DNA of 64,000 bases from positions 1,085 to 65,084 of the IMG/VR virus record IMGVR_UViG_3300008963_000003; one strand, written 5' to 3'. Both the position numbers and the translations under genes were made by a program. Position 1 is the first letter of the stretch. Each line of letters begins with the position of its first letter. Below the pieces are notes generated by a model. That model saw only the letters and a program-made list of their open reading frames with translations. It was not told the origin of the DNA and searched no databases. This DNA is from a virus (taxonomy: Duplodnaviria; Caudoviricetes). This document shows positions 1 through 64,000 of the stretch, in pieces.

Positions 1-1
1 C

Positions 2-3000
2 TTCAATTTCTTTCACCGAATTTGGTGTATAATCTAGTATATATTCAGCAGTAACTCCATCACCAATTTTAATATCATTTATAATTTGGTCTTTATATGG
101 TATATTTTCTGATGTTCCTTGGCCAACTACTTTTTCGCCTGCTAAATGCACTGTTTTAATACCTGTACCCAATGTACCTCTTCTTAATTGTCTTAATAGA
201 TTTCCTTGTTTTACAAAATATTCTATTCTTTCCTTATCTATCCAAATAACACCAGGAATGCCCAATAATTTATTAGGTTCATCGATTCCTGTAGCATCTT
301 CCAATTCAATTATATTATCATAATATTTTAAATCCTTAGATAGAGTATATGAATTTTTTTCTGATAATCTCTTATAATGATATCTATTAAGTATGTCTTT
401 GAAAATTCTAAATGCATACTCAGATCGTGCAACCGGCGCTGTAAAATGTAAAATATCTATAATATCGCCATCTTGTATTTTTTTATCAATTTTAAGTTGT
501 GTTTTGTTTTCAAGAATATAGTCAACTCCAGCAGTTAGGAGAGTTCCATTAAGCATAACCCACACATGTTTGGCGCCGATTGCAGGTTTTCTTAGATTTA
601 CAATGCCTCTAGTTAAACCATTTCTAATTAGTATTTGTTCCGGATCTACTAATGCAGTAGTAGGTTCATAAACTACCGAAAGCGTTTGTCTTTCAAATTC
701 ATTAACATCATGATTACTGAATACATAGATTTTAATATCTGTATAATCATTTGTTCTTAGATTCAATCTTTCACTTTGGATAACATCAAATGATTTTACA
801 GTAAACTCTGTACTATCTTCATTGTAAAAGATTTTGCTACTGTCACTCACATATAACAGTTTAAACAATTCTCTTACATATCCTTGTAATGTTAAAAATA
901 CAGTGTTTCCTGTTTGTGTAAAATCTTGTAAAACCATTGGAATTTGTGTTCCATCGTCGGCTGTTATTACAAACTCTTCACCTGTGTTAATTGTCCAATT
1001 TACTCCATTAGGAAGATCAATTTCTAATTGTGTATCAACTGTGGTATATTCAGCATCTTTTAATACACTAATAATTAATTCACTTCCTGGAATTATATCC
1101 TCTTGTTTTAAAAATACAACTCTATAATTAACAGGATCATATGAATATCGACTATTATCAATGAGATTTCCATTAATATGTATAACAATATCGTTGGTTA
1201 TCAGATCGCTTGGATTATCAAACTGCCAAGCTTGTATGTCATACTGATTATCATTGGTCATTGTATACTTAATAGCATAGCCTGGATTTAAAAACCTATT
1301 TCCGTCTTTTACTAGTACATATCTAGCAATTGGTTGTTTGTTAAATGGATAAGGAATTGGGTTATTATCAGTGTTAAATTCGTGAGCTTTATTGACTCCA
1401 TTTTGATTAAATGTTCGATCAATAATCATTTGACTATAAGATTGATTTTCAGTATTATATATAGTGTAATTTATAACGGCGCCATTTTCTGGTGCAGTAT
1501 TAAAACTGATTACTAATCTATTTTCTTTATCCCCGTAACTACTGTCTGCTTTTTCTAATACAAAATTATCTACTTTTACACCATTTACTGTAACAAACGC
1601 ACTAACTGGGGTGTTGTAGTTAACACTTGAAACAAAGCTTTCTGTACTTCCGTCACCAAAATCAAAATCTGAATCAATGATATTTGTACCGTTTGCACCA
1701 ATTGTTAAAATACTTAAAATTTTATTTTCAGCAGGTGCATTAGTTAAATTAACAGTTTTAGACTCAAAATCAATTTGATATTCGTCTGTGTGCAATACAC
1801 GATTGTCTATTTTTATTATAGTCGATTCTATAGTAAATGGATATTGCTCAAATGAATAAGTTGTAGTTGAACCATCTGTTATAAAATTCTCAACTGTAAT
1901 TTGTCCCTGGCCATCGGGCACTTTGTGATATACTTGCATATCCATAGTATCGGCTACTTGACCAGGTATTAATTCTTCAGGTCCTTTGCTGGTAGTTTCT
2001 GTTACAAAACCATCACCATCGACAATAATTTCTCCACTGTCGATACCTTTGGCAGTGGTATACTGAAAATTGCCACCGCTTAACTCTGTGTCAAACAGTG
2101 CATCACTTGGTACAAAACTTCCGTCACTAGTCGATTTTCTAATTACAATTACATCACCGTCTTGAGTCGGAATTACTTCTTCGTCAATGTCAATTGTATT
2201 AGTAATTCCGTCGCCAATAATACTGTTTATAACTGCATTTTCGTTTGATACTGCACTGCTGCCGTCAAAATTTGGATCATCTAATCTTACATTATTTTTA
2301 TAAAAATTGTAAACTACACCAGCTTCAAGAGGTGATTTTAATTCAAGTGTCTGAGTGCTTCCGTCTAATATAAAAATCTGATCATCAAACACTTGATCAA
2401 AAGTATCAAACCTAGTAGTGCCAAATCCACTGCTTGCAAAACCTTGCTCATTTCCGAAATCAATGCTATCAACTTGAACTCCGCCGTAATCAATTCCGTC
2501 CATTAGCTGTGCTAAATCATTTCCTGCCATTCCAGTAGTTGGATTATAGAAAAAATTAATTCTATCCGAAGCTGACAACATTTCAATTGATTTTTTATAA
2601 TTAACAGTTATATTAGCATCCAAAGCAGGAGCATTTTCAAAAGTAATTTTTCCTAATTGACGCTGATAAGATTTTGTATTATCAACAACGTTTTCGACAA
2701 AAAATTCGCCTGATAGCAATTCAATATTGTTTACAAAGATTGTAATTGTATCTCTATTAGTATCAACTGGATATCTTAGAATAAATTCTTTTTTTGAACC
2801 TGTTCCTGTAAAAGCATCTGTTTCGTCTAATTTAGTAAACAGATAATTACCTGTTATTCTATCAAATTTCACAGTAACATGTGTGCTTCTAGTTTTATTA
2901 TTTCCTAATATTACATTTGCCTTAGCAGGTTTACTAGATTCTGCTTGAGAACCTTCAAATGTAACTGTCGGAGCAGTGATATATATTGCGTTTGAAACAT

Positions 3001-5167
3001 CAATATCAATACTATTAACAACTCCTTTTGCAATAGTAGCCTTTCCTTTTAAAGTCGGGCCGCCGCCGCCGGAGATAGTTACAAAAGGTCCTGATGACCA
3101 ACCGGAGCCGCCGTCACTGATTACTATGTCTTTGATTTCAAACCCTACATTGTCAAGCCAAGATTTTTGAGGTGGAGTTTGTATAGCGTCATTGATTCCT
3201 GTTATTTGAGAATCAAAAACTTTAACATTTTCTGAAATAATTTTTTTAGCAATTTCGTCATACCTTGGCGGTAAGTCAAAATCAGTTACTGTGGTATTTG
3301 TCGGTTCAAGTTTTTCATAACTGCTGATGTACTCCCTTACCTTGGTTTTATAAGGTTTAACTTCATTAACATAATCTTCATAGTTTTCTAGGTTATCATT
3401 CTTAAATGTAACTTTTTGTTCTAATTCACCTACATTATGCTTGGCTTTTATAAAGCTAGTCTTAAATATCCAATCAACTGATGACTGTTCAGCTAATGCA
3501 TATCTGACACTGGCAAAGAATAATTTATTAAATTCAACTGCTAACTGATCAACAAAAATATTATCTTTGAGTGCTTTTAATATTATTCTAGTTTCTTCTA
3601 TAGCTTCTCTGTCATATAATAAAGAATCATAAACTTGATTGTCAAAACCACTGGTAATATTATTGTATAATAATTTACTAAATTGTATAGTTCCGTTTTG
3701 CCTACCAATGGTTTTATAATTCACTGTATAATCAACCTCGGGCTGATTGTCTATTTTTTGTAACAATAACCATCCGCCAGTGCCTATGTTTTCAATTTTG
3801 ACAATATCACCTATTCTATCGTTTAATGAATCAATTTCGTAACTAGCAGAAATCAGATAATCAATTGGTGTTAGATTATCAAAACCTTCGTCATACCAAT
3901 CCCTATACTGCCAATATAGATTTGTATCATAATCTTGATTATCGACTCTAAACCATTCATTGGTAGCGTCATTCCAATTGTATAGAGACCAAAATCCACT
4001 TATTGAATTGTCATTTTCAACTAATACACTGAATCTTCTAACTGATACTATTGTGTTATCATCATAATCAAAACCAGTATTTTTTACTGTGGCATTTATT
4101 ATCTGTCCTATATTGTTTATTTCAGTCTTAATAACAGCATTTTTGCCTGTACCAATAACACTTACAGTCGGTCCTTTTCTGACTGTGTCAGTTTGACTAT
4201 CATATGAAGGATCGATATAACCACGTCCAGGATTAATAATTTTTACATCGATTATTTTTCCATCTTCGATAACTGGTTCTAATATTGCTCTTGAAATTTT
4301 AGCAGTGCCAACAAACCTTAGTTCAGAATCTGTTTCAACTTTAACGTCATATGTTTTTGAAAATTTCGACGGTAAAGGATCTATTTTTGATAGAGGCGAT
4401 AAATCAAAATCATCAACAATCAAGTTTTTTTCAAGAACACTGTTTACTCTTTCAACAACTTGCTTCAAGGCTTCATTTTTGTTTACAAACATACTTTGAT
4501 TTGGATCATTGAGAATGCCGTATCTTCTAGCTGGACTGAGGTTTAAATCAGGTAATTGGTTTCTTTCTTGATCATAGCCTACTAGACTATCTATCCATTT
4601 ATCAATTATGTAATTATTTGGAATACTTGTTTCAAGTCCTTCTGATAACAACTCATATTCTCTATGAATATTTTTATCATTGTCTAATGTATTGTAATAT
4701 TCAAAATGTATGACTGTGTCTTTATCTTTAATTAAACTTTTACAATTATACAAGGCGTACTGATTGTTACCAAATATGGCAACAAATCTATATCCTGTAC
4801 CTGCTGGATCTCTTATAAGATCAGCAATTTCGCTGCCAGAAAGTTGTCTATTATCAGTGTTAGGAACTGTTTTTTTGTTCTTTACCCAGAAATAGTATTT
4901 GCTGTTAAAAGTGCTTGATATTGGATCATAAACATCAGCTCTACTGTAGCGGCTATCACCATATTTACTTTGTCCACTAATTCCGTCAACGACTCCGGCA
5001 GTAGTATCAGCTAACTGATCCCACTCTGACGGCGGAATATCACTTTCGACCCATTCGTAAACATCAATATCAAAACCTGGAATTAATCTATTCCAATTGT
5101 TTGCACTATATTCAATATTACCTTGATATGGATTATACCATTTAGTTACACTGAGATCCCACCACAA
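2..5167 (-). CDS. C-terminal continuation (about 1,720 codons, runs off window start) of the giant baseplate wedge/virion structural protein; missed by the ORF track
   Basis: Frame reads (K)LWWDLSVTKWYNPYQG at ~5167, DYVNEVKPYKTKVREYISSY at ~3350 and LDYTPNSVKEIE at the window edge. All three spot checks are in the same frame. Joined to the upstream ORF by a 1-nt shift at 5168-5172. Confidence 0.85.
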   Translation of the reverse strand, partial: MWWDLSVTKWYNPYQGNIEYSANNWNRLIPGFDIDVYEWVESDIPPSEWDQLADTTAGVVDGISGQSKYGDSRYSRADVYDPISSTFNSKYYFWVKNKKTVPNTDNRQLSGSEIADLIRDPAGTGYRFVAIFGNNQYALYNCKSLIKDKDTVIHFEYYNTLDNDKNIHREYELLSEGLETSIPNNYIIDKWIDSLVGYDQERNQLPDLNLSPARRYGILNDPNQSMFVNKNEALKQVVERVNSVLEKNLIVDDFDLSPLSKIDPLPSKFSKTYDVKVETDSELRFVGTAKISRAILEPVIEDGKIIDVKIINPGRGYIDPSYDSQTDTVRKGPTVSVIGTGKNAVIKTEINNIGQIINATVKNTGFDYDDNTIVSVRRFSVLVENDNSISGFWSLYNWNDATNEWFRVDNQDYDTNLYWQYRDWYDEGFDNLTPIDYLISASYEIDSLNDRIGDIVKIENIGTGGWLLLQKIDNQPEVDYTVNYKTIGRQNGTIQFSKLLYNNITSGFDNQVYDSLLYDREAIEETRIILKALKDNIFVDQLAVEFNKLFFASVRYALAEQSSVDWIFKTSFIKAKHNVGELEQKVTFKNDNLENYEDYVNEVKPYKTKVREYISSYEKLEPTNTTVTDFDLPPRYDEIAKKIISENVKVFDSQITGINDAIQTPPQKSWLDNVGFEIKDIVISDGGSGWSSGPFVTISGGGGPTLKGKATIAKGVVNSIDIDVSNAIYITAPTVTFEGSQAESSKPAKANVILGNNKTRSTHVTVKFDRITGNYLFTKLDETDAFTGTGSKKEFILRYPVDTNRDTITIFVNNIELLSGEFFVENVVDNTKSYQRQLGKITFENAPALDANITVNYKKSIEMLSASDRINFFYNPTTGMAGNDLAQLMDGIDYGGVQVDSIDFGNEQGFASSGFGTTRFDTFDQVFDDQIFILDGSTQTLELKSPLEAGVVYNFYKNNVRLDDPNFDGSSAVSNENAVINSIIGDGITNTIDIDEEVIPTQDGDVIVIRKSTSDGSFVPSDALFDTELSGGNFQYTTAKGIDSGEIIVDGDGFVTETTSKGPEELIPGQVADTMDMQVYHKVPDGQGQITVENFITDGSTTTYSFEQYPFTIESTIIKIDNRVLHTDEYQIDFESKTVNLTNAPAENKILSILTIGANGTNIIDSDFDFGDGSTESFVSSVNYNTPVSAFVTVNGVKVDNFVLEKADSSYGDKENRLVISFNTAPENGAVINYTIYNTENQSYSQMIIDRTFNQNGVNKAHEFNTDNNPIPYPFNKQPIARYVLVKDGNRFLNPGYAIKYTMTNDNQYDIQAWQFDNPSDLITNDIVIHINGNLIDNSRYSYDPVNYRVVFLKQEDIIPGSELIISVLKDAEYTTVDTQLEIDLPNGVNWTINTGEEFVITADDGTQIPMVLQDFTQTGNTVFLTLQGYVRELFKLLYVSDSSKIFYNEDSTEFTVKSFDVIQSERLNLRTNDYTDIKIYVFSNHDVNEFERQTLSVVYEPTTALVDPEQILIRNGLTRGIVNLRKPAIGAKHVWVMLNGTLLTAGVDYILENKTQLKIDKKIQDGDIIDILHFTAPVARSEYAFRIFKDILNRYHYKRLSEKNSYTLSKDLKYYDNIIELEDATGIDEPNKLLGIPGVIWIDKERIEYFVKQGNLLRQLRRGTLGTGIKTVHLAGEKVVGQGTSENIPYKDQIINDIKIGDGVTAEYILDYTPNSVKEIE

Positions 5168-8100
5168 TTTTCTACTGCATCAGAATTCCAAGGATTATCT
5201 GTTCCAGTGTTAGATGAACCTACATTGTAAACCGCAGGATCATAATAAAGTTTGTAACTTAATTCTTGTTCTGCAGGATTTGCAATTTTTCCTTTGATTG
5301 GATCAATTATGTCTAAATATGTGATCAAATCATCAGTTGTCTTGTCATATAAAAACGCAGTCTTCATAAAATCATAATCTACATGATCCTTGGCAGAACC
5401 AATTGCTTTCCAATTTTTTACATTTCGGTCGCTGCGTAAATCGAAGATTACGCCTTTTTTATCATCGGTATAATCTACATTTGGCAAGGACAAAGTTATA
5501 TGGTTATTTTTAAATATTAACTTTGAGCTGTACACATTACTAAAGTCTCTTAGTGTTCTAACTCCGTTGTTATCTATTGAATAACTTGCGTAATCAACAA
5601 TTTCGCCAATGATATACTTGTCACTGATTTTTTCAAATACATAAATCTGATTTTGTCGTTTTAAAATCTCATTAAAATTAGTAGTTTTATTATCAAAAAA
5701 TGTTGAATTATTGTCAAAAGTTACAGTTTCTTCAACTTTGCCATTGAGACTTAAAACTGCCAATTTGTTTTCAACATTAAATTCTAAACTATATCCAAAC
5801 AATTCATTTTTTAGTCCTTTTAATGGATATAAAGTTTGATTTAAATTATAAGATTGTTGTTCAGTATCGTATGTATATATTAAAACTCTGCCGGTGTCTA
5901 TACCCTTGTCATCGTTGTACACATCGCCAACTGCAATGTTAGAACCATTGGAATCAATTGCTAATCCAGTATTCCATAAATTATCGGTACTGTTAATTGT
6001 TTCTTGAAATTGATATCTTCCATTGTTTATTTTGTATATTGCTAGCTTGGTAATCGATTCCACTGTATCAAAAGAACTCATAACTAAAGTATTAGTATCA
6101 GTGCTAACATCAAACAAGTCTGCTATATTTGTTGAATTTGTAAAACCTGTACTATCACTGTCGCCATCAATGACATCACTGAGATATGGCAAATAACCAA
6201 CTCTATCAAAATTTAGATCAATTTGATTCCAGTCCAGTTCTCCTCTGAAACCGGTATTTTTTGGAACAGTGTTAATTGCACTATACAGTAAACCTTCATA
6301 AAATACAATTTCGTCTTGCTCATATTTTACAGCAGGATTAAAGGTTCCTCTGTACAACGGATCGGCTGCTGTTCCAAAATTGTTTTCGTTTTTTTCAAAC
6401 AAGTATATTCTGCCGTTGTGTTTTTTGCTTTTAATGTATAGCTTATTTTTAAGTGACACATCAATTGCACTTTTGATTTCTGAACCAAATTTTTCATTTT
6501 GCGACGGAAATACAGAAACAAAACTGTCTAATAATTCAAATCTGTTGTTTAATTTTTTTTCGTAAATTTGAACAACACCTTGATCTTTAAAATTGCTAAC
6601 TGTTCCGTTAGAGTCTACAGGTATTGAAAATACCTGTTCCCAGTCATCTAATGTATAGTCTATAGTGCTTCCGTCGGCAGGCGAATCTATCTTTGCCCTC
6701 CACAGTGTTCCTCTGTCATTAACAATATCGCCTTCTAGAATATTTCCTTGGACTTGTTCTAATAACCCAATGTATCTTGTTTTTACATTTGAAGCAGCTG
6801 GTGCTCCAACAATAAGATAATTACCATCATCGGTTATTTCAACTGATGCACCAAAATTTGAACTTAGATTGAAATTTTTTCCATATGTTATAACACCGCC
6901 CTTGATATATGCGTCAAAACCTGTTGCATCTACTGGAATAGTTAATTCAAAATCTTTGTATAATTCAATTTGATTTCCAAATGCCGTAGTCTTCACAAAG
7001 TAGTTTTTTTCGTTTATTTGAGTAGTACCAACAACTTCAGAAATTGTTATTTCGTCACTGTTGGATAAATCATGAGGAATACTCGTTTGCACTACAGCCG
7101 GATTATTCAATAATACACCATTTATGTTTAATGTTTTATTAAATTGAGAGTCAATTGTTTGAGTTAAGGTATATTCTTGAGTATCACTAATTCTAGTATA
7201 GATGTACACCTTGTTGTCTTTAGGTCGGCCAACTGCCATTACATTATTGTTAGGATTAGTATCAATGCCTACGCCAAAAAGACCATTGCCTAGTTCAGCA
7301 TTTTCAATTTCTTGCTGTTGCTCATAGATTTTAGAATTTTGTAAAACTGCAAATTTATTGTCTATATTGTCAACCCAAATTTTTTCTCCTGGTGTTAATC
7401 CAAGATCGTTTATAAGCAAATTCATTTGTTCAGCTGTTGCAACACGTTTGCTGGCTATTTCGCTTACAAAACCAAGTGTGCTATCTTCAAAATCATAAGA
7501 TTCGCTACTCAATGGTGTATTAAGGTCGATATCAACACTGTTAAGCGTACTGCTTTTAACAATATGGAATCCATTAATTTCATTATTAATATTGTCTATT
7601 CCAATAATCGAACCTGGTACAAAATTTATATTCTTATCAAAATACGCAGTAAATCCTGTTTCTATACGCTCAATTGAAGTAATTCTTTTATCAGTTTTTA
7701 TGTGTTCAAAAACATTCCAGGAATTTTTAAACTGAGGTACCCATATAATATTTCCTATTTCAACAAATTTTATGTCTAATGCTAAGACATCATCTATAGT
7801 TTTTGCAATAAAATTAACTTGATCTAAATTTAGATAACCACCAGTTTTGCTAAAATTGTTATCTGAATAAATTACTGGAAATGGTGTATGATCATAATTT
7901 TTTGGTTTTACATAGACATCTTTTAATGGATATTGAAATACCAAGTCTGTTCTAGTATTATCTACAACATTTACCAATTCAACTAACTGTGGTTCAATTC
8001 TAAATAATTTTTCATCTAAAATATATTCTACTTCGTCGGATTGATCAATTGCACCGTATTGTCCTTTTCTAACTGCCCATTCTTCAAAAAATTCAAGACT

Positions 8101-11100
8101 GTCTTTGTTAGCACTGCCTAATTTATCAAACAGTTTAATTAAAGCATTGTTAGTACCTTTGTCTTGTATAAATCCTTGATAAAACTTGTATTGACTTACG
8201 TCATCCGTGATAATATTAGACAAATAATTTCGTTTTTGATATCCAATAAGGTGCTGTGCTAATCTTTGTTGTTCGCTGTCAAAATTATCTGTATCTAGAT
8301 CATAGAAATCGGCAAACTGTTTTGCTCGATAATCCCAATTTGGTTTTAGTGTCGATTCTGGTCTTTCACTAAGTCTATTCCAGTTTGATGCATCAAAAAT
8401 ATTTGATCCTGAAATGTCTCTATCGGCACTATAATAAAATTCTTTGTATTTGACTAGGTCTCCAATACGATAATCTTGCCACGGTGTCCATTCTGTTACT
8501 TTTGCATCATCGTATATAAATCCAGGAATATTTAATGTACCGTTCCAATCAGTGGTCCTGTAACCAATAACACGAATTCTTTCTTGTCTATATCCAGGTT
8601 CAGGATCATATATGGTATCGTTAAATACTGTTCTATTATCTATTAAGACACTGTGTTCAGTTTGTATCAATGCAAATTTTGCAAAATATATTCCATCATC
8701 AGTATTAGTCGGAACAATAGAAAATTGATTTCCATCTTCTCTTACAGTATTTGTAAAATCAGTTTTAAGAACATTTCCGTCACTTTTTAAGACATTATAC
8801 TCGTAAAAACCATTATAAATGTCCTGTACAGTATAAAAATCTCTAGTAAATTTGCACTCATTGGCAGCAGGGCTTATAGTAATAATTGTTCCAGCGGCCC
8901 AGTTTTGTGTAGTCCAAAACAGAAATTCCCTAATTGCTTGTTGAAAATTTTCAACGGCTTCGGTTGTTCTGTTAAAATACTCAAATTCAAAACCAATTGA
9001 TTTTAAATATTCTCCATACCCTAAAATAAAGTCAACTACTTGTTGAATATCAGTATAAACTTTTCCGTAATTAACTTTGCTTGGTACAGTTTCAAATTTT
9101 TTCTTGATAGTTGCAGTAGCGCCACCAACTATAGGCAGTTCTGGCAATAATCTAAATTTGTCTAATTCAAAGCTATCATTGGATGTATGAGTTGTAATTA
9201 CTCTGTAAAAGTTTTGTTGAAATCTTACAATTTTTCCAGTTACATAATTGCGGTTTTCGGCCCAATTTATAAAACTTTCACTGATTCCGCCAACATTTAT
9301 ATTAGGATCATTATCCGATTCGATAGGTTTAAAATAGTTAAAATAGGTGTCTTCGTTGTCATAACCTTTGACACGATATCCTTTATCGATTTTTTCAATT
9401 ATTATACCACTGTATCTTACAAGTTCTTGTACACTTGAACTTGTTAAAATTACATCATAATTTTCTTTGGGTACAAAAATATTTCCCTTGTTAGAGGGTG
9501 TTCTGCTATCTAGCACAAGATTTAACTTACTCTTATCAGTAAATCCTGCTAATTTAAATCCAAGTTGATGATCTAGACCTGACAATTCTTTAATATAATT
9601 GTTGTAAATTGTCTTCACATTGCTTGTCATATAATTTTGTATGTAATTGACCAACCCGGATGTTATAACATTTTGATCATTGACAATTGATCCAGGAAAT
9701 ACTAACTCACTGAGTTTAATTCTTCTGCCTGTTTCGGTGTACTGTAAATCGCCATTTAAACCTCTATTGATGCGACTGCAATCAAAGATTTTTGCTAATA
9801 CATCTGCCGGTCTTTGAATTATTAATGCCGATAATAAACTAAATGGATATTCACTGCTACGTCTCCATGCTGTTTCCGTTGGTGCCTGGTCACCAAATTC
9901 GTATTGCAAATCTCTTTGAGTTATATAACTAAATTCTTTTGCATATCCACTCGCTAAAGGACTTAGTAAATTACCATTTTGATCTACTGGTAAATGTTTA
10001 AGTAACCCTGCTCTAATATATTTTTTTAATCTTACTGGTTGTTTTCCGGGTTCATTTACTACACCGTTTTCAATGTCTCTCCAAAGAATTAAATTATCAC
10101 TGGTATACGGAGCAGGTCCATATTGTTGTTCCCACCACTGAGGTTTAATAGTATATCCGAGCATTTCCCAAGGATGTGTGTGAGGACGATCCGTATCGTA
10201 AGCTTGTTTGTAAACAGCACGCCAAAATCCTGGAAGTTTTTTTCCATTAGGGCTAACAGAATTAGAATAATTGTATGTAAAACTTTCTGATTGTGTAAGA
10301 AAATCATTGTCTGTATAATCAGGATCGCCAGCTTTTTTTAACCATTCGACAAAATCACTAATCATTATATTATTCAATGCAGAATCAGAAATTTTTGTAT
10401 TTCTAAACTCTCCGCCTACATAATCAGTGATATCAAAAATATCACTGTTATACTCAACTTTGATATTATTAAATATTCTTTTTTCTAATTCTAACAATAA
10501 ATCATCACGAAAATCGCCATATGCAATGTTGATACTGCCGTCATGTCCTCTAATTACATCAGTTGGAGTTTTATAGGTGTTATCAAAATACTTTTCAGGA
10601 ACATATTTTGGATAAATTCCTAAGCTACTAGGTGTCGGAGGAATAAAGCAGCCTTCAGTGGTCTCATATTCATATATTTCAATTATATCGTTGTTGTTTA
10701 ACTCAGATAAAATGTTTACAAACCCTTCCGGTGTAAAGATATAATCTTGTTCGAATACAAGTTGAATGCTGTTAACATAAACTGTAACTGCCTTGTTAGA
10801 AACGGATATCATATCAAAAGGTTTTGATAATGCATAAAATTTGTTCTTATTATTTAAAACAGTATATTGTAATTTTTTAGCAGCACCTATGCCTATCATG
10901 TCAGTGCTAAAAAACGGCATATTAGAATTTTTGTCTTTGTTAATTTCATCTAAAATGCGATCTACATGTTTTTTTACAGGTCCGTCAAAGCCTAATGTTT
11001 CAGCTGTTTGCATGAAAACTTTTTTAAACTTAGCATATTCATTTCTAGCAAATTTAATTGCATCAATAATATTAGCATCTTTGCTTGCCAAATGATACAA

Positions 11101-13647
11101 TGCAAGATTCAAAGGACCACTGTGTTGCACAAATGTTCGTCCAAATTGAGCTACTGGTCCTATATCTCGTAAATTGTTTGATCCTGGCTGAGCTCCTTCA
11201 AAGTTATTTGCTTCAATTACAATACTGCCAACATGATCATTTACTTGTCCTAAAGTAAATTCTACTATATTTTCATTTAATGGATTTTTTTCAAAATTAT
11301 GCGGTGTCTCATAATATCCATTTTGGTTTTTTGGTGTATCGCTTAAGGTTTTTATAAGAACTACACTGTTTTGATTTATATTTTCATTAAATTTAATAAC
11401 TTTTTGATGGTTTACATTCAATAATATATAATCGTCATCTAACTTTTGAAGCTGATTATCAATATATACAACAACTTTTAAATCCGAAATTTCAGCCGAA
11501 TTATTATATACATCAATAGGAAAATTATTTACAATTTCGTTTCCGTAAAACTGTCTAATTACATATTGATTGCTTTTTTTATTTGCTTTAGACCAACCAT
11601 TTACAAATTCAAAAGAATCACCAAAATTATCATATTTTTTTATAAATGCATTATCACTGCGTATTACAGCAGGCTGGTTTATTTCTTCGTAGGCGTAACT
11701 TTCATTTAATAGATTAAATTCAAAAGTAATATCACCAGTATTTTGTATATTCTTATATACAAGCGGGAATCCTAATTCAGTATCTGCTAAACCTTCGCCG
11801 GTTTTATAAGAAAATATTTTATTACCTTTGAAATCTGTATTTTGATATATTGTACTATCTGAAAAACTTGCACCATTATTGTCGAACAATTCAAACAATG
11901 GAGGTTGATTTAATTTATTTTTATCTTGTGCTTGTGTCCATTCTGAACCATTATACCAAAACATATTACCTGCATTAGCGGATCCTAGTTTTACAAGTAC
12001 AGTTTGATTTTCAACAGGTTCCGAATCTTCGGTTTCTATTAAACTAATTTGCTGATTGTTTTTAAATGTAATTAATTTTACCTCGAAAATTTTTCCATAA
12101 ACAAAAGTGTCATTGTCGCCTAAGAATAATATTCTCATCCCGTCTGCAATTTTTACACCGTCAACATAATAATCCGATGAACCTTCAATTTTACTAAACA
12201 CATCGTCACAAAAAGTATCAACTAAATCAACATTATCTTTTGCACTTGTGCCGTGATTATACAGTTTAAGACCGGCTTCGAACTCGATTATTGGTCTTTT
12301 TGCTCTTAAAGACTGATCAATCTCAACAGGTTGATTGTTAATTTCAGCACTTTTATTAATTACATCGATATGAAACCATCTATTGTATCTCGACCAACTA
12401 TTTCTGTCTGCACTGGATCTATTAATAACAATATAATCTTTGGTTCCTGCAAAACTTAAGGCGTCACTAAACGGAACTCTGTCAAATCCGTTATCATCAA
12501 AAGGAACTTTAGTATCTTGTGTGAATATAGCAGGTACTTCTAGATTGTTTATTGGAACCAATTTTATCGATTCGCCGACACCTTCAACATAAAAAAGACC
12601 AGTTTCATATTTTTTAGGTGTTACTGTACCTTGAAAATACACTTTCATTCCATTTGAAAAACTCCAGCCTTGTGAAGTAGTATATGTCTTTTTTCCTATT
12701 ATTTCATTTTCAACATCAATTACACTGTTTTCTTCAATGTTTGCTATTTCTATAGAACAGCTTACATTTAGATCGAACTGACTTACAAAATACAGTGTAT
12801 CTGGTGCATTATCAGGAACCGTAAATTGTAATATTCCGTTTTCCACAAAACCTTCATTGACAAATTGGTTAACGTTTTCTAAAGTATTTTCAACATCATT
12901 ATGTTGAATTATAACTCCATCTGTGTATAACGTATTGTTTATTAGACTAGTAGTTTGCTCTCTTGGCTCTGGTTTTGTGCTTCTATTAACAGCAATGCTG
13001 ATTGGATCGCCGTCGGTGTTTACTTCAAACCTATATGTTTGTCCTCTATACAACTTTAAACGTGGATTGCGTGTTTTACCATCAGGTGTAAACAAAAGAG
13101 CAGTGTTGTTATCATCAACTACTGTTGTAACAGTATAAGTGCTAATAATGCCTCTAGCTTGACCCTGAACTGCTATTTCCTGAGGTCCGTTTGGCAACCA
13201 GTAATATTCTCTAAAGTTAACAAACTTATCAAAATCAATTCTAGGATTCCAAACATAAAATTCTTGACTGTTTAATAAACTGTGATTATCTACAGAACCT
13301 CTGTACGATTTTATTAATCCTAGATAATCTACATAATCTTTATTATAAAGTATGTTTCCAATTTCATCACGAAACACACTAACTGGATCAAATTGATAAT
13401 TTCTTCTAGTATTTGATATTTCTTCTAAATAATTATCATCAATATTAACAGCTTTAGCTTCTCTTTTACCTACAAATGCATCAATTTTTTCTGCTACACC
13501 GTCGCTATTAAATTGATCTATTGTAGCATCAAGGAATTTTCTATTAGATTCAGTTCTAAAATATTTAGGTAAAAATTCTGCGCCTTTTTTTGGAGACTTT
13601 TTGCCACCTGGTAAAGGGAAGTCATTTTGATTGTCTTCGTATGCCAT
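5146..13647 (-). CDS. Giant baseplate wedge/virion structural protein (gp7-like position), N-terminal 2,833 aa
   Basis: Translationally coupled to gp6 (TAATG at 13647). Contains DFDKFVNFREYYWLP, FG-GAP-like propeller repeats (FGASVEITDDGNYLIVGAP) and short W..Y..G.IV.Y carbohydrate-binding-like modules. Confidence 0.7.
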   Translation of the reverse strand: MAYEDNQNDFPLPGGKKSPKKGAEFLPKYFRTESNRKFLDATIDQFNSDGVAEKIDAFVGKREAKAVNIDDNYLEEISNTRRNYQFDPVSVFRDEIGNILYNKDYVDYLGLIKSYRGSVDNHSLLNSQEFYVWNPRIDFDKFVNFREYYWLPNGPQEIAVQGQARGIISTYTVTTVVDDNNTALLFTPDGKTRNPRLKLYRGQTYRFEVNTDGDPISIAVNRSTKPEPREQTTSLINNTLYTDGVIIQHNDVENTLENVNQFVNEGFVENGILQFTVPDNAPDTLYFVSQFDLNVSCSIEIANIEENSVIDVENEIIGKKTYTTSQGWSFSNGMKVYFQGTVTPKKYETGLFYVEGVGESIKLVPINNLEVPAIFTQDTKVPFDDNGFDRVPFSDALSFAGTKDYIVINRSSADRNSWSRYNRWFHIDVINKSAEINNQPVEIDQSLRAKRPIIEFEAGLKLYNHGTSAKDNVDLVDTFCDDVFSKIEGSSDYYVDGVKIADGMRILFLGDNDTFVYGKIFEVKLITFKNNQQISLIETEDSEPVENQTVLVKLGSANAGNMFWYNGSEWTQAQDKNKLNQPPLFELFDNNGASFSDSTIYQNTDFKGNKIFSYKTGEGLADTELGFPLVYKNIQNTGDITFEFNLLNESYAYEEINQPAVIRSDNAFIKKYDNFGDSFEFVNGWSKANKKSNQYVIRQFYGNEIVNNFPIDVYNNSAEISDLKVVVYIDNQLQKLDDDYILLNVNHQKVIKFNENINQNSVVLIKTLSDTPKNQNGYYETPHNFEKNPLNENIVEFTLGQVNDHVGSIVIEANNFEGAQPGSNNLRDIGPVAQFGRTFVQHSGPLNLALYHLASKDANIIDAIKFARNEYAKFKKVFMQTAETLGFDGPVKKHVDRILDEINKDKNSNMPFFSTDMIGIGAAKKLQYTVLNNKNKFYALSKPFDMISVSNKAVTVYVNSIQLVFEQDYIFTPEGFVNILSELNNNDIIEIYEYETTEGCFIPPTPSSLGIYPKYVPEKYFDNTYKTPTDVIRGHDGSINIAYGDFRDDLLLELEKRIFNNIKVEYNSDIFDITDYVGGEFRNTKISDSALNNIMISDFVEWLKKAGDPDYTDNDFLTQSESFTYNYSNSVSPNGKKLPGFWRAVYKQAYDTDRPHTHPWEMLGYTIKPQWWEQQYGPAPYTSDNLILWRDIENGVVNEPGKQPVRLKKYIRAGLLKHLPVDQNGNLLSPLASGYAKEFSYITQRDLQYEFGDQAPTETAWRRSSEYPFSLLSALIIQRPADVLAKIFDCSRINRGLNGDLQYTETGRRIKLSELVFPGSIVNDQNVITSGLVNYIQNYMTSNVKTIYNNYIKELSGLDHQLGFKLAGFTDKSKLNLVLDSRTPSNKGNIFVPKENYDVILTSSSVQELVRYSGIIIEKIDKGYRVKGYDNEDTYFNYFKPIESDNDPNINVGGISESFINWAENRNYVTGKIVRFQQNFYRVITTHTSNDSFELDKFRLLPELPIVGGATATIKKKFETVPSKVNYGKVYTDIQQVVDFILGYGEYLKSIGFEFEYFNRTTEAVENFQQAIREFLFWTTQNWAAGTIITISPAANECKFTRDFYTVQDIYNGFYEYNVLKSDGNVLKTDFTNTVREDGNQFSIVPTNTDDGIYFAKFALIQTEHSVLIDNRTVFNDTIYDPEPGYRQERIRVIGYRTTDWNGTLNIPGFIYDDAKVTEWTPWQDYRIGDLVKYKEFYYSADRDISGSNIFDASNWNRLSERPESTLKPNWDYRAKQFADFYDLDTDNFDSEQQRLAQHLIGYQKRNYLSNIITDDVSQYKFYQGFIQDKGTNNALIKLFDKLGSANKDSLEFFEEWAVRKGQYGAIDQSDEVEYILDEKLFRIEPQLVELVNVVDNTRTDLVFQYPLKDVYVKPKNYDHTPFPVIYSDNNFSKTGGYLNLDQVNFIAKTIDDVLALDIKFVEIGNIIWVPQFKNSWNVFEHIKTDKRITSIERIETGFTAYFDKNINFVPGSIIGIDNINNEINGFHIVKSSTLNSVDIDLNTPLSSESYDFEDSTLGFVSEIASKRVATAEQMNLLINDLGLTPGEKIWVDNIDNKFAVLQNSKIYEQQQEIENAELGNGLFGVGIDTNPNNNVMAVGRPKDNKVYIYTRISDTQEYTLTQTIDSQFNKTLNINGVLLNNPAVVQTSIPHDLSNSDEITISEVVGTTQINEKNYFVKTTAFGNQIELYKDFELTIPVDATGFDAYIKGGVITYGKNFNLSSNFGASVEITDDGNYLIVGAPAASNVKTRYIGLLEQVQGNILEGDIVNDRGTLWRAKIDSPADGSTIDYTLDDWEQVFSIPVDSNGTVSNFKDQGVVQIYEKKLNNRFELLDSFVSVFPSQNEKFGSEIKSAIDVSLKNKLYIKSKKHNGRIYLFEKNENNFGTAADPLYRGTFNPAVKYEQDEIVFYEGLLYSAINTVPKNTGFRGELDWNQIDLNFDRVGYLPYLSDVIDGDSDSTGFTNSTNIADLFDVSTDTNTLVMSSFDTVESITKLAIYKINNGRYQFQETINSTDNLWNTGLAIDSNGSNIAVGDVYNDDKGIDTGRVLIYTYDTEQQSYNLNQTLYPLKGLKNELFGYSLEFNVENKLAVLSLNGKVEETVTFDNNSTFFDNKTTNFNEILKRQNQIYVFEKISDKYIIGEIVDYASYSIDNNGVRTLRDFSNVYSSKLIFKNNHITLSLPNVDYTDDKKGVIFDLRSDRNVKNWKAIGSAKDHVDYDFMKTAFLYDKTTDDLITYLDIIDPIKGKIANPAEQELSYKLYYDPAVYNVGSSNTGTDNPWNSDAVENCGGISV

Positions 13648-16600
13648 TATTGATTGTATCCTCCACCTAATGACTCAGTATTAGTAATAATTATGTTTGT
13701 ATCCGAGTCACTGCTTTGTATTCCGGTATTTGGGTCTGATGTTTCTGTAACAATAGCGCCGCTAGCTCTAAGGCGACTAGCAGTAATTGAATCTATTATT
13801 TCAACATCGCTTACTACTGCTGAACTTACAAAAATTTCATCGTTTTCGCTCTTAATTTCGTATAAACTGCCAAAACTTTGATTAGCATCTCGCGGGACCA
13901 AAACTATACTTACAATATCTGGTGCTAAACTGTTAATCAAATATGCTGCTAGTTCACTAAAATAAAAAGTTTCGCCAAAATCCCAATTGTCTAAACTGAA
14001 ATATTGATTTATTGCATTTATAATTCGACTTTTTATATCATTATCGTTGACTACTCTTTCAGGGTTTTTTACAACTTTAAAGACTGCTTGTAAATCAAGA
14101 TTAGATTTGCTACCAAACAATGGTTTGTATTTTACTGGATGATACACTAAATCATCGCTAATACTTTTTATTTTATTAACTTCGCCTCCATAACTTAGGA
14201 ATAGCTGATCATTGCTCGGCGGAAGTGGTTTTTGATCAATTCTGTTTTGTAAATAATTTCTAAATGCAATATCATATTGTCTAGTAAGAAGATATACATC
14301 TATTAAATTACTGCTGCTAGGATCAATTCTTGCATTCTCGTCAGCTGCATGACTGTATTCAAATTTTAATAATTCTCTACCAAGAAAAGCCTTATAATCA
14401 GTTACAAGGTTCAATTTTTGGTTTGGTAAATCTAATTTTTTAAATATATCTCTATCGATAATATAAAAAACTGTGCCATTGCTATAATTTGCAAAAGGCT
14501 GAGCATTTGATTCTGTAAGTATAGGAACAATGTTTTCTTGTTCAGCATTTACATAGTTATAAACTTCTGTTTTATTTAAGAATGATTTTTTTTGGAAAAT
14601 ATATCTATCTGTTTGTGGAAGATTTTCACTGTCCACAATTTGTTTAAATAAATCAGGATCGTCAACTACACCATCTGTATCGCTATCAAAAAAAGTAACT
14701 TCGATTTTTTTGCTATCAATGTATCCTGCTTGATTTTTAAATTCTTTTGATATTTGCCAAATCCAATCAACTGTAAACGAATCTAAACTGTTTGGTTTAT
14801 TGTTATTGCTTAATATTTTTACTGTATCATTTACAATTTTACCTGTTTTACTGTTATAAATTTTATCTTTGCTGTCAAAAAAGAATCTTGTTTGATCGTT
14901 GCTTTCAAAGATATATCTTAAACCTCTGCTTTTTATAGTGTAAACTTCGCCATCGGTTTCGAACAACAGTATCCAACTACTGTCTAACTGTTGATTGCTA
15001 TTGTCTCCTTGTTTTCCTAAACTAAAATTACTTACTGTATTTAGATTATTGTTTAAAATTACACGCCATTGTCTTTGATTAAAATCATATCTTAAACCAA
15101 ATGTTTTAAATGAAAATATTTGATCAACTACTTGTCGTGTAACATCTGATGAGATTTGATTATTAAATACTGGTATTATTTCTTCTAGTATACTACGCTG
15201 AGGTATTATATCATTTAACACAACTGGACCTAAACCAGTGTCAATATCAACTACAGTTCCTTGGTCATCAACACTTATTACTTTGGTCCACAAATAATTT
15301 TTTGATCCTAGATGTGTTGCCGGTCCAGACATCAAAGTACCGTCAGGCATAAAATGAAATCCTTCAGGTGCTTTAAATTTTAAAAAACTTCCTGGTTCAA
15401 TAAATTTTAGAATACTCTGTGTAAAACTACCTATAGTAACTGGTAAATCATTTTCGTCAACAAAATAACCTGTGGTTCTGTTTGTATCTACAGTGGTTTG
15501 ATTCCAAGATATTCCTAAATTAACAATTTCTTCATTACGAGGAAATTGATCGTAATAAAAGTTTTTAGTTCGATCGTCTTTTATTATTGGTTCGACAGTA
15601 TTTCTAATAACAGATTGTATATCGTTTTTGGAATTAAATTCAAAACTTTGTATATCTTCTATTTGTTCTTTGTAAAGTATACCATCGTTGCCAAATATCA
15701 AAGTATTACTATATTTTCCTGTTGCATCTCTTAGATCAAAATTTCTACTAATACCGCTGGATGTTCTATTAACTGCTTTGGCTTTGACAATTTCTTGAGA
15801 TATTCCTAATGTTCCTACATTGTAATCTTCGCCGGTAATTAGTCTATTCTGTGTATAATAAGTAGCAGGGGCGTTTGCTTTTATACTATTGTTATCTTCA
15901 CTAGTACTCGCATTTTCTACAGTTTCTTTTAATTCTAAAATTAAATTAATAGTTTCTCTTTTTCCGTTTCTACTGATATAAGGAATTTGCACATTTATAC
16001 CAAATAAATTCTCAGGTGTAATTTTATAACTGCGATTTGCGCTGGTTCTATAATATATTTTAAATTTACCCTTAGGTAATTCGCCAAATGTACCGTCACT
16101 GAATATTAAACTAATTTTATCATTTATTCTGCTAAGAACACTGTAAATATTTCTAATGTTTCTATTGATACTGTTGTAGATAATATTGTTACCTTCAACA
16201 CTATCTACTTTGGTCCATAGTTCAGTTTCAAAATTATTGCTGTCTAATTTATATAACCAAAGATCGCTGTTATTAATATTATTGGTATCTATGTTAACAA
16301 CAGTATTAGGAGCAGCACTGTTTACTTCAAATGTATTGCTTTGAATAGTACCTTGTCTAAAATGAAAGAAAAATCCAGTATTATTGCTGCCAGATCCTCT
16401 ACCATCATCTCTATAAAGAAACGCTAACTGATTTCCTGGATATGGATCTTCTTCAAAAATATTCGAATTATCAAAATTTGTGCTAACAACTTCAAACGCA
16501 GTCGAAACACTGTCTATGCTTTTTGAAAAATTATATACTGCTAAATTTTGATTAGCACCATTGAATCTATACTGCTCTGTATTGACACCTTGAATATTAG

Positions 16601-17129
16601 ACTTTTTAATTGGTCTGCCGAACGTATTATTAACTGGTAATCCAGCATTTAATATTTTAACAAACTGTTCAAACCAATTACTATTAGTGCTATCGTTCCA
16701 TATTACAGTTTAATTAGCTAAATTAACTCCGTTGCTATCAATTATATCCTCAGTTGTACTAATACTTTCTAGTTTTAACAAACCATTTGCAGGAATATTT
16801 CTTTTAGGATTGTAACTAAGTAGTCTAGCTAAACGCAGTACTGATTCTCTGCGCTCTGCTGTTTCTATAAAGTTTTCTCGTGCATTAAGATCAGTCCTAA
16901 ACGCCAAATTTTGACCAAGGAATGCAATAAGATCAATAAGAGCAAGATATTCTGAACTTTCGATATAATCATTAAAATCTTCAGGGTAATTTTGTCTGAT
17001 ATAATTTATCATAGTTCGGCGTAAATTATCAAAATCATAACTTTGAAAATCTGCATATTTAAAACTTTGATAAATTCTTTTCCAGTCTTCAGCTAATAGA
17101 AGTCTGTTCTGACGTTCAGTATTTGCCAT
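13647..17129 (-). CDS. gp6: Baseplate wedge subunit gp6-like (~1,160 aa) with one in-frame TAA at 16710-16712
   Basis: N-terminal DFDNLRRTMINYI...ENFIETAERRESVLRLARLLSYNPKR. FSDGTFGELPKG..IYYR lies between the two ORF-track pieces, in the same frame. IKANAP..YYTQNRLITGEDY follows. Confidence 0.85.
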
Positions 17130-17180
17130 TATGCATTCCTTGTTTTATTTTAATATTTATCAGTATGTATAAACTGCGTA

Positions 17181-17618
17181 CTAAAGTAAACTAGCACTTT
17201 GATCAAATCTTAAACGCAATGTTTCTGATATATTATATGGCAAATATATCAATTCAGCTTCGATTTGAATACCACTTTCAAAAGTATCAATTGTTACACT
17301 GTTAACCGAAACTCTTGGATCGTAGTTTATTATTTGTGTAACGTTTTCAATAATAGCTTCTTTTAAGCTGTCAGTTAATGGATCATACAACACATCCCAT
17401 ATTATTGTTCCAAATTCAGGATCACTGAGCTTTTCGCCTTGACGTATATGAAAATGATTAATAATATCCTGTTTTATTAAATCTAAATCATATAGATTAT
17501 AACTTCGGCCTGTTCTGTTAACTGTGCTGATTCCCCTATACTGTTTTGAAATAGGTCTTTCGGGCACTTTGTCTGCGGTCACTGTTATATTTTTATATAA
17601 TCTATTATCTGTTGACAT
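17181..17618 (-). CDS. gp25: Baseplate wedge subunit gp25-like
   Basis: LIKQDIINHFHIRQGEKLSDPEFGTIIWDVLYDP...DPRV matches the GPW/gp25 pattern. Upstream of gp6. Confidence 0.9.
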   Translation of the reverse strand: MSTDNRLYKNITVTADKVPERPISKQYRGISTVNRTGRSYNLYDLDLIKQDIINHFHIRQGEKLSDPEFGTIIWDVLYDPLTDSLKEAIIENVTQIINYDPRVSVNSVTIDTFESGIQIEAELIYLPYNISETLRLRFDQSASLL

Positions 17619-17625
17619 AGTATAT

Positions 17626-18549
17626 TTACCCTCTGTTTATATAAGTATCAGCAGCTTCTCTCAATTGATTGTCTAAGTTTATTTGCTGTTGATCAATTAT
17701 TTGTCCATTGACAACAAATTGTACATTCTCTAGGTCTGCTCGAGGAATAACATTTCTAAAAACAAAACCATTGTTAGAAGATTGTAATAATCTAGTTATT
17801 TGAGTTGCACTTTCTTGAGCCCTTGAACTGAGATTAGCAAAAATATCATTTCCAGTTACTTCAAAGATTATTTGATCTAAATTTCTAGCTTGTGTTGATA
17901 TTTGTTGCATATCGCTTGCAGGATTAGTAGTAAAATTTATATTTCTTCTTATTTCTTCTGTTTGCGTTTCAGTAAACACCGATGAAAAATTTTGTAAATT
18001 TCTATTGCCATCTACTATACTTGCTCCAATTTGCAATGTAGCACTTTGTATAAATTCTTGTGTACTTTGAGGTAGGCTGTTGTAAGCTTGGCTAAGATTA
18101 TTTGAAAAATTTCTTGTGACTCTAATAAAATCCTGTAGTACTGGGCCAATGCCTGGTATTTCAGATATTGTTTCGCCTATGTCGTTTAACAAAGAACTGG
18201 CAGCATCCTGTAAAGCGCCTGCAAATCTTCCAATTGACTCCGAAATAGCAGTACTAAAATTAGATATTGCACCACTTAATACACCTGATAATGCTGTGCT
18301 AGATATTAAATCTTGTGCAAACTGCGGCAATTGTTGAAACAAATTGTTTGCTAAACTTGACAAAATAGTACTAAGACTGCCTGGCAAACTTTGTAAAAAA
18401 GTATCAATAGTAAATGGCACTTCTCGTCCAGTAACATCTATAATACCACTAGGTTCTGAAACCTGGTTATTCGGAATTGTATTAATTGAATTACTGCTGT
18501 TTCTAGTACCAAGTGATCCGTTGTTTACTGGATATGTATCAGGCATCAT
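17626..18549 (-). CDS. Hypothetical helical baseplate-associated protein
   Basis: 307-aa ORF with AAAGGAG SD between gp5-like and gp25. S/Q/N/I-rich amphipathic segments. Confidence 0.6.
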   Translation of the reverse strand: MMPDTYPVNNGSLGTRNSSNSINTIPNNQVSEPSGIIDVTGREVPFTIDTFLQSLPGSLSTILSSLANNLFQQLPQFAQDLISSTALSGVLSGAISNFSTAISESIGRFAGALQDAASSLLNDIGETISEIPGIGPVLQDFIRVTRNFSNNLSQAYNSLPQSTQEFIQSATLQIGASIVDGNRNLQNFSSVFTETQTEEIRRNINFTTNPASDMQQISTQARNLDQIIFEVTGNDIFANLSSRAQESATQITRLLQSSNNGFVFRNVIPRADLENVQFVVNGQIIDQQQINLDNQLREAADTYINRG

Positions 18550-18557
18550 TATCTCCT

Positions 18558-19949
18558 TTATTCGTCCGGCGGTTTTGCTTGAGTTTTTTCAGGTGTTGTT
18601 TCCAACGGATTCCAATTTTCATGACCGTTCCATGGTTCGTGTTGCGGGATTCTTGTTGGAATATTTGCAGGATTAGCTTCAGCTGCTGCTGCGCCATTCA
18701 TGTCAATTCTATCTGCTGTTTCTTTATGATGAGAACTTTTTATGTTGCTAGACCCACCACAGGTAATTTTGCCATCAGCACCTGCTAATACCTCTAAATT
18801 TGCAGCAGCAGTTTGAAAAATATTTGTATTTGCATTTATGTTTATATTTCCGGCAGCATTGAAATTTATATCTCTTCCTGCATCAAAATTAAAATCATTA
18901 TCAGTGTGAAAACTAATGCTATCTTGTGCATAAACATCAATTTTGCCATTACTGGTCATTTCTATCCATGCAGTTCCTCTACTGTTGTTTATATAAATCA
19001 AATCTTCAGATGTATGCATTACAATTTGCATACCTGTTCTAGTTCTTAATCTTACTAGTTCATTTTGTGGCAATGTTACATCGCCGCCTGCTTCGCCTGC
19101 TTCCTTGTTGATGTAATTATAGGGTGTAGTTGCTGGCGGGCCTTCTCTGATCAATTTATCATCGCCGTCATCAATTAGTATACTACTGCTTCCTAATCTG
19201 CTAGTATGCATGGTAGCTTTGCTTTCTTTTAATCCTACTTCTGCCGTAGGACTTCCGCCTCTTTTATCCAGTGGACCCGGGCTACTAAATCCTACGACTG
19301 CACTTGGAGTTTCTCTTTGAGCGCTGCTTGTTGTTAATCCTCTAACTTCGTCGTCAATTAATCCTTGTGCCAAAAGAAAATCCACATAATCTTTGTTGTA
19401 AGGTCTTTTGTATTTTACAACATTATTAGTTCTAGGCTTGGTTATTTTTTTATTGTATTCGCCTCCGGGTAATTTTTTTCCTCTAAGATTGCTTGGAACA
19501 TCTCCTGACAGTTGTTCTGTCGAAGGATGGCCGTCAGGTAGCATAAATGTCATACCTCTTTCTGGTACACAAGCAAACCAATATCCGTAATCTCTGCTAC
19601 CCTCAACAAAAATAACCATAACTATAGACCCTGGATCAGGGGGTACTGCCCACCAGCCATAGCTTTTTTGAGTATCTGCGTAATTGTCATTGCTGCCTGG
19701 GCCGCGTTGACTATTAGTTAACCCGTAGAAAGGACTAGCATAAAAAACCTCAACTGTTTGACCAAGTGTTTCACTGATATTTCCGGCCTCAGTGGTTTTT
19801 AACAATTCTACTTTTAATCCACCAGCATAATAGCTATCCAAATGTTCAATAACTCTTGCCAAATACGGACCCGGACGTCTTGTATCAGTGGCGTTATCAG
19901 CTGTTCTTGATTGTTGATTTTTGCTTACATTTTCTTCAGCCATTAACAT
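18558..19949 (-). CDS. gp5: Baseplate hub/central spike gp5-like (OB fold plus beta-helix; no lysozyme domain seen)
   Basis: GPYLARVIEHLD...SYGWWAVPPDPGSIVMVIF is the OB domain. RLRTRTGMQI...GTAWIEMTSNGKIDVYAQDSISFH marks the beta-helix repeats. Confidence 0.75.
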   Translation of the reverse strand: MLMAEENVSKNQQSRTADNATDTRRPGPYLARVIEHLDSYYAGGLKVELLKTTEAGNISETLGQTVEVFYASPFYGLTNSQRGPGSNDNYADTQKSYGWWAVPPDPGSIVMVIFVEGSRDYGYWFACVPERGMTFMLPDGHPSTEQLSGDVPSNLRGKKLPGGEYNKKITKPRTNNVVKYKRPYNKDYVDFLLAQGLIDDEVRGLTTSSAQRETPSAVVGFSSPGPLDKRGGSPTAEVGLKESKATMHTSRLGSSSILIDDGDDKLIREGPPATTPYNYINKEAGEAGGDVTLPQNELVRLRTRTGMQIVMHTSEDLIYINNSRGTAWIEMTSNGKIDVYAQDSISFHTDNDFNFDAGRDINFNAAGNININANTNIFQTAAANLEVLAGADGKITCGGSSNIKSSHHKETADRIDMNGAAAAEANPANIPTRIPQHEPWNGHENWNPLETTPEKTQAKPPDE

Positions 19950-19963
19950 TCCTTTTATATAAT

Positions 19964-22528
19964 TTAATCTGTACGGTTTGACGGTCTTACGGTTGGCGAC
20001 GGTCGCGGTCCTGGCCTTGCAGCCTGTCCTGGGCCTTGTACTGTTCCATCGGAATTAAATGTTCCAAAACTGCGATCCGGTGCAGAAACAGTTTCTGGTC
20101 TAGGTCTCGGACGAGGAGATGTTTCGGGTGCATTTGAAGTAACATTATTTGAATTTTCTGTTTCTGTTTCTGAATCTGTTGTTGCACCTTCGTCCTCAAG
20201 TGCTTCTTCAAGTGCTGCATCAATAAGCTGTCCAAACAATTGCCCAATGTCTACACTAGGAGAACTAGAGGCACTGCCTGAATATGGACTATGAGATTGT
20301 TCATCTGGTTGTGCATCAGTTACCTTAGTAGGTTGATCTGGTGTAACATTTCCGTCTTGATTTCTTCTTCGCAATAATTGTAGTGTTTGTGTAAATTTAT
20401 TATCTCTTATTCTGTTTGTAAGCGTAGTTACACGATACAACCCACTAAAAGCATCTACCGGAATTGTATCTTCAGGAAAATGCATTCCTCCTGAATTTTC
20501 GTTGTAATCAACCGGTGTTCGAAAGTTAACTATTACATCTACTTCGCTTCGCTGATATTCCAGTGTACCGTCGACTGTTTGATTTGTATCTAACGTTCTA
20601 GCAGTGTAATTTCCTAGACCGCTGTCAAACATAAAGTATGGATCCCCATGAATTTCCAATTCTAAACTTACTAAATCTACATCACTATTGATTATTGTAT
20701 CATGAAATAGTCTTGCAGTTCTAATTTTATTATTATCAATGCCGGCGCCTCCTCCGCCTTGTGTCGAAGTACTGATATTATCAATTTGTAATACATGTCC
20801 AGTTGAACTTATTGCATTTACTGGTCTTTTGTTTGTTTCTGTTTCAGGGTCTTGTTGTATTAATCTATTTTGACTGCCACCGGATTTATAATCAATGTTG
20901 TTTTGTCCTCTGTCTGGCATAGTAGCTGAAAAGAACGCAGCATTGATGTTTATATCAAAATTAATAATTTCAGTGTTTTCGCCGGTATAGATATAATTGT
21001 ATTCTCTTAGTGCAGCTTTTTTAAGATTATCGTAATTTAATCCAGGATCAGTAGGTTGTTGTAAAGTATTACTATGTACTTTATAGGGTACTACTCTATA
21101 ATGATAAACTTTTGCAGTTTGTCCGTCCTGCAATTCCTGTGCAGGATCCTGTTTTACAAAAGTCTGGCTTTCAATTTTAAACCAATCAATCATGCCGTTT
21201 TCGTCAGGAGATCTTTGTCTTAATTGTTTTGCCCATTCGCTAGTTAGTACAACTTCTTCGATCATTCTTGTAATTTTTGTACCAGACGAAAACTGAAAAC
21301 TTCTATTATTATTACTAACTACATTTTTACCTCTAGTGTAAACTTTATTTCTAGAATCGTATTGCAGCCCACTGTTTCCCATTGGCGAATGACCTGCATC
21401 TGCAAAATTTTCAATGATATTTGCATTTCCTATTTGATTTAAACTGCCAGTATCTTGAGATATTCTACTTAATCCTTCGCCGATACTGCTTTTGCTCATA
21501 ATTAATCCAGTTATACTGCTAAGGAATGCTTCAAAATTTTGTGGTGCTTGTGCACCTAAAAACCCTGATATGCTTTGATAGATTTGATTTATATCTCCAC
21601 TTTGAAAACTGGTTAACAAATTATTAACACTGGATTCTAATGTTCCATTAATTGCATTAGAGACCACGCCGCCGACTATTCCTTTGGCTACATTTCCTAA
21701 AATGTTATTCACTCCGCTGCGCTGTGTGCCAGAAACTGTGGTTGCTCCAGTGTCGTTATCTATATTTTGTACTGAATTTTGAACTGCTGTGGAAATTTCT
21801 TGTGGAAATGTAATTACAATTTCATCCGATGACTGCAATTTGTTTTCATTGCGTAATTCTTCATATCTGCCGTTAATCACCGTGGTTAAACTGTTTTCAC
21901 CGTTTTGCAATATTTCCGATACAGTTGATCCTGATATATTAATATCAGTTTTAGACATTTCAACTTGATCAATGTTAGCTTGTTCATTCCACGGAATTGC
22001 TTGTATTTCGTATGTAGTACCGTTGTTACCAATATCAAACTCAATATTAGTAAATTTTAATGGAATCATTCTTTTGTAATTTTGTTCTTCTATACTTATA
22101 GATTGACCGTTGTCATCCCAGCCTATAAATTCTACTGTTAACAAAAATGGTGCTTGAATATAATTAGTATATCCTGCCTGTGTTGCTGCAATATGCAAAG
22201 TTTGTAAAAATAAACCCATGCTATACGGTTCTTGCACTGTAAGATTTATGCTAGTTGCGTTGGTTAATCTAGTTTTACCTGTTGGAGCAATAATAGCATC
22301 AATTTCTACATTGTTTATAAAATACTCTAACTTTGCACCTATTGCATCCTCATAAACGGTGGTTACTTTGTTTTCTGCGCCGCCGCCGCTACGTAATATC
22401 GTCAAAGCAGGAGCAGTAACCCGATATGTTTCATCAGGAAGATTTATCTCTTCAGCAGTAAGAACGCTAAGAGTAAAAATTGTATTATAACTGCTGTATC
22501 TTCTTAATGGATTTGGTTGTATTGCCAT
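19964..22528 (-). CDS. Baseplate hub protein gp27-like
   Basis: Position between gp53 and gp5. C-terminal LEIHGDPY...FSGLYRVTTLTNRIRDNKFTQTLQLLR is typical of hub proteins. Confidence 0.65.
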   Translation of the reverse strand: MAIQPNPLRRYSSYNTIFTLSVLTAEEINLPDETYRVTAPALTILRSGGGAENKVTTVYEDAIGAKLEYFINNVEIDAIIAPTGKTRLTNATSINLTVQEPYSMGLFLQTLHIAATQAGYTNYIQAPFLLTVEFIGWDDNGQSISIEEQNYKRMIPLKFTNIEFDIGNNGTTYEIQAIPWNEQANIDQVEMSKTDINISGSTVSEILQNGENSLTTVINGRYEELRNENKLQSSDEIVITFPQEISTAVQNSVQNIDNDTGATTVSGTQRSGVNNILGNVAKGIVGGVVSNAINGTLESSVNNLLTSFQSGDINQIYQSISGFLGAQAPQNFEAFLSSITGLIMSKSSIGEGLSRISQDTGSLNQIGNANIIENFADAGHSPMGNSGLQYDSRNKVYTRGKNVVSNNNRSFQFSSGTKITRMIEEVVLTSEWAKQLRQRSPDENGMIDWFKIESQTFVKQDPAQELQDGQTAKVYHYRVVPYKVHSNTLQQPTDPGLNYDNLKKAALREYNYIYTGENTEIINFDININAAFFSATMPDRGQNNIDYKSGGSQNRLIQQDPETETNKRPVNAISSTGHVLQIDNISTSTQGGGGAGIDNNKIRTARLFHDTIINSDVDLVSLELEIHGDPYFMFDSGLGNYTARTLDTNQTVDGTLEYQRSEVDVIVNFRTPVDYNENSGGMHFPEDTIPVDAFSGLYRVTTLTNRIRDNKFTQTLQLLRRRNQDGNVTPDQPTKVTDAQPDEQSHSPYSGSASSSPSVDIGQLFGQLIDAALEEALEDEGATTDSETETENSNNVTSNAPETSPRPRPRPETVSAPDRSFGTFNSDGTVQGPGQAARPGPRPSPTVRPSNRTD

Positions 22529-22833
22529 TATAGTCCTAACACGGCTTTAAGTGAACTGCTTTTAGGAAGATAAATTTGTGTTCCGGCTTCAATATCATAA
22601 ACAGGATCCTGTATTACATCTAAATTTCTCTGTGCAAATACCCACCAAAGGTTTCTACTGCCATAAAGAGTATATGATAGCAAATCTGGACGGTGTTGAA
22701 ATTGCGGTTCAATAGTATATAAAACATCATCATCCTCTGCTGGCACTGGTCTAATTTTTAAAAACCCTAGCTCGCCACTTTCAGTAACTATAGTGTTAAA
22801 ATACGGACTGCTTTTAGTATATGTTGCCATCAT
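22528..22833 (-). CDS. gp53: Baseplate wedge gp53/LysM-like protein
   Basis: YTIEPQFQHRPDLLSYTLYGSRNLWWVFAQRN...GTQIYLP. Confidence 0.8.
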   Translation of the reverse strand: MMATYTKSSPYFNTIVTESGELGFLKIRPVPAEDDDVLYTIEPQFQHRPDLLSYTLYGSRNLWWVFAQRNLDVIQDPVYDIEAGTQIYLPKSSSLKAVLGL

Positions 22834-23642
22834 AAGAATCCTTTATCAAGTAAATCGCCATTAACAAACTTGTCTAAACTGAAACTTTCGACTTTTGCTC
22901 TACTGTATGTTGGTTGTACAGTAATTGTTAGAGTGCTGTTTGTAGGCACCCAGGTATATCTTTCTATTTGAGAAGCTGTACCTGCAACTACTGGAGACCT
23001 AATATAATCTACAGTATTTTCTAAATTGACTGTAAAATTTGTAATCACAACAGGAATGTTATTCAATACAAAATCGCCGTAACCATTAAGTTTGCATAAG
23101 GGCGGCGGTGCACCTTTGTTGCTAGTTTCACCATAAAACATTTTAGTGGCACTTCTAAAAAAATGATTTGCAGCTATCCAATACCGGCCTTCGTCTTCAT
23201 TTTGTACTGGAAATTCACCAGCTATAGTAATTGCATCAATATTACTGTTTTGATAAACAGGAAAAGGATAATTATTATGAATAGGTTCCATTAAATCATA
23301 CGATGCATTGTGACTTAATGTTATAGCAGGAGTTATAGGAAAAACCACTGAGTTATCGGTTTGTGCTAATGGTTGTAGTAACGGACTGGTTTTAAAAGTT
23401 CCTACATCAGGTAAATTAATTTTTACTCGCCAGTCTTCGCCTACTGCACTGTTACTAGGAACAAACCGTGCAGCCGTTGATACTCTGCTAGCAGGTTCTG
23501 CACCTACTGGAAACGAATTTGTTTGTAAACGCTGTTTTAGAAAAGTTCTTGGATTACTATAGTCAGTTATGCTAGATTTTTGACTATATAAAAACTCAGA
23601 ACCCTGCTGATTTGGCACATTTGATTGTGGATTGTTAACCAT
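22830..23642 (-). CDS. Tail tube initiator/baseplate tube protein (gp48/gp54-like)
   Basis: VVFPITPAI...GAPPPLCKLNGYG...IPVVITNFTV..P is a tube-like fold pattern. First gene of the baseplate operon. Confidence 0.65.
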   Translation of the reverse strand: MVNNPQSNVPNQQGSEFLYSQKSSITDYSNPRTFLKQRLQTNSFPVGAEPASRVSTAARFVPSNSAVGEDWRVKINLPDVGTFKTSPLLQPLAQTDNSVVFPITPAITLSHNASYDLMEPIHNNYPFPVYQNSNIDAITIAGEFPVQNEDEGRYWIAANHFFRSATKMFYGETSNKGAPPPLCKLNGYGDFVLNNIPVVITNFTVNLENTVDYIRSPVVAGTASQIERYTWVPTNSTLTITVQPTYSRAKVESFSLDKFVNGDLLDKGFL

Positions 23643-23659
23643 TTAAATACTCCTATAGA

Positions 23660-23667
23660 TATTTAGT
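23660..23667 (-). promoter_or_regulatory. T4-type late promoter variant (ACTAAATA) for the baseplate operon
   Basis: TAAATA core 18 nt upstream of the ATG at 23642. The same core precedes most structural genes here. Confidence 0.6.
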
Positions 23668-23695
23668 TGACAAAATTATCTATGTGTATTATTAT
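23667..23695 (+). promoter_or_regulatory. sigma70-type promoter of gp55
   Basis: TTGACA (23667-72), 17-nt spacer, TATTAT (23690-95). Confidence 0.75.
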
Positions 23696-23712
23696 AAATT
23701 AAAAGGATAATC

Positions 23713-24540
23713 ATGGCAAGACGAGTAAATTATTTAAACAACAAAGACATGTTAAAGGAAATACACAAGTCTAAAAACACATTTTGTAGTTATATTGATC
23801 CAGAATATGCAAATTTCGACATCATTTTACCAAGTTTGGATAAAATCAATATACGAACCATAGCCGAAGCTAAAAGAAATAAAGCAAAAAAACTATCAAC
23901 TGAACAATACGAAAGAAGAAAAGCAGCTGGCGAAAAAGTTAAACAGGCAGATTGCGATATTGATTATAAAACTATCGAAAAATCTGAATTAATTTTTCGA
24001 ATTATGACATTTGATCATATACCCGACGAAGAAGGTCGTAAAAAAAATCCTAAAACCATTGCCGATACCAAAACAAAACTGAATTTTCCACCATTTCAGC
24101 ATTATAAATTTGATGAAAATGACGAACTAAAATGCGTAGGCAAAAGTCATTGGTGCGGAGGATTAGAAAATGGCTATTTTTCAAAAGATCACGGAAGAGC
24201 CACCGATGAATTAGCAAAAATGTGGATGAAATTGGTTGACAGATACGCTACTCGAGGAAATGTAAGAGGATATACTTATAATGACGAAATGAAAGGTCAG
24301 GCTATATTGCAACTTTCACAAATCGGACTGCAATTTGACGAATCAAAGTCAAATAACCCTTTTGCATACTATACAGCAGCAGTAACCAATAGCTTTGTAA
24401 GAGTTATTAATCTTGAAAAAAGAGCACAAAATATCAGAGACGACGTCCTTGAAATGAATAATCTTAATCCTAGTTATACTAGACAGCACGCAGGCGAATG
24501 GGAAGCATCATTGCGAAGACATGAAGATAATAACAAATAA
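23713..24540 (+). CDS. gp55: Late-transcription sigma factor gp55-like
   Basis: NYLNNKDML and RGYTYNDEMKGQAI...FDESKSNNPFAYYT. Upstream of gp47/gp46 as in T4-like phages. Confidence 0.88.
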   Translation: MARRVNYLNNKDMLKEIHKSKNTFCSYIDPEYANFDIILPSLDKINIRTIAEAKRNKAKKLSTEQYERRKAAGEKVKQADCDIDYKTIEKSELIFRIMTFDHIPDEEGRKKNPKTIADTKTKLNFPPFQHYKFDENDELKCVGKSHWCGGLENGYFSKDHGRATDELAKMWMKLVDRYATRGNVRGYTYNDEMKGQAILQLSQIGLQFDESKSNNPFAYYTAAVTNSFVRVINLEKRAQNIRDDVLEMNNLNPSYTRQHAGEWEASLRRHEDNNK

Positions 24541-24544
24541 ATCA

Positions 24545-24573
24545 TTGACTTTGTTAGCATTTTTTGTTATTTT
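24545..24573 (+). promoter_or_regulatory. sigma70-type promoter of gp47-gp46
   Basis: TTGACT, 17-nt spacer, TGn-TATTTT. Confidence 0.55.
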
Positions 24574-24594
24574 AATATTATATGAGGTATAAAA

Positions 24595-25608
24595 TTGTTT
24601 AAAAAAGCAGCAGTATTTACTGACTTACATCTAGGCTTAAAAGGCAACAGCAGAATACATAATCAAGATTGCGAAGATTTTGTTGACTGGTATATTAAAA
24701 CTGCCAAAGAAAACAATTGCGAAACTGGTATTTTTTGCGGTGATTGGAATCACAATCGCAACAGTCTTAACCTTACAACAATGGATACTGGTATTAGGTT
24801 ACTAGAAAAATTAGGTTCTGCATTTGAAAAATTTTATCTTTTTGCCGGCAATCACGATTTATATTACAAAGACAAACGTGATATTAAATCCACTGAGTTT
24901 GCAAGACATATTCCTGGCATAACCGTAGTTGATGAAATTTATCAAGAAGGCGATGTTGCACTAGTGCCATGGTTAGTAGGTGATGAATGGAAAAAAGTAG
25001 CGAATCTTAAAGAAAAATATGTATTTGGTCACTTTGAATTGCCCAGCTTTTACATGAATGCTATGGTTAAAATGCCAGATAACAGCGAGCTTAAGTCAGA
25101 ACATTTTAAAAATCAAGAATATGTGTTTTCGGGACATTTTCACAAACGTCAAAATCAAGGCAAAATACACTATATCGGAAACGCTTTTCCTCATAACTAT
25201 GCTGATACCTGGGACGACGAAAGAGGAATGATGATACTAGACCTCGAAAACAGTTCTAGCCCTGAATATGTTAATTGGTCAGATTGTCCAAAGTATAGAA
25301 CTATTAAACTTTCTCAGCTAATCGACGAAAAAGATCAATTAATAAAAAATAAAATGTATCTTAGAGTTACATTAGACATTGATGTAAGTTTTGAAGAAGC
25401 TAGTATGATCAAAGAAACTTTTATAGAAACCTATAAGTGCAGAGAAATTACATTGATTCCACAAAAACACATCGAAGAAGTAAACACAGATTTAGATATT
25501 ACTCAATTTGAAAGTGTTGATCAAATTGTTAGCAACGAAATACTTGCAATCGAAAGTGACAGTTTTGACAAATCTACACTTCTTAACATTTATAATGGAT
25601 TACAATGA
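24595..25608 (+). CDS. gp47: Recombination nuclease subunit (Mre11/SbcD-like)
   Basis: Metallophosphoesterase motifs DLH, GDWNH, GNHD, GHFH. TTG start with GAGG SD. Confidence 0.92.
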   Translation: MFKKAAVFTDLHLGLKGNSRIHNQDCEDFVDWYIKTAKENNCETGIFCGDWNHNRNSLNLTTMDTGIRLLEKLGSAFEKFYLFAGNHDLYYKDKRDIKSTEFARHIPGITVVDEIYQEGDVALVPWLVGDEWKKVANLKEKYVFGHFELPSFYMNAMVKMPDNSELKSEHFKNQEYVFSGHFHKRQNQGKIHYIGNAFPHNYADTWDDERGMMILDLENSSSPEYVNWSDCPKYRTIKLSQLIDEKDQLIKNKMYLRVTLDIDVSFEEASMIKETFIETYKCREITLIPQKHIEEVNTDLDITQFESVDQIVSNEILAIESDSFDKSTLLNIYNGLQ

Positions 25609-27383
25609 TTAAAATACAAGATCTTACAGTAAAAAATTTCATGAGTGTCGGCAATGTTACACAAGCTGTAAACTTTAACGACGAAAACTTAACTCTAGTG
25701 CTTGGAGAAAATCTTGACCAAGGCGGAGACGACAGCGGTTCACGCAACGGAACAGGAAAAACTACGATTATTAATGCTCTTAGTTATGCATTGTATGGAC
25801 AGGCATTAACTAATATCAAACGTAATAATCTTATTAACAAAACCAACAGCAAAGGCATGTTGGTGACATTAAATTTCGAAAAAGATGGAAATAAGTTTCG
25901 TATTGAGCGCGGAAGATCCCCTAATGTATTAAAATTTTACATCAATGGTCAAGAACAAAGCGACGAACTTAACAATGAAAGTCAAGGTGATAGCAGAAAA
26001 ACTCAAGAAGACATACAAAATCTGCTAGGTATGAGTCATAATATGTTTAAACATATCTTAGCATTGAACACTTACACTGAACCATTCTTGAGTATGAGAG
26101 CAAATGATCAAAGAGAAGTAATTGAACAACTACTTGGTATAACTATACTTACAGAAAAAGCTACTTTACTTAAAGAAAAAATTAAAGAAACTAAAGAAAG
26201 TCTAACTGAGGAAAATCTCAGAATCAGTGCTATTGACGAAAGCAACAAAAAAATCAATGAGAGTATAGAAAACTTAAAAAGTAGACAGCGTGCATGGGCA
26301 GCAAAAAAAGCCAAAGATCATGAAAATCTTCTTGCTGCTATTGATGAATTAGAAAAATTAGATATTAACAAAGAACTTGAAGCACACGAGACACTGCAAA
26401 ATTGGCACGAAATGAACAATCAAATTCAATCTTTGACTAAAGAAAAGTCAACTTTAGAAAGTGCATTGATAAGAGCAGATAAATCGGTTGAAAAATCTAA
26501 AAAAGACATTGAAGATCTTGACGATGCAGTGTGTTATGCCTGCGGTCAAGAACTACATGAAGACAAAAAAATAGAAATTGTAACAAAAAAGACACAAGAG
26601 TACAAAGAAGCTGTTGAATATCAAAACGATCTTGCTCAAAAACTAGAAAAAGTTATATCTCAGCTTAATGAAATCGGTGATATTGATGGCAAGCCTAACA
26701 CATTTTACGAATCAGCTAAAGAAGCATACGAACACCGAAGCAATGTAGAAAATCTTAAAAGTGCGCTAAAAAATAGCAACGAGGAAGACGATCCTTATCA
26801 AATACAAATTAACGAACTGAATCAAACCGCTATTCAGGAAATAGATTGGACAACAATCAACGAACTGACCAACGAAAAAGAACATCAAGAGTTTCTGCTC
26901 AAGTTATTAACCAATAAAGATAGCTTTGTCCGCAAAAAAATCATTGACCAGAATCTTGCATATTTGAATAATCGATTAACAACTTATTTAGATTATCTTG
27001 GATTACCTCATCAAGTTACATTTCAAAACGATCTTTCGGTTGAAATTACACAATTAGGACAAGATTTAGACTTTGATAATCTCAGTAGAGGTGAAAGAAA
27101 TAGACTTATATTAGGAATGAGCTTTGCATTCAGAGATGTTTGGGAAAATCTCTACCAATCTATTAATTTACTGTTTGTAGACGAGTTAATTGATAGTGGT
27201 ATGGATACTTCGGGCGTCGAAAATGCAATTGGAGTATTAAAAACAATGACTAGAGAAAGAAACAAAAACGTTTTCCTTATCAGTCACAAAGACGAATTAA
27301 TAGGCAGAGTAAATCATGTATTAAAAGTTGTTAAGGAAAATGGCTTTACTACTTACTCAAATGATGTTGACATAGTAGAATAA
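25605..27383 (+). CDS. gp46: Recombination ATPase subunit (Rad50/SbcC-like)
   Basis: Walker A NGTGKTT, coiled coils, CYAC zinc hook, LSRGE signature, LFVDE Walker B, ISH. Confidence 0.93.
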   Translation: MIKIQDLTVKNFMSVGNVTQAVNFNDENLTLVLGENLDQGGDDSGSRNGTGKTTIINALSYALYGQALTNIKRNNLINKTNSKGMLVTLNFEKDGNKFRIERGRSPNVLKFYINGQEQSDELNNESQGDSRKTQEDIQNLLGMSHNMFKHILALNTYTEPFLSMRANDQREVIEQLLGITILTEKATLLKEKIKETKESLTEENLRISAIDESNKKINESIENLKSRQRAWAAKKAKDHENLLAAIDELEKLDINKELEAHETLQNWHEMNNQIQSLTKEKSTLESALIRADKSVEKSKKDIEDLDDAVCYACGQELHEDKKIEIVTKKTQEYKEAVEYQNDLAQKLEKVISQLNEIGDIDGKPNTFYESAKEAYEHRSNVENLKSALKNSNEEDDPYQIQINELNQTAIQEIDWTTINELTNEKEHQEFLLKLLTNKDSFVRKKIIDQNLAYLNNRLTTYLDYLGLPHQVTFQNDLSVEITQLGQDLDFDNLSRGERNRLILGMSFAFRDVWENLYQSINLLFVDELIDSGMDTSGVENAIGVLKTMTRERNKNVFLISHKDELIGRVNHVLKVVKENGFTTYSNDVDIVE

Positions 27384-27637
27384 TGGACGATACACAGGAT
27401 AAATTAGCACAAACCTATCTCAATTACTTTGATGCAAACGAAAAGTTTGAGAAAAGACCCAGTGAACGAACTAAACGCACTGCCAGAAGAGAATTGCGTA
27501 AGCTTATAGCACTGGCAAAACAAAGACAAAGTGAGATTCAGGAAAAATATGATGTTGTTTTAGAAGAATTAAGAGCAAACAACAAGTGGCAATGCAACAA
27601 AAGACCACAAAATTCAAAAAAGGCAAAGGACGATTAA
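27383..27637 (+). CDS. Small basic helical protein, possibly Hc1/histone-like DNA-binding
   Basis: YFDANEKFE...RTARRELRKLIALAKQRQSEIQ resembles phage Hc1-like proteins. Coupled to gp46. Confidence 0.45.
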   Translation: MDDTQDKLAQTYLNYFDANEKFEKRPSERTKRTARRELRKLIALAKQRQSEIQEKYDVVLEELRANNKWQCNKRPQNSKKAKDD

Positions 27638-27656
27638 TTGATTTTATACATAGTGT

Positions 27657-28091
27657 ATGAGTTGGACGTATCAAGGTCAAAAAATTGACAGTATTCCAGA
27701 AGAATACGAAGGATTTGTATACTTGATAACAAACCTTTCTGATAATCGCAAGTACATAGGCAAAAAATTAGCAAAATTTAAAACTTCTAAACCACCACTT
27801 AAAGGCAAAAAGAATAGAAGAAAAGGCAAAAAAGAATCTGATTGGCGCGATTATTGGGGTTCATCTGAACAACTTAATCGAGATGTTGAAAAACTAGGCG
27901 AAAAAAATTTTACTAGAGAAATACTTTATTTTTGTACATCTAGAGCAGAAATGAGTTATTTAGAAGCCAAAGAACAGTTCGACAGGCGTGTTTTAGAATC
28001 AGATGAATACTACAACGGCATTATTAACGTAAGAGTAGGCAAATCAAAGACTCTTGTAGAGGCACTTCAAAACAGAAACAAGGCTATATAA
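27657..28091 (+). CDS. GIY-YIG family endonuclease (EndoII/Seg-like, stand-alone domain)
   Basis: GFVYLITN...RKYIGKK, YWGSS, FTREIL, LEA, YYN. Confidence 0.85.
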   Translation: MSWTYQGQKIDSIPEEYEGFVYLITNLSDNRKYIGKKLAKFKTSKPPLKGKKNRRKGKKESDWRDYWGSSEQLNRDVEKLGEKNFTREILYFCTSRAEMSYLEAKEQFDRRVLESDEYYNGIINVRVGKSKTLVEALQNRNKAI

Positions 28092-28092
28092 C

Positions 28093-28563
28093 GGACAATA
28101 TTGACTCCATGTCCTTCAAAATCCAGCCGAGGTAATGCTCGTAGCCGGTGGTGTGAAGAGTCCGCGTGAAGAAGTATACGATAGGCTTTAAAAGATTGTG
28201 GCTCTGAGAAAAAGCAACCACAAAGGTAACTGTTTTCGCTTGGTAGGGAACGTGTGCCTTCCGTTGATATGACGAAGCTTGAGTAGGGGGATACCGGTCA
28301 ACCGCCTCCGACAAAATGTTTTTTACATATGCATTTTGAATCTCATTTACCAAGTGTGCGAAAGCAACTCGAATGATGTTCTTTTGTCACTTCGCCCGGC
28401 AACGGGCGAAGTATGACTACACAATCTGAATGATATTATACACATATGATACTGCTTCGCAGTACCATATGCTTTTATACGTTGAATACGTTGTCTTTCT
28501 TCATCAAAATAAAATAATGTGATTGAGCGACAGCGACAATCACAAGTGAGCTTTAGCTCACTT
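28093..28563 (+). ncRNA. Candidate large structured non-coding RNA (or hairpin-rich origin), unassigned
   Basis: About 10 hairpins, GNRA tetraloops on the + strand (GCAA 28399-402, GAAA 28360-63) and long-range pairing 28238-45 with 28348-55. Locally GC-richer than the flanks, with no credible ORF. Confidence 0.65.
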
Positions 28564-28565
28564 CA

Positions 28566-28573
28566 TATAAATA
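28566..28573 (+). promoter_or_regulatory. T4 late promoter TATAAATA
   Basis: Exact consensus ending 25 nt before ATG 28598. Confidence 0.8.
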
Positions 28574-28597
28574 ACTTACATTGCTGGAAACATTCTG

Positions 28598-29803
28598 ATG
28601 AAATTACAAGAATTATTAATTGAAAACACTGAAACTCCTGAGTTGACTTTGCAGAGATTTAATCCTGATCTTGATGCAAGTATTATAGGACAAGTGAACG
28701 ACTCTGATAGATTTTTGGTTAGAGCCGGTGGTGAAGTGTTTAGATTTGACAATGAATCTGATGCAGAACGATTTGAAAGAAGATACAATCGTGGAGGAAG
28801 CGAAACAAGAACTAGACTGGTTAACAGCAACAATATTCGATCTAAAAGAATCAACATAGCACAGAAATTCAGCAGTGCATGGAAAGGTCTTGAGGATGTG
28901 CCTGCAAACAAACGCAGTTCTGTTAGACGCTTTGTAAACGGATTTGCTGATATTCCTGGTGTTAAGTTGATGGGTAGAATATTTGAAGCAATGGGATTTT
29001 CATATCTGTTGTTGGAAACTCATGCCTACAACGTGGCTTACTTTCAAGATCAAGCAGAAATAGGACCAGAGGCTGGCGGAATGAGTCAACAAGAAGCAGC
29101 TGATCACATTATTGCAGCACAGGCCAGTCTAGGTGCACAAATTACTACGTTATTGCTTGTGTCTCTTAGCAGCGGAATGCGCAAAGTTCGTCAACTTATA
29201 ACTGGCGTTAGATGGGGTGTAAGAGCAATACAAGGAACTGCCGCAGCCACTGGCGTAGGTTTTTTTCCTGCGATAGTTAGCATGATTGTCACTGAAGCAG
29301 GATTTCTGCTTGCTCAGTACATGTTAACACGTCCCAGTGTTCAAAGAGCTCTTACAGAGTGGTTGGTTGAATACATGAGCAACAGTGTATTAAGAACAGT
29401 GTTAGAAGGCATGGCAAGTATCACTGGCACTGGACTAAGAGCAGCCAATGCAGCACTGGACAGTGTAACTGATGGGGCTGTGGGCATGGATGAATTGTTG
29501 AACCGCGGAGGATTCACTGAACAACAAAGATCCACGCCTGCTGGCAATGCCTATGCCAGCAGTGAATGGGCCAAGTTGACTTTTCAAAACAGTTTGTTTC
29601 CTGAAGGCACTGCCAGTCAGTTGGTGGAATATATTCCACCAGGGCAGAGAGAAAGACTGATTTTAAACAAAATGAATTTAACTCAAGCACCTGGTGCTCA
29701 AAGTTCTCAGGATCAAATCGGTGGTACAGGTGCCACCGCGCCTGGCGACGCAGGCGACGGAACCAGAGGAACTGTAGGACAGCCTTCTGCTGAAATTGAT
29801 TAA
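28598..29803 (+). CDS. Late hypothetical protein, candidate internal head/ejection protein
   Basis: Late promoter, N-terminal MKLQELLIE and central hydrophobic Gly/Ala-rich helices. Confidence 0.55.
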   Translation: MKLQELLIENTETPELTLQRFNPDLDASIIGQVNDSDRFLVRAGGEVFRFDNESDAERFERRYNRGGSETRTRLVNSNNIRSKRINIAQKFSSAWKGLEDVPANKRSSVRRFVNGFADIPGVKLMGRIFEAMGFSYLLLETHAYNVAYFQDQAEIGPEAGGMSQQEAADHIIAAQASLGAQITTLLLVSLSSGMRKVRQLITGVRWGVRAIQGTAAATGVGFFPAIVSMIVTEAGFLLAQYMLTRPSVQRALTEWLVEYMSNSVLRTVLEGMASITGTGLRAANAALDSVTDGAVGMDELLNRGGFTEQQRSTPAGNAYASSEWAKLTFQNSLFPEGTASQLVEYIPPGQRERLILNKMNLTQAPGAQSSQDQIGGTGATAPGDAGDGTRGTVGQPSAEID

Positions 29804-30021
29804 ATTAAAGGCATTTTTGCATTCTTGGTATTTTCGATATTGTCTTTGATTATTTTTCTCATGATCTCTTGATCTTCAATGTCTGTGTCATATAACAAAT
29901 CATGATAATTTACGCCGCCACGCATGTACCAACACACTCGGTACAGCATATCTTTCAATTGCTTGATGTTGTTTTCTAAATCATCGGCCAGTGAGTTAAT
30001 TTCATCGTCGTCGAGACTCAC
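29800..30021 (-). CDS. Baseplate hub assembly protein gp51-like
   Basis: Small ORF coupled to gp26, with WYMRGG...DIEDQEIMRKIIKDNIE. Confidence 0.55.
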   Translation of the reverse strand: MSLDDDEINSLADDLENNIKQLKDMLYRVCWYMRGGVNYHDLLYDTDIEDQEIMRKIIKDNIENTKNAKMPLI

Positions 30022-30863
30022 TAGCCTTTGCCGAAAAAATCAGTTTGATCCAATGAAACATTCATATCGTATTCTTTGTTGCATCCGCCGCATACCACAG
30101 TTTGTTTTGGTATTTTCCATTTAGCAGCTTCATCGTCGATGTGATTTTTCAATTCACTGAACAAAGATCTATCACTGCTGTTGAGGAAATCAATTATTTC
30201 TTCGCGATTGGATTCAATTTCGCCGTTGATTTCGACACTGACTACACTGAGCATAATGGCATTAAGCGCCATTCTTGCAATTTTATCCAAACACTGATCT
30301 ACAAATTGATTTTTTTCTTCTTCGTTTTCAATTTTTGGCGCTTGAATTCTCAGTGCACGCTGTAATGTTACACTTTCTTTTTGTATTTCAGTATATTCTC
30401 TATAGGTCAATGGTCTTATTTTAAATTTGAAATCGTCAATTACTACAGTGTCATTGAAACTTAAACTGTTAAAATAATCAATAAATTTTTGCAACTCAAG
30501 ATCGTATTGATTGTGTTCACCACAGTGTTTGCATTTGGATTGAATATTCATATGAGGTCCATAACTGGCCAATCTCATTGACATCAAAATTGTGTCCACG
30601 TCCAGTGTTACTAAACTCCATGGATCGTTTATACTGGGTATACAACTTTTAATATTTTCAGCAGTGGCATTGCCGTTAATCAAAGCATCAGGTGTTTTAT
30701 AAAGTATTTCATCATTGGCTGTCATGCTGAACACTGGCAATTCATAAGCTGTATCATTGTGCAATACACCAGAATTGTAAAATTTTCCTTCGCTGGGCAA
30801 ATTGATATAAATTTTTGGTTGTCTTTTGTATTTTTTAAGTGGACTTTCTTTTGTGCTTTCCAT
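30021..30863 (-). CDS. gp26: Baseplate hub assembly chaperone gp26-like
   Basis: YINLPSEG, MTANDE, D.ILMSMRLASYG, two CxxC pairs, C-terminal DFF. Confidence 0.8.
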   Translation of the reverse strand: MESTKESPLKKYKRQPKIYINLPSEGKFYNSGVLHNDTAYELPVFSMTANDEILYKTPDALINGNATAENIKSCIPSINDPWSLVTLDVDTILMSMRLASYGPHMNIQSKCKHCGEHNQYDLELQKFIDYFNSLSFNDTVVIDDFKFKIRPLTYREYTEIQKESVTLQRALRIQAPKIENEEEKNQFVDQCLDKIARMALNAIMLSVVSVEINGEIESNREEIIDFLNSSDRSLFSELKNHIDDEAAKWKIPKQTVVCGGCNKEYDMNVSLDQTDFFGKG

Positions 30864-30877
30864 TGCTGATTCCTATA

Positions 30878-30904
30878 GATAAATATAATGTACTAATATT
30901 TATT
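30878..30904. promoter_or_regulatory. Face-to-face pair of late promoters
   Basis: GATAAATA on + (30878-85) and AATAAATA on - (30897-904) in the gap between divergent genes. Confidence 0.6.
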
Positions 30905-30929
30905 TGAGCAATTAAACTGGAGTTTTAAT

Positions 30930-33011
30930 TTGGCAGACGATGATTTAATAAACAGTCTAAGAAGTGGTGCTGGATTTTTAGGAAATGTATTCAGCGATAC
31001 TGCTAAAACTGCTGTGGGTTTTGCAGGTAACCTTCTCAGTGGCAGTCAAAAACTCAGCGACTACGGTGAAGCAATTGAATCAAACACCAAACTGTTTGGA
31101 GCATTAAATAAAACCATAAATGGTTTGATAAAATTTGCCGAAGGCAGTTTAGAAGAATATCAAACACTCAGCGGCATTGGTGCCAGCTTTGGCAAAGAAA
31201 TGTCAAATATTAAAATTTCAGCAGCACAAATGGGACTCACAGTTGAGGAAATGACAGAAGTCTTGCAAAACAACATGGACTCATTGAGTGCATTTGGTGG
31301 CACAACCAATGATGCTATTGCTAGATTTAGAGATTTTAGCAGCGCAGTGTTAGACAGTGAAGTAGGATCTAGATTAAGACGTTTAGGATTTACTGTAACT
31401 GACATCAATGAAACTCTAGCACTGTATCAAGAAATTGCTATGCAAGATGGCAATGCAACTAGAATGAGTGAACAACAGCGCCAGCAGTCAGCTGAAGAGT
31501 TAGCAACTGAATTAGATAAACTTAGCAAACTCACAGGAAAACAAAGAGAACAAATTGCTGATGAAATGAGAGAACGCAGAAGACAAGGTGATGTACAAGC
31601 GTTTTTAATGGGCCGAACTGGTGAAGAACAACAGGCATTTATACAGAATCTTGCAGAAATTGAAAGCACACTGGGAAAAGATGCAGCAGATCTATTTGTA
31701 GACATGGCTGTAAGAGGAGCACCTACTACTGAAGCAACAAGAAATGCAATGTTGGCTTTAGGACCAGCAGCAGAAGAATTAGCACAAGGCGCTCAAGCAT
31801 TTACTGCTGGCAACATGGCCAATTTTGATAGCAGTATACAAGCAGCAACAGCTAGTGCAGTGGATTATTTGCAAACCGAAGAAGCTCGTACTGTTGCAAT
31901 GCTAGGTGATATGAATACTGTCAGTGGCGCTTATGCTGATATGTATGAAAGCATGTACGGTTTTATGAACAGAATCGAAGGTGCAGCGCAAGAAGGCGAA
32001 AGCGCAGGCGCAGCGTTGGCAAGAATGAATGCCAACATTGAAGCAGAACAAAGAACACAAAAATTAGATCAAGCCAATAATCTTTTAGACCAAACTATTG
32101 CTATGCAGGAAACAGTTAGAGATTTTGTTGTAGAAATACAAAGAAACACACTAGATAATCTCGAAGACATGGGAACAGAAGCAATACAAAGAGTCAGGGA
32201 TGCATTACCTGACAGCCAAACAATGGCCAGCGAAATAGGATCAGCTGTTAACAGTTTATTAACCGAAGTAGAAAGTTCTGTTTATAACCAACCTTTTGAA
32301 AATTCTATTTTTCAAAATGCTGAATTTTCCGGTGATGGTATTCTCACAGCTGAGGATCTTGCTAACGAAAGCACTGACACAAGAGACCTTATGTCTGAAT
32401 CGTATCAAAACGTAGATTTAGGTTTACAAAATAGTTTTCAAGAAACTAGAGATGAAATTGAACGTCTCGCCAACGAATTAGATACAAGAATCAGTCAAGG
32501 TGTTGAAGCGGAAATTGCAGAAACGCAACAACAATTAGAAAATGCTCAATCAACATTGGACAATCTTGTTGAACTTCAAAGAGCTATGATTAGAAATGCA
32601 CAATCACCATTTGCTGGCGGATTTGCTGATGGTGGATTTATACCCGAAGGCAGTGTCGGACTGGTCGGCGAAGCAGGACCAGAATTTATATCCGGTCCTG
32701 CTGACATTCTAAGTTCTCAGTCATCTCAATCAGTAATGGAATTTATGAATAGCATGGCAAGTATCAATAGACAAGCTGCGTTTAATGCAGAAACTGCTGT
32801 TCAAACACCTACTCAGGAACAATTAGAAAACATAAGTAACACTAGCGAATTAAACGAACTTATGAAAATGTTAAGTGGTAATTTTAAAAATATGAATGTA
32901 ATTTTAAACAAAATGTTAAATGTAGAAAATCAAATTGCAGAAACAAATAGAAGACAATATAAAGCTACTAGAGGTTTAAATGGAAATCTTCTAAAAGGAG
33001 TAGGAGTATAA
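30930..33011 (+). CDS. Tape-measure-like helical protein
   Basis: A/Q/E-rich helical 693 aa with FADGGFIPEGSVGLVGEAGPEFI. TTG start with GGAG SD. Confidence 0.6.
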   Translation: MADDDLINSLRSGAGFLGNVFSDTAKTAVGFAGNLLSGSQKLSDYGEAIESNTKLFGALNKTINGLIKFAEGSLEEYQTLSGIGASFGKEMSNIKISAAQMGLTVEEMTEVLQNNMDSLSAFGGTTNDAIARFRDFSSAVLDSEVGSRLRRLGFTVTDINETLALYQEIAMQDGNATRMSEQQRQQSAEELATELDKLSKLTGKQREQIADEMRERRRQGDVQAFLMGRTGEEQQAFIQNLAEIESTLGKDAADLFVDMAVRGAPTTEATRNAMLALGPAAEELAQGAQAFTAGNMANFDSSIQAATASAVDYLQTEEARTVAMLGDMNTVSGAYADMYESMYGFMNRIEGAAQEGESAGAALARMNANIEAEQRTQKLDQANNLLDQTIAMQETVRDFVVEIQRNTLDNLEDMGTEAIQRVRDALPDSQTMASEIGSAVNSLLTEVESSVYNQPFENSIFQNAEFSGDGILTAEDLANESTDTRDLMSESYQNVDLGLQNSFQETRDEIERLANELDTRISQGVEAEIAETQQQLENAQSTLDNLVELQRAMIRNAQSPFAGGFADGGFIPEGSVGLVGEAGPEFISGPADILSSQSSQSVMEFMNSMASINRQAAFNAETAVQTPTQEQLENISNTSELNELMKMLSGNFKNMNVILNKMLNVENQIAETNRRQYKATRGLNGNLLKGVGV

Positions 33012-33012
33012 T

Positions 33013-34770
33013 ATGAGTTGGAAAAGATATTTTACTCCGGTGTCTACACAGGGTAACACCAATGGAAGCTACAGTCCTTTCAGCGGCAGAAACATCGGCA
33101 GTGCAGGTCCAGCATCAACAAACTACAGCAGTCATTTGCCTGATGTGTATGTAGGATCTCCAAATAGAATTGAAAGATATAATCAATACAATACCATGGA
33201 CAGTGACAGCGAAGTAAATGCTGCACTGGATATTTTAGGTGAATTTACATCACAGCAAAATAAACAAAATGATACAAATTTTACAATTGATTTTAAAAAA
33301 GAAGCTACCAATGTTGAAGTTAAAATTATCGGCGAGTATTTAAAAAAATGGTGTAAATTAAACGACTTTAACACAAGAATGTTTCGCATACTTAGAAATG
33401 CATTCAAATACGGCGACCAATTTTTTATAAGAGATCCTGAAACATATAAATGGTTTCATGTTGATCCCAGTCAAGTAACTAAAATTATAGTAAATGAAAG
33501 TGAAGGTAAAAAGCCTGAGCAATATGTAATTACCAATCTTAATTTTGCATTTGACGATCTTGAAGCTACACCAGTGAACACTACTAACAGCTACGGCCCG
33601 GGCGGAACTATCGGGCCAGGTTATCAAACTGTGAACCAGCAGTCAATGACAGGTAACAGTACGCCAGCAGCTGGTACTTCGAGATTTGAAAAAGGCGAAC
33701 AAGAAACATATGTAGATGCAAATAATGTAATTCACATATCAATGAGTGAAGGGTTAGATCAAAATTATCCATTTGGTAATTCACTTTTAGAAACAGTATT
33801 TAAAGTATATAAACAAAAAGAATTACTTGAAGATGCAATCATTATCTACCGCGTACAGCGTGCGCCTGAGCGCAGAGTATTTTACGTTGATGTAGGTAAC
33901 ATGCCATCTCACCTTGCAATGCAGTTTGTAGAAAGAGTAAAAACTGAAATACATCAAAGACGTATACCAAGCAAAACCGGCGGCGGCCAAAATGTTGTAG
34001 ACAGTTCATATAATCCTTTGTCAATTAACGAAGATTACTTTTTCCCGCAAACTGCGGAAGGTAGAGGTTCTAAAGTTGAAACACTTCCAGGCGGAACAAA
34101 TCTTGGAGAAATTGATGACCTACGATACTTTACTAATAAGCTGGTACGCGGATTGCGTATCCCAAGTTCATACTTACCAACTGGAGCAGATGACGGTGCT
34201 AGTCAATATAATGACGGACGTGTGGGCACCGCTTATATTCAAGAGCTTAGATTTAACAACTATTGCCAACGTTTGCAATCCTTAGTTGAAGAAGTTTTTA
34301 ACAGTGAATTTAAACTTTATTTGAAAAAGTCAGGTGCTAATCTCGACTTTTCTATGTTTGATCTAAAACTTACACCTCCGCAAAATTTTGCTGCATATAG
34401 ACAAGCTGAATTGGACAACAATAGAATAGGAACATTTTCACAAATGCAAGCCATTCCATTTATGAGTAACAGATTTGCTATGAAACGATTCCTTGGTTTA
34501 ACTGAAGAAGAAATTGCAGAAAATGAAAGACTATGGCGAGAAGAAAATGAAGAAACGCTGGAAGTACCCAGTGATGCAGGTGGAGAAATGCGCGGCGCAG
34601 GTCTTTCAGGTGCTGGACTTGAAAGTGATGTTACTGGACTTGAAGGAGAATTACCAGATGAAAATGTTCAAGGAGATATAGTTGACGGCGAACCTCCGGA
34701 AACTAATACAGGAACACAACTCGGCGCCGGTGATCTTGGTGCCGGACCCGAAACTTCGCAAACGATATAA
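33013..34770 (+). CDS. gp20: Portal protein
   Basis: LEDAIIIYRVQRAPERRVFYVDVGNMP...EDYFFPQTAEGRGSKVETLPGG. Confidence 0.95.
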   Translation: MSWKRYFTPVSTQGNTNGSYSPFSGRNIGSAGPASTNYSSHLPDVYVGSPNRIERYNQYNTMDSDSEVNAALDILGEFTSQQNKQNDTNFTIDFKKEATNVEVKIIGEYLKKWCKLNDFNTRMFRILRNAFKYGDQFFIRDPETYKWFHVDPSQVTKIIVNESEGKKPEQYVITNLNFAFDDLEATPVNTTNSYGPGGTIGPGYQTVNQQSMTGNSTPAAGTSRFEKGEQETYVDANNVIHISMSEGLDQNYPFGNSLLETVFKVYKQKELLEDAIIIYRVQRAPERRVFYVDVGNMPSHLAMQFVERVKTEIHQRRIPSKTGGGQNVVDSSYNPLSINEDYFFPQTAEGRGSKVETLPGGTNLGEIDDLRYFTNKLVRGLRIPSSYLPTGADDGASQYNDGRVGTAYIQELRFNNYCQRLQSLVEEVFNSEFKLYLKKSGANLDFSMFDLKLTPPQNFAAYRQAELDNNRIGTFSQMQAIPFMSNRFAMKRFLGLTEEEIAENERLWREENEETLEVPSDAGGEMRGAGLSGAGLESDVTGLEGELPDENVQGDIVDGEPPETNTGTQLGAGDLGAGPETSQTI

Positions 34771-34773
34771 ATA
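34766..34773 (+). promoter_or_regulatory. T4 late promoter TATAAATA
   Basis: Exact consensus overlapping the portal stop codon. Confidence 0.7.
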
Positions 34774-34778
34774 TACAC

Positions 34779-35036
34779 ATGCTACTTAGAGAACTTTTTT
34801 ATTTTGACAAAGACACAATGGAACCGGAAGAAGATGACTTCTACGAACCAAATGATGATGAGTCTGTAATAAATGTCAATGACACTAGAAAGACCAAATT
34901 GTCTTTAAAGGATATTAATCGTGCTAGAAAATCCAGTGACATGTCAAAAAAAGTAAAACAAGAAGAATTAGAATTTGTAAGACAAATGTACGGAATAACC
35001 GGCATGGCCCAGCAAGCAACACAACAAGGTTTTTAA
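34779..35036 (+). CDS. Small head-cluster protein (prohead core gp67-like position)
   Basis: 85 aa immediately after portal, acidic N half and basic C half. Confidence 0.55.
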   Translation: MLLRELFYFDKDTMEPEEDDFYEPNDDESVINVNDTRKTKLSLKDINRARKSSDMSKKVKQEELEFVRQMYGITGMAQQATQQGF

Positions 35037-35039
35037 ACA

Positions 35040-35648
35040 ATGTCGGAAAAAGTTGCTTTTGTATTAGGCAATGGTGTTAGTCGAAAGAGCATCAATCCTC
35101 AAGACTTAAAAAAACATGGAACAGTTTACGGATGCAATGCTCTCTATAGATCCTTTTCGCCTGATTATCTAATAGCAGTTGATACTAAAATGATAAGTGA
35201 AATTGTAGATTCGCAATACCATTTAACTCATTCTGTTTGGACTAATCCAAACAAATACACTGAAAAAATAAAAGAAATAAATTTGTTTAGACCGAGCAAG
35301 GGCTGGAGTAGCGGACCAACAGCATTATGGTTAGCTAGCAATCACGGTTATGATACTATCTATATTTTAGGCTTTGATTATGTTGGTCTTGGCAAAAAAC
35401 ACGAATATGTAAATAACATTTATTCTGATACAAAAAATTATAAAAAACAGAATGATAGAGCTACTTACTATGGTAATTGGTCTAGGCAAACTGACATGTG
35501 TATTAAAAAATTTCCTAAAACTAAATACATCAGATTACTAGGAGATATAGATTTTATACCCGAACAGTTAAAAACAGTATCTAATTTAACTCACGAATCA
35601 ATAGAAATTTTTGCAAAAAAATTTGGTATAAAACCTATAAAATCATAA
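35040..35648 (+). CDS. Maf/DUF115-like (GT42 sialyltransferase-fold) protein
   Basis: AFVLGNGVS, YGCNALY, PDYLIAVD, SSGPTALWLA..GYDTIYILGFDY. Confidence 0.6.
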   Translation: MSEKVAFVLGNGVSRKSINPQDLKKHGTVYGCNALYRSFSPDYLIAVDTKMISEIVDSQYHLTHSVWTNPNKYTEKIKEINLFRPSKGWSSGPTALWLASNHGYDTIYILGFDYVGLGKKHEYVNNIYSDTKNYKKQNDRATYYGNWSRQTDMCIKKFPKTKYIRLLGDIDFIPEQLKTVSNLTHESIEIFAKKFGIKPIKS

Positions 35649-35735
35649 AACGTGCTGTTTTCAGCCCGTTTAACCCCCTTTTTTTCTATTAAATGTAAAT
35701 ATAATAGACAGCCTTGCACAAAACAGGAGAATAAA

Positions 35736-36815
35736 ATGACTGATCGTAACAAATTTGAAGAAATGCTTGAGCGCTTGATTAATGAAGATCGCGAAGGAGC
35801 AGAAGATTTATTTCATGAGATTGTAGTGGAAAAATCAAGAGATATTTATGAATCTCTTCTCAACGAAGAAGAAGACAGTGACGAAGATAGTGACGAAGAT
35901 ATTGACGAAGCCGAAGACATGGACGATGACGAAGATATTGACGAAGCCGAAAACATGGACGATGATGACGAAATGGACGAATCTCTTTTCGGAGAAGCAG
36001 ATCCTAGTGATGACATGTTAAATGATATTTCTATGGACGATGATGACATGGGCATGGACGATGATGACATGGGCATGGACGATGATGACATGGGCATGGA
36101 CGACGATGACATGGGCATGGACGATGATGACACGGGCATGGGCATGGACGATAATGCAGATATCGAAGACACAATGTTAGACATCAAAGACGAACTAGAA
36201 AGTCTAAGAGCAAGTCTTGAAGATGCTATCGGAGATATGGAAGACAGCGATGGCAACGATGACATGGACATGGATGCCGATGCAGGCATGGATGTGGATG
36301 CCGATGACATGGATATGGATTTAGACATGGATTCAGGAGATAATGATGCCGATACTGACAGCGGCGACGACGATACTGATGACGACGACGATGATGTAAA
36401 AGAAGGTTCTTACAAAAAAAAGAACAAGAAATCAAGCAGTGAAGAAATGCGCGAGTATGTAGAAAAAATCCAAGGCGGCGAATTAGGATCAAATATCGGC
36501 GGCGATAACGGAAATAACACAAAAAGCACAGTAGCAGGTAAAAATGATATGGGCGGCACAACTCAAAATATTGCACGCGCAGATTCAGAAAACGGTGTTG
36601 AAGCAAACAAAGGACAGCTACAAGGTTCATCACTGTCAGACGGATCTCCAAAGGACATGAATACAGGAAATATTAATGTTCCAGGAGGCAAAGCTGGTAA
36701 GACTGCATTTAAAAAGTCTGAACCAGGTCATGGCGCCGAAAAGAAAGGCAAGCCAGATACTGCCGATAAAAGTGCAACTAGCACACTTAACAAAGTAAGC
36801 AGTCGCGCAAAATAA
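35736..36815 (+). CDS. Highly acidic prohead core/scaffold-like protein (start refined to 35736)
   Basis: CAGGAG SD before ATG 35736. D/M-rich low-complexity centre. Directly upstream of the prohead protease. Confidence 0.7.
   Translation: MTDRNKFEEMLERLINEDREGAEDLFHEIVVEKSRDIYESLLNEEEDSDEDSDEDIDEAEDMDDDEDIDEAENMDDDDEMDESLFGEADPSDDMLNDISMDDDDMGMDDDDMGMDDDDMGMDDDDMGMDDDDTGMGMDDNADIEDTMLDIKDELESLRASLEDAIGDMEDSDGNDDMDMDADAGMDVDADDMDMDLDMDSGDNDADTDSGDDDTDDDDDDVKEGSYKKKNKKSSSEEMREYVEKIQGGELGSNIGGDNGNNTKSTVAGKNDMGGTTQNIARADSENGVEANKGQLQGSSLSDGSPKDMNTGNINVPGGKAGKTAFKKSEPGHGAEKKGKPDTADKSATSTLNKVSSRAK
36033..36137 (+). repeat. 21-bp coding tandem repeat ATGGACGATGATGACATGGGC x5 (MDDDDMG)
   Basis: Directly visible. 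A 36-bp duplication also lies at 35892-35963. Confidence 0.95.
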
Positions 36816-36836
36816 GGCAAGAAAGAAAGGCCAACT

Positions 36837-37460
36837 ATGAAAACACTAAATGAACATTTGAGTTTCGACCAGGCTAAGATGGTAGTTGAGTCTGCTAATG
36901 ACGGGAAAGACTTGTATATGAAAGGTATTTGTATACAAGGCGGAGTACGCAACGCAAATCAGCGTGTATATCCTGTAAATGAAATTGGCAGGGCTGTCAA
37001 AACTCTCAACGAACAAGTAACCAGCGGATACTCAGTGTTAGGTGAAGTAGATCATCCAGACGGCCTTAACATTAATCTTGACCGTGTAAGTCATATGATC
37101 ACAGAAATGTGGATGGATGGCCCAAACGGATATGGAAAAATGAAAATTCTACCAACCCCGATGGGACAACTAGTTAAAACAATGCTTGAAAGCGGCGTAA
37201 AACTTGGTGTCTCATCGCGAGGTTCTGGAAACGTAAAAGAAGACGGAAGCGGTGAAGTTTCCGATTTTGAAATAATCACTGTGGACGTTGTGGCTCAGCC
37301 CAGCGCCCCTGGTGCATATCCTACACCAATCTACGAGCATCTAATGAATGCACGTGGCGGATATAAGGCATACGAATTAGCACAGGCAACACAACACGAC
37401 GACAAGGCACAAAAGTATTTAAAAGAGAGCTTATTAAAAATAATAAGCGGACTCCGCTAA
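36837..37460 (+). CDS. gp21: Prohead protease
   Basis: NANQRVYP, LGEVDHP, INLDRVSH, LGVSSRGSG, DVVAQPSAPGAY. Confidence 0.95.
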   Translation: MKTLNEHLSFDQAKMVVESANDGKDLYMKGICIQGGVRNANQRVYPVNEIGRAVKTLNEQVTSGYSVLGEVDHPDGLNINLDRVSHMITEMWMDGPNGYGKMKILPTPMGQLVKTMLESGVKLGVSSRGSGNVKEDGSGEVSDFEIITVDVVAQPSAPGAYPTPIYEHLMNARGGYKAYELAQATQHDDKAQKYLKESLLKIISGLR

Positions 37461-37475
37461 CGAGGAGAGGATAAC

Positions 37476-38570
37476 ATGTTAGATGCACTAAAATCACTCT
37501 TTGAAAACAATGTACTTTCAGAAGAAGTGCGCTCAGAACTTGAAGAAGCATGGAACAAAAAGGTGAAAGAAAATCGCCTTGCTGTAACTGCTGAATTACG
37601 CGAAGAATTTGCTCAAAAGTACGAACACGACAAAAAAACAATGGTAGAATCTATTGATAAAATGTTAAGTGAACGTCTTGCAGAAGAAATTGCAGAATTC
37701 AAAGAAGATCGCAAACAATTAGCAGAAGCAAAAGCAAAATATGCTGTTGCACAACGCAAAAATGCAAATCTTCTTAAAAATTTTGTTAGTGAAACACTGG
37801 CAAAAGAAATCAAAGAACTACATGCTGATCAAAAATCAACAGCTGACAAGTTTGTTGCACTTGAAGATTTTGTAGTTGAGGCACTTTCAAAAGAAATCGC
37901 AGAGTTTTACGAAGATAAAAAAGATTTGGCCGAAACCAAGGTAAGACTTGTAAAAGAAGCCAGACAGAATTTTGATAGAGTACAAAAAGACTTTATCAAA
38001 AAAAGTTCTGCTATAGTGTCTGAAACAGTGTCAACAAATCTCAATAAAGAAATTTCGTCACTGAAGGAAGACATTGAAGAAGCACGCAGAAACGACTTTG
38101 GACGTAAGATATTTGAAGCATTTTCAAATGAATATACTCAAAGCTATCTTAACGAAAAGTCTGAAACAGCTAAATTGATGAAAGTTGTTGAATCAAAAGA
38201 CCAGCAACTGATTCAAGCAAAACAGGCAGCGTCCAAGGCAATTAATCTTGCAGAATCAAAGACCAACGAGATCAAAAAAATCAATGAGTCAATGAAACGC
38301 AAAGAAACTATAAATGAACTTACTGCTCCTTTATCAAGAGAGCAAAGTGAGATTATGAAAGATCTACTGGAATCAGTTCAAACAAACAGACTTCGCTCTG
38401 CGTTTGACAAGTACCTACCATCAGTGATGAATGGTAACAGTCCAGAAAGACAGAAGGCAGTATTAGCAGAAGGCACAGAAATCACAGGCAACAGACAACA
38501 AACAAATGACAATAAAAATGCTAACGACGGAAATGTAGTTGAGTTACGCCGTCTAGCTGGATTGAGTTAA
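37476..38570 (+). CDS. gp22: Prohead core scaffolding protein
   Basis: E/K-rich coiled coil between protease and capsid, with GRKIFEAF. Confidence 0.8.
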   Translation: MLDALKSLFENNVLSEEVRSELEEAWNKKVKENRLAVTAELREEFAQKYEHDKKTMVESIDKMLSERLAEEIAEFKEDRKQLAEAKAKYAVAQRKNANLLKNFVSETLAKEIKELHADQKSTADKFVALEDFVVEALSKEIAEFYEDKKDLAETKVRLVKEARQNFDRVQKDFIKKSSAIVSETVSTNLNKEISSLKEDIEEARRNDFGRKIFEAFSNEYTQSYLNEKSETAKLMKVVESKDQQLIQAKQAASKAINLAESKTNEIKKINESMKRKETINELTAPLSREQSEIMKDLLESVQTNRLRSAFDKYLPSVMNGNSPERQKAVLAEGTEITGNRQQTNDNKNANDGNVVELRRLAGLS

Positions 38571-38581
38571 GGAGAAATCAA

Positions 38582-39748
38582 ATGTCAGAACTATTAGAAA
38601 GTCGCTGGCAAGACACAAAGACAGCACTTCTTGAAGGCCTTCAAGGCAATAAGAAAGCAGTTATGGCTTCAACTCTTGAAAATACTCGTAGGTATCTTCA
38701 AGAAAGTGCCACTGCAGGTGCTACTTCTGCCGGTAATATCGCAACACTAAATCGTGTGATTCTACCAGTTATTAGACGTGTTATGCCAACAGTTATTGCA
38801 AACGAACTCGTTGGAGTTCAACCAATGACCGGACCAGTTGGTCAAATTCACACACTACGTGTTCGTTATAGTGACACAAGTAATGGAGCAGCAGCAGGCG
38901 AAGAAGCACTAAGCCCATTCAAGATTGCTGAAAGCTATTCAGGTAAGCCTGGTAGCAACGATGCTCCTAGTGCTACTTCATCACTAGAAGGTGAAGCTGG
39001 TAACAGATTAAGCATTCAAATCTTGAAGCAAACAGTTGAAGCTAAAACTCGTAAGCTCAGCGCACGCTGGACTTTCGAAGCTGCACAAGATGCACAAGCA
39101 CAGCACGGCATCGATGTTGAAGCAGAAATTATGGCTGCTCTTGCACAAGAAATCACTGCTGAAATTGATCAAGAAGTTCTTGCAAGTCTAGGTTCACTTG
39201 CAGGTACACCAGCAGAAACTTACGACCAAGCCGCAGTAAGTGGTACTGCTACTTTTGTTGGTGATGAGCATGCTGCACTAGCTGTTCAAATCAACAGAGT
39301 AAGCAACCTAATTGCTCAGCGTACACGTCGTGGTGCTGGTAACTGGGCAGTTGTTAGCCCATTTGCGCTAACAATTCTTCAGTCAGCAACTACAAGTGCT
39401 TTTGCTCGTACTACTGAAGGTACATTCGAAGCACCAACTAACACCAAGATGGTTGGTACACTGAACAATGCTATGAAAGTTTATGTAAACACTTATAGCG
39501 CAGACAATGCACCAGTACTTATTGGTTATAAGGGTACTTCAGAGTCAGACGCAGCAGCGTTCTACTGCCCATATATCCCACTTATGAGTTCAGGTGTTGT
39601 GCTAGATCCATCGACATTCGAACCAACTGTGAGCTTTATGACTCGCTACGGTTATGTCGAACTTAGCAACAGTGCATCGTCGCTGGGTAATGCAGCTGAC
39701 TACCTAGGTAAAGTTGCAATTACTAACAGTAACGTAAGCTTCTCGTAA
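38582..39748 (+). CDS. gp23: Major capsid protein
   Basis: VGVQPMTGPVGQIHTLRVRY, KTRKLSARWTFEAAQD, FYCPYIPL, FMTRYG. Confidence 0.96.
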   Translation: MSELLESRWQDTKTALLEGLQGNKKAVMASTLENTRRYLQESATAGATSAGNIATLNRVILPVIRRVMPTVIANELVGVQPMTGPVGQIHTLRVRYSDTSNGAAAGEEALSPFKIAESYSGKPGSNDAPSATSSLEGEAGNRLSIQILKQTVEAKTRKLSARWTFEAAQDAQAQHGIDVEAEIMAALAQEITAEIDQEVLASLGSLAGTPAETYDQAAVSGTATFVGDEHAALAVQINRVSNLIAQRTRRGAGNWAVVSPFALTILQSATTSAFARTTEGTFEAPTNTKMVGTLNNAMKVYVNTYSADNAPVLIGYKGTSESDAAAFYCPYIPLMSSGVVLDPSTFEPTVSFMTRYGYVELSNSASSLGNAADYLGKVAITNSNVSFS

Positions 39749-39763
39749 TAGATTTAAATTTTC

Positions 39764-39791
39764 AAAAATAGGCCCTACGGGGCCTATTTTT
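39764..39791. terminator. Intrinsic (bidirectional-type) terminator after capsid gene
   Basis: AAAAATAGGCCC-TACG-GGGCCTATTTTT. Confidence 0.85.
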
Positions 39792-39819
39792 ATGACTAAA
39801 TATTCACAGAGGTGAAACA

Positions 39820-39972
39820 ATGAAATATTCAAAAGAAAAAATGAAATATTACTCTTTGCTTGCACAAGGTAAAATGAAAAAAGCTGCAAAAATAAAACAA
39901 AACTTAATTGAAAGAGTACTAAAAAAACGTGCAAAAGGTAAATCTCTTTCAACTTGGCATGTTATAAAGTAA
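39820..39972 (+). CDS. 50-aa Lys-rich basic peptide (not in ORF track)
   Basis: ACTAAATA late-type box, GAGGTG SD. Sequence MKYSKEKMKYYSLLAQGKMKKAAKIKQNLIERVLKKRAKGKSLSTWHVIK. Confidence 0.6.
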   Translation: MKYSKEKMKYYSLLAQGKMKKAAKIKQNLIERVLKKRAKGKSLSTWHVIK

Positions 39973-39997
39973 TATATGATTTTTATGGAGGTTCATT

Positions 39998-40195
39998 ATG
40001 TTTACAGGAACCATTTATGTTTATAATAACAAGAGAAAATATAACATTATAAGACCAGATAAGTGGACTACTGGGCTAATAGATATTTTATTTGAACAAA
40101 AAGGTGACTACGTGGTTGGCGAAAAAGTACAATACAGATACAAAGAAGTCAACGGAAAAAGATATGCAGAATATATTAAAAAAATAAATGCATAA
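39998..40195 (+). CDS. Degenerate cold-shock (OB-fold) domain protein
   Basis: GGAGG SD. MFTGTIYVYN.KRKYNIIRPD...DILF...GEKVQY...GKRYAEYI follows CSD spacing. Confidence 0.55.
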   Translation: MFTGTIYVYNNKRKYNIIRPDKWTTGLIDILFEQKGDYVVGEKVQYRYKEVNGKRYAEYIKKINA

Positions 40196-40215
40196 TAACC
40201 CATTTTTTATACTTT

Positions 40216-40313
40216 GATAAATACTATTGTCAAAGAGGAATGAGCCTCTAGGATGAGGACTTATGCGGTGCCCGCCGCGTATTACCTAGAACGTAACATA
40301 TAAGGAGAAACAA
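40216..40313 (+). promoter_or_regulatory. Late promoter GATAAATA plus ~90-nt structured leader
   Basis: Stems AGAGG/CCTCT, TCTAGG/CCTAGA and TATGCGG/CCGCGTA precede the AAGGAG SD. Confidence 0.6.
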
Positions 40314-40763
40314 ATGGGACGTCCACTTAATAAAAGATATTTTGGTAGATTAGCAAACACAAACGATGACAGATTTGCACCTCTAAACGACAGTGAACAT
40401 AACCTCACTGCCATTGTTAAAGTAGGTTCAAACACAGTATCAGAATCGGGAATATTTCTTGCTCAAAGATCAGAAACTGTATTCAAAGTAAATGATGCAC
40501 TAGACGGCACGGCAGTAAATGCTGACGGAACCAATGTCGACGGAACTGAAGGATCCGGAAATGTTGGATTTTGCCGACTAGTTGACAAAGATGTACCTGG
40601 CGACAACGAAATGGTTGTTAAAGGATATATCGACGGCGACGGCGACGGTGTAAATATTAGAAAATTTCACAATAGAACTGTAATTGATTTTGATAATAAC
40701 AGATATACTTGGGAAGTTCAGGATGATTCTACACAAACACTACTAGTGTTAACTGCCATTTAA
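40314..40763 (+). CDS. Putative virion structural protein
   Basis: Strong SD and late promoter. First gene of the fibre cluster. Confidence 0.6.
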   Translation: MGRPLNKRYFGRLANTNDDRFAPLNDSEHNLTAIVKVGSNTVSESGIFLAQRSETVFKVNDALDGTAVNADGTNVDGTEGSGNVGFCRLVDKDVPGDNEMVVKGYIDGDGDGVNIRKFHNRTVIDFDNNRYTWEVQDDSTQTLLVLTAI

Positions 40764-40774
40764 TAGGAGTTATT

Positions 40775-41851
40775 ATGACAAAAGTAGTCAATAGAATCGG
40801 TGGCAATTATTATAAATTAAAAGTCGACGACGCTGGCGAAATAATCCTAGACGTCGGTGACAGTGGTAAAGTTACTATCGCCGGCGACTTAGATGTTTTA
40901 GGCGAACAAACTTCTATTGGCTCTACAGATTTAATTGTCAGTGATAATACAATTACTGTAAATGAAGGTGAATCCGGTGCAGGAGTTTCGTTAGGTACTG
41001 CTGGACTAATTGTAGACCGTGGTACTGAAAACAATTCTGAATTTTTATTTAACGAATCTTTAAATAGTATCAGAAATGGTACAATTGTTACAGGAAGCTT
41101 TGTATTTCAAGACAATACCCAAGCAAGTTACGGTATACATACTAGCAGTATCAGCACTCAAAACAATGAAAACTTGTATCTTTTAAACAACAGCGGATTA
41201 GGAATAATCACTGTAAATCAAGCAGGCGACTATGAAAAAAGTGTATTTAATTATGATGTTAACAATAATATCGAATTCAATGCATCAGCTGAAGATAATC
41301 TTGAACCAATCGGAGTACAAATTGATCAAACTGGCAATAGTTACGATGAAGATGCTTTAATTACAGCTAGATTATTAATTGATTATACAAGAAGCTATCA
41401 CTTGTATAACTTTCAAAATAAAATTTTATCTGATGACCTAACACCGAGCAGTGTAATAGCTAATTCAGAATCTGTTGTTATAAATGTAAATGGTGATGCA
41501 AATAACGTAGCATTTTTTACTGAAACCAATGTTGATTTGTACGGATTAACAATAAGAAAAGAATCTAATATAACAGCAGATGATTCATTGTTACAACCTG
41601 CATCTACTAGTGCAAATTTAATACTTAGAGGAAATGGCTTAGGAATAGTTCAAAATGATGATTATTTAAATTTAACAAAACAAAATAATCCTCTTGAATT
41701 AGGTGAAGTCGGAGCACCTACAGATGGAGTTACATTGTATGGAGATACACTAGCTGACGGCGGCACTGGCTTATTTTTTGTAAATCAAGACGGTACTAAT
41801 GACGAGATAGCAAGCAGAAATAAAGCATTACTTTTTAGTATAATATTTTAA
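40775..41851 (+). CDS. Putative fibre/virion structural protein
   Basis: GDLDVLGEQTSI.S.DL.V.DN.I.VN and AGLIVDRG fibre-type motifs. Confidence 0.6.
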   Translation: MTKVVNRIGGNYYKLKVDDAGEIILDVGDSGKVTIAGDLDVLGEQTSIGSTDLIVSDNTITVNEGESGAGVSLGTAGLIVDRGTENNSEFLFNESLNSIRNGTIVTGSFVFQDNTQASYGIHTSSISTQNNENLYLLNNSGLGIITVNQAGDYEKSVFNYDVNNNIEFNASAEDNLEPIGVQIDQTGNSYDEDALITARLLIDYTRSYHLYNFQNKILSDDLTPSSVIANSESVVINVNGDANNVAFFTETNVDLYGLTIRKESNITADDSLLQPASTSANLILRGNGLGIVQNDDYLNLTKQNNPLELGEVGAPTDGVTLYGDTLADGGTGLFFVNQDGTNDEIASRNKALLFSIIF

Positions 41852-41860
41852 GGATTTGAA

Positions 41861-42193
41861 ATGGCAATAAAGAACGAAATTATAACCACAACTGGAGTTG
41901 CAATATTAACAGTGCCTGCTGGTAAAAAATATGCCGTGACAACCTTACTAGTATGTAACACTGGAACCGATGACGGCACTGGTTTAAATGATACTAGTTT
42001 TAACATGTATGTATATCCAACATCTGGAAGTGCCAGCAACGAATATCAAGTACTAAATGATTTAAAAGTATCAGCCGGTGATACTTTTACTTTCAATGTT
42101 GAAAGATTGATTTTAGAAGAAAACGACACTATATGGTTAGACGGAACTGCACCTACTAATCTTACTGCTACAATAAGTTATCTGGAAGTATAA
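41861..42193 (+). CDS. Small beta-rich virion-associated protein
   Basis: TLLVCN...VSAGDTFTFNVERLILEENDTI...ISYLEV. Abuts the fibre gene. Confidence 0.6.
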   Translation: MAIKNEIITTTGVAILTVPAGKKYAVTTLLVCNTGTDDGTGLNDTSFNMYVYPTSGSASNEYQVLNDLKVSAGDTFTFNVERLILEENDTIWLDGTAPTNLTATISYLEV

Positions 42194-45100
42194 ATGGAAT
42201 TTTTTAAAAAGCAAACCATACATGAACGAAAAATAGATGACAGATCTATTATTTTAACAGCCGACGGTAATGTAGAAATAAATCCCTCTGGCGGTAATGT
42301 AAACATGACAGGAAATTTGTCTGTGACAGGAAATGTCACAGGACCAAAGACTTCAGATATACTCTATGTTACACAGGATGGTGATGATCTCAACGATGGT
42401 AAAAGTCAAGGCGCTGATGGTGCAAAACGAACAATTAAATCAGCAGTAGAAGCAGCAGTAGAAGGCACTACAATTTTAGTCGGTCCGGGCGATTATTTTG
42501 AAGAAAATCCTATAGTTCTGCCAGACAAAGTTACAATTGCAGGTACAGGCGAATTACAAAATACACAGATATTTCCTAAAAACAACACAGAAACAATTTT
42601 TTATCTCGGTAATGGATGTTATCTTTTTCAATTAACTTTTAGAGGATTGCGTGATCCAGGCTGGTGTGTAGAAATTAGACCAGGTACTTTATGTACACAG
42701 TCACCCTATGTTCAAAATTGCTCAAATATCAACGGTCCTTGGCTCAATGATGGTACAGAATTTATACCATTTGAAACTGTGCAAATAGAAGGAGTTGAAC
42801 CTGGTGCACGTCCGTTGCTTGTAGAAGATTTTCCAAATCTTCCGTTTGAAAAGCAGGTAAACGAAACCGGCGGCGGCAATGGAATGTTAGTCGACGGTGA
42901 CTTGTACAATCCTGCTAGTTTAGTTAAATCAATGGTTGCTGATGCTTTCACGCAAATTGCACAAGGTGGAATAGGCTTTCATATTACAAACTTTGGTTAT
43001 ACACAAATTGTTAGCTGCTTTACAGTTTTCTGCCGTGTTGGATTTTTAACAACCAAAGGCGGTTATTTAAGTATATCTAACAGTGTTAGCGACTTTGGTA
43101 CACAAGGTTGTGTGTCTGATGGTTTTTATCCAATTGCATACACAAATGCTAAACCAGTACAAAATTATTTTAGTAATGTAGCAAGTATTACAGTTACAAA
43201 CGCTGGATCAGGATACACTTCTGCACCTACAGTAACTATTGAACCCCCAAGTTCGCCAGGTGGAACACAGGCTACTGCGTTTGCCGACATTGATGCTACA
43301 ACCGGCGAAGTATCATCAATAACAGTTTCGGACCAGGGCAGCGGATATACCAGTGTTCCATTGGTTACTCTGTCCGGCGGCGATGCACAACTGCAAGCAG
43401 AAGCAGTTGTTAATCTTGCAACAAATACAACTATACAGATTCAAAGTTTAAGAGATAAACCACAAACTGGCAGTATAATAAAATTTGATGGCGATCCTGA
43501 GTTTTATTTTATTACTGAAAATAATATAATCGAATCTCCTTTCTTTTATGATGAAGAAATATGCAAACGAGATACTAGAAGAATTATCGATGCTGTAACA
43601 GGCGATATTGTTTTACAAACAAACTATCAAAGTATTACAGCGGCACAAAGTTATCTAAGAGGAACAGCTTCAAAAGTATTGCTAGATCAGTTAGAACCGA
43701 CAATATATGGAATAGAAACAGCTAGAGATGAAATGAAATCTGTCATTAATAATCTAGCTATGAGAGAAGAAATTGATCAACGTTTTAATATTATTTTAAA
43801 TACTTTACAAGCTGGTGATAGTGCAGGAATTCCTGATATTGTTTACAGTGATTTAAACAGTTTAGATTCCGGATTAATCAAAGCAAAAGATAATATTGTA
43901 CAAAATAGAGACTTCATAATAAATGAAGTTACAGCGTACATAAACGAACAGTTTACAGAATTAAGCTATAATTTTGAAAGATATAGAGAAGATGTCGAAC
44001 GTTTAATTCAAAATATAGCACTTTATGCACTGTTTGGTAGTGACCATCAAGTATTAAGATCTGCCCAAGAGCTAGAATTCAGAGACAGATTTAAGGACAT
44101 GTATATTGACAGTTTTAATTTTTTAAAACAAGAAATTTTAAATCTGTCTAGTGTGCAAAGCAGTGCTACAGCATCAGCAAGAGTTGAAGAAGGATTTAAC
44201 CAATTTATTAATATAATTGATGATGGCGACAGCAGTGCAATTACTACTGAATTTCCTAATCCTGATGGATTTGTACAAAATAGAATAGATGCAAAAGATC
44301 AATTACAAGCTAATAGAAGTTTTCTTGCAGCAGAATTTGTAGCATACATTGAAAATGAACCTATAATATTTGATTTTAACAGTGCAGCTTACGCTACAGA
44401 TTTTGAAAGAATTGTTGACTCTCTTACTTTTGATATTTTGTATGGCGGCGACAGTGCTACAATTCAAGAAGCAAAATATTATTTCTTTAATAATAATAAT
44501 TTTTCATCATTGGGTAACGTGCAAAAACAATTGTTAGTTGATGCATTTTCAAGAATGAGATTTGTAATTGATAGAGTAGTAAAAGGCATAACTGTAACTA
44601 AAACACCTGGCAACAGTGAAACTCAAGATACAAGCAATAATAATGCTACTAACAGTGAGTCTAGTGTTTTAGATGCCTTACTGTTTAACATCGAAGACGC
44701 TGTAGATAATCTAACGCTGGATAGACTTCCAACTAGTAGAACATTCCCAGTTATTGAAAATCAACCAAATGATCTTCAGGATGCATACAATCAAATAACA
44801 GCACAGCAAGTAACATCAACAACTAACGCAATAAATTACATTGGTGCAAATTATCCTAACAATACCTATAATGTAGAAAAATGTAAAAGAGATGTAGGAT
44901 TCATAATTGATGCAATTTACAGAGATGCACAAACTGGATCAAATCACAATACTATTACAGCTGGGTTAGCTTATAACAGAGCTAACACTGAGTATCTAAA
45001 TAGAGAACAAAAACCAGCAACCATTATAGCATTAAGACAGGCTAAATCATTAGTTGAATCAACATTGATAGATTATCCTACTTTTCAAAACAATGCTGTA

Positions 45101-48100
45101 GATTTATTTCAAAATGTTTTAGACATAATTGAATTTAATCAATTACCTAGCGAAGGAACTGAATTTCCTGATCCAGGCCCAGCGGCTGCTGAACTTATTG
45201 CTGCACGAGATCAGTTGGTTGCTAACAGAGACTTTTTAGTCGAAGAAGCAATTGCATATCTTGCAGACAATTATTTTATCTATGATAGTGATAAGTGTAG
45301 TCGAGATACTGAAATAATTCTCGATGCTGCATATTATGATAGTGCACTTGATACCAATTATAATGCAGTAACATCAGGATTAGCATATAGAAGATCTTAT
45401 AGTGCGAACGTTCTAAATGATCAATTAACGGAAACTGTTGGGGCATTAACATATACAAAAGGTTTAGCAAATACTGCGTTAAGTAGCAGCACAGTTGCTC
45501 AAACTAGAAGTGATGCAACCTTTGACGAAATTATAGACATTTTGCAAAACGGAACAGCCGAAGCAGATACTATAATATTCAATAATCCAACTGATGCAAC
45601 TTCTGCTGAAATTAATGCTAAGACAAATCTTCAAAACAATAAAGAATTTATTGCAGATGAAGCTGCGGCATATATCAATAACAATTATGTAAACTTTACA
45701 TATGATCAAACTTTGTTTAACAACGATTTAGAAGTTGTATTTGACGCTGTGGCCTTGGATAGTGCACTAGGAACAAATTATAATGCAGTTACCGCAGGTT
45801 TGTATTATCAAAGAGAGTACAATGCAACAAGGTTAGCAGATCAAAAATTACAAACTGTTGGCTCATTGGAATATTTAAAAGATAAAACTGTGTTACTAGG
45901 TCTAAGCGATACAGTTGAATCAAGAACCGTTGCAGCATTTGATGAAATTATTGATATTATTGAAAACGGAATTGTAAGCACAGATACAGCGGCAGATGCT
46001 TTACAATTTACAACACCTTCTGTATTACCAAGTACAAATGCAGTGGAAGCCAAAGATCAACTAATTGCAAATAAACAATTTTTAATTGATGATACAATTG
46101 CATATATTAACAACACTTATCCGAGTCTTGTATACGATCAAACCAAATGCGAAAGAGATTTGGGATATATTGTCGATGCCTTATGTCATGATATTCTTTA
46201 TGGTGGAAACAGTGCTACTGTATCAGCTGCTGAAAGTTATTTTAACGGCGCAGTTAGTCAGCTAGGCGCTGGACAGCAAACCGCTACCGCTGATTCGTTT
46301 GCACATTTAGCCTCAATAATTTCAAGTGTAGTAGTTAATACCGCAGTTACTCCGCAACCAAATAATAATACTTCTCAGGATACTTCTAATCCACCGGCTA
46401 CTTCAACTGAAGCAAATACTCTTGATGGATTAGTACAAATAATCGAAGATGTAATTACAGCAGGCGATACTAGCGGATTGCCCGCAGTGGTATTACCAAA
46501 CTTATCTTGGACAACACTTGATGTACAAGAAGGTTACAGTGTTATCAAATCAAATATATCTTCACTCACAGCAGATGTAAATCAATTTATTTCTGACACT
46601 TATCAAAGTTTTACATTTGATTCTGCAATCTGTAAAAGAGATACACGATACATTGTCGATGCATTAACATACGATATTCTTTACGGCGGAAACAGTGCTG
46701 TTTTTGAAGCTGCAAAAGCATATTGGTTTGGAAGTGTAAGTCAAGTTGCTGGTCAACAAGAGAGAACAGCTGAGGCATTTTCTTATATTTCTAATGTAAT
46801 TGATGAAATTATTTTAAATCAAACAATTTTGAATCCTGAACAAACTGTGTCTACACAAACAATTTCAGCCGGTGCAGGATCAGCAACTGAAGTAACAAAA
46901 GCACAAAATTCTTTACAGCTTATTCAAGATGTAATTATAAATGGTATCGATGTACTTCCTAATAAAACTTTTCCTGACATTGATTGGGTTGATTCTACAA
47001 TTCAAAATGCAGTAAACAATTTAGAAGCAGAACAAAATTCAATTGTAAATGATACTATTAACTTTATTAATACAACTTACAATGGATTTAGCTACGATCA
47101 AAACCTGTGTCGACGTGATACTGGATATGTGCTTGACGCAGTTACTCATGATTTATTGTATGGTACACAGACAACTGGTGATAAAACCAATATTGCTACA
47201 TTAATTGCAACAAGAGCATTAATACTAGGAAGTTCACAAGAAAAACTTGATCAACAAGGTATAATTACCGGAGAAGTTTATGGAAGATTAATTGTCGCTG
47301 CAAAAGCCTGTGTCGAAGGTACAGTGTTTACAAAAACTCCAGGTAATCCAGAAGATCAAGTGTTGTTAGGCAGTTACGGCGGAACCGAAGAAGTTAATAG
47401 GACAGAAGAATTATTAAATATTTACAAAACTGCTGCTGAAACAAAAAGTTTAGTAGGCACTCCAAGCGAAGTAGAACCTGATTTTAGTTGGTTAGCTGTT
47501 GATACAAGAGCAGCAGCTTCGACTTTATTAGCAGCAAAAAGCACAATTGAAAATCAAGTAATTGAATACATTACTGATAATATAATTGAATTTGAATATA
47601 ATATACAAAAGTGTGAAAGAGATACTGGCTACATTATTGATGCTGCACTGTACGATATGCTTTACGGTGGTAATAAACAGACTCGAAGAGCTGCATTAGC
47701 ATATTATAATAATGCAGTAATTCAAGGTCAAGAATTAATTACTGCTTACACATATTATTATCTTGCAGATATAATGGAAAAAATTGCCAATAATGAACCA
47801 ATTGAAAAATCTCTTGGAAACAATTTAACGCAAGATTTTAGCATACCAGATGGCAGTGAAACTGGAAGTGACATATTACAACTACTGATAGATAGAATTG
47901 CACAAAGTGTTCTAGAAGGTAGTACCGATGGTTTCACAGAAATTGAACACAATTATCAATTAGGCAGCAGTGAATATTTGGTAGAACGCGAATTAATTGC
48001 TACTAACGAATCAAGCATAGTTGATACTACAATCAGTGAAATTAATTTAGAGTTTGGCGGTAAAGCAAGTATTACAGTATTTCCAGGAATTGTCAGTGTT

Positions 48101-50671
48101 ACACAGGACAAACAAGCAGAGCTTTACAATGTTAGCACTATTTCAACATCAGGGCATGCATTTGAATATGTAGGTGCAGGAATAACCTATAATGCATTGC
48201 CATTTTTTGGTGGTACACCTATTGCTGAACAAGAAATTGTAGAAATTGGCCAAGGTAAGGTTTTTGCAGGCGGCACAGTTGACCAAATAGGTAACTTTAG
48301 AGTTGGTAATTTCTTTGCTGTTAATGCACTTAACGGTAGTATTACATTAAACGCTAATCAACTGGATTTAGCAGGTCTAACCAGTGTAGGACCTCTAATA
48401 AGAGACAATGTACCAGTGGGTGTTGAATTAAGAGAAATTAGTAATAATCCAGCATTGCAAGCAAGTACCGGTATTCAAGATCCTAATACTGCTCCAACAC
48501 AAGCAGCAGTGTCAACATATGTTGAAAATAGATATCTTAATAAAACCACCGGCGGAACAGTTACTGGTAATCTAATACTAGACGGCGATTTTGATGTAAA
48601 CGGTGATGTTATTAGTACTGAAGTTGATAACTTTAGCCTATTAAATACCAATGCAGAAACAATAAATGCATTCGGCGATGCTACTGTAATAAACATAGGC
48701 TCCGATATAGGTTTAATGACAATTAATCCTGATCTACTAGTAGAAGGAGCATTAACAGTTAACGGAGACACAGTTTTATCAGGAGATATCAGCTTTAATA
48801 TTCCTGACGAAACATTGCAAGCATTTAGCATAACCACTGAAGGAAGTCTTGACTATATTAGTATTAATACTAGAACCGACGAAGAAAAAATAACCTTTGG
48901 TGATCGTCCGTTAATTGAGATACAAAACACAACAGAAAGTACAAATAACACATCTGGTGCGTTAGTAGTCGATGGCGGCGCAGCAATAGCTAAAAATTTA
49001 AATGTAGGCGGAAATTTAAATGTTGATCTAAATACTACATTAGGTTCAGACAGAGCTCTACATACCGTGGAAATAAATGCACAGGTCAATATTGATGTAC
49101 CTGATAACACTGTAGATGTTTTCAAAATACGTGAAAATATCACTGATTATGTTACAATCATTACTACAGACAGTAATGAATCTGTTACAATAGGCAGTGT
49201 TCCAAAATTGCTATTGGAAAATCAAGATGATGCAGTATCGGCGAATACAGGTTCGTTGCAAACTCTAGGTGGTATTGCCGCAGCAAGAAATATTCATGCT
49301 GGTGTAGACATCACGGCAGATAGAGATTTAATAGCCGGCGGCGATATAGAAGTCAATGGTACTAGTATTATTACAGACGAAACTGGTACATTTAATTTAT
49401 TGAATACTAATGCGACCACAATTAATGCATTTGGTTCTGCTGTTGATATTAATATTGGTTCAACATTTGGACTACTAACAGTTAATAATCAACGTGTTGT
49501 ATTTAACAGTGTAGAAACTATACAAATTCCTGTAGGTACTACTGCTGATAGACCGACACCAGAAACTGGACAGATTAGATTTAACACTGATACTACAGTA
49601 TTTGAAGGTTATGACGGAATTGCCTGGGGGTCATTAGGAGGAGTAAAGGACGTTGATCAAGATACATTTGTGCGTCCAGAAACTGGTCCAGGAGTTGACA
49701 ATGATCAATTGGAGTTCTTTACTGAAGGTTCCAAAAGACTTACAATTGGAAATTCAGAATTTATAATAGAAGATACTAATCCTGTTGAAATATTAAATCA
49801 AACAGAAAGTGTAAATTTTTCATCTGGAGCACTAACCGTTGCCGGCGGTGTTGGTATTGCTAAAAATCTAAGCGTACAAGGATTTATAACTGGCGACAAC
49901 AATGGTATATTACAGTTAACTGATTTAGCATCTGATGTTATTGATATACGTGCAAACACAGTATTAGCACAAGATGGAATTAAACTTTTAACTAATGCAC
50001 CAGATAGTGCAGCAGATGACATTGTCTATCCTATAGTATTAGCTCATCATACAATAAGTGGTTCACCGGTTGCAGGCTCAGGCACTGGTATCAAATTTGA
50101 ACTCGAAACTGCAAATGATAATTTTGAAACCGGCGGCCAAATTGATGTTATTGCGCAAGACGTAACAGGTACACAAGAAGACTTTGACATGGTGTTTAGC
50201 ACTATGATCAACGGCAGTGTTGTTGAAAAATTACGCCTCGGCGAAGATACTAGTGTATTTTCAACAGATATAACAATAGACAATAACTCATTGTTAACCT
50301 CTCAAACAACATTTAACTTGCTAAATGATACAGCAACAACTGTCAATTTTGCTGGTGCTGCAACTGCATTAAACATTGGTGCAAGCGGTGGATTAACAAC
50401 AGTTGATCAAAATGTCCAAATTAACGAAGATGTAACAATTGACGGTACACTTGCTCTAACAAATGTTGATCTCGAAGTACAATACGGCGGCACCGGTGTA
50501 AGTGCATTTACTACAGATGGTATACTATACGGTAATGGTGCAGATCCAGTACAAGTAACTGACGCAGCAGGAACTAGTGATACTAATACATCGTATCAAG
50601 TATTAACAGTGACCAGCGATGTTGATGCTACTCCGGTTTGGACTGACACAATAGATGGTGGTAGCTTTTAA
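42194..50671 (+). CDS. Giant fibre/spike protein 1: pectin-lyase-like beta-helix with 10 inserted phycobiliprotein-like helical domains and fibre repeats
   Basis: LYVTQDGDDLNDG...RTIKSA...GPGDYFEENPI, repeated Y[DN]..KC.RD.G.I.DA..YD.LYGGN, GTTADRP.PETGQIRFNTD, C-terminal IDGGSF. Confidence 0.75.
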   Translation: MEFFKKQTIHERKIDDRSIILTADGNVEINPSGGNVNMTGNLSVTGNVTGPKTSDILYVTQDGDDLNDGKSQGADGAKRTIKSAVEAAVEGTTILVGPGDYFEENPIVLPDKVTIAGTGELQNTQIFPKNNTETIFYLGNGCYLFQLTFRGLRDPGWCVEIRPGTLCTQSPYVQNCSNINGPWLNDGTEFIPFETVQIEGVEPGARPLLVEDFPNLPFEKQVNETGGGNGMLVDGDLYNPASLVKSMVADAFTQIAQGGIGFHITNFGYTQIVSCFTVFCRVGFLTTKGGYLSISNSVSDFGTQGCVSDGFYPIAYTNAKPVQNYFSNVASITVTNAGSGYTSAPTVTIEPPSSPGGTQATAFADIDATTGEVSSITVSDQGSGYTSVPLVTLSGGDAQLQAEAVVNLATNTTIQIQSLRDKPQTGSIIKFDGDPEFYFITENNIIESPFFYDEEICKRDTRRIIDAVTGDIVLQTNYQSITAAQSYLRGTASKVLLDQLEPTIYGIETARDEMKSVINNLAMREEIDQRFNIILNTLQAGDSAGIPDIVYSDLNSLDSGLIKAKDNIVQNRDFIINEVTAYINEQFTELSYNFERYREDVERLIQNIALYALFGSDHQVLRSAQELEFRDRFKDMYIDSFNFLKQEILNLSSVQSSATASARVEEGFNQFINIIDDGDSSAITTEFPNPDGFVQNRIDAKDQLQANRSFLAAEFVAYIENEPIIFDFNSAAYATDFERIVDSLTFDILYGGDSATIQEAKYYFFNNNNFSSLGNVQKQLLVDAFSRMRFVIDRVVKGITVTKTPGNSETQDTSNNNATNSESSVLDALLFNIEDAVDNLTLDRLPTSRTFPVIENQPNDLQDAYNQITAQQVTSTTNAINYIGANYPNNTYNVEKCKRDVGFIIDAIYRDAQTGSNHNTITAGLAYNRANTEYLNREQKPATIIALRQAKSLVESTLIDYPTFQNNAVDLFQNVLDIIEFNQLPSEGTEFPDPGPAAAELIAARDQLVANRDFLVEEAIAYLADNYFIYDSDKCSRDTEIILDAAYYDSALDTNYNAVTSGLAYRRSYSANVLNDQLTETVGALTYTKGLANTALSSSTVAQTRSDATFDEIIDILQNGTAEADTIIFNNPTDATSAEINAKTNLQNNKEFIADEAAAYINNNYVNFTYDQTLFNNDLEVVFDAVALDSALGTNYNAVTAGLYYQREYNATRLADQKLQTVGSLEYLKDKTVLLGLSDTVESRTVAAFDEIIDIIENGIVSTDTAADALQFTTPSVLPSTNAVEAKDQLIANKQFLIDDTIAYINNTYPSLVYDQTKCERDLGYIVDALCHDILYGGNSATVSAAESYFNGAVSQLGAGQQTATADSFAHLASIISSVVVNTAVTPQPNNNTSQDTSNPPATSTEANTLDGLVQIIEDVITAGDTSGLPAVVLPNLSWTTLDVQEGYSVIKSNISSLTADVNQFISDTYQSFTFDSAICKRDTRYIVDALTYDILYGGNSAVFEAAKAYWFGSVSQVAGQQERTAEAFSYISNVIDEIILNQTILNPEQTVSTQTISAGAGSATEVTKAQNSLQLIQDVIINGIDVLPNKTFPDIDWVDSTIQNAVNNLEAEQNSIVNDTINFINTTYNGFSYDQNLCRRDTGYVLDAVTHDLLYGTQTTGDKTNIATLIATRALILGSSQEKLDQQGIITGEVYGRLIVAAKACVEGTVFTKTPGNPEDQVLLGSYGGTEEVNRTEELLNIYKTAAETKSLVGTPSEVEPDFSWLAVDTRAAASTLLAAKSTIENQVIEYITDNIIEFEYNIQKCERDTGYIIDAALYDMLYGGNKQTRRAALAYYNNAVIQGQELITAYTYYYLADIMEKIANNEPIEKSLGNNLTQDFSIPDGSETGSDILQLLIDRIAQSVLEGSTDGFTEIEHNYQLGSSEYLVERELIATNESSIVDTTISEINLEFGGKASITVFPGIVSVTQDKQAELYNVSTISTSGHAFEYVGAGITYNALPFFGGTPIAEQEIVEIGQGKVFAGGTVDQIGNFRVGNFFAVNALNGSITLNANQLDLAGLTSVGPLIRDNVPVGVELREISNNPALQASTGIQDPNTAPTQAAVSTYVENRYLNKTTGGTVTGNLILDGDFDVNGDVISTEVDNFSLLNTNAETINAFGDATVINIGSDIGLMTINPDLLVEGALTVNGDTVLSGDISFNIPDETLQAFSITTEGSLDYISINTRTDEEKITFGDRPLIEIQNTTESTNNTSGALVVDGGAAIAKNLNVGGNLNVDLNTTLGSDRALHTVEINAQVNIDVPDNTVDVFKIRENITDYVTIITTDSNESVTIGSVPKLLLENQDDAVSANTGSLQTLGGIAAARNIHAGVDITADRDLIAGGDIEVNGTSIITDETGTFNLLNTNATTINAFGSAVDINIGSTFGLLTVNNQRVVFNSVETIQIPVGTTADRPTPETGQIRFNTDTTVFEGYDGIAWGSLGGVKDVDQDTFVRPETGPGVDNDQLEFFTEGSKRLTIGNSEFIIEDTNPVEILNQTESVNFSSGALTVAGGVGIAKNLSVQGFITGDNNGILQLTDLASDVIDIRANTVLAQDGIKLLTNAPDSAADDIVYPIVLAHHTISGSPVAGSGTGIKFELETANDNFETGGQIDVIAQDVTGTQEDFDMVFSTMINGSVVEKLRLGEDTSVFSTDITIDNNSLLTSQTTFNLLNDTATTVNFAGAATALNIGASGGLTTVDQNVQINEDVTIDGTLALTNVDLEVQYGGTGVSAFTTDGILYGNGADPVQVTDAAGTSDTNTSYQVLTVTSDVDATPVWTDTIDGGSF

Positions 50672-50690
50672 AAAACTACCACTTTAATTT
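50658..50690 (+). terminator. Probable intrinsic terminator overlapping fibre-1 stop
   Basis: GTGGTAG/CTACCAC stem followed by TTTAATTT. Confidence 0.5.
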
Positions 50691-50694
50691 CCTT

Positions 50695-50778
50695 GATAAA
50701 TAAAACTATAACGATTTCTATCGTTTATTCTTGGGCGTCTTAGAGACCTGACCCGTACCTAAATAGGAGGCATGCCGA
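50695..50778 (+). promoter_or_regulatory. Late promoter GATAAATA plus hairpin-containing leader of fibre 2
   Basis: AACGAT/ATCGTT, GGG..GTCT/AGAC..CCC and CCTA/TAGG (overlapping the AGGAGG SD). Confidence 0.55.
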
Positions 50779-53700
50779 ATGGCAACTAAAATCAAACACA
50801 AGCGCAGCAGTGTGGCTGGTAAACAGCCACTGGTTTCACAGTTAGATTCAGGTGAACTAGCTCTTAATACAGCAGACGGAAAAGTTTACTTACTACGCGA
50901 TGACAACACTGTTCAAGATATTACTAAAAAAGTTTTTGAAGGTGATACCAGTGTACAAGTTGACGATCTCGGTACTCCTGAAACTGCACAAGTTAGTGTT
51001 ACAGTAAACAATGACGATAAAATGATTGTCACTGACAGTCAAACTAATATAAACCAAGATGTTACTATTGAAAATGCCAAAACTCTTACATTTAAAGAAT
51101 TAATTGCCGGCGGTAATGACGGAGTATCAATTAAAGCACCGGATGTGCTTGATAGTGGATATCAGCTTACACTGCCTCCTACCAACGGTACAATTGGTCA
51201 ATTAGTTAAAACCGACGGCGAGGGTAATTTAGAATTTACAGATTCAGATATTTTTGGCGGCAATGTTATCTATGTAAGTGCTGAACAAGGTGACGATGCA
51301 AATGATGGACAAAGTGCACCGGTAAAAACAGTAAAGCGTGCATGTCAAATAGCATCAGGTTTAGTATACAATCCTGACGGTACTACAAATGGAACAAGAA
51401 TAAATGTTAAAGTTGCTGTTGGAGATTATCCTGAGGATAACCCAGTTATTGTTCCTGATAATGTTGTTATCAAAGGCGATGGGCTTCGTGGATGTATTAT
51501 AAGACCAAAAAATGCAAACCTTGACATGCTTCGTGTACGAAATGCATGTTATTTTGGTGAATTTACTTTTAGAGACGGAATTGATACTAACTTTGTTCCT
51601 CTTATAACATTTGATTATGCTGTTGCATTTGACGATCCAAGCGCAACTGATGTTACAGATAGAAATCTATACACTAACTTACCAGATACTAAACCAACAA
51701 TTACTACATCTCCGTATATACAAAACTGTTCAATTATTTCGTTCCTAGGCGGAAACGGTGCAAAAATTGACGGTAGTAAAGTTGAATCGCCAAACGTTCC
51801 TCGATTTGGTATTGAAGCAGAAAATCCTGTAATAGGTGCTATACCTGAACAAGGTAAGTCAATGGTTGCTAACGCCTTTACTATTCTTTCTTTTGGCGGA
51901 ACAGCTTGGCGACTAACCAATGATGCATATGCACAGATTGTTAGCTGCTTCGAAATTTTCCTACTTAACGGTGTTTATTGTCAAAGCGGTGGATATTGTT
52001 CTATTACTAACTCGGCTACTAACTTTGGATTGTATGCCTTGCGTGCAAGTGGATATTCTCCAAAAGCCTTTAATTTTGATAGAAGTTTTGTTACAGCAAC
52101 AGGCGAAGCTGACGGTAAACAAACAGTATCAATCGTTGGTGTAAACAGATCCGCACCAGTTGAAGAATTTGTATTACGCTTCCGCGAACCAGATTATAAA
52201 ATTGCACATGATTTGCTTTTGTTAAACAGAGATGCTATTGCAGCTGATACAGTAACTTGGATTAACGACCAAATAACAAATGCCACTGCTAGTATTTGGT
52301 CAGGATTTACATACAATGAAGATATCTATAGAAAAAACATAAGAGATTTTATTGATTCAATTAGATATGATGTAATATTTAATAGTAATTACAGATCAAT
52401 TAGTGCTGCATTAAGATATCATTATAATTCCAACAGTTTTGAATTATACAATGATGTAGATCAAATAGTAGCATCATTAACACAGGCAAAAACCTATACT
52501 GCAAATTATCTATCAGATGCAACTGCTATTAGTAGATCTAATGCATTGTGGGATGAAATTATTGACATAATTCAAAACGGTGTCTCTGCTGCCGATGTGT
52601 ACAGTTTTCCTGATCCTACAGGTGGAGTTGATAACGCTAGCGATACTGGATTTGCAAACGCTAGAGATCAAGTAGTTGCTAATAAAAATTTTATAATTGA
52701 CGAAATAACCAGCTGGATAGACGATCAAATTACTCAGCAAAACGCTCCATTTACTGCTGGATTTACTTACAATGAAGCAAAATGTGCTAGAGATGTTGGA
52801 TTAATTATAGATGCACTAATATATGATTTAACATACGGCGGCAATCTTCAAACATACGAAGCAGCACTTGCATATTTTGTAGATGGTGTGGCACAATACG
52901 GTAACGGAGAACTCGAAGAAACTGTTGCTGCATACGAAAGACTCAAAACTGTTATTGAGCAAGTTATAGTAGAAACTGATGTTGTAATATCTTCCGGAAC
53001 TACTGAAACGCAAGATAAAACAGGCACACCTGGCAGTGTTGATGCACAAGATTTTGCAGGAAATAGAATACAAGAAATAATTGATTATCTTAATGATCCA
53101 TCTACTGAACCAACAAGATTTGAACCAGATGTGTCTTGGGTAAGTGCAAACTTACAAACTGCATATAACGAAGTTGATCTAGAAGGTCAAGTCAACATTG
53201 CACAAAACGTAACACAGTGGATGAATCAACAAATACAAGCTAATATTTGGGGTAATTTTGCTTATGATGAATCCAAATGCGAAAGAGACACACGTTTAAT
53301 TGTCGAAGCAGTAGCAAAAGATACTTGGGATACAGGAAATAGATTTTCAAGAAGTGCTGGACTTTCATATTATACTAGAAACCTACAAGACTCAAGTCAA
53401 ATAAGTATCAGCGGCCAAGAATTGCAAACTATAGCAGCAATTGAACAAGCAGCAGTGTATGCAAATACATATATTACTGATTTATCAGTTAATGTACAAG
53501 ATTTTGTAAACAGTAGATTTGATATTGTTACAACAATTATCAATGATCCCAATGATTTACCTGAACCAACTGAAGTAAGTTCAGCTGGAGATATTACAAA
53601 TGACTTTAAACCTACTCCTGTTGAAACACTTTTCAACGCTGAGACTGACGTTAGCACAATTAGTAATGTAATTACAATTGTTGATCATGGTTTTTCAAAT

Positions 53701-56700
53701 GGACAAAAATTAATTTATGATCCGGACGGTAATCCTCCAATACAAGGACTGGATGCTGAACAAACGTATTATGTTAAACTGATTAACGACGATGAATTCA
53801 GTTTAACATTTGACGAATCAGGCGACTTTGATGTTAACATAATTAACAACAGTACCGGAACACACAAATTCTTATCAAATATTATCGAATTTTATGTTGA
53901 AGAAATTTTAAATTCTCACCAAACTTATCAAACATTGATACTTGAATCAGGATCAGAAGGTTATAATTTTGTTCCAGGACGTGTAATTACCGGTAATACA
54001 GGCGGAAATAACAACAGTGCAATTGTTTACAGTTGGGAACCAGCTGAAAGAAGACTTGTTGTTAGTATTGAAGAAGTTGTAGTTGGTAGTAGTACTCTGA
54101 GAATACAATTTGACGAAACAAGTGTTATAAGCAGTGACCATAGTTCGCCAGCAAATACCAGCATTGGAGTAAACGAAGTTGCTACTAGAACTGATCTAGG
54201 CACAGCAACATTTTCAGTTACTGCAACTGATGGAAGTAGCAGTCTGACTAATCTTGTTAATCTTCCAGAAAAACAATGTTGGTTCCATAGACCAAGTATT
54301 GTTAACAGTTCTGCACACACTTGGGAATATGCAGGTTCGGGTACAGATTATAATGCTCTTCCTCAAAATGGCGGAAATACAAGAGAAGAATTTGAACAAT
54401 TTAATGAATTGCCAGGACGAGTTTATTCTTCAGGAACTAACGAACTTGGTGACTTTAAAGTTGGTGATTTTATTACAGCATTTAACAGAACAGGTAATAT
54501 TACTTTTAGAAATAAGGTACAGGTTGACGAGCTGGATGCTTTAAGACTCAGTCTTAGTGATGTTGCTATTGAAGAAATATCAACCAGTGTTAATCTCGGC
54601 GACGACGAAATCGGAGGACCAAGTGATTCAAGATTGCCAACTCAGTTAGCTGTAAGAAGTTTTATTGCAAATAGACTTGGTGGATTTGTTGATAAATCTG
54701 TTTCTACTGCTGCTGTTCCTGGCGCAATTGTACAACTTAATGTTAACGGACAGTTAAACCCTGATTTAATTCCAGCAACTAGACAATTTACAAATACGAA
54801 TACTCAAGGTTATTTGTCTCGTCTAGAACAGGTTGACGATATTCCAGCAACTGACCTAAAAGCAGGTGATATTGCTACGGAAGAATATGAACAAGTCGAA
54901 TTGGTATTAAGCAGTGGCATAAATGCCAGTGATGGAGATACAATTACACAACCAGGAGTACAAGGTGCAATAGGTTATGCTAAAGGCGATTATTTTAATA
55001 GTACTAATATTCTAGTTGCTACTATCGACGGCGCATGGGATGCTACTGACGATAGTACCGGTGATCCATGGGAAATAAATTCAGGAAATATTTTTGTTAA
55101 CGGTGTCGATACCGGAGTTGACATCGATTCAAAAGGTATAAGCAGTGAAATTGTAGACAACTTCTTTTTAAGAAGCAGTAATACTAGCCAGTTCTTGGTA
55201 TTAGATCCTGATGATGATTATACCTTTACAAATGCCACTGTTACTGATGTTTCTAGGAGCAGCAACATTGCAACTATTACAACAAGTGGTGCACATAATT
55301 TAAATATTAACAATAACGTACAAGTATTAATAGGAAGTGATGAAGAATACAATGTCAGTGGTTTAGTTTTAACTACTCCAACTGCAACTACATTTACTAT
55401 TGCTAACGAAGGTCCAGATGAATCTACAAAATCAGTAACTGACTCTACTGCTAGAACAATTGTAACCAGTGCTGACGGCAATGCACAAGGCGCAGTAACA
55501 GAAACACGTTACGGTGTTTTAACAAATGTTAATAATGCAGAACTGGTTGGAGGATCAGGTTATACACCAACTGACGGAACACAAGTTTACAGAGACGTAC
55601 CATTAACTAGTAGTACCGGAATAGGTTCAGGTGCTACTGCTAATATAACAGTTACCGCAGGACAAATTACCGATGTTGATGTTAATTTTGGCGGACTTGA
55701 TTATGCAGTGGGTGATTTACTCAGTGTTAATTCAAGCAGTATTGGAGGAACTGGCAGCGGATTTGAAGTTGAAGCAACTGCAATTGAAAAACGTGCATAT
55801 GTAAATATTTTAGGAGGTGAGTTATTTGTTGCAAGTACTTCCAGTGTTGACTTTGTTGAAGATAATACTGCTGTACAAAATTCTAGAGAAATAAATCTAG
55901 ATGACACTATAACTCATAACTTTTTAGCAGGTACCTTAGCCGGCGGTGGCGCAGTTAATTATTCAGATAGCAGAATTACTATAAACAATCATGGATTTGG
56001 AAACGGCGATCCTGTTACTTATGATACTCTAGGTAATGTTGCTATTGGCGGGCTATTAAATAACAATGTTTATTATGTTAAAGTAATAACAAACAGCATA
56101 ATAGAACTCTATGAAGATTATAGCCTATTAAATCAAATAGAATTTTTAAGTACACCACTGAACAACAATCATAATATTACTAGGTTTACAATTAATTTAA
56201 CTGATAACAGCGTAATCGTTGAAAATCATGGCTATAACACCGGCGATGCTGTTCGAATCGAAACATTAGAAGACGGCAGTACCAGCAATGAATTATTTTC
56301 AGTTGACGGCGATCCAGTATCAAGTGGCGATAGATTCTTCATTGGTAGCGTAACTGACAACAGTTTTACTTTACACGAGTTGCGTTCAGATGCACTAAGC
56401 AGTGTTAATGGACTGGTTACAAATACAAAAGATATTACTGCAACAGGTATCGGAAGTGCAGAAGTTATAAAAAACAATGTACAAGTGAACAGTGTAATTA
56501 ATACTTCAAGTAGAATCAAAGACAATTGGAATACTCTTGCTGTAACCAATATTGATGCCGAAAACATTATCAGCGGAACAGTATCGCCGTCGAGATTGGC
56601 AAGTTCAGGTGTAGCCAATAGTGATTCGTTCTTAAGAGGCGACAGCAGTTATCAAGTTGTTGTTCAAAAATTAAAGAAAGCCAACACAGTTGATAACCCT

Positions 56701-59700
56701 ATAGTGTTGACAGGATCAAGTATCAGCGGAGAATTTTATGGAGATCCAGTAAGCATTGGAATTGTTAATACTGATTTTGATCCTCTTGGAACATTTTCAA
56801 CACTTGGTGTTTCAAAGTTTTTACAAACACAGTTTAATGTAAACAGCAACGGCAGCGGCGAAGTGTTTATCAAAGACGGTGTTGTTGATGCAGGCACATT
56901 AGACGGTCTTGATAGTGCTTTCTTCTTAAATCCTAGCAATTTAAGTTCCCCAGTGCCAGTAAACAAAGGTGGTACTAATATTTCAACATATGCAGTTGGT
57001 GATATAATTTATGCACAAACAACTGGTACGTTAAACACACTTAATATTGGTAGAAATAACAGTTATCTAAAATCAAACGGTACTACTCCTGAATGGGGCA
57101 CTGCATTGGATCTTGTAGAAGGACTTGATGTTGGTTCAGCTGCATTAACATCTTCAAGTACAGGTTCAGGTAGTATATATAATGAAAATGTTACCAGTTT
57201 AGAAATTGGTACAGATTCTACCAATATAAAAATTGGCAGCAACAATGCTACTAGAAGTTTAACACCTTTTGTACAAAGTTATGAAGCCACTTCTAGTCAA
57301 AACGTTGTAGTTAATTTTGGAAGTGTACTTGCTAACGTAAATCAAGCTGTTCCAAATGGTGAAACAGAAGTTTCGATGCAAGATGTTACTGGAATTCTTG
57401 CAGGAATGTTAGTAACTGGAAGTTCAAGCATACAACCAAATACAACAGTTAGTGGTGTTACACAAGACGGATTTGTGTATTTGAGTAATCCGACTACAGG
57501 AACCTTACTTAATGCAACACAATTAACCTTTACATATACGCCAAAGACTCTTGGTGTAGCTGACGGAGACACAATTAATATTGCAGGAAGTGCAATAACA
57601 AATCTCGACGGTAGTTGGCCAGTAATAGGTGCAAATGATATTGCTACATCATTTACAGTACGCACTGATGCAAATGTCACTGCTGATCCTAACAATGTTC
57701 CTGCAGGAACAATAACTATTGACAGTTCGTTATTGATTAGAAATAGAAATGTAATTCTTGGAGATGCAGAAGCAAGCTCTGCTCCGGTTAGCACAGTAAT
57801 CAAAGGCACTAGCGGCATTGGCACTGATGTATCGGGTAGCAGTATTACTATTGAACCAGGATTGGGCACTGGTAATGCAACAGGTGGCGACTTTATTGTT
57901 AAAACTGGACAAGTTTCGACTACTAGCGATTTTGAACAAACATCAACTGAAAGATTGCGTGTTGATACCAGTGGTAAAGCAACATTCACAGGCGAAGTTG
58001 AAGTTGATTCGATAATAAGCACTAGTGAAACGACTGTTGCATTATTAGACGATACAGCAACAATTGTTAACGCATTTGGTGCAGCAACAACAGTTGAAAT
58101 TGGTGCAAATTCAGGAACAACTACTGTTCATAACAATGTTGATATTGATTTAGATTTAAACATCGACGGCGGCGATATTACTACAAATCAAACTGCTTTT
58201 AATCTAATAAACACAAATGCAACCACTGTTAATGCATTTGGTGCAGCAACAACAATTAATATGGGAACCGGCGGTGACGGCGGCGGCACTACTACAATTG
58301 GACATGACCTTGTAGTAAACGGCGACCTAACTGTTAACGGTGATACAACCACTATCAACAGTACAACACTCACTGTTGATGATCTAAATATCGTTCTAGC
58401 AAGCGGCGCTCCTAGTGCAGCAGCCGCAAACGGCGCAGGCATTACCATAGATGGTGCAAATGCAACTCTAACATATGATAGTGCTAACACCAGCTTTGAT
58501 TCAAGCGAGGATTTTAACCTTGCAAGTGGTAAAGCGTTCTACATTAACGATGCAAGTGTTTTAAATTCGACTACACTAGGTTCTAACGTAGTTAATAGTA
58601 GTTTGCAAACACTCGGAACTATCAATACAGGTGTTTGGCAAGGCAGTGTTGTATCTTCAACATACGGCGGCACCGGAGTTAACAACGAAGGCAGAACTGT
58701 TACTATTGCAGGTAATTTTGAAACTGTTGGTGCAAATAGCTTAACATTTACCACTACAGGTACAACAAATGTAACTCTTCCTACAAGCGGCACGCTGGCC
58801 AATAGAGGAGATCTCAGTCAATTTGCTTCTACTACAAGTGCACAACTTGCTGGAGTAATCAGCGACGAAACAGGCACTGGATCTCTAGTTTTTGCTAATA
58901 ATCCGTCATTTACAAACGGTATAAGAGCCGGCAGTTCTACAATGAATCTGTTTGATACAACTGCAACAACTATTAACTTTGGCGGCGAAGCAACAACACT
59001 GAGTATTGGAGCAAGCACCGGCACAACAACGGTGAATAATGATCTTAGTATTTCAGGAAACTTACAAATTGGCGGACTAAGTGATTTAAGTGTCAGCGGT
59101 GGAACATTTACACTAGCAAACACAGGTGCTACTACAGTTAATGCATTTGGCGAAGCAACTGCAATTAATATGGGTGCAAGCACAGGTACATTTACCATTG
59201 CTAACAGTGAATTGACATTGAACGGAAACCTCAATGTCAATGGAAATACAATTGACACTGACGAAACCGGTACATTTAATTTGTTAAAAGATAATGCTAC
59301 AAATATAGCATTTGCTCAAGCTGCAACACAAATGGTCATTGGTGAAACCAAAGCCGCAGCTATTGCCGCTGGAGAATCTACACCGGAAATGATTGTTCGC
59401 TTAGATCTTCGCACCAATGGCGATATGTATATTGACGGTGATTTGTTCGTTAATGATATAAACAATATTCCGATTGGAAACGAAACTCCTGCAAGCGGCG
59501 CGTTTACTACTCTCAACGCAAACAACCTTGTGAGATTTACTGATGCAACAAATGCAAGTGTTCTTCAAACATTTGCAAACGACAGTGCTGCACTAAAGGT
59601 GTCCGGAGGTATTAGAGTTGCAAAAGATGTAGTAGCTGACAATCTCATTGGTGACATTGATGCAGGATATTTAACCAGCGGAACAATTGCTGATGCTCGT

Positions 59701-61518
59701 GTTACTAGCAGTAACGTTACACAACACCAATTAGATATTACCGGAACAGGTGCACTAAATGCAGGTAGTATCACTGCTGGTTTTGGAAATATCAATATTG
59801 GTAGTAGCATATTCTCAGGTAATGGTAGCGGCATTACTGATCTCAATGCAAGTAATCTTGCCAGTGGAACAGTGCCAGATGCTAGAATAAGTTCAAGCAG
59901 TGTAATACAACATCAAGAAGATATCACTGCTGTAGGACAATTAACCGGTGGCAGTATTTCGTCATCTTTTGGTAACATCAATATTGGAACTAATACATTC
60001 ACTGGTAATGGCAGTGGACTTACAAGTTTAAATGCTGATGAATTAACCGCAGGAACAGTATCTGGTTCGCGTCTAGGTGGCAATCAAAGCATGACAGGTA
60101 TCAAAACATTCACTGATACTACCGCTGCAACCAGCACAACAACAGGTGCTATAAGAATCAGCGGCGGCATGGGTGTTGCAGGCGACGTTTATGCTGGCTC
60201 TTTAAACACCGCAGATGGCAGTGGCATTGATCAACTTAATGCTAGTAACCTTGACAGCGGCACCGTACCAAATGCTAGAATAGACGGTATTTACAGTAAC
60301 ATAACCGGCACTGGACAACTAAATCAAGGTAGTATTTCTACAGGTTTTGGCAACATCAATATCGGAACAAGTACATTTACCGGTAACGGAAGCGGATTGA
60401 CCAACGTTGATGCTGCTACACTTGATACTCTTAACAGCACGCAGTTTTTGAGAAGTGATGTTGGCGATACAATGAATGCATTGTTGACAATTAATCATGC
60501 CGGCGATGAAATGTTAAGATTGCAAGATACCAGTACTACTGGCAATCCTTTTATGAGCTTTTATCAAGCCGGAACTAGAAGAAGCTATATTCAATTCCAT
60601 GACAGCACTGCCAGCTTGAGATTAAACAATGATCAAACTGGCGAAAGACTGGATATCAGAAGTGGTAATAGCGGTCTTGTATTTACTGCCGGTGGAGTTG
60701 AATACAATGTGTACCACGAAGGGTTTATTGATGGTATTGATGCTGATACGTTAGATGGTTTTGATGGCACATATTATACAAATGCCAGTAACCTTGACAG
60801 CGGTACAGTGCCAAGTGCTAGATTATCAGGAACTTATGCAATCAACATTTCAGGTAATGCTAATACGCTTGATAGTCTTAACAGTACACAATTTTTAAGA
60901 AGTGATACTAGTGATACAATAAATGGTAATTTGACTGTTAACAGCGGCGGCCAAACACAACTTACTGTTGATGGATCAGGCGGAAGCAGTGATTATTTAA
61001 ATTTCCATATAGGTGAATCAGGATCTGGCAGTGCTGCGGTGCACATTCAGTATAGAGGCGACGGACGTGGCTGGATCGGAATGGGAGATACTGCAAATGG
61101 CACAGACTTAATGGCAAATTGGGTCATGCAGATGCAGTATCAAAGTCAAAATGCTACGTTTGCAAATAATATCACAGCCGGCGGCGAAGTAACAGCATTT
61201 TCTGATATAAGTCTCAAAGATAATATCAAAGTTGTTGCAGATCCTCTAACCAAGATCCTAGGTATACGAGGGGTAACATTTACTAGAAATGATCATGCGG
61301 ATCAAGAACACAGACATATGGGTGTTATTGCTCAAGAAGTTGAAAAATACTTGCCAGAAGTTGTGCATACCAACGACGATGGTATTAAGGCTGTAAATTA
61401 CGGTGCAATGTCTGGATTGTTTATTGAAGCAATCAAAGAGCAACAAACACAGATTGAAGATCAAGCAGCAGAGATAGCAGAGCTCAAAGAAATGGTTCAA
61501 AAATTACTAGATAAATAA
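50779..61518 (+). CDS. Giant tail fibre 2 with C-terminal peptidase S74 intramolecular chaperone; paralogous beta-helix with 3 phycobiliprotein-like domains
   Basis: N-terminal IKHKRS...GELALNTADGK, fibre repeats, and SDISLKDNI...GVIAQEVE..PEVV...VNYG...IEAIKE plus coiled coil. Confidence 0.85.
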   Translation: MATKIKHKRSSVAGKQPLVSQLDSGELALNTADGKVYLLRDDNTVQDITKKVFEGDTSVQVDDLGTPETAQVSVTVNNDDKMIVTDSQTNINQDVTIENAKTLTFKELIAGGNDGVSIKAPDVLDSGYQLTLPPTNGTIGQLVKTDGEGNLEFTDSDIFGGNVIYVSAEQGDDANDGQSAPVKTVKRACQIASGLVYNPDGTTNGTRINVKVAVGDYPEDNPVIVPDNVVIKGDGLRGCIIRPKNANLDMLRVRNACYFGEFTFRDGIDTNFVPLITFDYAVAFDDPSATDVTDRNLYTNLPDTKPTITTSPYIQNCSIISFLGGNGAKIDGSKVESPNVPRFGIEAENPVIGAIPEQGKSMVANAFTILSFGGTAWRLTNDAYAQIVSCFEIFLLNGVYCQSGGYCSITNSATNFGLYALRASGYSPKAFNFDRSFVTATGEADGKQTVSIVGVNRSAPVEEFVLRFREPDYKIAHDLLLLNRDAIAADTVTWINDQITNATASIWSGFTYNEDIYRKNIRDFIDSIRYDVIFNSNYRSISAALRYHYNSNSFELYNDVDQIVASLTQAKTYTANYLSDATAISRSNALWDEIIDIIQNGVSAADVYSFPDPTGGVDNASDTGFANARDQVVANKNFIIDEITSWIDDQITQQNAPFTAGFTYNEAKCARDVGLIIDALIYDLTYGGNLQTYEAALAYFVDGVAQYGNGELEETVAAYERLKTVIEQVIVETDVVISSGTTETQDKTGTPGSVDAQDFAGNRIQEIIDYLNDPSTEPTRFEPDVSWVSANLQTAYNEVDLEGQVNIAQNVTQWMNQQIQANIWGNFAYDESKCERDTRLIVEAVAKDTWDTGNRFSRSAGLSYYTRNLQDSSQISISGQELQTIAAIEQAAVYANTYITDLSVNVQDFVNSRFDIVTTIINDPNDLPEPTEVSSAGDITNDFKPTPVETLFNAETDVSTISNVITIVDHGFSNGQKLIYDPDGNPPIQGLDAEQTYYVKLINDDEFSLTFDESGDFDVNIINNSTGTHKFLSNIIEFYVEEILNSHQTYQTLILESGSEGYNFVPGRVITGNTGGNNNSAIVYSWEPAERRLVVSIEEVVVGSSTLRIQFDETSVISSDHSSPANTSIGVNEVATRTDLGTATFSVTATDGSSSLTNLVNLPEKQCWFHRPSIVNSSAHTWEYAGSGTDYNALPQNGGNTREEFEQFNELPGRVYSSGTNELGDFKVGDFITAFNRTGNITFRNKVQVDELDALRLSLSDVAIEEISTSVNLGDDEIGGPSDSRLPTQLAVRSFIANRLGGFVDKSVSTAAVPGAIVQLNVNGQLNPDLIPATRQFTNTNTQGYLSRLEQVDDIPATDLKAGDIATEEYEQVELVLSSGINASDGDTITQPGVQGAIGYAKGDYFNSTNILVATIDGAWDATDDSTGDPWEINSGNIFVNGVDTGVDIDSKGISSEIVDNFFLRSSNTSQFLVLDPDDDYTFTNATVTDVSRSSNIATITTSGAHNLNINNNVQVLIGSDEEYNVSGLVLTTPTATTFTIANEGPDESTKSVTDSTARTIVTSADGNAQGAVTETRYGVLTNVNNAELVGGSGYTPTDGTQVYRDVPLTSSTGIGSGATANITVTAGQITDVDVNFGGLDYAVGDLLSVNSSSIGGTGSGFEVEATAIEKRAYVNILGGELFVASTSSVDFVEDNTAVQNSREINLDDTITHNFLAGTLAGGGAVNYSDSRITINNHGFGNGDPVTYDTLGNVAIGGLLNNNVYYVKVITNSIIELYEDYSLLNQIEFLSTPLNNNHNITRFTINLTDNSVIVENHGYNTGDAVRIETLEDGSTSNELFSVDGDPVSSGDRFFIGSVTDNSFTLHELRSDALSSVNGLVTNTKDITATGIGSAEVIKNNVQVNSVINTSSRIKDNWNTLAVTNIDAENIISGTVSPSRLASSGVANSDSFLRGDSSYQVVVQKLKKANTVDNPIVLTGSSISGEFYGDPVSIGIVNTDFDPLGTFSTLGVSKFLQTQFNVNSNGSGEVFIKDGVVDAGTLDGLDSAFFLNPSNLSSPVPVNKGGTNISTYAVGDIIYAQTTGTLNTLNIGRNNSYLKSNGTTPEWGTALDLVEGLDVGSAALTSSSTGSGSIYNENVTSLEIGTDSTNIKIGSNNATRSLTPFVQSYEATSSQNVVVNFGSVLANVNQAVPNGETEVSMQDVTGILAGMLVTGSSSIQPNTTVSGVTQDGFVYLSNPTTGTLLNATQLTFTYTPKTLGVADGDTINIAGSAITNLDGSWPVIGANDIATSFTVRTDANVTADPNNVPAGTITIDSSLLIRNRNVILGDAEASSAPVSTVIKGTSGIGTDVSGSSITIEPGLGTGNATGGDFIVKTGQVSTTSDFEQTSTERLRVDTSGKATFTGEVEVDSIISTSETTVALLDDTATIVNAFGAATTVEIGANSGTTTVHNNVDIDLDLNIDGGDITTNQTAFNLINTNATTVNAFGAATTINMGTGGDGGGTTTIGHDLVVNGDLTVNGDTTTINSTTLTVDDLNIVLASGAPSAAAANGAGITIDGANATLTYDSANTSFDSSEDFNLASGKAFYINDASVLNSTTLGSNVVNSSLQTLGTINTGVWQGSVVSSTYGGTGVNNEGRTVTIAGNFETVGANSLTFTTTGTTNVTLPTSGTLANRGDLSQFASTTSAQLAGVISDETGTGSLVFANNPSFTNGIRAGSSTMNLFDTTATTINFGGEATTLSIGASTGTTTVNNDLSISGNLQIGGLSDLSVSGGTFTLANTGATTVNAFGEATAINMGASTGTFTIANSELTLNGNLNVNGNTIDTDETGTFNLLKDNATNIAFAQAATQMVIGETKAAAIAAGESTPEMIVRLDLRTNGDMYIDGDLFVNDINNIPIGNETPASGAFTTLNANNLVRFTDATNASVLQTFANDSAALKVSGGIRVAKDVVADNLIGDIDAGYLTSGTIADARVTSSNVTQHQLDITGTGALNAGSITAGFGNINIGSSIFSGNGSGITDLNASNLASGTVPDARISSSSVIQHQEDITAVGQLTGGSISSSFGNINIGTNTFTGNGSGLTSLNADELTAGTVSGSRLGGNQSMTGIKTFTDTTAATSTTTGAIRISGGMGVAGDVYAGSLNTADGSGIDQLNASNLDSGTVPNARIDGIYSNITGTGQLNQGSISTGFGNINIGTSTFTGNGSGLTNVDAATLDTLNSTQFLRSDVGDTMNALLTINHAGDEMLRLQDTSTTGNPFMSFYQAGTRRSYIQFHDSTASLRLNNDQTGERLDIRSGNSGLVFTAGGVEYNVYHEGFIDGIDADTLDGFDGTYYTNASNLDSGTVPSARLSGTYAINISGNANTLDSLNSTQFLRSDTSDTINGNLTVNSGGQTQLTVDGSGGSSDYLNFHIGESGSGSAAVHIQYRGDGRGWIGMGDTANGTDLMANWVMQMQYQSQNATFANNITAGGEVTAFSDISLKDNIKVVADPLTKILGIRGVTFTRNDHADQEHRHMGVIAQEVEKYLPEVVHTNDDGIKAVNYGAMSGLFIEAIKEQQTQIEDQAAEIAELKEMVQKLLDK

Positions 61519-61521
61519 TAC

Positions 61522-61550
61522 ACAGGGCAAACAATAATTGTTTGCCCTGT
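61522..61550. terminator. 13-bp perfect hairpin after fibre 2
   Basis: ACAGGGCAAACAA-TAA-TTGTTTGCCCTGT; lacks a long U-tract. Confidence 0.6.
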
Positions 61551-61551
61551 A

Positions 61552-61580
61552 TTGACAAATAGTAAATAGTATGCTAGTTT
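61552..61580 (+). promoter_or_regulatory. sigma70-type promoter with nested late-type box
   Basis: TTGACA, 17-nt spacer, TGc-TAGTTT. AGTAAATA at 61561-68 lies in the spacer. Confidence 0.55.
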
Positions 61581-61599
61581 AACAAAAACAGGAATAAAA

Positions 61600-61773
61600 A
61601 TGGCATTACCTCCAACTGGAAGCACAATTACAATGAGTGAGATCCGTAATTATTTTGGATCGTCGACTACTCCTATTGAGCTAGGTCAGTTGGGAACATT
61701 TCTGGGAATTAGTCAAGGTACTATTTTGCCTATGAGTGAAACATTTGGTGGCTATTATTTTCCTGCAACTTAA
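61600..61773 (+). CDS. 57-aa fibre-associated peptide (not in ORF track)
   Basis: CAGGA SD. Sequence MALPPTGSTITMSEIRNYFGSSTTPIELGQLGTFLGISQGTILPMSETFGGYYFPAT. Confidence 0.75.
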   Translation: MALPPTGSTITMSEIRNYFGSSTTPIELGQLGTFLGISQGTILPMSETFGGYYFPAT

Positions 61774-61784
61774 TAGGAGAAAAA

Positions 61785-62162
61785 ATGAAAACACTATATG
61801 AAGTACTTAATGTAGATCTAGCATGTGAATTTACCAAAGAAAGAAAATTTGAAAAAATGGATCAATTATCATTGGATCCAGATTTAGAAAATCAAGTAGT
61901 TAAAGAAATTCAAGCAATGGACATTCCAAGTGATGATGAAAAATATCATTGGACTAATTATTTCGGACGCAAAGCAGGTGCCGACTTGTTAACTCTAGGG
62001 AAAGTAGATCCTGAAACTATGTTAGCAATGTCTTTGCTTGACGAAGAGGATTTTAAACAAGCAGTAAAAATAGCAACTAGCACTGCTCGAGAGTTGAATG
62101 ATATTACCATTGAAGCTGAATCAGAGCTAAATCAGGAAACTGTTAATAATACACTGATATGA
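61785..62162 (+). CDS. Hypothetical protein
   Basis: 125-aa ORF with AGGAG SD, coupled to the glycosyltransferase. Confidence 0.75.
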   Translation: MKTLYEVLNVDLACEFTKERKFEKMDQLSLDPDLENQVVKEIQAMDIPSDDEKYHWTNYFGRKAGADLLTLGKVDPETMLAMSLLDEEDFKQAVKIATSTARELNDITIEAESELNQETVNNTLI

Positions 62163-62743
62163 AAATAGGAATATGCATTCCTGCTCGTGATACAGTTCAT
62201 ACTGCGTTTGCAAAACAACTGTGCTATCTGACCAATAGACTTACTGAGAAAAAAACTCAGTTTGATTTGCACATTGTTTGCGGAAGTGTTATTGCTGAAT
62301 CAAGAAATCAATTGGCCAATGAAGCATTGGCCAATAATGCAACACACTTATTGTGGCTGGATTCTGATATGCATTTTCCTCCTAATATAGTAGAAAAATT
62401 CTTGTCATACAATAAACCAATTGTTGCTGGCAATTACAGCACTAGATATTCTCCGCAACGCAGTGTAGCATTTGTTGATCCTAATAATATTAATAAAAGA
62501 TTAAATCAAAAATCTGGTCTTGCAAAAGTGTGGGCAGTTGGTATGGGATGTATGCTTGTTGATGCGCAAGTATATCAACAATTACCAAAACCGTGGCACA
62601 GTCATGAATACAATAAACAAACTGATACTTTTGGAGGCGAAGATATATATTTCTGCAATCAAGCATGGAACCATGGTATCGATATATATGTAGACTGTGA
62701 TGCAAAACTTGCACATTATGGAATTAAGGCTAACGTATTATGA
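62159..62743 (+). CDS. GT-A fold (GT2-like) glycosyltransferase
   Basis: IGICIPARD, SRNQL, LLWLDSD (DxD), GMGCMLV, GEDIYFC, AHYG. Confidence 0.85.
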   Translation: MKIGICIPARDTVHTAFAKQLCYLTNRLTEKKTQFDLHIVCGSVIAESRNQLANEALANNATHLLWLDSDMHFPPNIVEKFLSYNKPIVAGNYSTRYSPQRSVAFVDPNNINKRLNQKSGLAKVWAVGMGCMLVDAQVYQQLPKPWHSHEYNKQTDTFGGEDIYFCNQAWNHGIDIYVDCDAKLAHYGIKANVL

Positions 62744-64000
62744 AAGCAATAGACAAATTTGAAAAATTTTCAAAACCAATTTACAACGGCCAGGATCAAT
62801 TAAAAAATCATATCTTTAAAAAATTTCCTATAATTCGCACACATGATGTTATTGATTATAGTCAGGCTGCATTGTATAAAGATACACATGATTATGTTTG
62901 GTTGGTACACAAAGATATTATTCCTTACAAAAGTTTTCCATGGTATTTTAAACCCAAACCCAATGAACCTGTGCAAATACATGCATTTCCTTATGTTTAT
63001 AAAGAAAGTCGTAGAGTAAAATCTTGGAATAAATGTCAGTTGGTCCCAACTAAACATATTTCATCTGATATAAAAAAACATATTCATATATTTGGTGAAT
63101 ATGATGTTTATTGCGGCAAAAGTCAATTTGATATTTTTTGTATAGGTGACAACACAGAACAAATACAGAAATTAAAACAAAAATTTAAAAATGTTCGCGC
63201 TGCTAAAACTGTGCAAAATGCTATGCAAGACAGTGACACTGATATGTTATGGGTTGTGTATGATGATACAATAGTAAGAGATACATTTAAATTTACATAT
63301 CACCCCGACGAATGGAGTCACGAATATGCACATGTGTTTGGCAACGGTGATATTGACCAATTAGATGGTGTAGTATTATTACCAAAATATTATAATTTAA
63401 GCAAGAAAGAAATAGATCATAGATTCTTCGCTAATAAAAAAGAAGTAAGAATCATGGCTAGTAATCCTAAACCATATGATCAATTTACTATAAACAATTA
63501 CAATGATTATCTCAATGCGTTACAAAATAGTAGAACTGAAATGTTCTGGGGTATACCCAGTGATGTCGATATTTCCAAAGATTTTGATTTTGATTTGTAT
63601 TTCAGTCACCACAACAGATTTGATAGAAATATAAATCACGTGTTTCTCAATGGAGAACATCGTGATGGTATTGTTTTGTTTAGCAAATCCTGCAAAGTTA
63701 CTCAACGCGAAATAGAAAATAGATTTATTGTAAACAAAAAAGAATGGGATACTGTAGCCAGTACTCCAAAACCCTATGATCAGTTTGTAATCAACAACTA
63801 CAACGATTATGAGTTTGCTAGTAGAACTAGTAAAACAGATTTGTTCTGGGGTATACCCAGTGATGTCGATATTTCCAATGATTTTGATTTTGATTTGTAT
63901 TTCAGTCACCACAACAGATTTGATAGAAATATAAATCACGTGTTTCTCAATGGAGAACATCGTGATGGAATAGTACTTTTTAGCAAACATAATAATGTAA
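62740..64000 (+). CDS. Repeat protein with ~100-aa GT-A-like modules, truncated by window end (not in ORF track)
   Basis: ATG overlaps the GT2 stop (ATGA) and the frame is open to the window end. Repeated [ML]FW(G/V)..(S/D)D...F.F.....HVF.NG...DG.VL. Confidence 0.8.
   Translation, partial: MKAIDKFEKFSKPIYNGQDQLKNHIFKKFPIIRTHDVIDYSQAALYKDTHDYVWLVHKDIIPYKSFPWYFKPKPNEPVQIHAFPYVYKESRRVKSWNKCQLVPTKHISSDIKKHIHIFGEYDVYCGKSQFDIFCIGDNTEQIQKLKQKFKNVRAAKTVQNAMQDSDTDMLWVVYDDTIVRDTFKFTYHPDEWSHEYAHVFGNGDIDQLDGVVLLPKYYNLSKKEIDHRFFANKKEVRIMASNPKPYDQFTINNYNDYLNALQNSRTEMFWGIPSDVDISKDFDFDLYFSHHNRFDRNINHVFLNGEHRDGIVLFSKSCKVTQREIENRFIVNKKEWDTVASTPKPYDQFVINNYNDYEFASRTSKTDLFWGIPSDVDISNDFDFDLYFSHHNRFDRNINHVFLNGEHRDGIVLFSKHNNV
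63542..63968 (+). repeat. Direct repeat with 300-bp period: 63542-63668 vs 63842-63968, 126/127 identical
   Basis: Direct comparison shows one mismatch, at 63579/63879. Confidence 0.95.

Follow-up and report, generated by a model that had tools for sequence, protein, structure and literature searches.

What does the gap behind a small GIY-YIG nuclease gene of an uncultured phage encode, and does its product work with the nuclease? The locus lies in a 65-kb record, a genome fragment with a CheckV completeness of 18%, and "the window" denotes the whole 64,000-nt stretch of it that was analysed. An original prediction, made from the letters of the DNA, held that a large pseudoknotted RNA starts at the stop codon of the nuclease gene and possibly partners the nuclease. 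The first part of this proposal has stood up well, and the second has been weakened. Positions 28092-28436 of the plus strand are a three-domain structured RNA, trailed by three conserved hairpins up to position 28562, and represent the window's copy of a large plus-strand structured RNA family of uncultured aquatic T4-like phages, the carriers probably being jumbo phages. The structure of the RNA and its membership of this family are secure; its possible functions are weighed below by probability.

The locus and its non-coding gap

Two genes upstream of the nuclease encode proteins with matches to the Metallophos and AAA_23/SMC_N families (Table 1), which we take to be gp47 and gp46, respectively, in the naming used for T4. 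Their nearest cultured relatives, at 43-48% identity, belong to jumbo phages, where they are annotated as recombination endonuclease or SbcC/SbcD-like subunits. The 84-aa basic ORF between gp46 and the nuclease has no Pfam match above threshold; by tblastn it is present in 78 of 80 close gp46-anchored loci, directly 5' of the GIY-YIG gene in 71 of them, and in only 10 of the 80 loci of a more distant gp46-anchored set.

The gap region that follows the nuclease gene is non-coding, GC-rich and structured. Its GC content is 0.45-0.46 over 28025-28399, against 0.30-0.37 in the flanks, and the minimum free energy of 516 nt is -146.4 kcal/mol compared with -122.7 +/- 6.2 for shuffled sequences (z -3.8). 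The minus strand of the gap folds equally well (z -4.2), so the strand is not told by fold energy alone. Two small ORFs were considered as genes and discarded, one of 89 aa on the minus strand with no counterpart in the closest relatives and one of 45 aa on the plus strand that is not conserved. Indels between close relatives are mostly not multiples of three, and the minus strand of most copies holds stop-free runs of 60-87 codons. The RNA is present in a single copy in its own genome, and none of 50,697 phage records matched the gap in a blastn search. The gap had been described as the only long one in the window; seven other stretches of at least 250 nt without any ORF of at least 100 aa were found.

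Table 1. Features of the nuclease-RNA locus in window coordinates.
Feature	Position	Strand	Basis or remark
Metallophos protein	24595-25608		upstream of nuclease; family match
AAA_23/SMC_N protein	25605-27383		upstream of nuclease; family match
84-aa basic ORF	27383..27637	+	between gp46 and nuclease; ORF list
144-aa single-domain GIY-YIG nuclease gene	27657..28091	+	PF19835, phrog_447
Gap after nuclease gene	28092-28597		followed by 401-aa ORF
RNA domain 1	28092..28180	+	P1, CGAG/CUCG hairpin 28128-41, hairpin 28165-68/28177-80
P1, long-range helix closing domain 1	28092-96 (CGGAC) with 28160-64 (GUCCG)	+	encloses hairpin 28128-41
RNA domain 2	28185..28365	+	closing helix 28185-89/28361-65
Domain-2 hairpin with conserved purine-rich loop	28197-201/28218-22	+	
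Domain-2 helix	28223-28/28255-60 plus 28231-37/28246-52	+	
Pseudoknot PK1	28238-45 (GCUUGGUA) with 28348-55 (UACCAAGU)	+	covariation
Kissing pairing PK2	28263-67 (GUUGA) with 28298-302 (UCAAC)	+	mutual information
Domain-2 helix	28280-83/28342-45	+	
Domain-2 helix (GGGGG/CCUCC)	28286-90/28305-09	+	
Domain-2 variable hairpin	28312-38	+	
RNA domain 3	28367..28435	+	box 1, GCAA hairpin, box 2
Box 1	28367-78	+	ACUCGAAUGAUG
GCAA (GNRA) hairpin	28389-412	+	between the two 12-nt boxes
Box 2	28424-35	+	AUCUGAAUGAUA
Hairpin T1, then CUUUUAU	28443..28471	+	candidate 3' end or terminator
Hairpin T2	28518-44	+	loop GAGCGACAGCGA
Hairpin T3	28545-62	+	
TATAAATA before 401-aa ORF	28566..28573	+	read from sequence; presumably the T4 late-promoter consensus
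401-aa ORF	28598-29803		3' of gap; no family match

Structure of the RNA

One 20-nt hairpin pattern of the RNA occurs in exact form in at least 119 viral contigs, and about 600 contigs carry a relative of the nuclease or of gp46. Covariation in regions 3' of related nuclease genes, put forward in the original prediction as a check, is extensive. With six sequences as input, RNAalifold predicted 50 pairs, and compensatory change was seen at 16 of these. A hand-written structure of 56 pairs, including two tertiary pairings, was then counted on 31 distinct sequences: of 1686 cells, 87.7% are paired, and sliding the partners by 1-3 columns lowers this to 39.0-49.8%. Both sides have changed in 33 of the 56 pairs, and the covariation score of 0.345 compares with 0.05-0.09 in the slid controls. 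None of 500 shuffles attained any of the observed structure values. The RNA is assigned to the plus strand because G-U pairs, which had already suggested this strand, are kept in 20-30 of the 31 sequences, whereas the opposite strand would have A-C in their place; one base pair of the GGGGG/CCUCC helix is GU in 30 of the 31.

The first helix, P1, starts one base past the GIY-YIG stop codon, in agreement with the predicted start of the RNA. It is compensatory at four of five pairs in a folded alignment of eight window-class sequences, with the variants CGGAC/GUCCG, UGAGC/GCUCA, CGAGC/GCUCG and CUGAC/GUCAG, and in the other sequence class GCAAC/GUUGC, GUAAC/GUUAC and GCAAU/AUUGC can be read by eye. 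In one relative the nuclease stop codon UGA itself forms part of P1. The local stem GGACA/TGTCC that had been proposed here is present in the window and missing in four of eight close relatives, the long-range P1 being conserved instead. The CGAG/CTCG stem is invariant in the seven of eight aligned relatives that keep it.

The helices of domain 2 are 86-98% paired, with compensatory changes present. Three of the stems first picked out by eye, TTGTGG/CCACAA, GGGGG/CCTCC and AAGGTA/TGCCTT with its inner stem, covary in relatives, and the hairpin at 28312-28338 keeps its structure but not its sequence. A proposed TGC-GAAA-GCA hairpin is not conserved, and the long-range helix that closes the domain stands in its place; this helix covaries in the six-sequence alignment and is 45% paired in the 31-sequence one, where it is misaligned.

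Two tertiary pairings hold domain 2 together in the model. The pseudoknot PK1, offered earlier as a pseudoknot or alternative fold, has 89.3% of its cells paired and both-side changes at five of seven pairs, with CTTGTTA/TAACAAG, CTATTA/TAATAG and CTGTTA/TAACAG among the variants in relatives. The kissing pairing PK2, absent from the original prediction, joins GUUGA to the loop of the GGGGG/CCUCC hairpin; it is 99.4% paired, with four of five pairs compensatory in the 31 sequences and the variants GCGUA/UACGC and GUGGAU/AUCUAC. A local hairpin, 28262-66/28270-74, competes for some of its bases.

In line with the earlier failure to place the RNA in a known class, no Rfam family matches the window, either at gathering thresholds or, over 27300-28900, at E up to 10, and ARAGORN called 0 tRNA or tmRNA genes in the window. 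A group I intron is unlikely, given the lack of an Rfam match at E up to 10 and the flanks, which are complete separate ORFs; that the gap ends with hairpins and TATAAATA before the next gene counts likewise against an intron interrupting a host gene.

Twin boxes and trailing hairpins

Domain 3 contains the predicted GCAA hairpin, 96.8% paired in the 31 sequences and with a stem that covaries, by eye, in other RNA types. The two direct-repeat boxes on either side of it, and the three further hairpins up to 28562, had been missed. Three variable positions are identical between the boxes in all 57 distinct sequences. On a parsimony tree built without the box columns there are at least 12 changes at box positions, each mirrored in both boxes, and box-box position pairs head the mutual-information ranking. 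Type B of the RNA (see below) follows the same identity rule at these positions when read by eye. The mirrored change of two boxes amounts to covariation beyond ordinary base pairing, and offers a concrete handle for experiments.

A third, complementary partner of the boxes was sought at three scales. No consistent one emerged from a duplex scan of the RNA or from wobble-tolerant patterns across the 64-kb window, and mutual information over +/-1.5 kb in 44 loci gave none. Box 1 matches the 3' end of gp46 at 27355-68 in 13 of 14 bases; this was rejected as a target and is taken as chance because the match occurs in this window only and is uncorrelated with the boxes elsewhere. GA, AG, AC and GG are among the box variants. 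Judged by eye, the variants are at odds with antiparallel pairing between the boxes, k-turn or C/D boxes, a hammerhead core, an anticodon mimic or a micro-ORF. Box identity may reflect a shared trans partner or a need for two equal sites.

Hairpin T1 (-13.3 kcal/mol, z -4.6) is replaced in relatives by UUCG-loop hairpins of different sequence at the same position. A simple terminator scan returned 0 sites and did not call T1, which is not a canonical intrinsic terminator. Hairpins T2 and T3 together reach -22 kcal/mol (z -6.1), and the T2 loop motif GAGCGNNAGCGA, with at most one mismatch, lies within 260 nt 3' of box 2 in 120 of 165 distinct loci; the window has one exact copy of the motif.

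The nuclease

The nuclease belongs to PF19835 (SegE_GIY-YIG, E 2.5e-34) and matches phrog_447 (E 1.1e-37), with weaker matches to homing-endonuclease PHROGs. The Pfam domain covers residues 3-123 of 144, which bears out the view that the protein is a single domain with no separate DNA-recognition domain; it has no C-terminal DNA-binding domain, and its homologues have 137-151 aa. Among 139 distinct intact coding sequences the motifs are conserved, as is the basic insert to which attention had been drawn, and purifying selection is strong, while synonymous change is free and even along the ORF and reveals no buried conserved element. Fixation in this lineage and strong purifying selection are as compatible with a core enzyme or an RNA partner as with an active homing gene.

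Relatives of the nuclease are abundant in IMG/VR, where they account for 596 among 600 pattern matches, and 400-870 nt without a long ORF lie 3' of the gene in nearly all of the 80 loci kept. The gene sits after gp46 in 51 of 51 close loci and, in cultured phages, after nrdB or next to endolysin or recA/thyA genes. The four cultured phages examined all have short GIY-YIG homologues without the RNA, there being either no room or no match. The closest of these, in Methylophilales phage Melnitz, has 68% identity and follows nrdB; nhmmer at E up to 10 finds no RNA match at this locus, which has only a small CAAC/GUUG hairpin and a TATAAATA. This hairpin can be read as resembling two P1 strands joined directly. 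The homologues in S-SRM01, phiM12 and phi17:2 adjoin the endolysin or recA/thyA genes, and the next gene overlaps the nuclease or follows it within 88 nt.

Linkage of the RNA to the nuclease

The hairpin pattern gave 80 loci with full flanks, of which 75 could be judged, and a further 39 with flanks too short. In 70 of the 75 a GIY-YIG gene ends 279-383 nt before the hairpin. The other five, of a sister lineage, have an ORF of 164-173 aa for a PD-(D/E)XK protein upstream of the same RNA instead; the protein of locus L092 is PF24608 (PDDEXK_15, E 2.8e-25), and the copy in L121 is assigned to PD-(D/E)XK only by its 28-36% identity to the L092 protein.

Loci anchored on gp46 show the same association from the other side. 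The GIY-YIG gene is present in 78 of the 80 close loci, the remaining two being too short, and in all 51 of those with at least 1150 nt after gp46. These 51 carry type B of the RNA in 39 cases, type A, the window's own type, in nine, and a partial match in one, with two not covered, where the nuclease gene lies at the end of the locus. The more distant set (n=80) has nuclease and RNA together in 36 loci that are long enough and the nuclease without an RNA match in 20, many of these at the locus end and a few with 1 kb of sequence and no match. Neither was found within 2.6 kb in 11, and 13 are too short; the RNA without the nuclease occurs in none of the 80. For five of the 11 loci with neither, the search was extended to the whole record: four have a GIY-YIG gene further downstream, and the RNA follows it directly or after one ORF in three, the fourth, with a 42% identical nuclease, giving no match. 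The RNA keeps its place behind the nuclease even when the latter is 3.6 kb away from gp46.

The RNA always lies 3' of a small stand-alone nuclease gene in the neighbourhood of gp47-gp46 and has the same orientation as that gene. Unrelated ORFs of 238-335 aa lie between nuclease and RNA in five loci (L357, L404, L405, L415 and L429), and in L357, the locus checked for this, the RNA start again coincides with the end of the intervening ORF. In L261 the nuclease gene is broken and the RNA is short of about 100 model positions, a double damage that would fit mutual dependence of the two. The loci examined include no empty site, which would be either an RNA lacking a nuclease or a gp46 gene with the RNA immediately after it; a homing model predicts such sites, and their absence counts against it. 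Nuclease and RNA are likely co-transcribed, because there is no room for a promoter between them and no buried element in the nuclease ORF.

RNA types and behaviour as a possible cassette

The RNA in this slot comes in discrete types. Type A recurs at 79-93% identity by blastn and nhmmer. Type B occupies the same place in 40 of 58 loci with enough sequence; in those loci where it gives any match to the type A profile, the match is confined to the two ends of the RNA. In a third type the first domain is the Rfam motif Polynucleobacter-1. Among type A loci the RNA is 85-93% identical, against 73-80% for the GIY gene and 71-74% for gp46, while over type A and type B loci alike the nucleotide identity to the window is 71-76% for gp46 and 69-80% for GIY. 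Mosaics also exist: in L001/L002 and L223 a domain 1 with a window-like start is followed by a different domain 2.

On 50 loci the RNA type changes twice on the GIY protein tree and six times on the gp46 tree, compared with a mean of 9.3-9.4 changes and a minimum of seven for shuffled type labels. The RNA type is inherited with the nuclease allele, and physical adjacency alone may account for this. Of 80 contigs, 21 break off in the 300 nt after the nuclease stop and one in the 300 nt before its start, an excess that fits several alleles in one population.

Possible functions

Our preferred reading, to which we tentatively give a probability of about 0.4, is that of a single exchangeable cassette made up of nuclease and RNA, the RNA acting as a folded molecule rather than as a guide. 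The RNA would form the 3' end of the transcript of the nuclease operon and would persist as a stable folded RNA ending at hairpin T1. The nuclease may act on DNA as a homing or exclusion-type enzyme, not guided by RNA, that promotes inheritance of the cassette. The RNA would work on its own through the two identical single-stranded boxes flanking the GNRA hairpin. Two copies of a single partner most likely bind there, whether this is a trans-acting nucleic acid or a dimer. That the RNA types are discrete and can be swapped suggests that the RNA plays a part in conflict, be it exclusion, immunity or anti-defence. RNAs of large size that have several tertiary contacts are, to our knowledge, uncommon; where their function is known, they are ribozymes, riboswitches or scaffolds of ribonucleoproteins.

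The partnership originally proposed would make the RNA the recognition, guide or immunity subunit of the single-domain nuclease, with specificity set by the boxes or by a variable part of the molecule. Such a ribonucleoprotein is suggested by the strict co-occurrence and co-inheritance of nuclease and RNA, by a nuclease that lacks a DNA-binding domain and has a conserved basic insert, by the discrete and swappable RNA types, and by the damage to both partners in L261. We nevertheless regard it as unlikely: one scaffold would have to serve two unrelated nuclease folds in the same slot, ORFs are inserted between nuclease and RNA in five loci, the same nuclease family occurs without the RNA in four of four cultured phages, no segment complementary to a nearby or in-window target was found, and bacterial copies of Polynucleobacter-1 have no adjoining nuclease.

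A low probability is also given to a cis-acting 3' untranslated element, the fold serving only to stabilise the operon mRNA or to tune the upstream ORFs. The start of the RNA at the stop codon of whichever ORF precedes it, and the hairpins that come after it, are what such an element would look like, but some 345 nt with two tertiary pairings and a conservation above that of the neighbouring genes are more than mRNA protection needs, and the preceding ORF varies between loci.

ColE1 RNA II, a pre-primer RNA, is the model for a third alternative, in which the RNA primes replication or recombination and T2/T3 are loading hairpins downstream of it in the gp46/47 cluster. The neighbourhood of gp47/gp46 and of structure-specific-type nucleases would suit this, as would the conservation of T2/T3 after the RNA in 120 of 165 loci. 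There is, however, no skew change at the RNA site, and a compact pseudoknotted fold would work against R-loop formation; we consider a pre-primer quite improbable.

That the region is not an RNA at all, but a decayed gene, a minus-strand small ORF or DNA-level hairpin repeats of the Ssn/SRM kind, is highly improbable: the minus strand has its long stop-free runs and folds as well as the plus strand, but its ORF is not conserved, indels break the frame, the G-U pairs work on the plus strand only, and the window has 0 SRM matches.

A more far-reaching reading can be imagined, an exclusion system of nuclease and RNA in which the RNA subunit confers specificity or immunity and the two identical boxes read a DNA or RNA site. 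We hold this to be a long shot. If true, a swappable RNA would direct or restrain single-domain nucleases of two folds, which would explain why the boxes change together and why the RNA types behave as discrete alleles. Should the RNA set the specificity of the nuclease, this would be a new class of RNA-dependent DNA enzyme; should it not, it would still be a good candidate for a new phage conflict RNA.

Relation to known systems

GOLLD and ROOL are large ornate phage-associated RNAs of unknown function. The present RNA resembles them in being large, complex, pseudoknotted and phage-carried; it differs in having no Rfam match, in its smaller size and in being tied to a nuclease gene. Type III toxin-antitoxin systems of the ToxIN type have tandem RNA repeats upstream of an endoRNase toxin, and were rejected as a model since the RNA here is downstream, has only two 12-nt boxes and accompanies GIY-YIG or PD-(D/E)XK proteins.

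HEARO and omega RNAs are the guide RNAs of IscB and TnpB. They too are long structured RNAs abutting a small nuclease gene, but the nucleases here are GIY-YIG or PD-(D/E)XK and not RuvC/HNH, there are no transposon ends, and searches within +/-1.5 kb and across the 64-kb window revealed no variable, guide-like end that has targets. Nuclease-associated guide RNAs are treated in PMC13565253.

Among GIY-YIG proteins, the Ssn proteins of about 94 aa (cd10448) act on ssDNA hairpin repeats flanking their gene and do not bind RNA (PMC11893778). A single-domain GIY-YIG gene beside a conserved hairpin-forming sequence is common to both systems. The SRM repeats described in that text, however, lie on both sides of the Ssn gene, and an SRM query taken from it gave 0 matches on both strands of the window; the structure here is moreover of RNA type, with G-U pairs and long-range pairings. 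SegB of T4 is a GIY-YIG homing endonuclease in a tRNA cluster, according to the accessible portions of PMC2330249 and PMC13096335. In both cases a Seg-type GIY-YIG gene adjoins structured RNA and is co-inherited with it, the tRNA genes there and the RNA type here. The window's nuclease, of 144 aa, differs from SegB as described in those portions in having no C-terminal DNA-binding domain, and it is fixed rather than sporadic in its lineage.

The closest relation is to the Polynucleobacter-1 motif (RF01718), listed in the available part of Weinberg et al. 2010 (PMC2864571) as a candidate RNA of Burkholderiales and of fresh water/estuary samples. The nuclease link, the tertiary pairings and the twin boxes are absent from the motif's table row and seed alignment (PMC2864571), and full-text literature searches found no published description of the nuclease-linked RNA. 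The Rfam model spans 141 positions only, and domain 1 of the window is unmatched even at E up to 10 over 27300-28900 (gathering score 37 bits). Six bacterial loci of Comamonadaceae and Limnohabitans carry the motif at 69-94.8 bits without an adjoining nuclease, and the sequence 3' of the bacterial copies differs by eye from the window RNA. A pattern scan of viral contigs for the motif returned 52 matches, of which 48 lack nhmmer support and are taken as chance.

Full matches to the motif do, however, stand right after the same GIY-YIG gene in five phage loci (L053, L282, L311, L318 and L323), the first scoring 107.8 bits. Positions 247-419 of the type A profile align 3' of the motif by nhmmer in the other four, and the boxes, the GCAA hairpin and a UUCG hairpin can be read by eye 3' of it in L053. 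Extended seed rows of RF01718 (JCVI_SCAF_1101668617863 and others) contain GCAGGUAUCGGCCAACCGCCUG and CCGUUGGA, which match the GGGGG/CCUCC hairpin of the window and its kissing partner. The RNA claimed as novel is therefore not entirely new: the window's own copy has no Rfam match, but relatives carry Polynucleobacter-1 as domain 1 together with a homologous 3' part. An orphan Rfam motif is thereby extended into a much larger, modular RNA that is genetically tied to small nucleases.

Features flanking the nuclease and its RNA

The structured RNA that directly follows the GIY-YIG nuclease gene is itself followed by a pair of hairpins, which are found whatever the type of RNA that precedes them. 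The loop of the first hairpin, GAGCGNNAGCGA, is conserved while its stem covaries, both in the window and in 120 of 165 related loci, and the sequence of the second is free to vary. Within the 64-kb window there is a single exact copy of the GAGCGNNAGCGA hairpin.

On the 5' side of the nuclease lies a small basic ORF, present in 78 of the 80 close loci anchored on the AAA_23/SMC_N gene gp46 (L202-L281), and the same ORF also precedes a PD-(D/E)XK gene in two distant loci. A Pfam search matched the ORF of the window to no family. It could represent a third component of the nuclease and RNA module. In the same orientation, 13 of the 14 bases considered at the 3' end of gp46 agree with box 1, the first of the twin 12-nt boxes in domain 3 of the RNA; as this match is absent from other loci, we attribute it to chance.

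Features by position (window coordinates unless a locus is named)
Feature	Position	Strand	Remarks
ORF-poor stretch	1-5145		no ORF of at least 100 aa
ORF-poor stretch	15993-16709		no ORF of at least 100 aa
gp46 3' end	27355-27368		resembles box 1
Small basic ORF	27383-27637
Hairpin pair	28518-28562
ORF-poor stretch	39749-40313		565 nt, no ORF of at least 100 aa; freshwater-2 RNA at its end
Freshwater-2 RNA (Rfam RF02980)	40244-40316	+	53.2 bits (gathering score 49.9)
ORF-poor stretch	62744-63519		no ORF of at least 100 aa
Broken GIY-YIG gene with incomplete RNA	L261, 3505-4312		pieces of 55 aa and 51 aa
Melnitz helix-like sequence	L201, 3438-3587		3' of GIY-YIG homologue

Small genes or additional RNAs may lie within the first, second and last of the ORF-poor stretches.

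Variation among related loci

More distant relatives (L357, L398 and others) carry inserted ORFs, among them a conserved one of 335-345 aa and further ones of 238-296 aa, which either separate the nuclease from the RNA or lie 3' of the nuclease, together with ORFs judged by eye to be Radical-SAM-like that are inserted 3' of gp46. In L261 the GIY-YIG gene is split, with its middle gone, and the RNA on its 3' side lacks approximately 100 profile positions.

Comparison with known systems

True Polynucleobacter-1 RNAs occur in Comamonadaceae/Limnohabitans genomes (L336, L338, L339, L341, L344 and L345), where they adjoin conserved ORFs of 153 aa and 137 aa on the opposite strand, with a conserved non-coding stretch of approximately 200 nt coming next. 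One of these genomes has two copies, and one copy adjoins an IS3-type frameshift element (ALIL). In the Methylophilales phage Melnitz the GIY-YIG homologue is followed only by CATAGCAAC...GTTG, which resembles both strands of the first helix of the RNA with a short loop between them, and it looks as if the interior of the RNA has been lost, or was never acquired.
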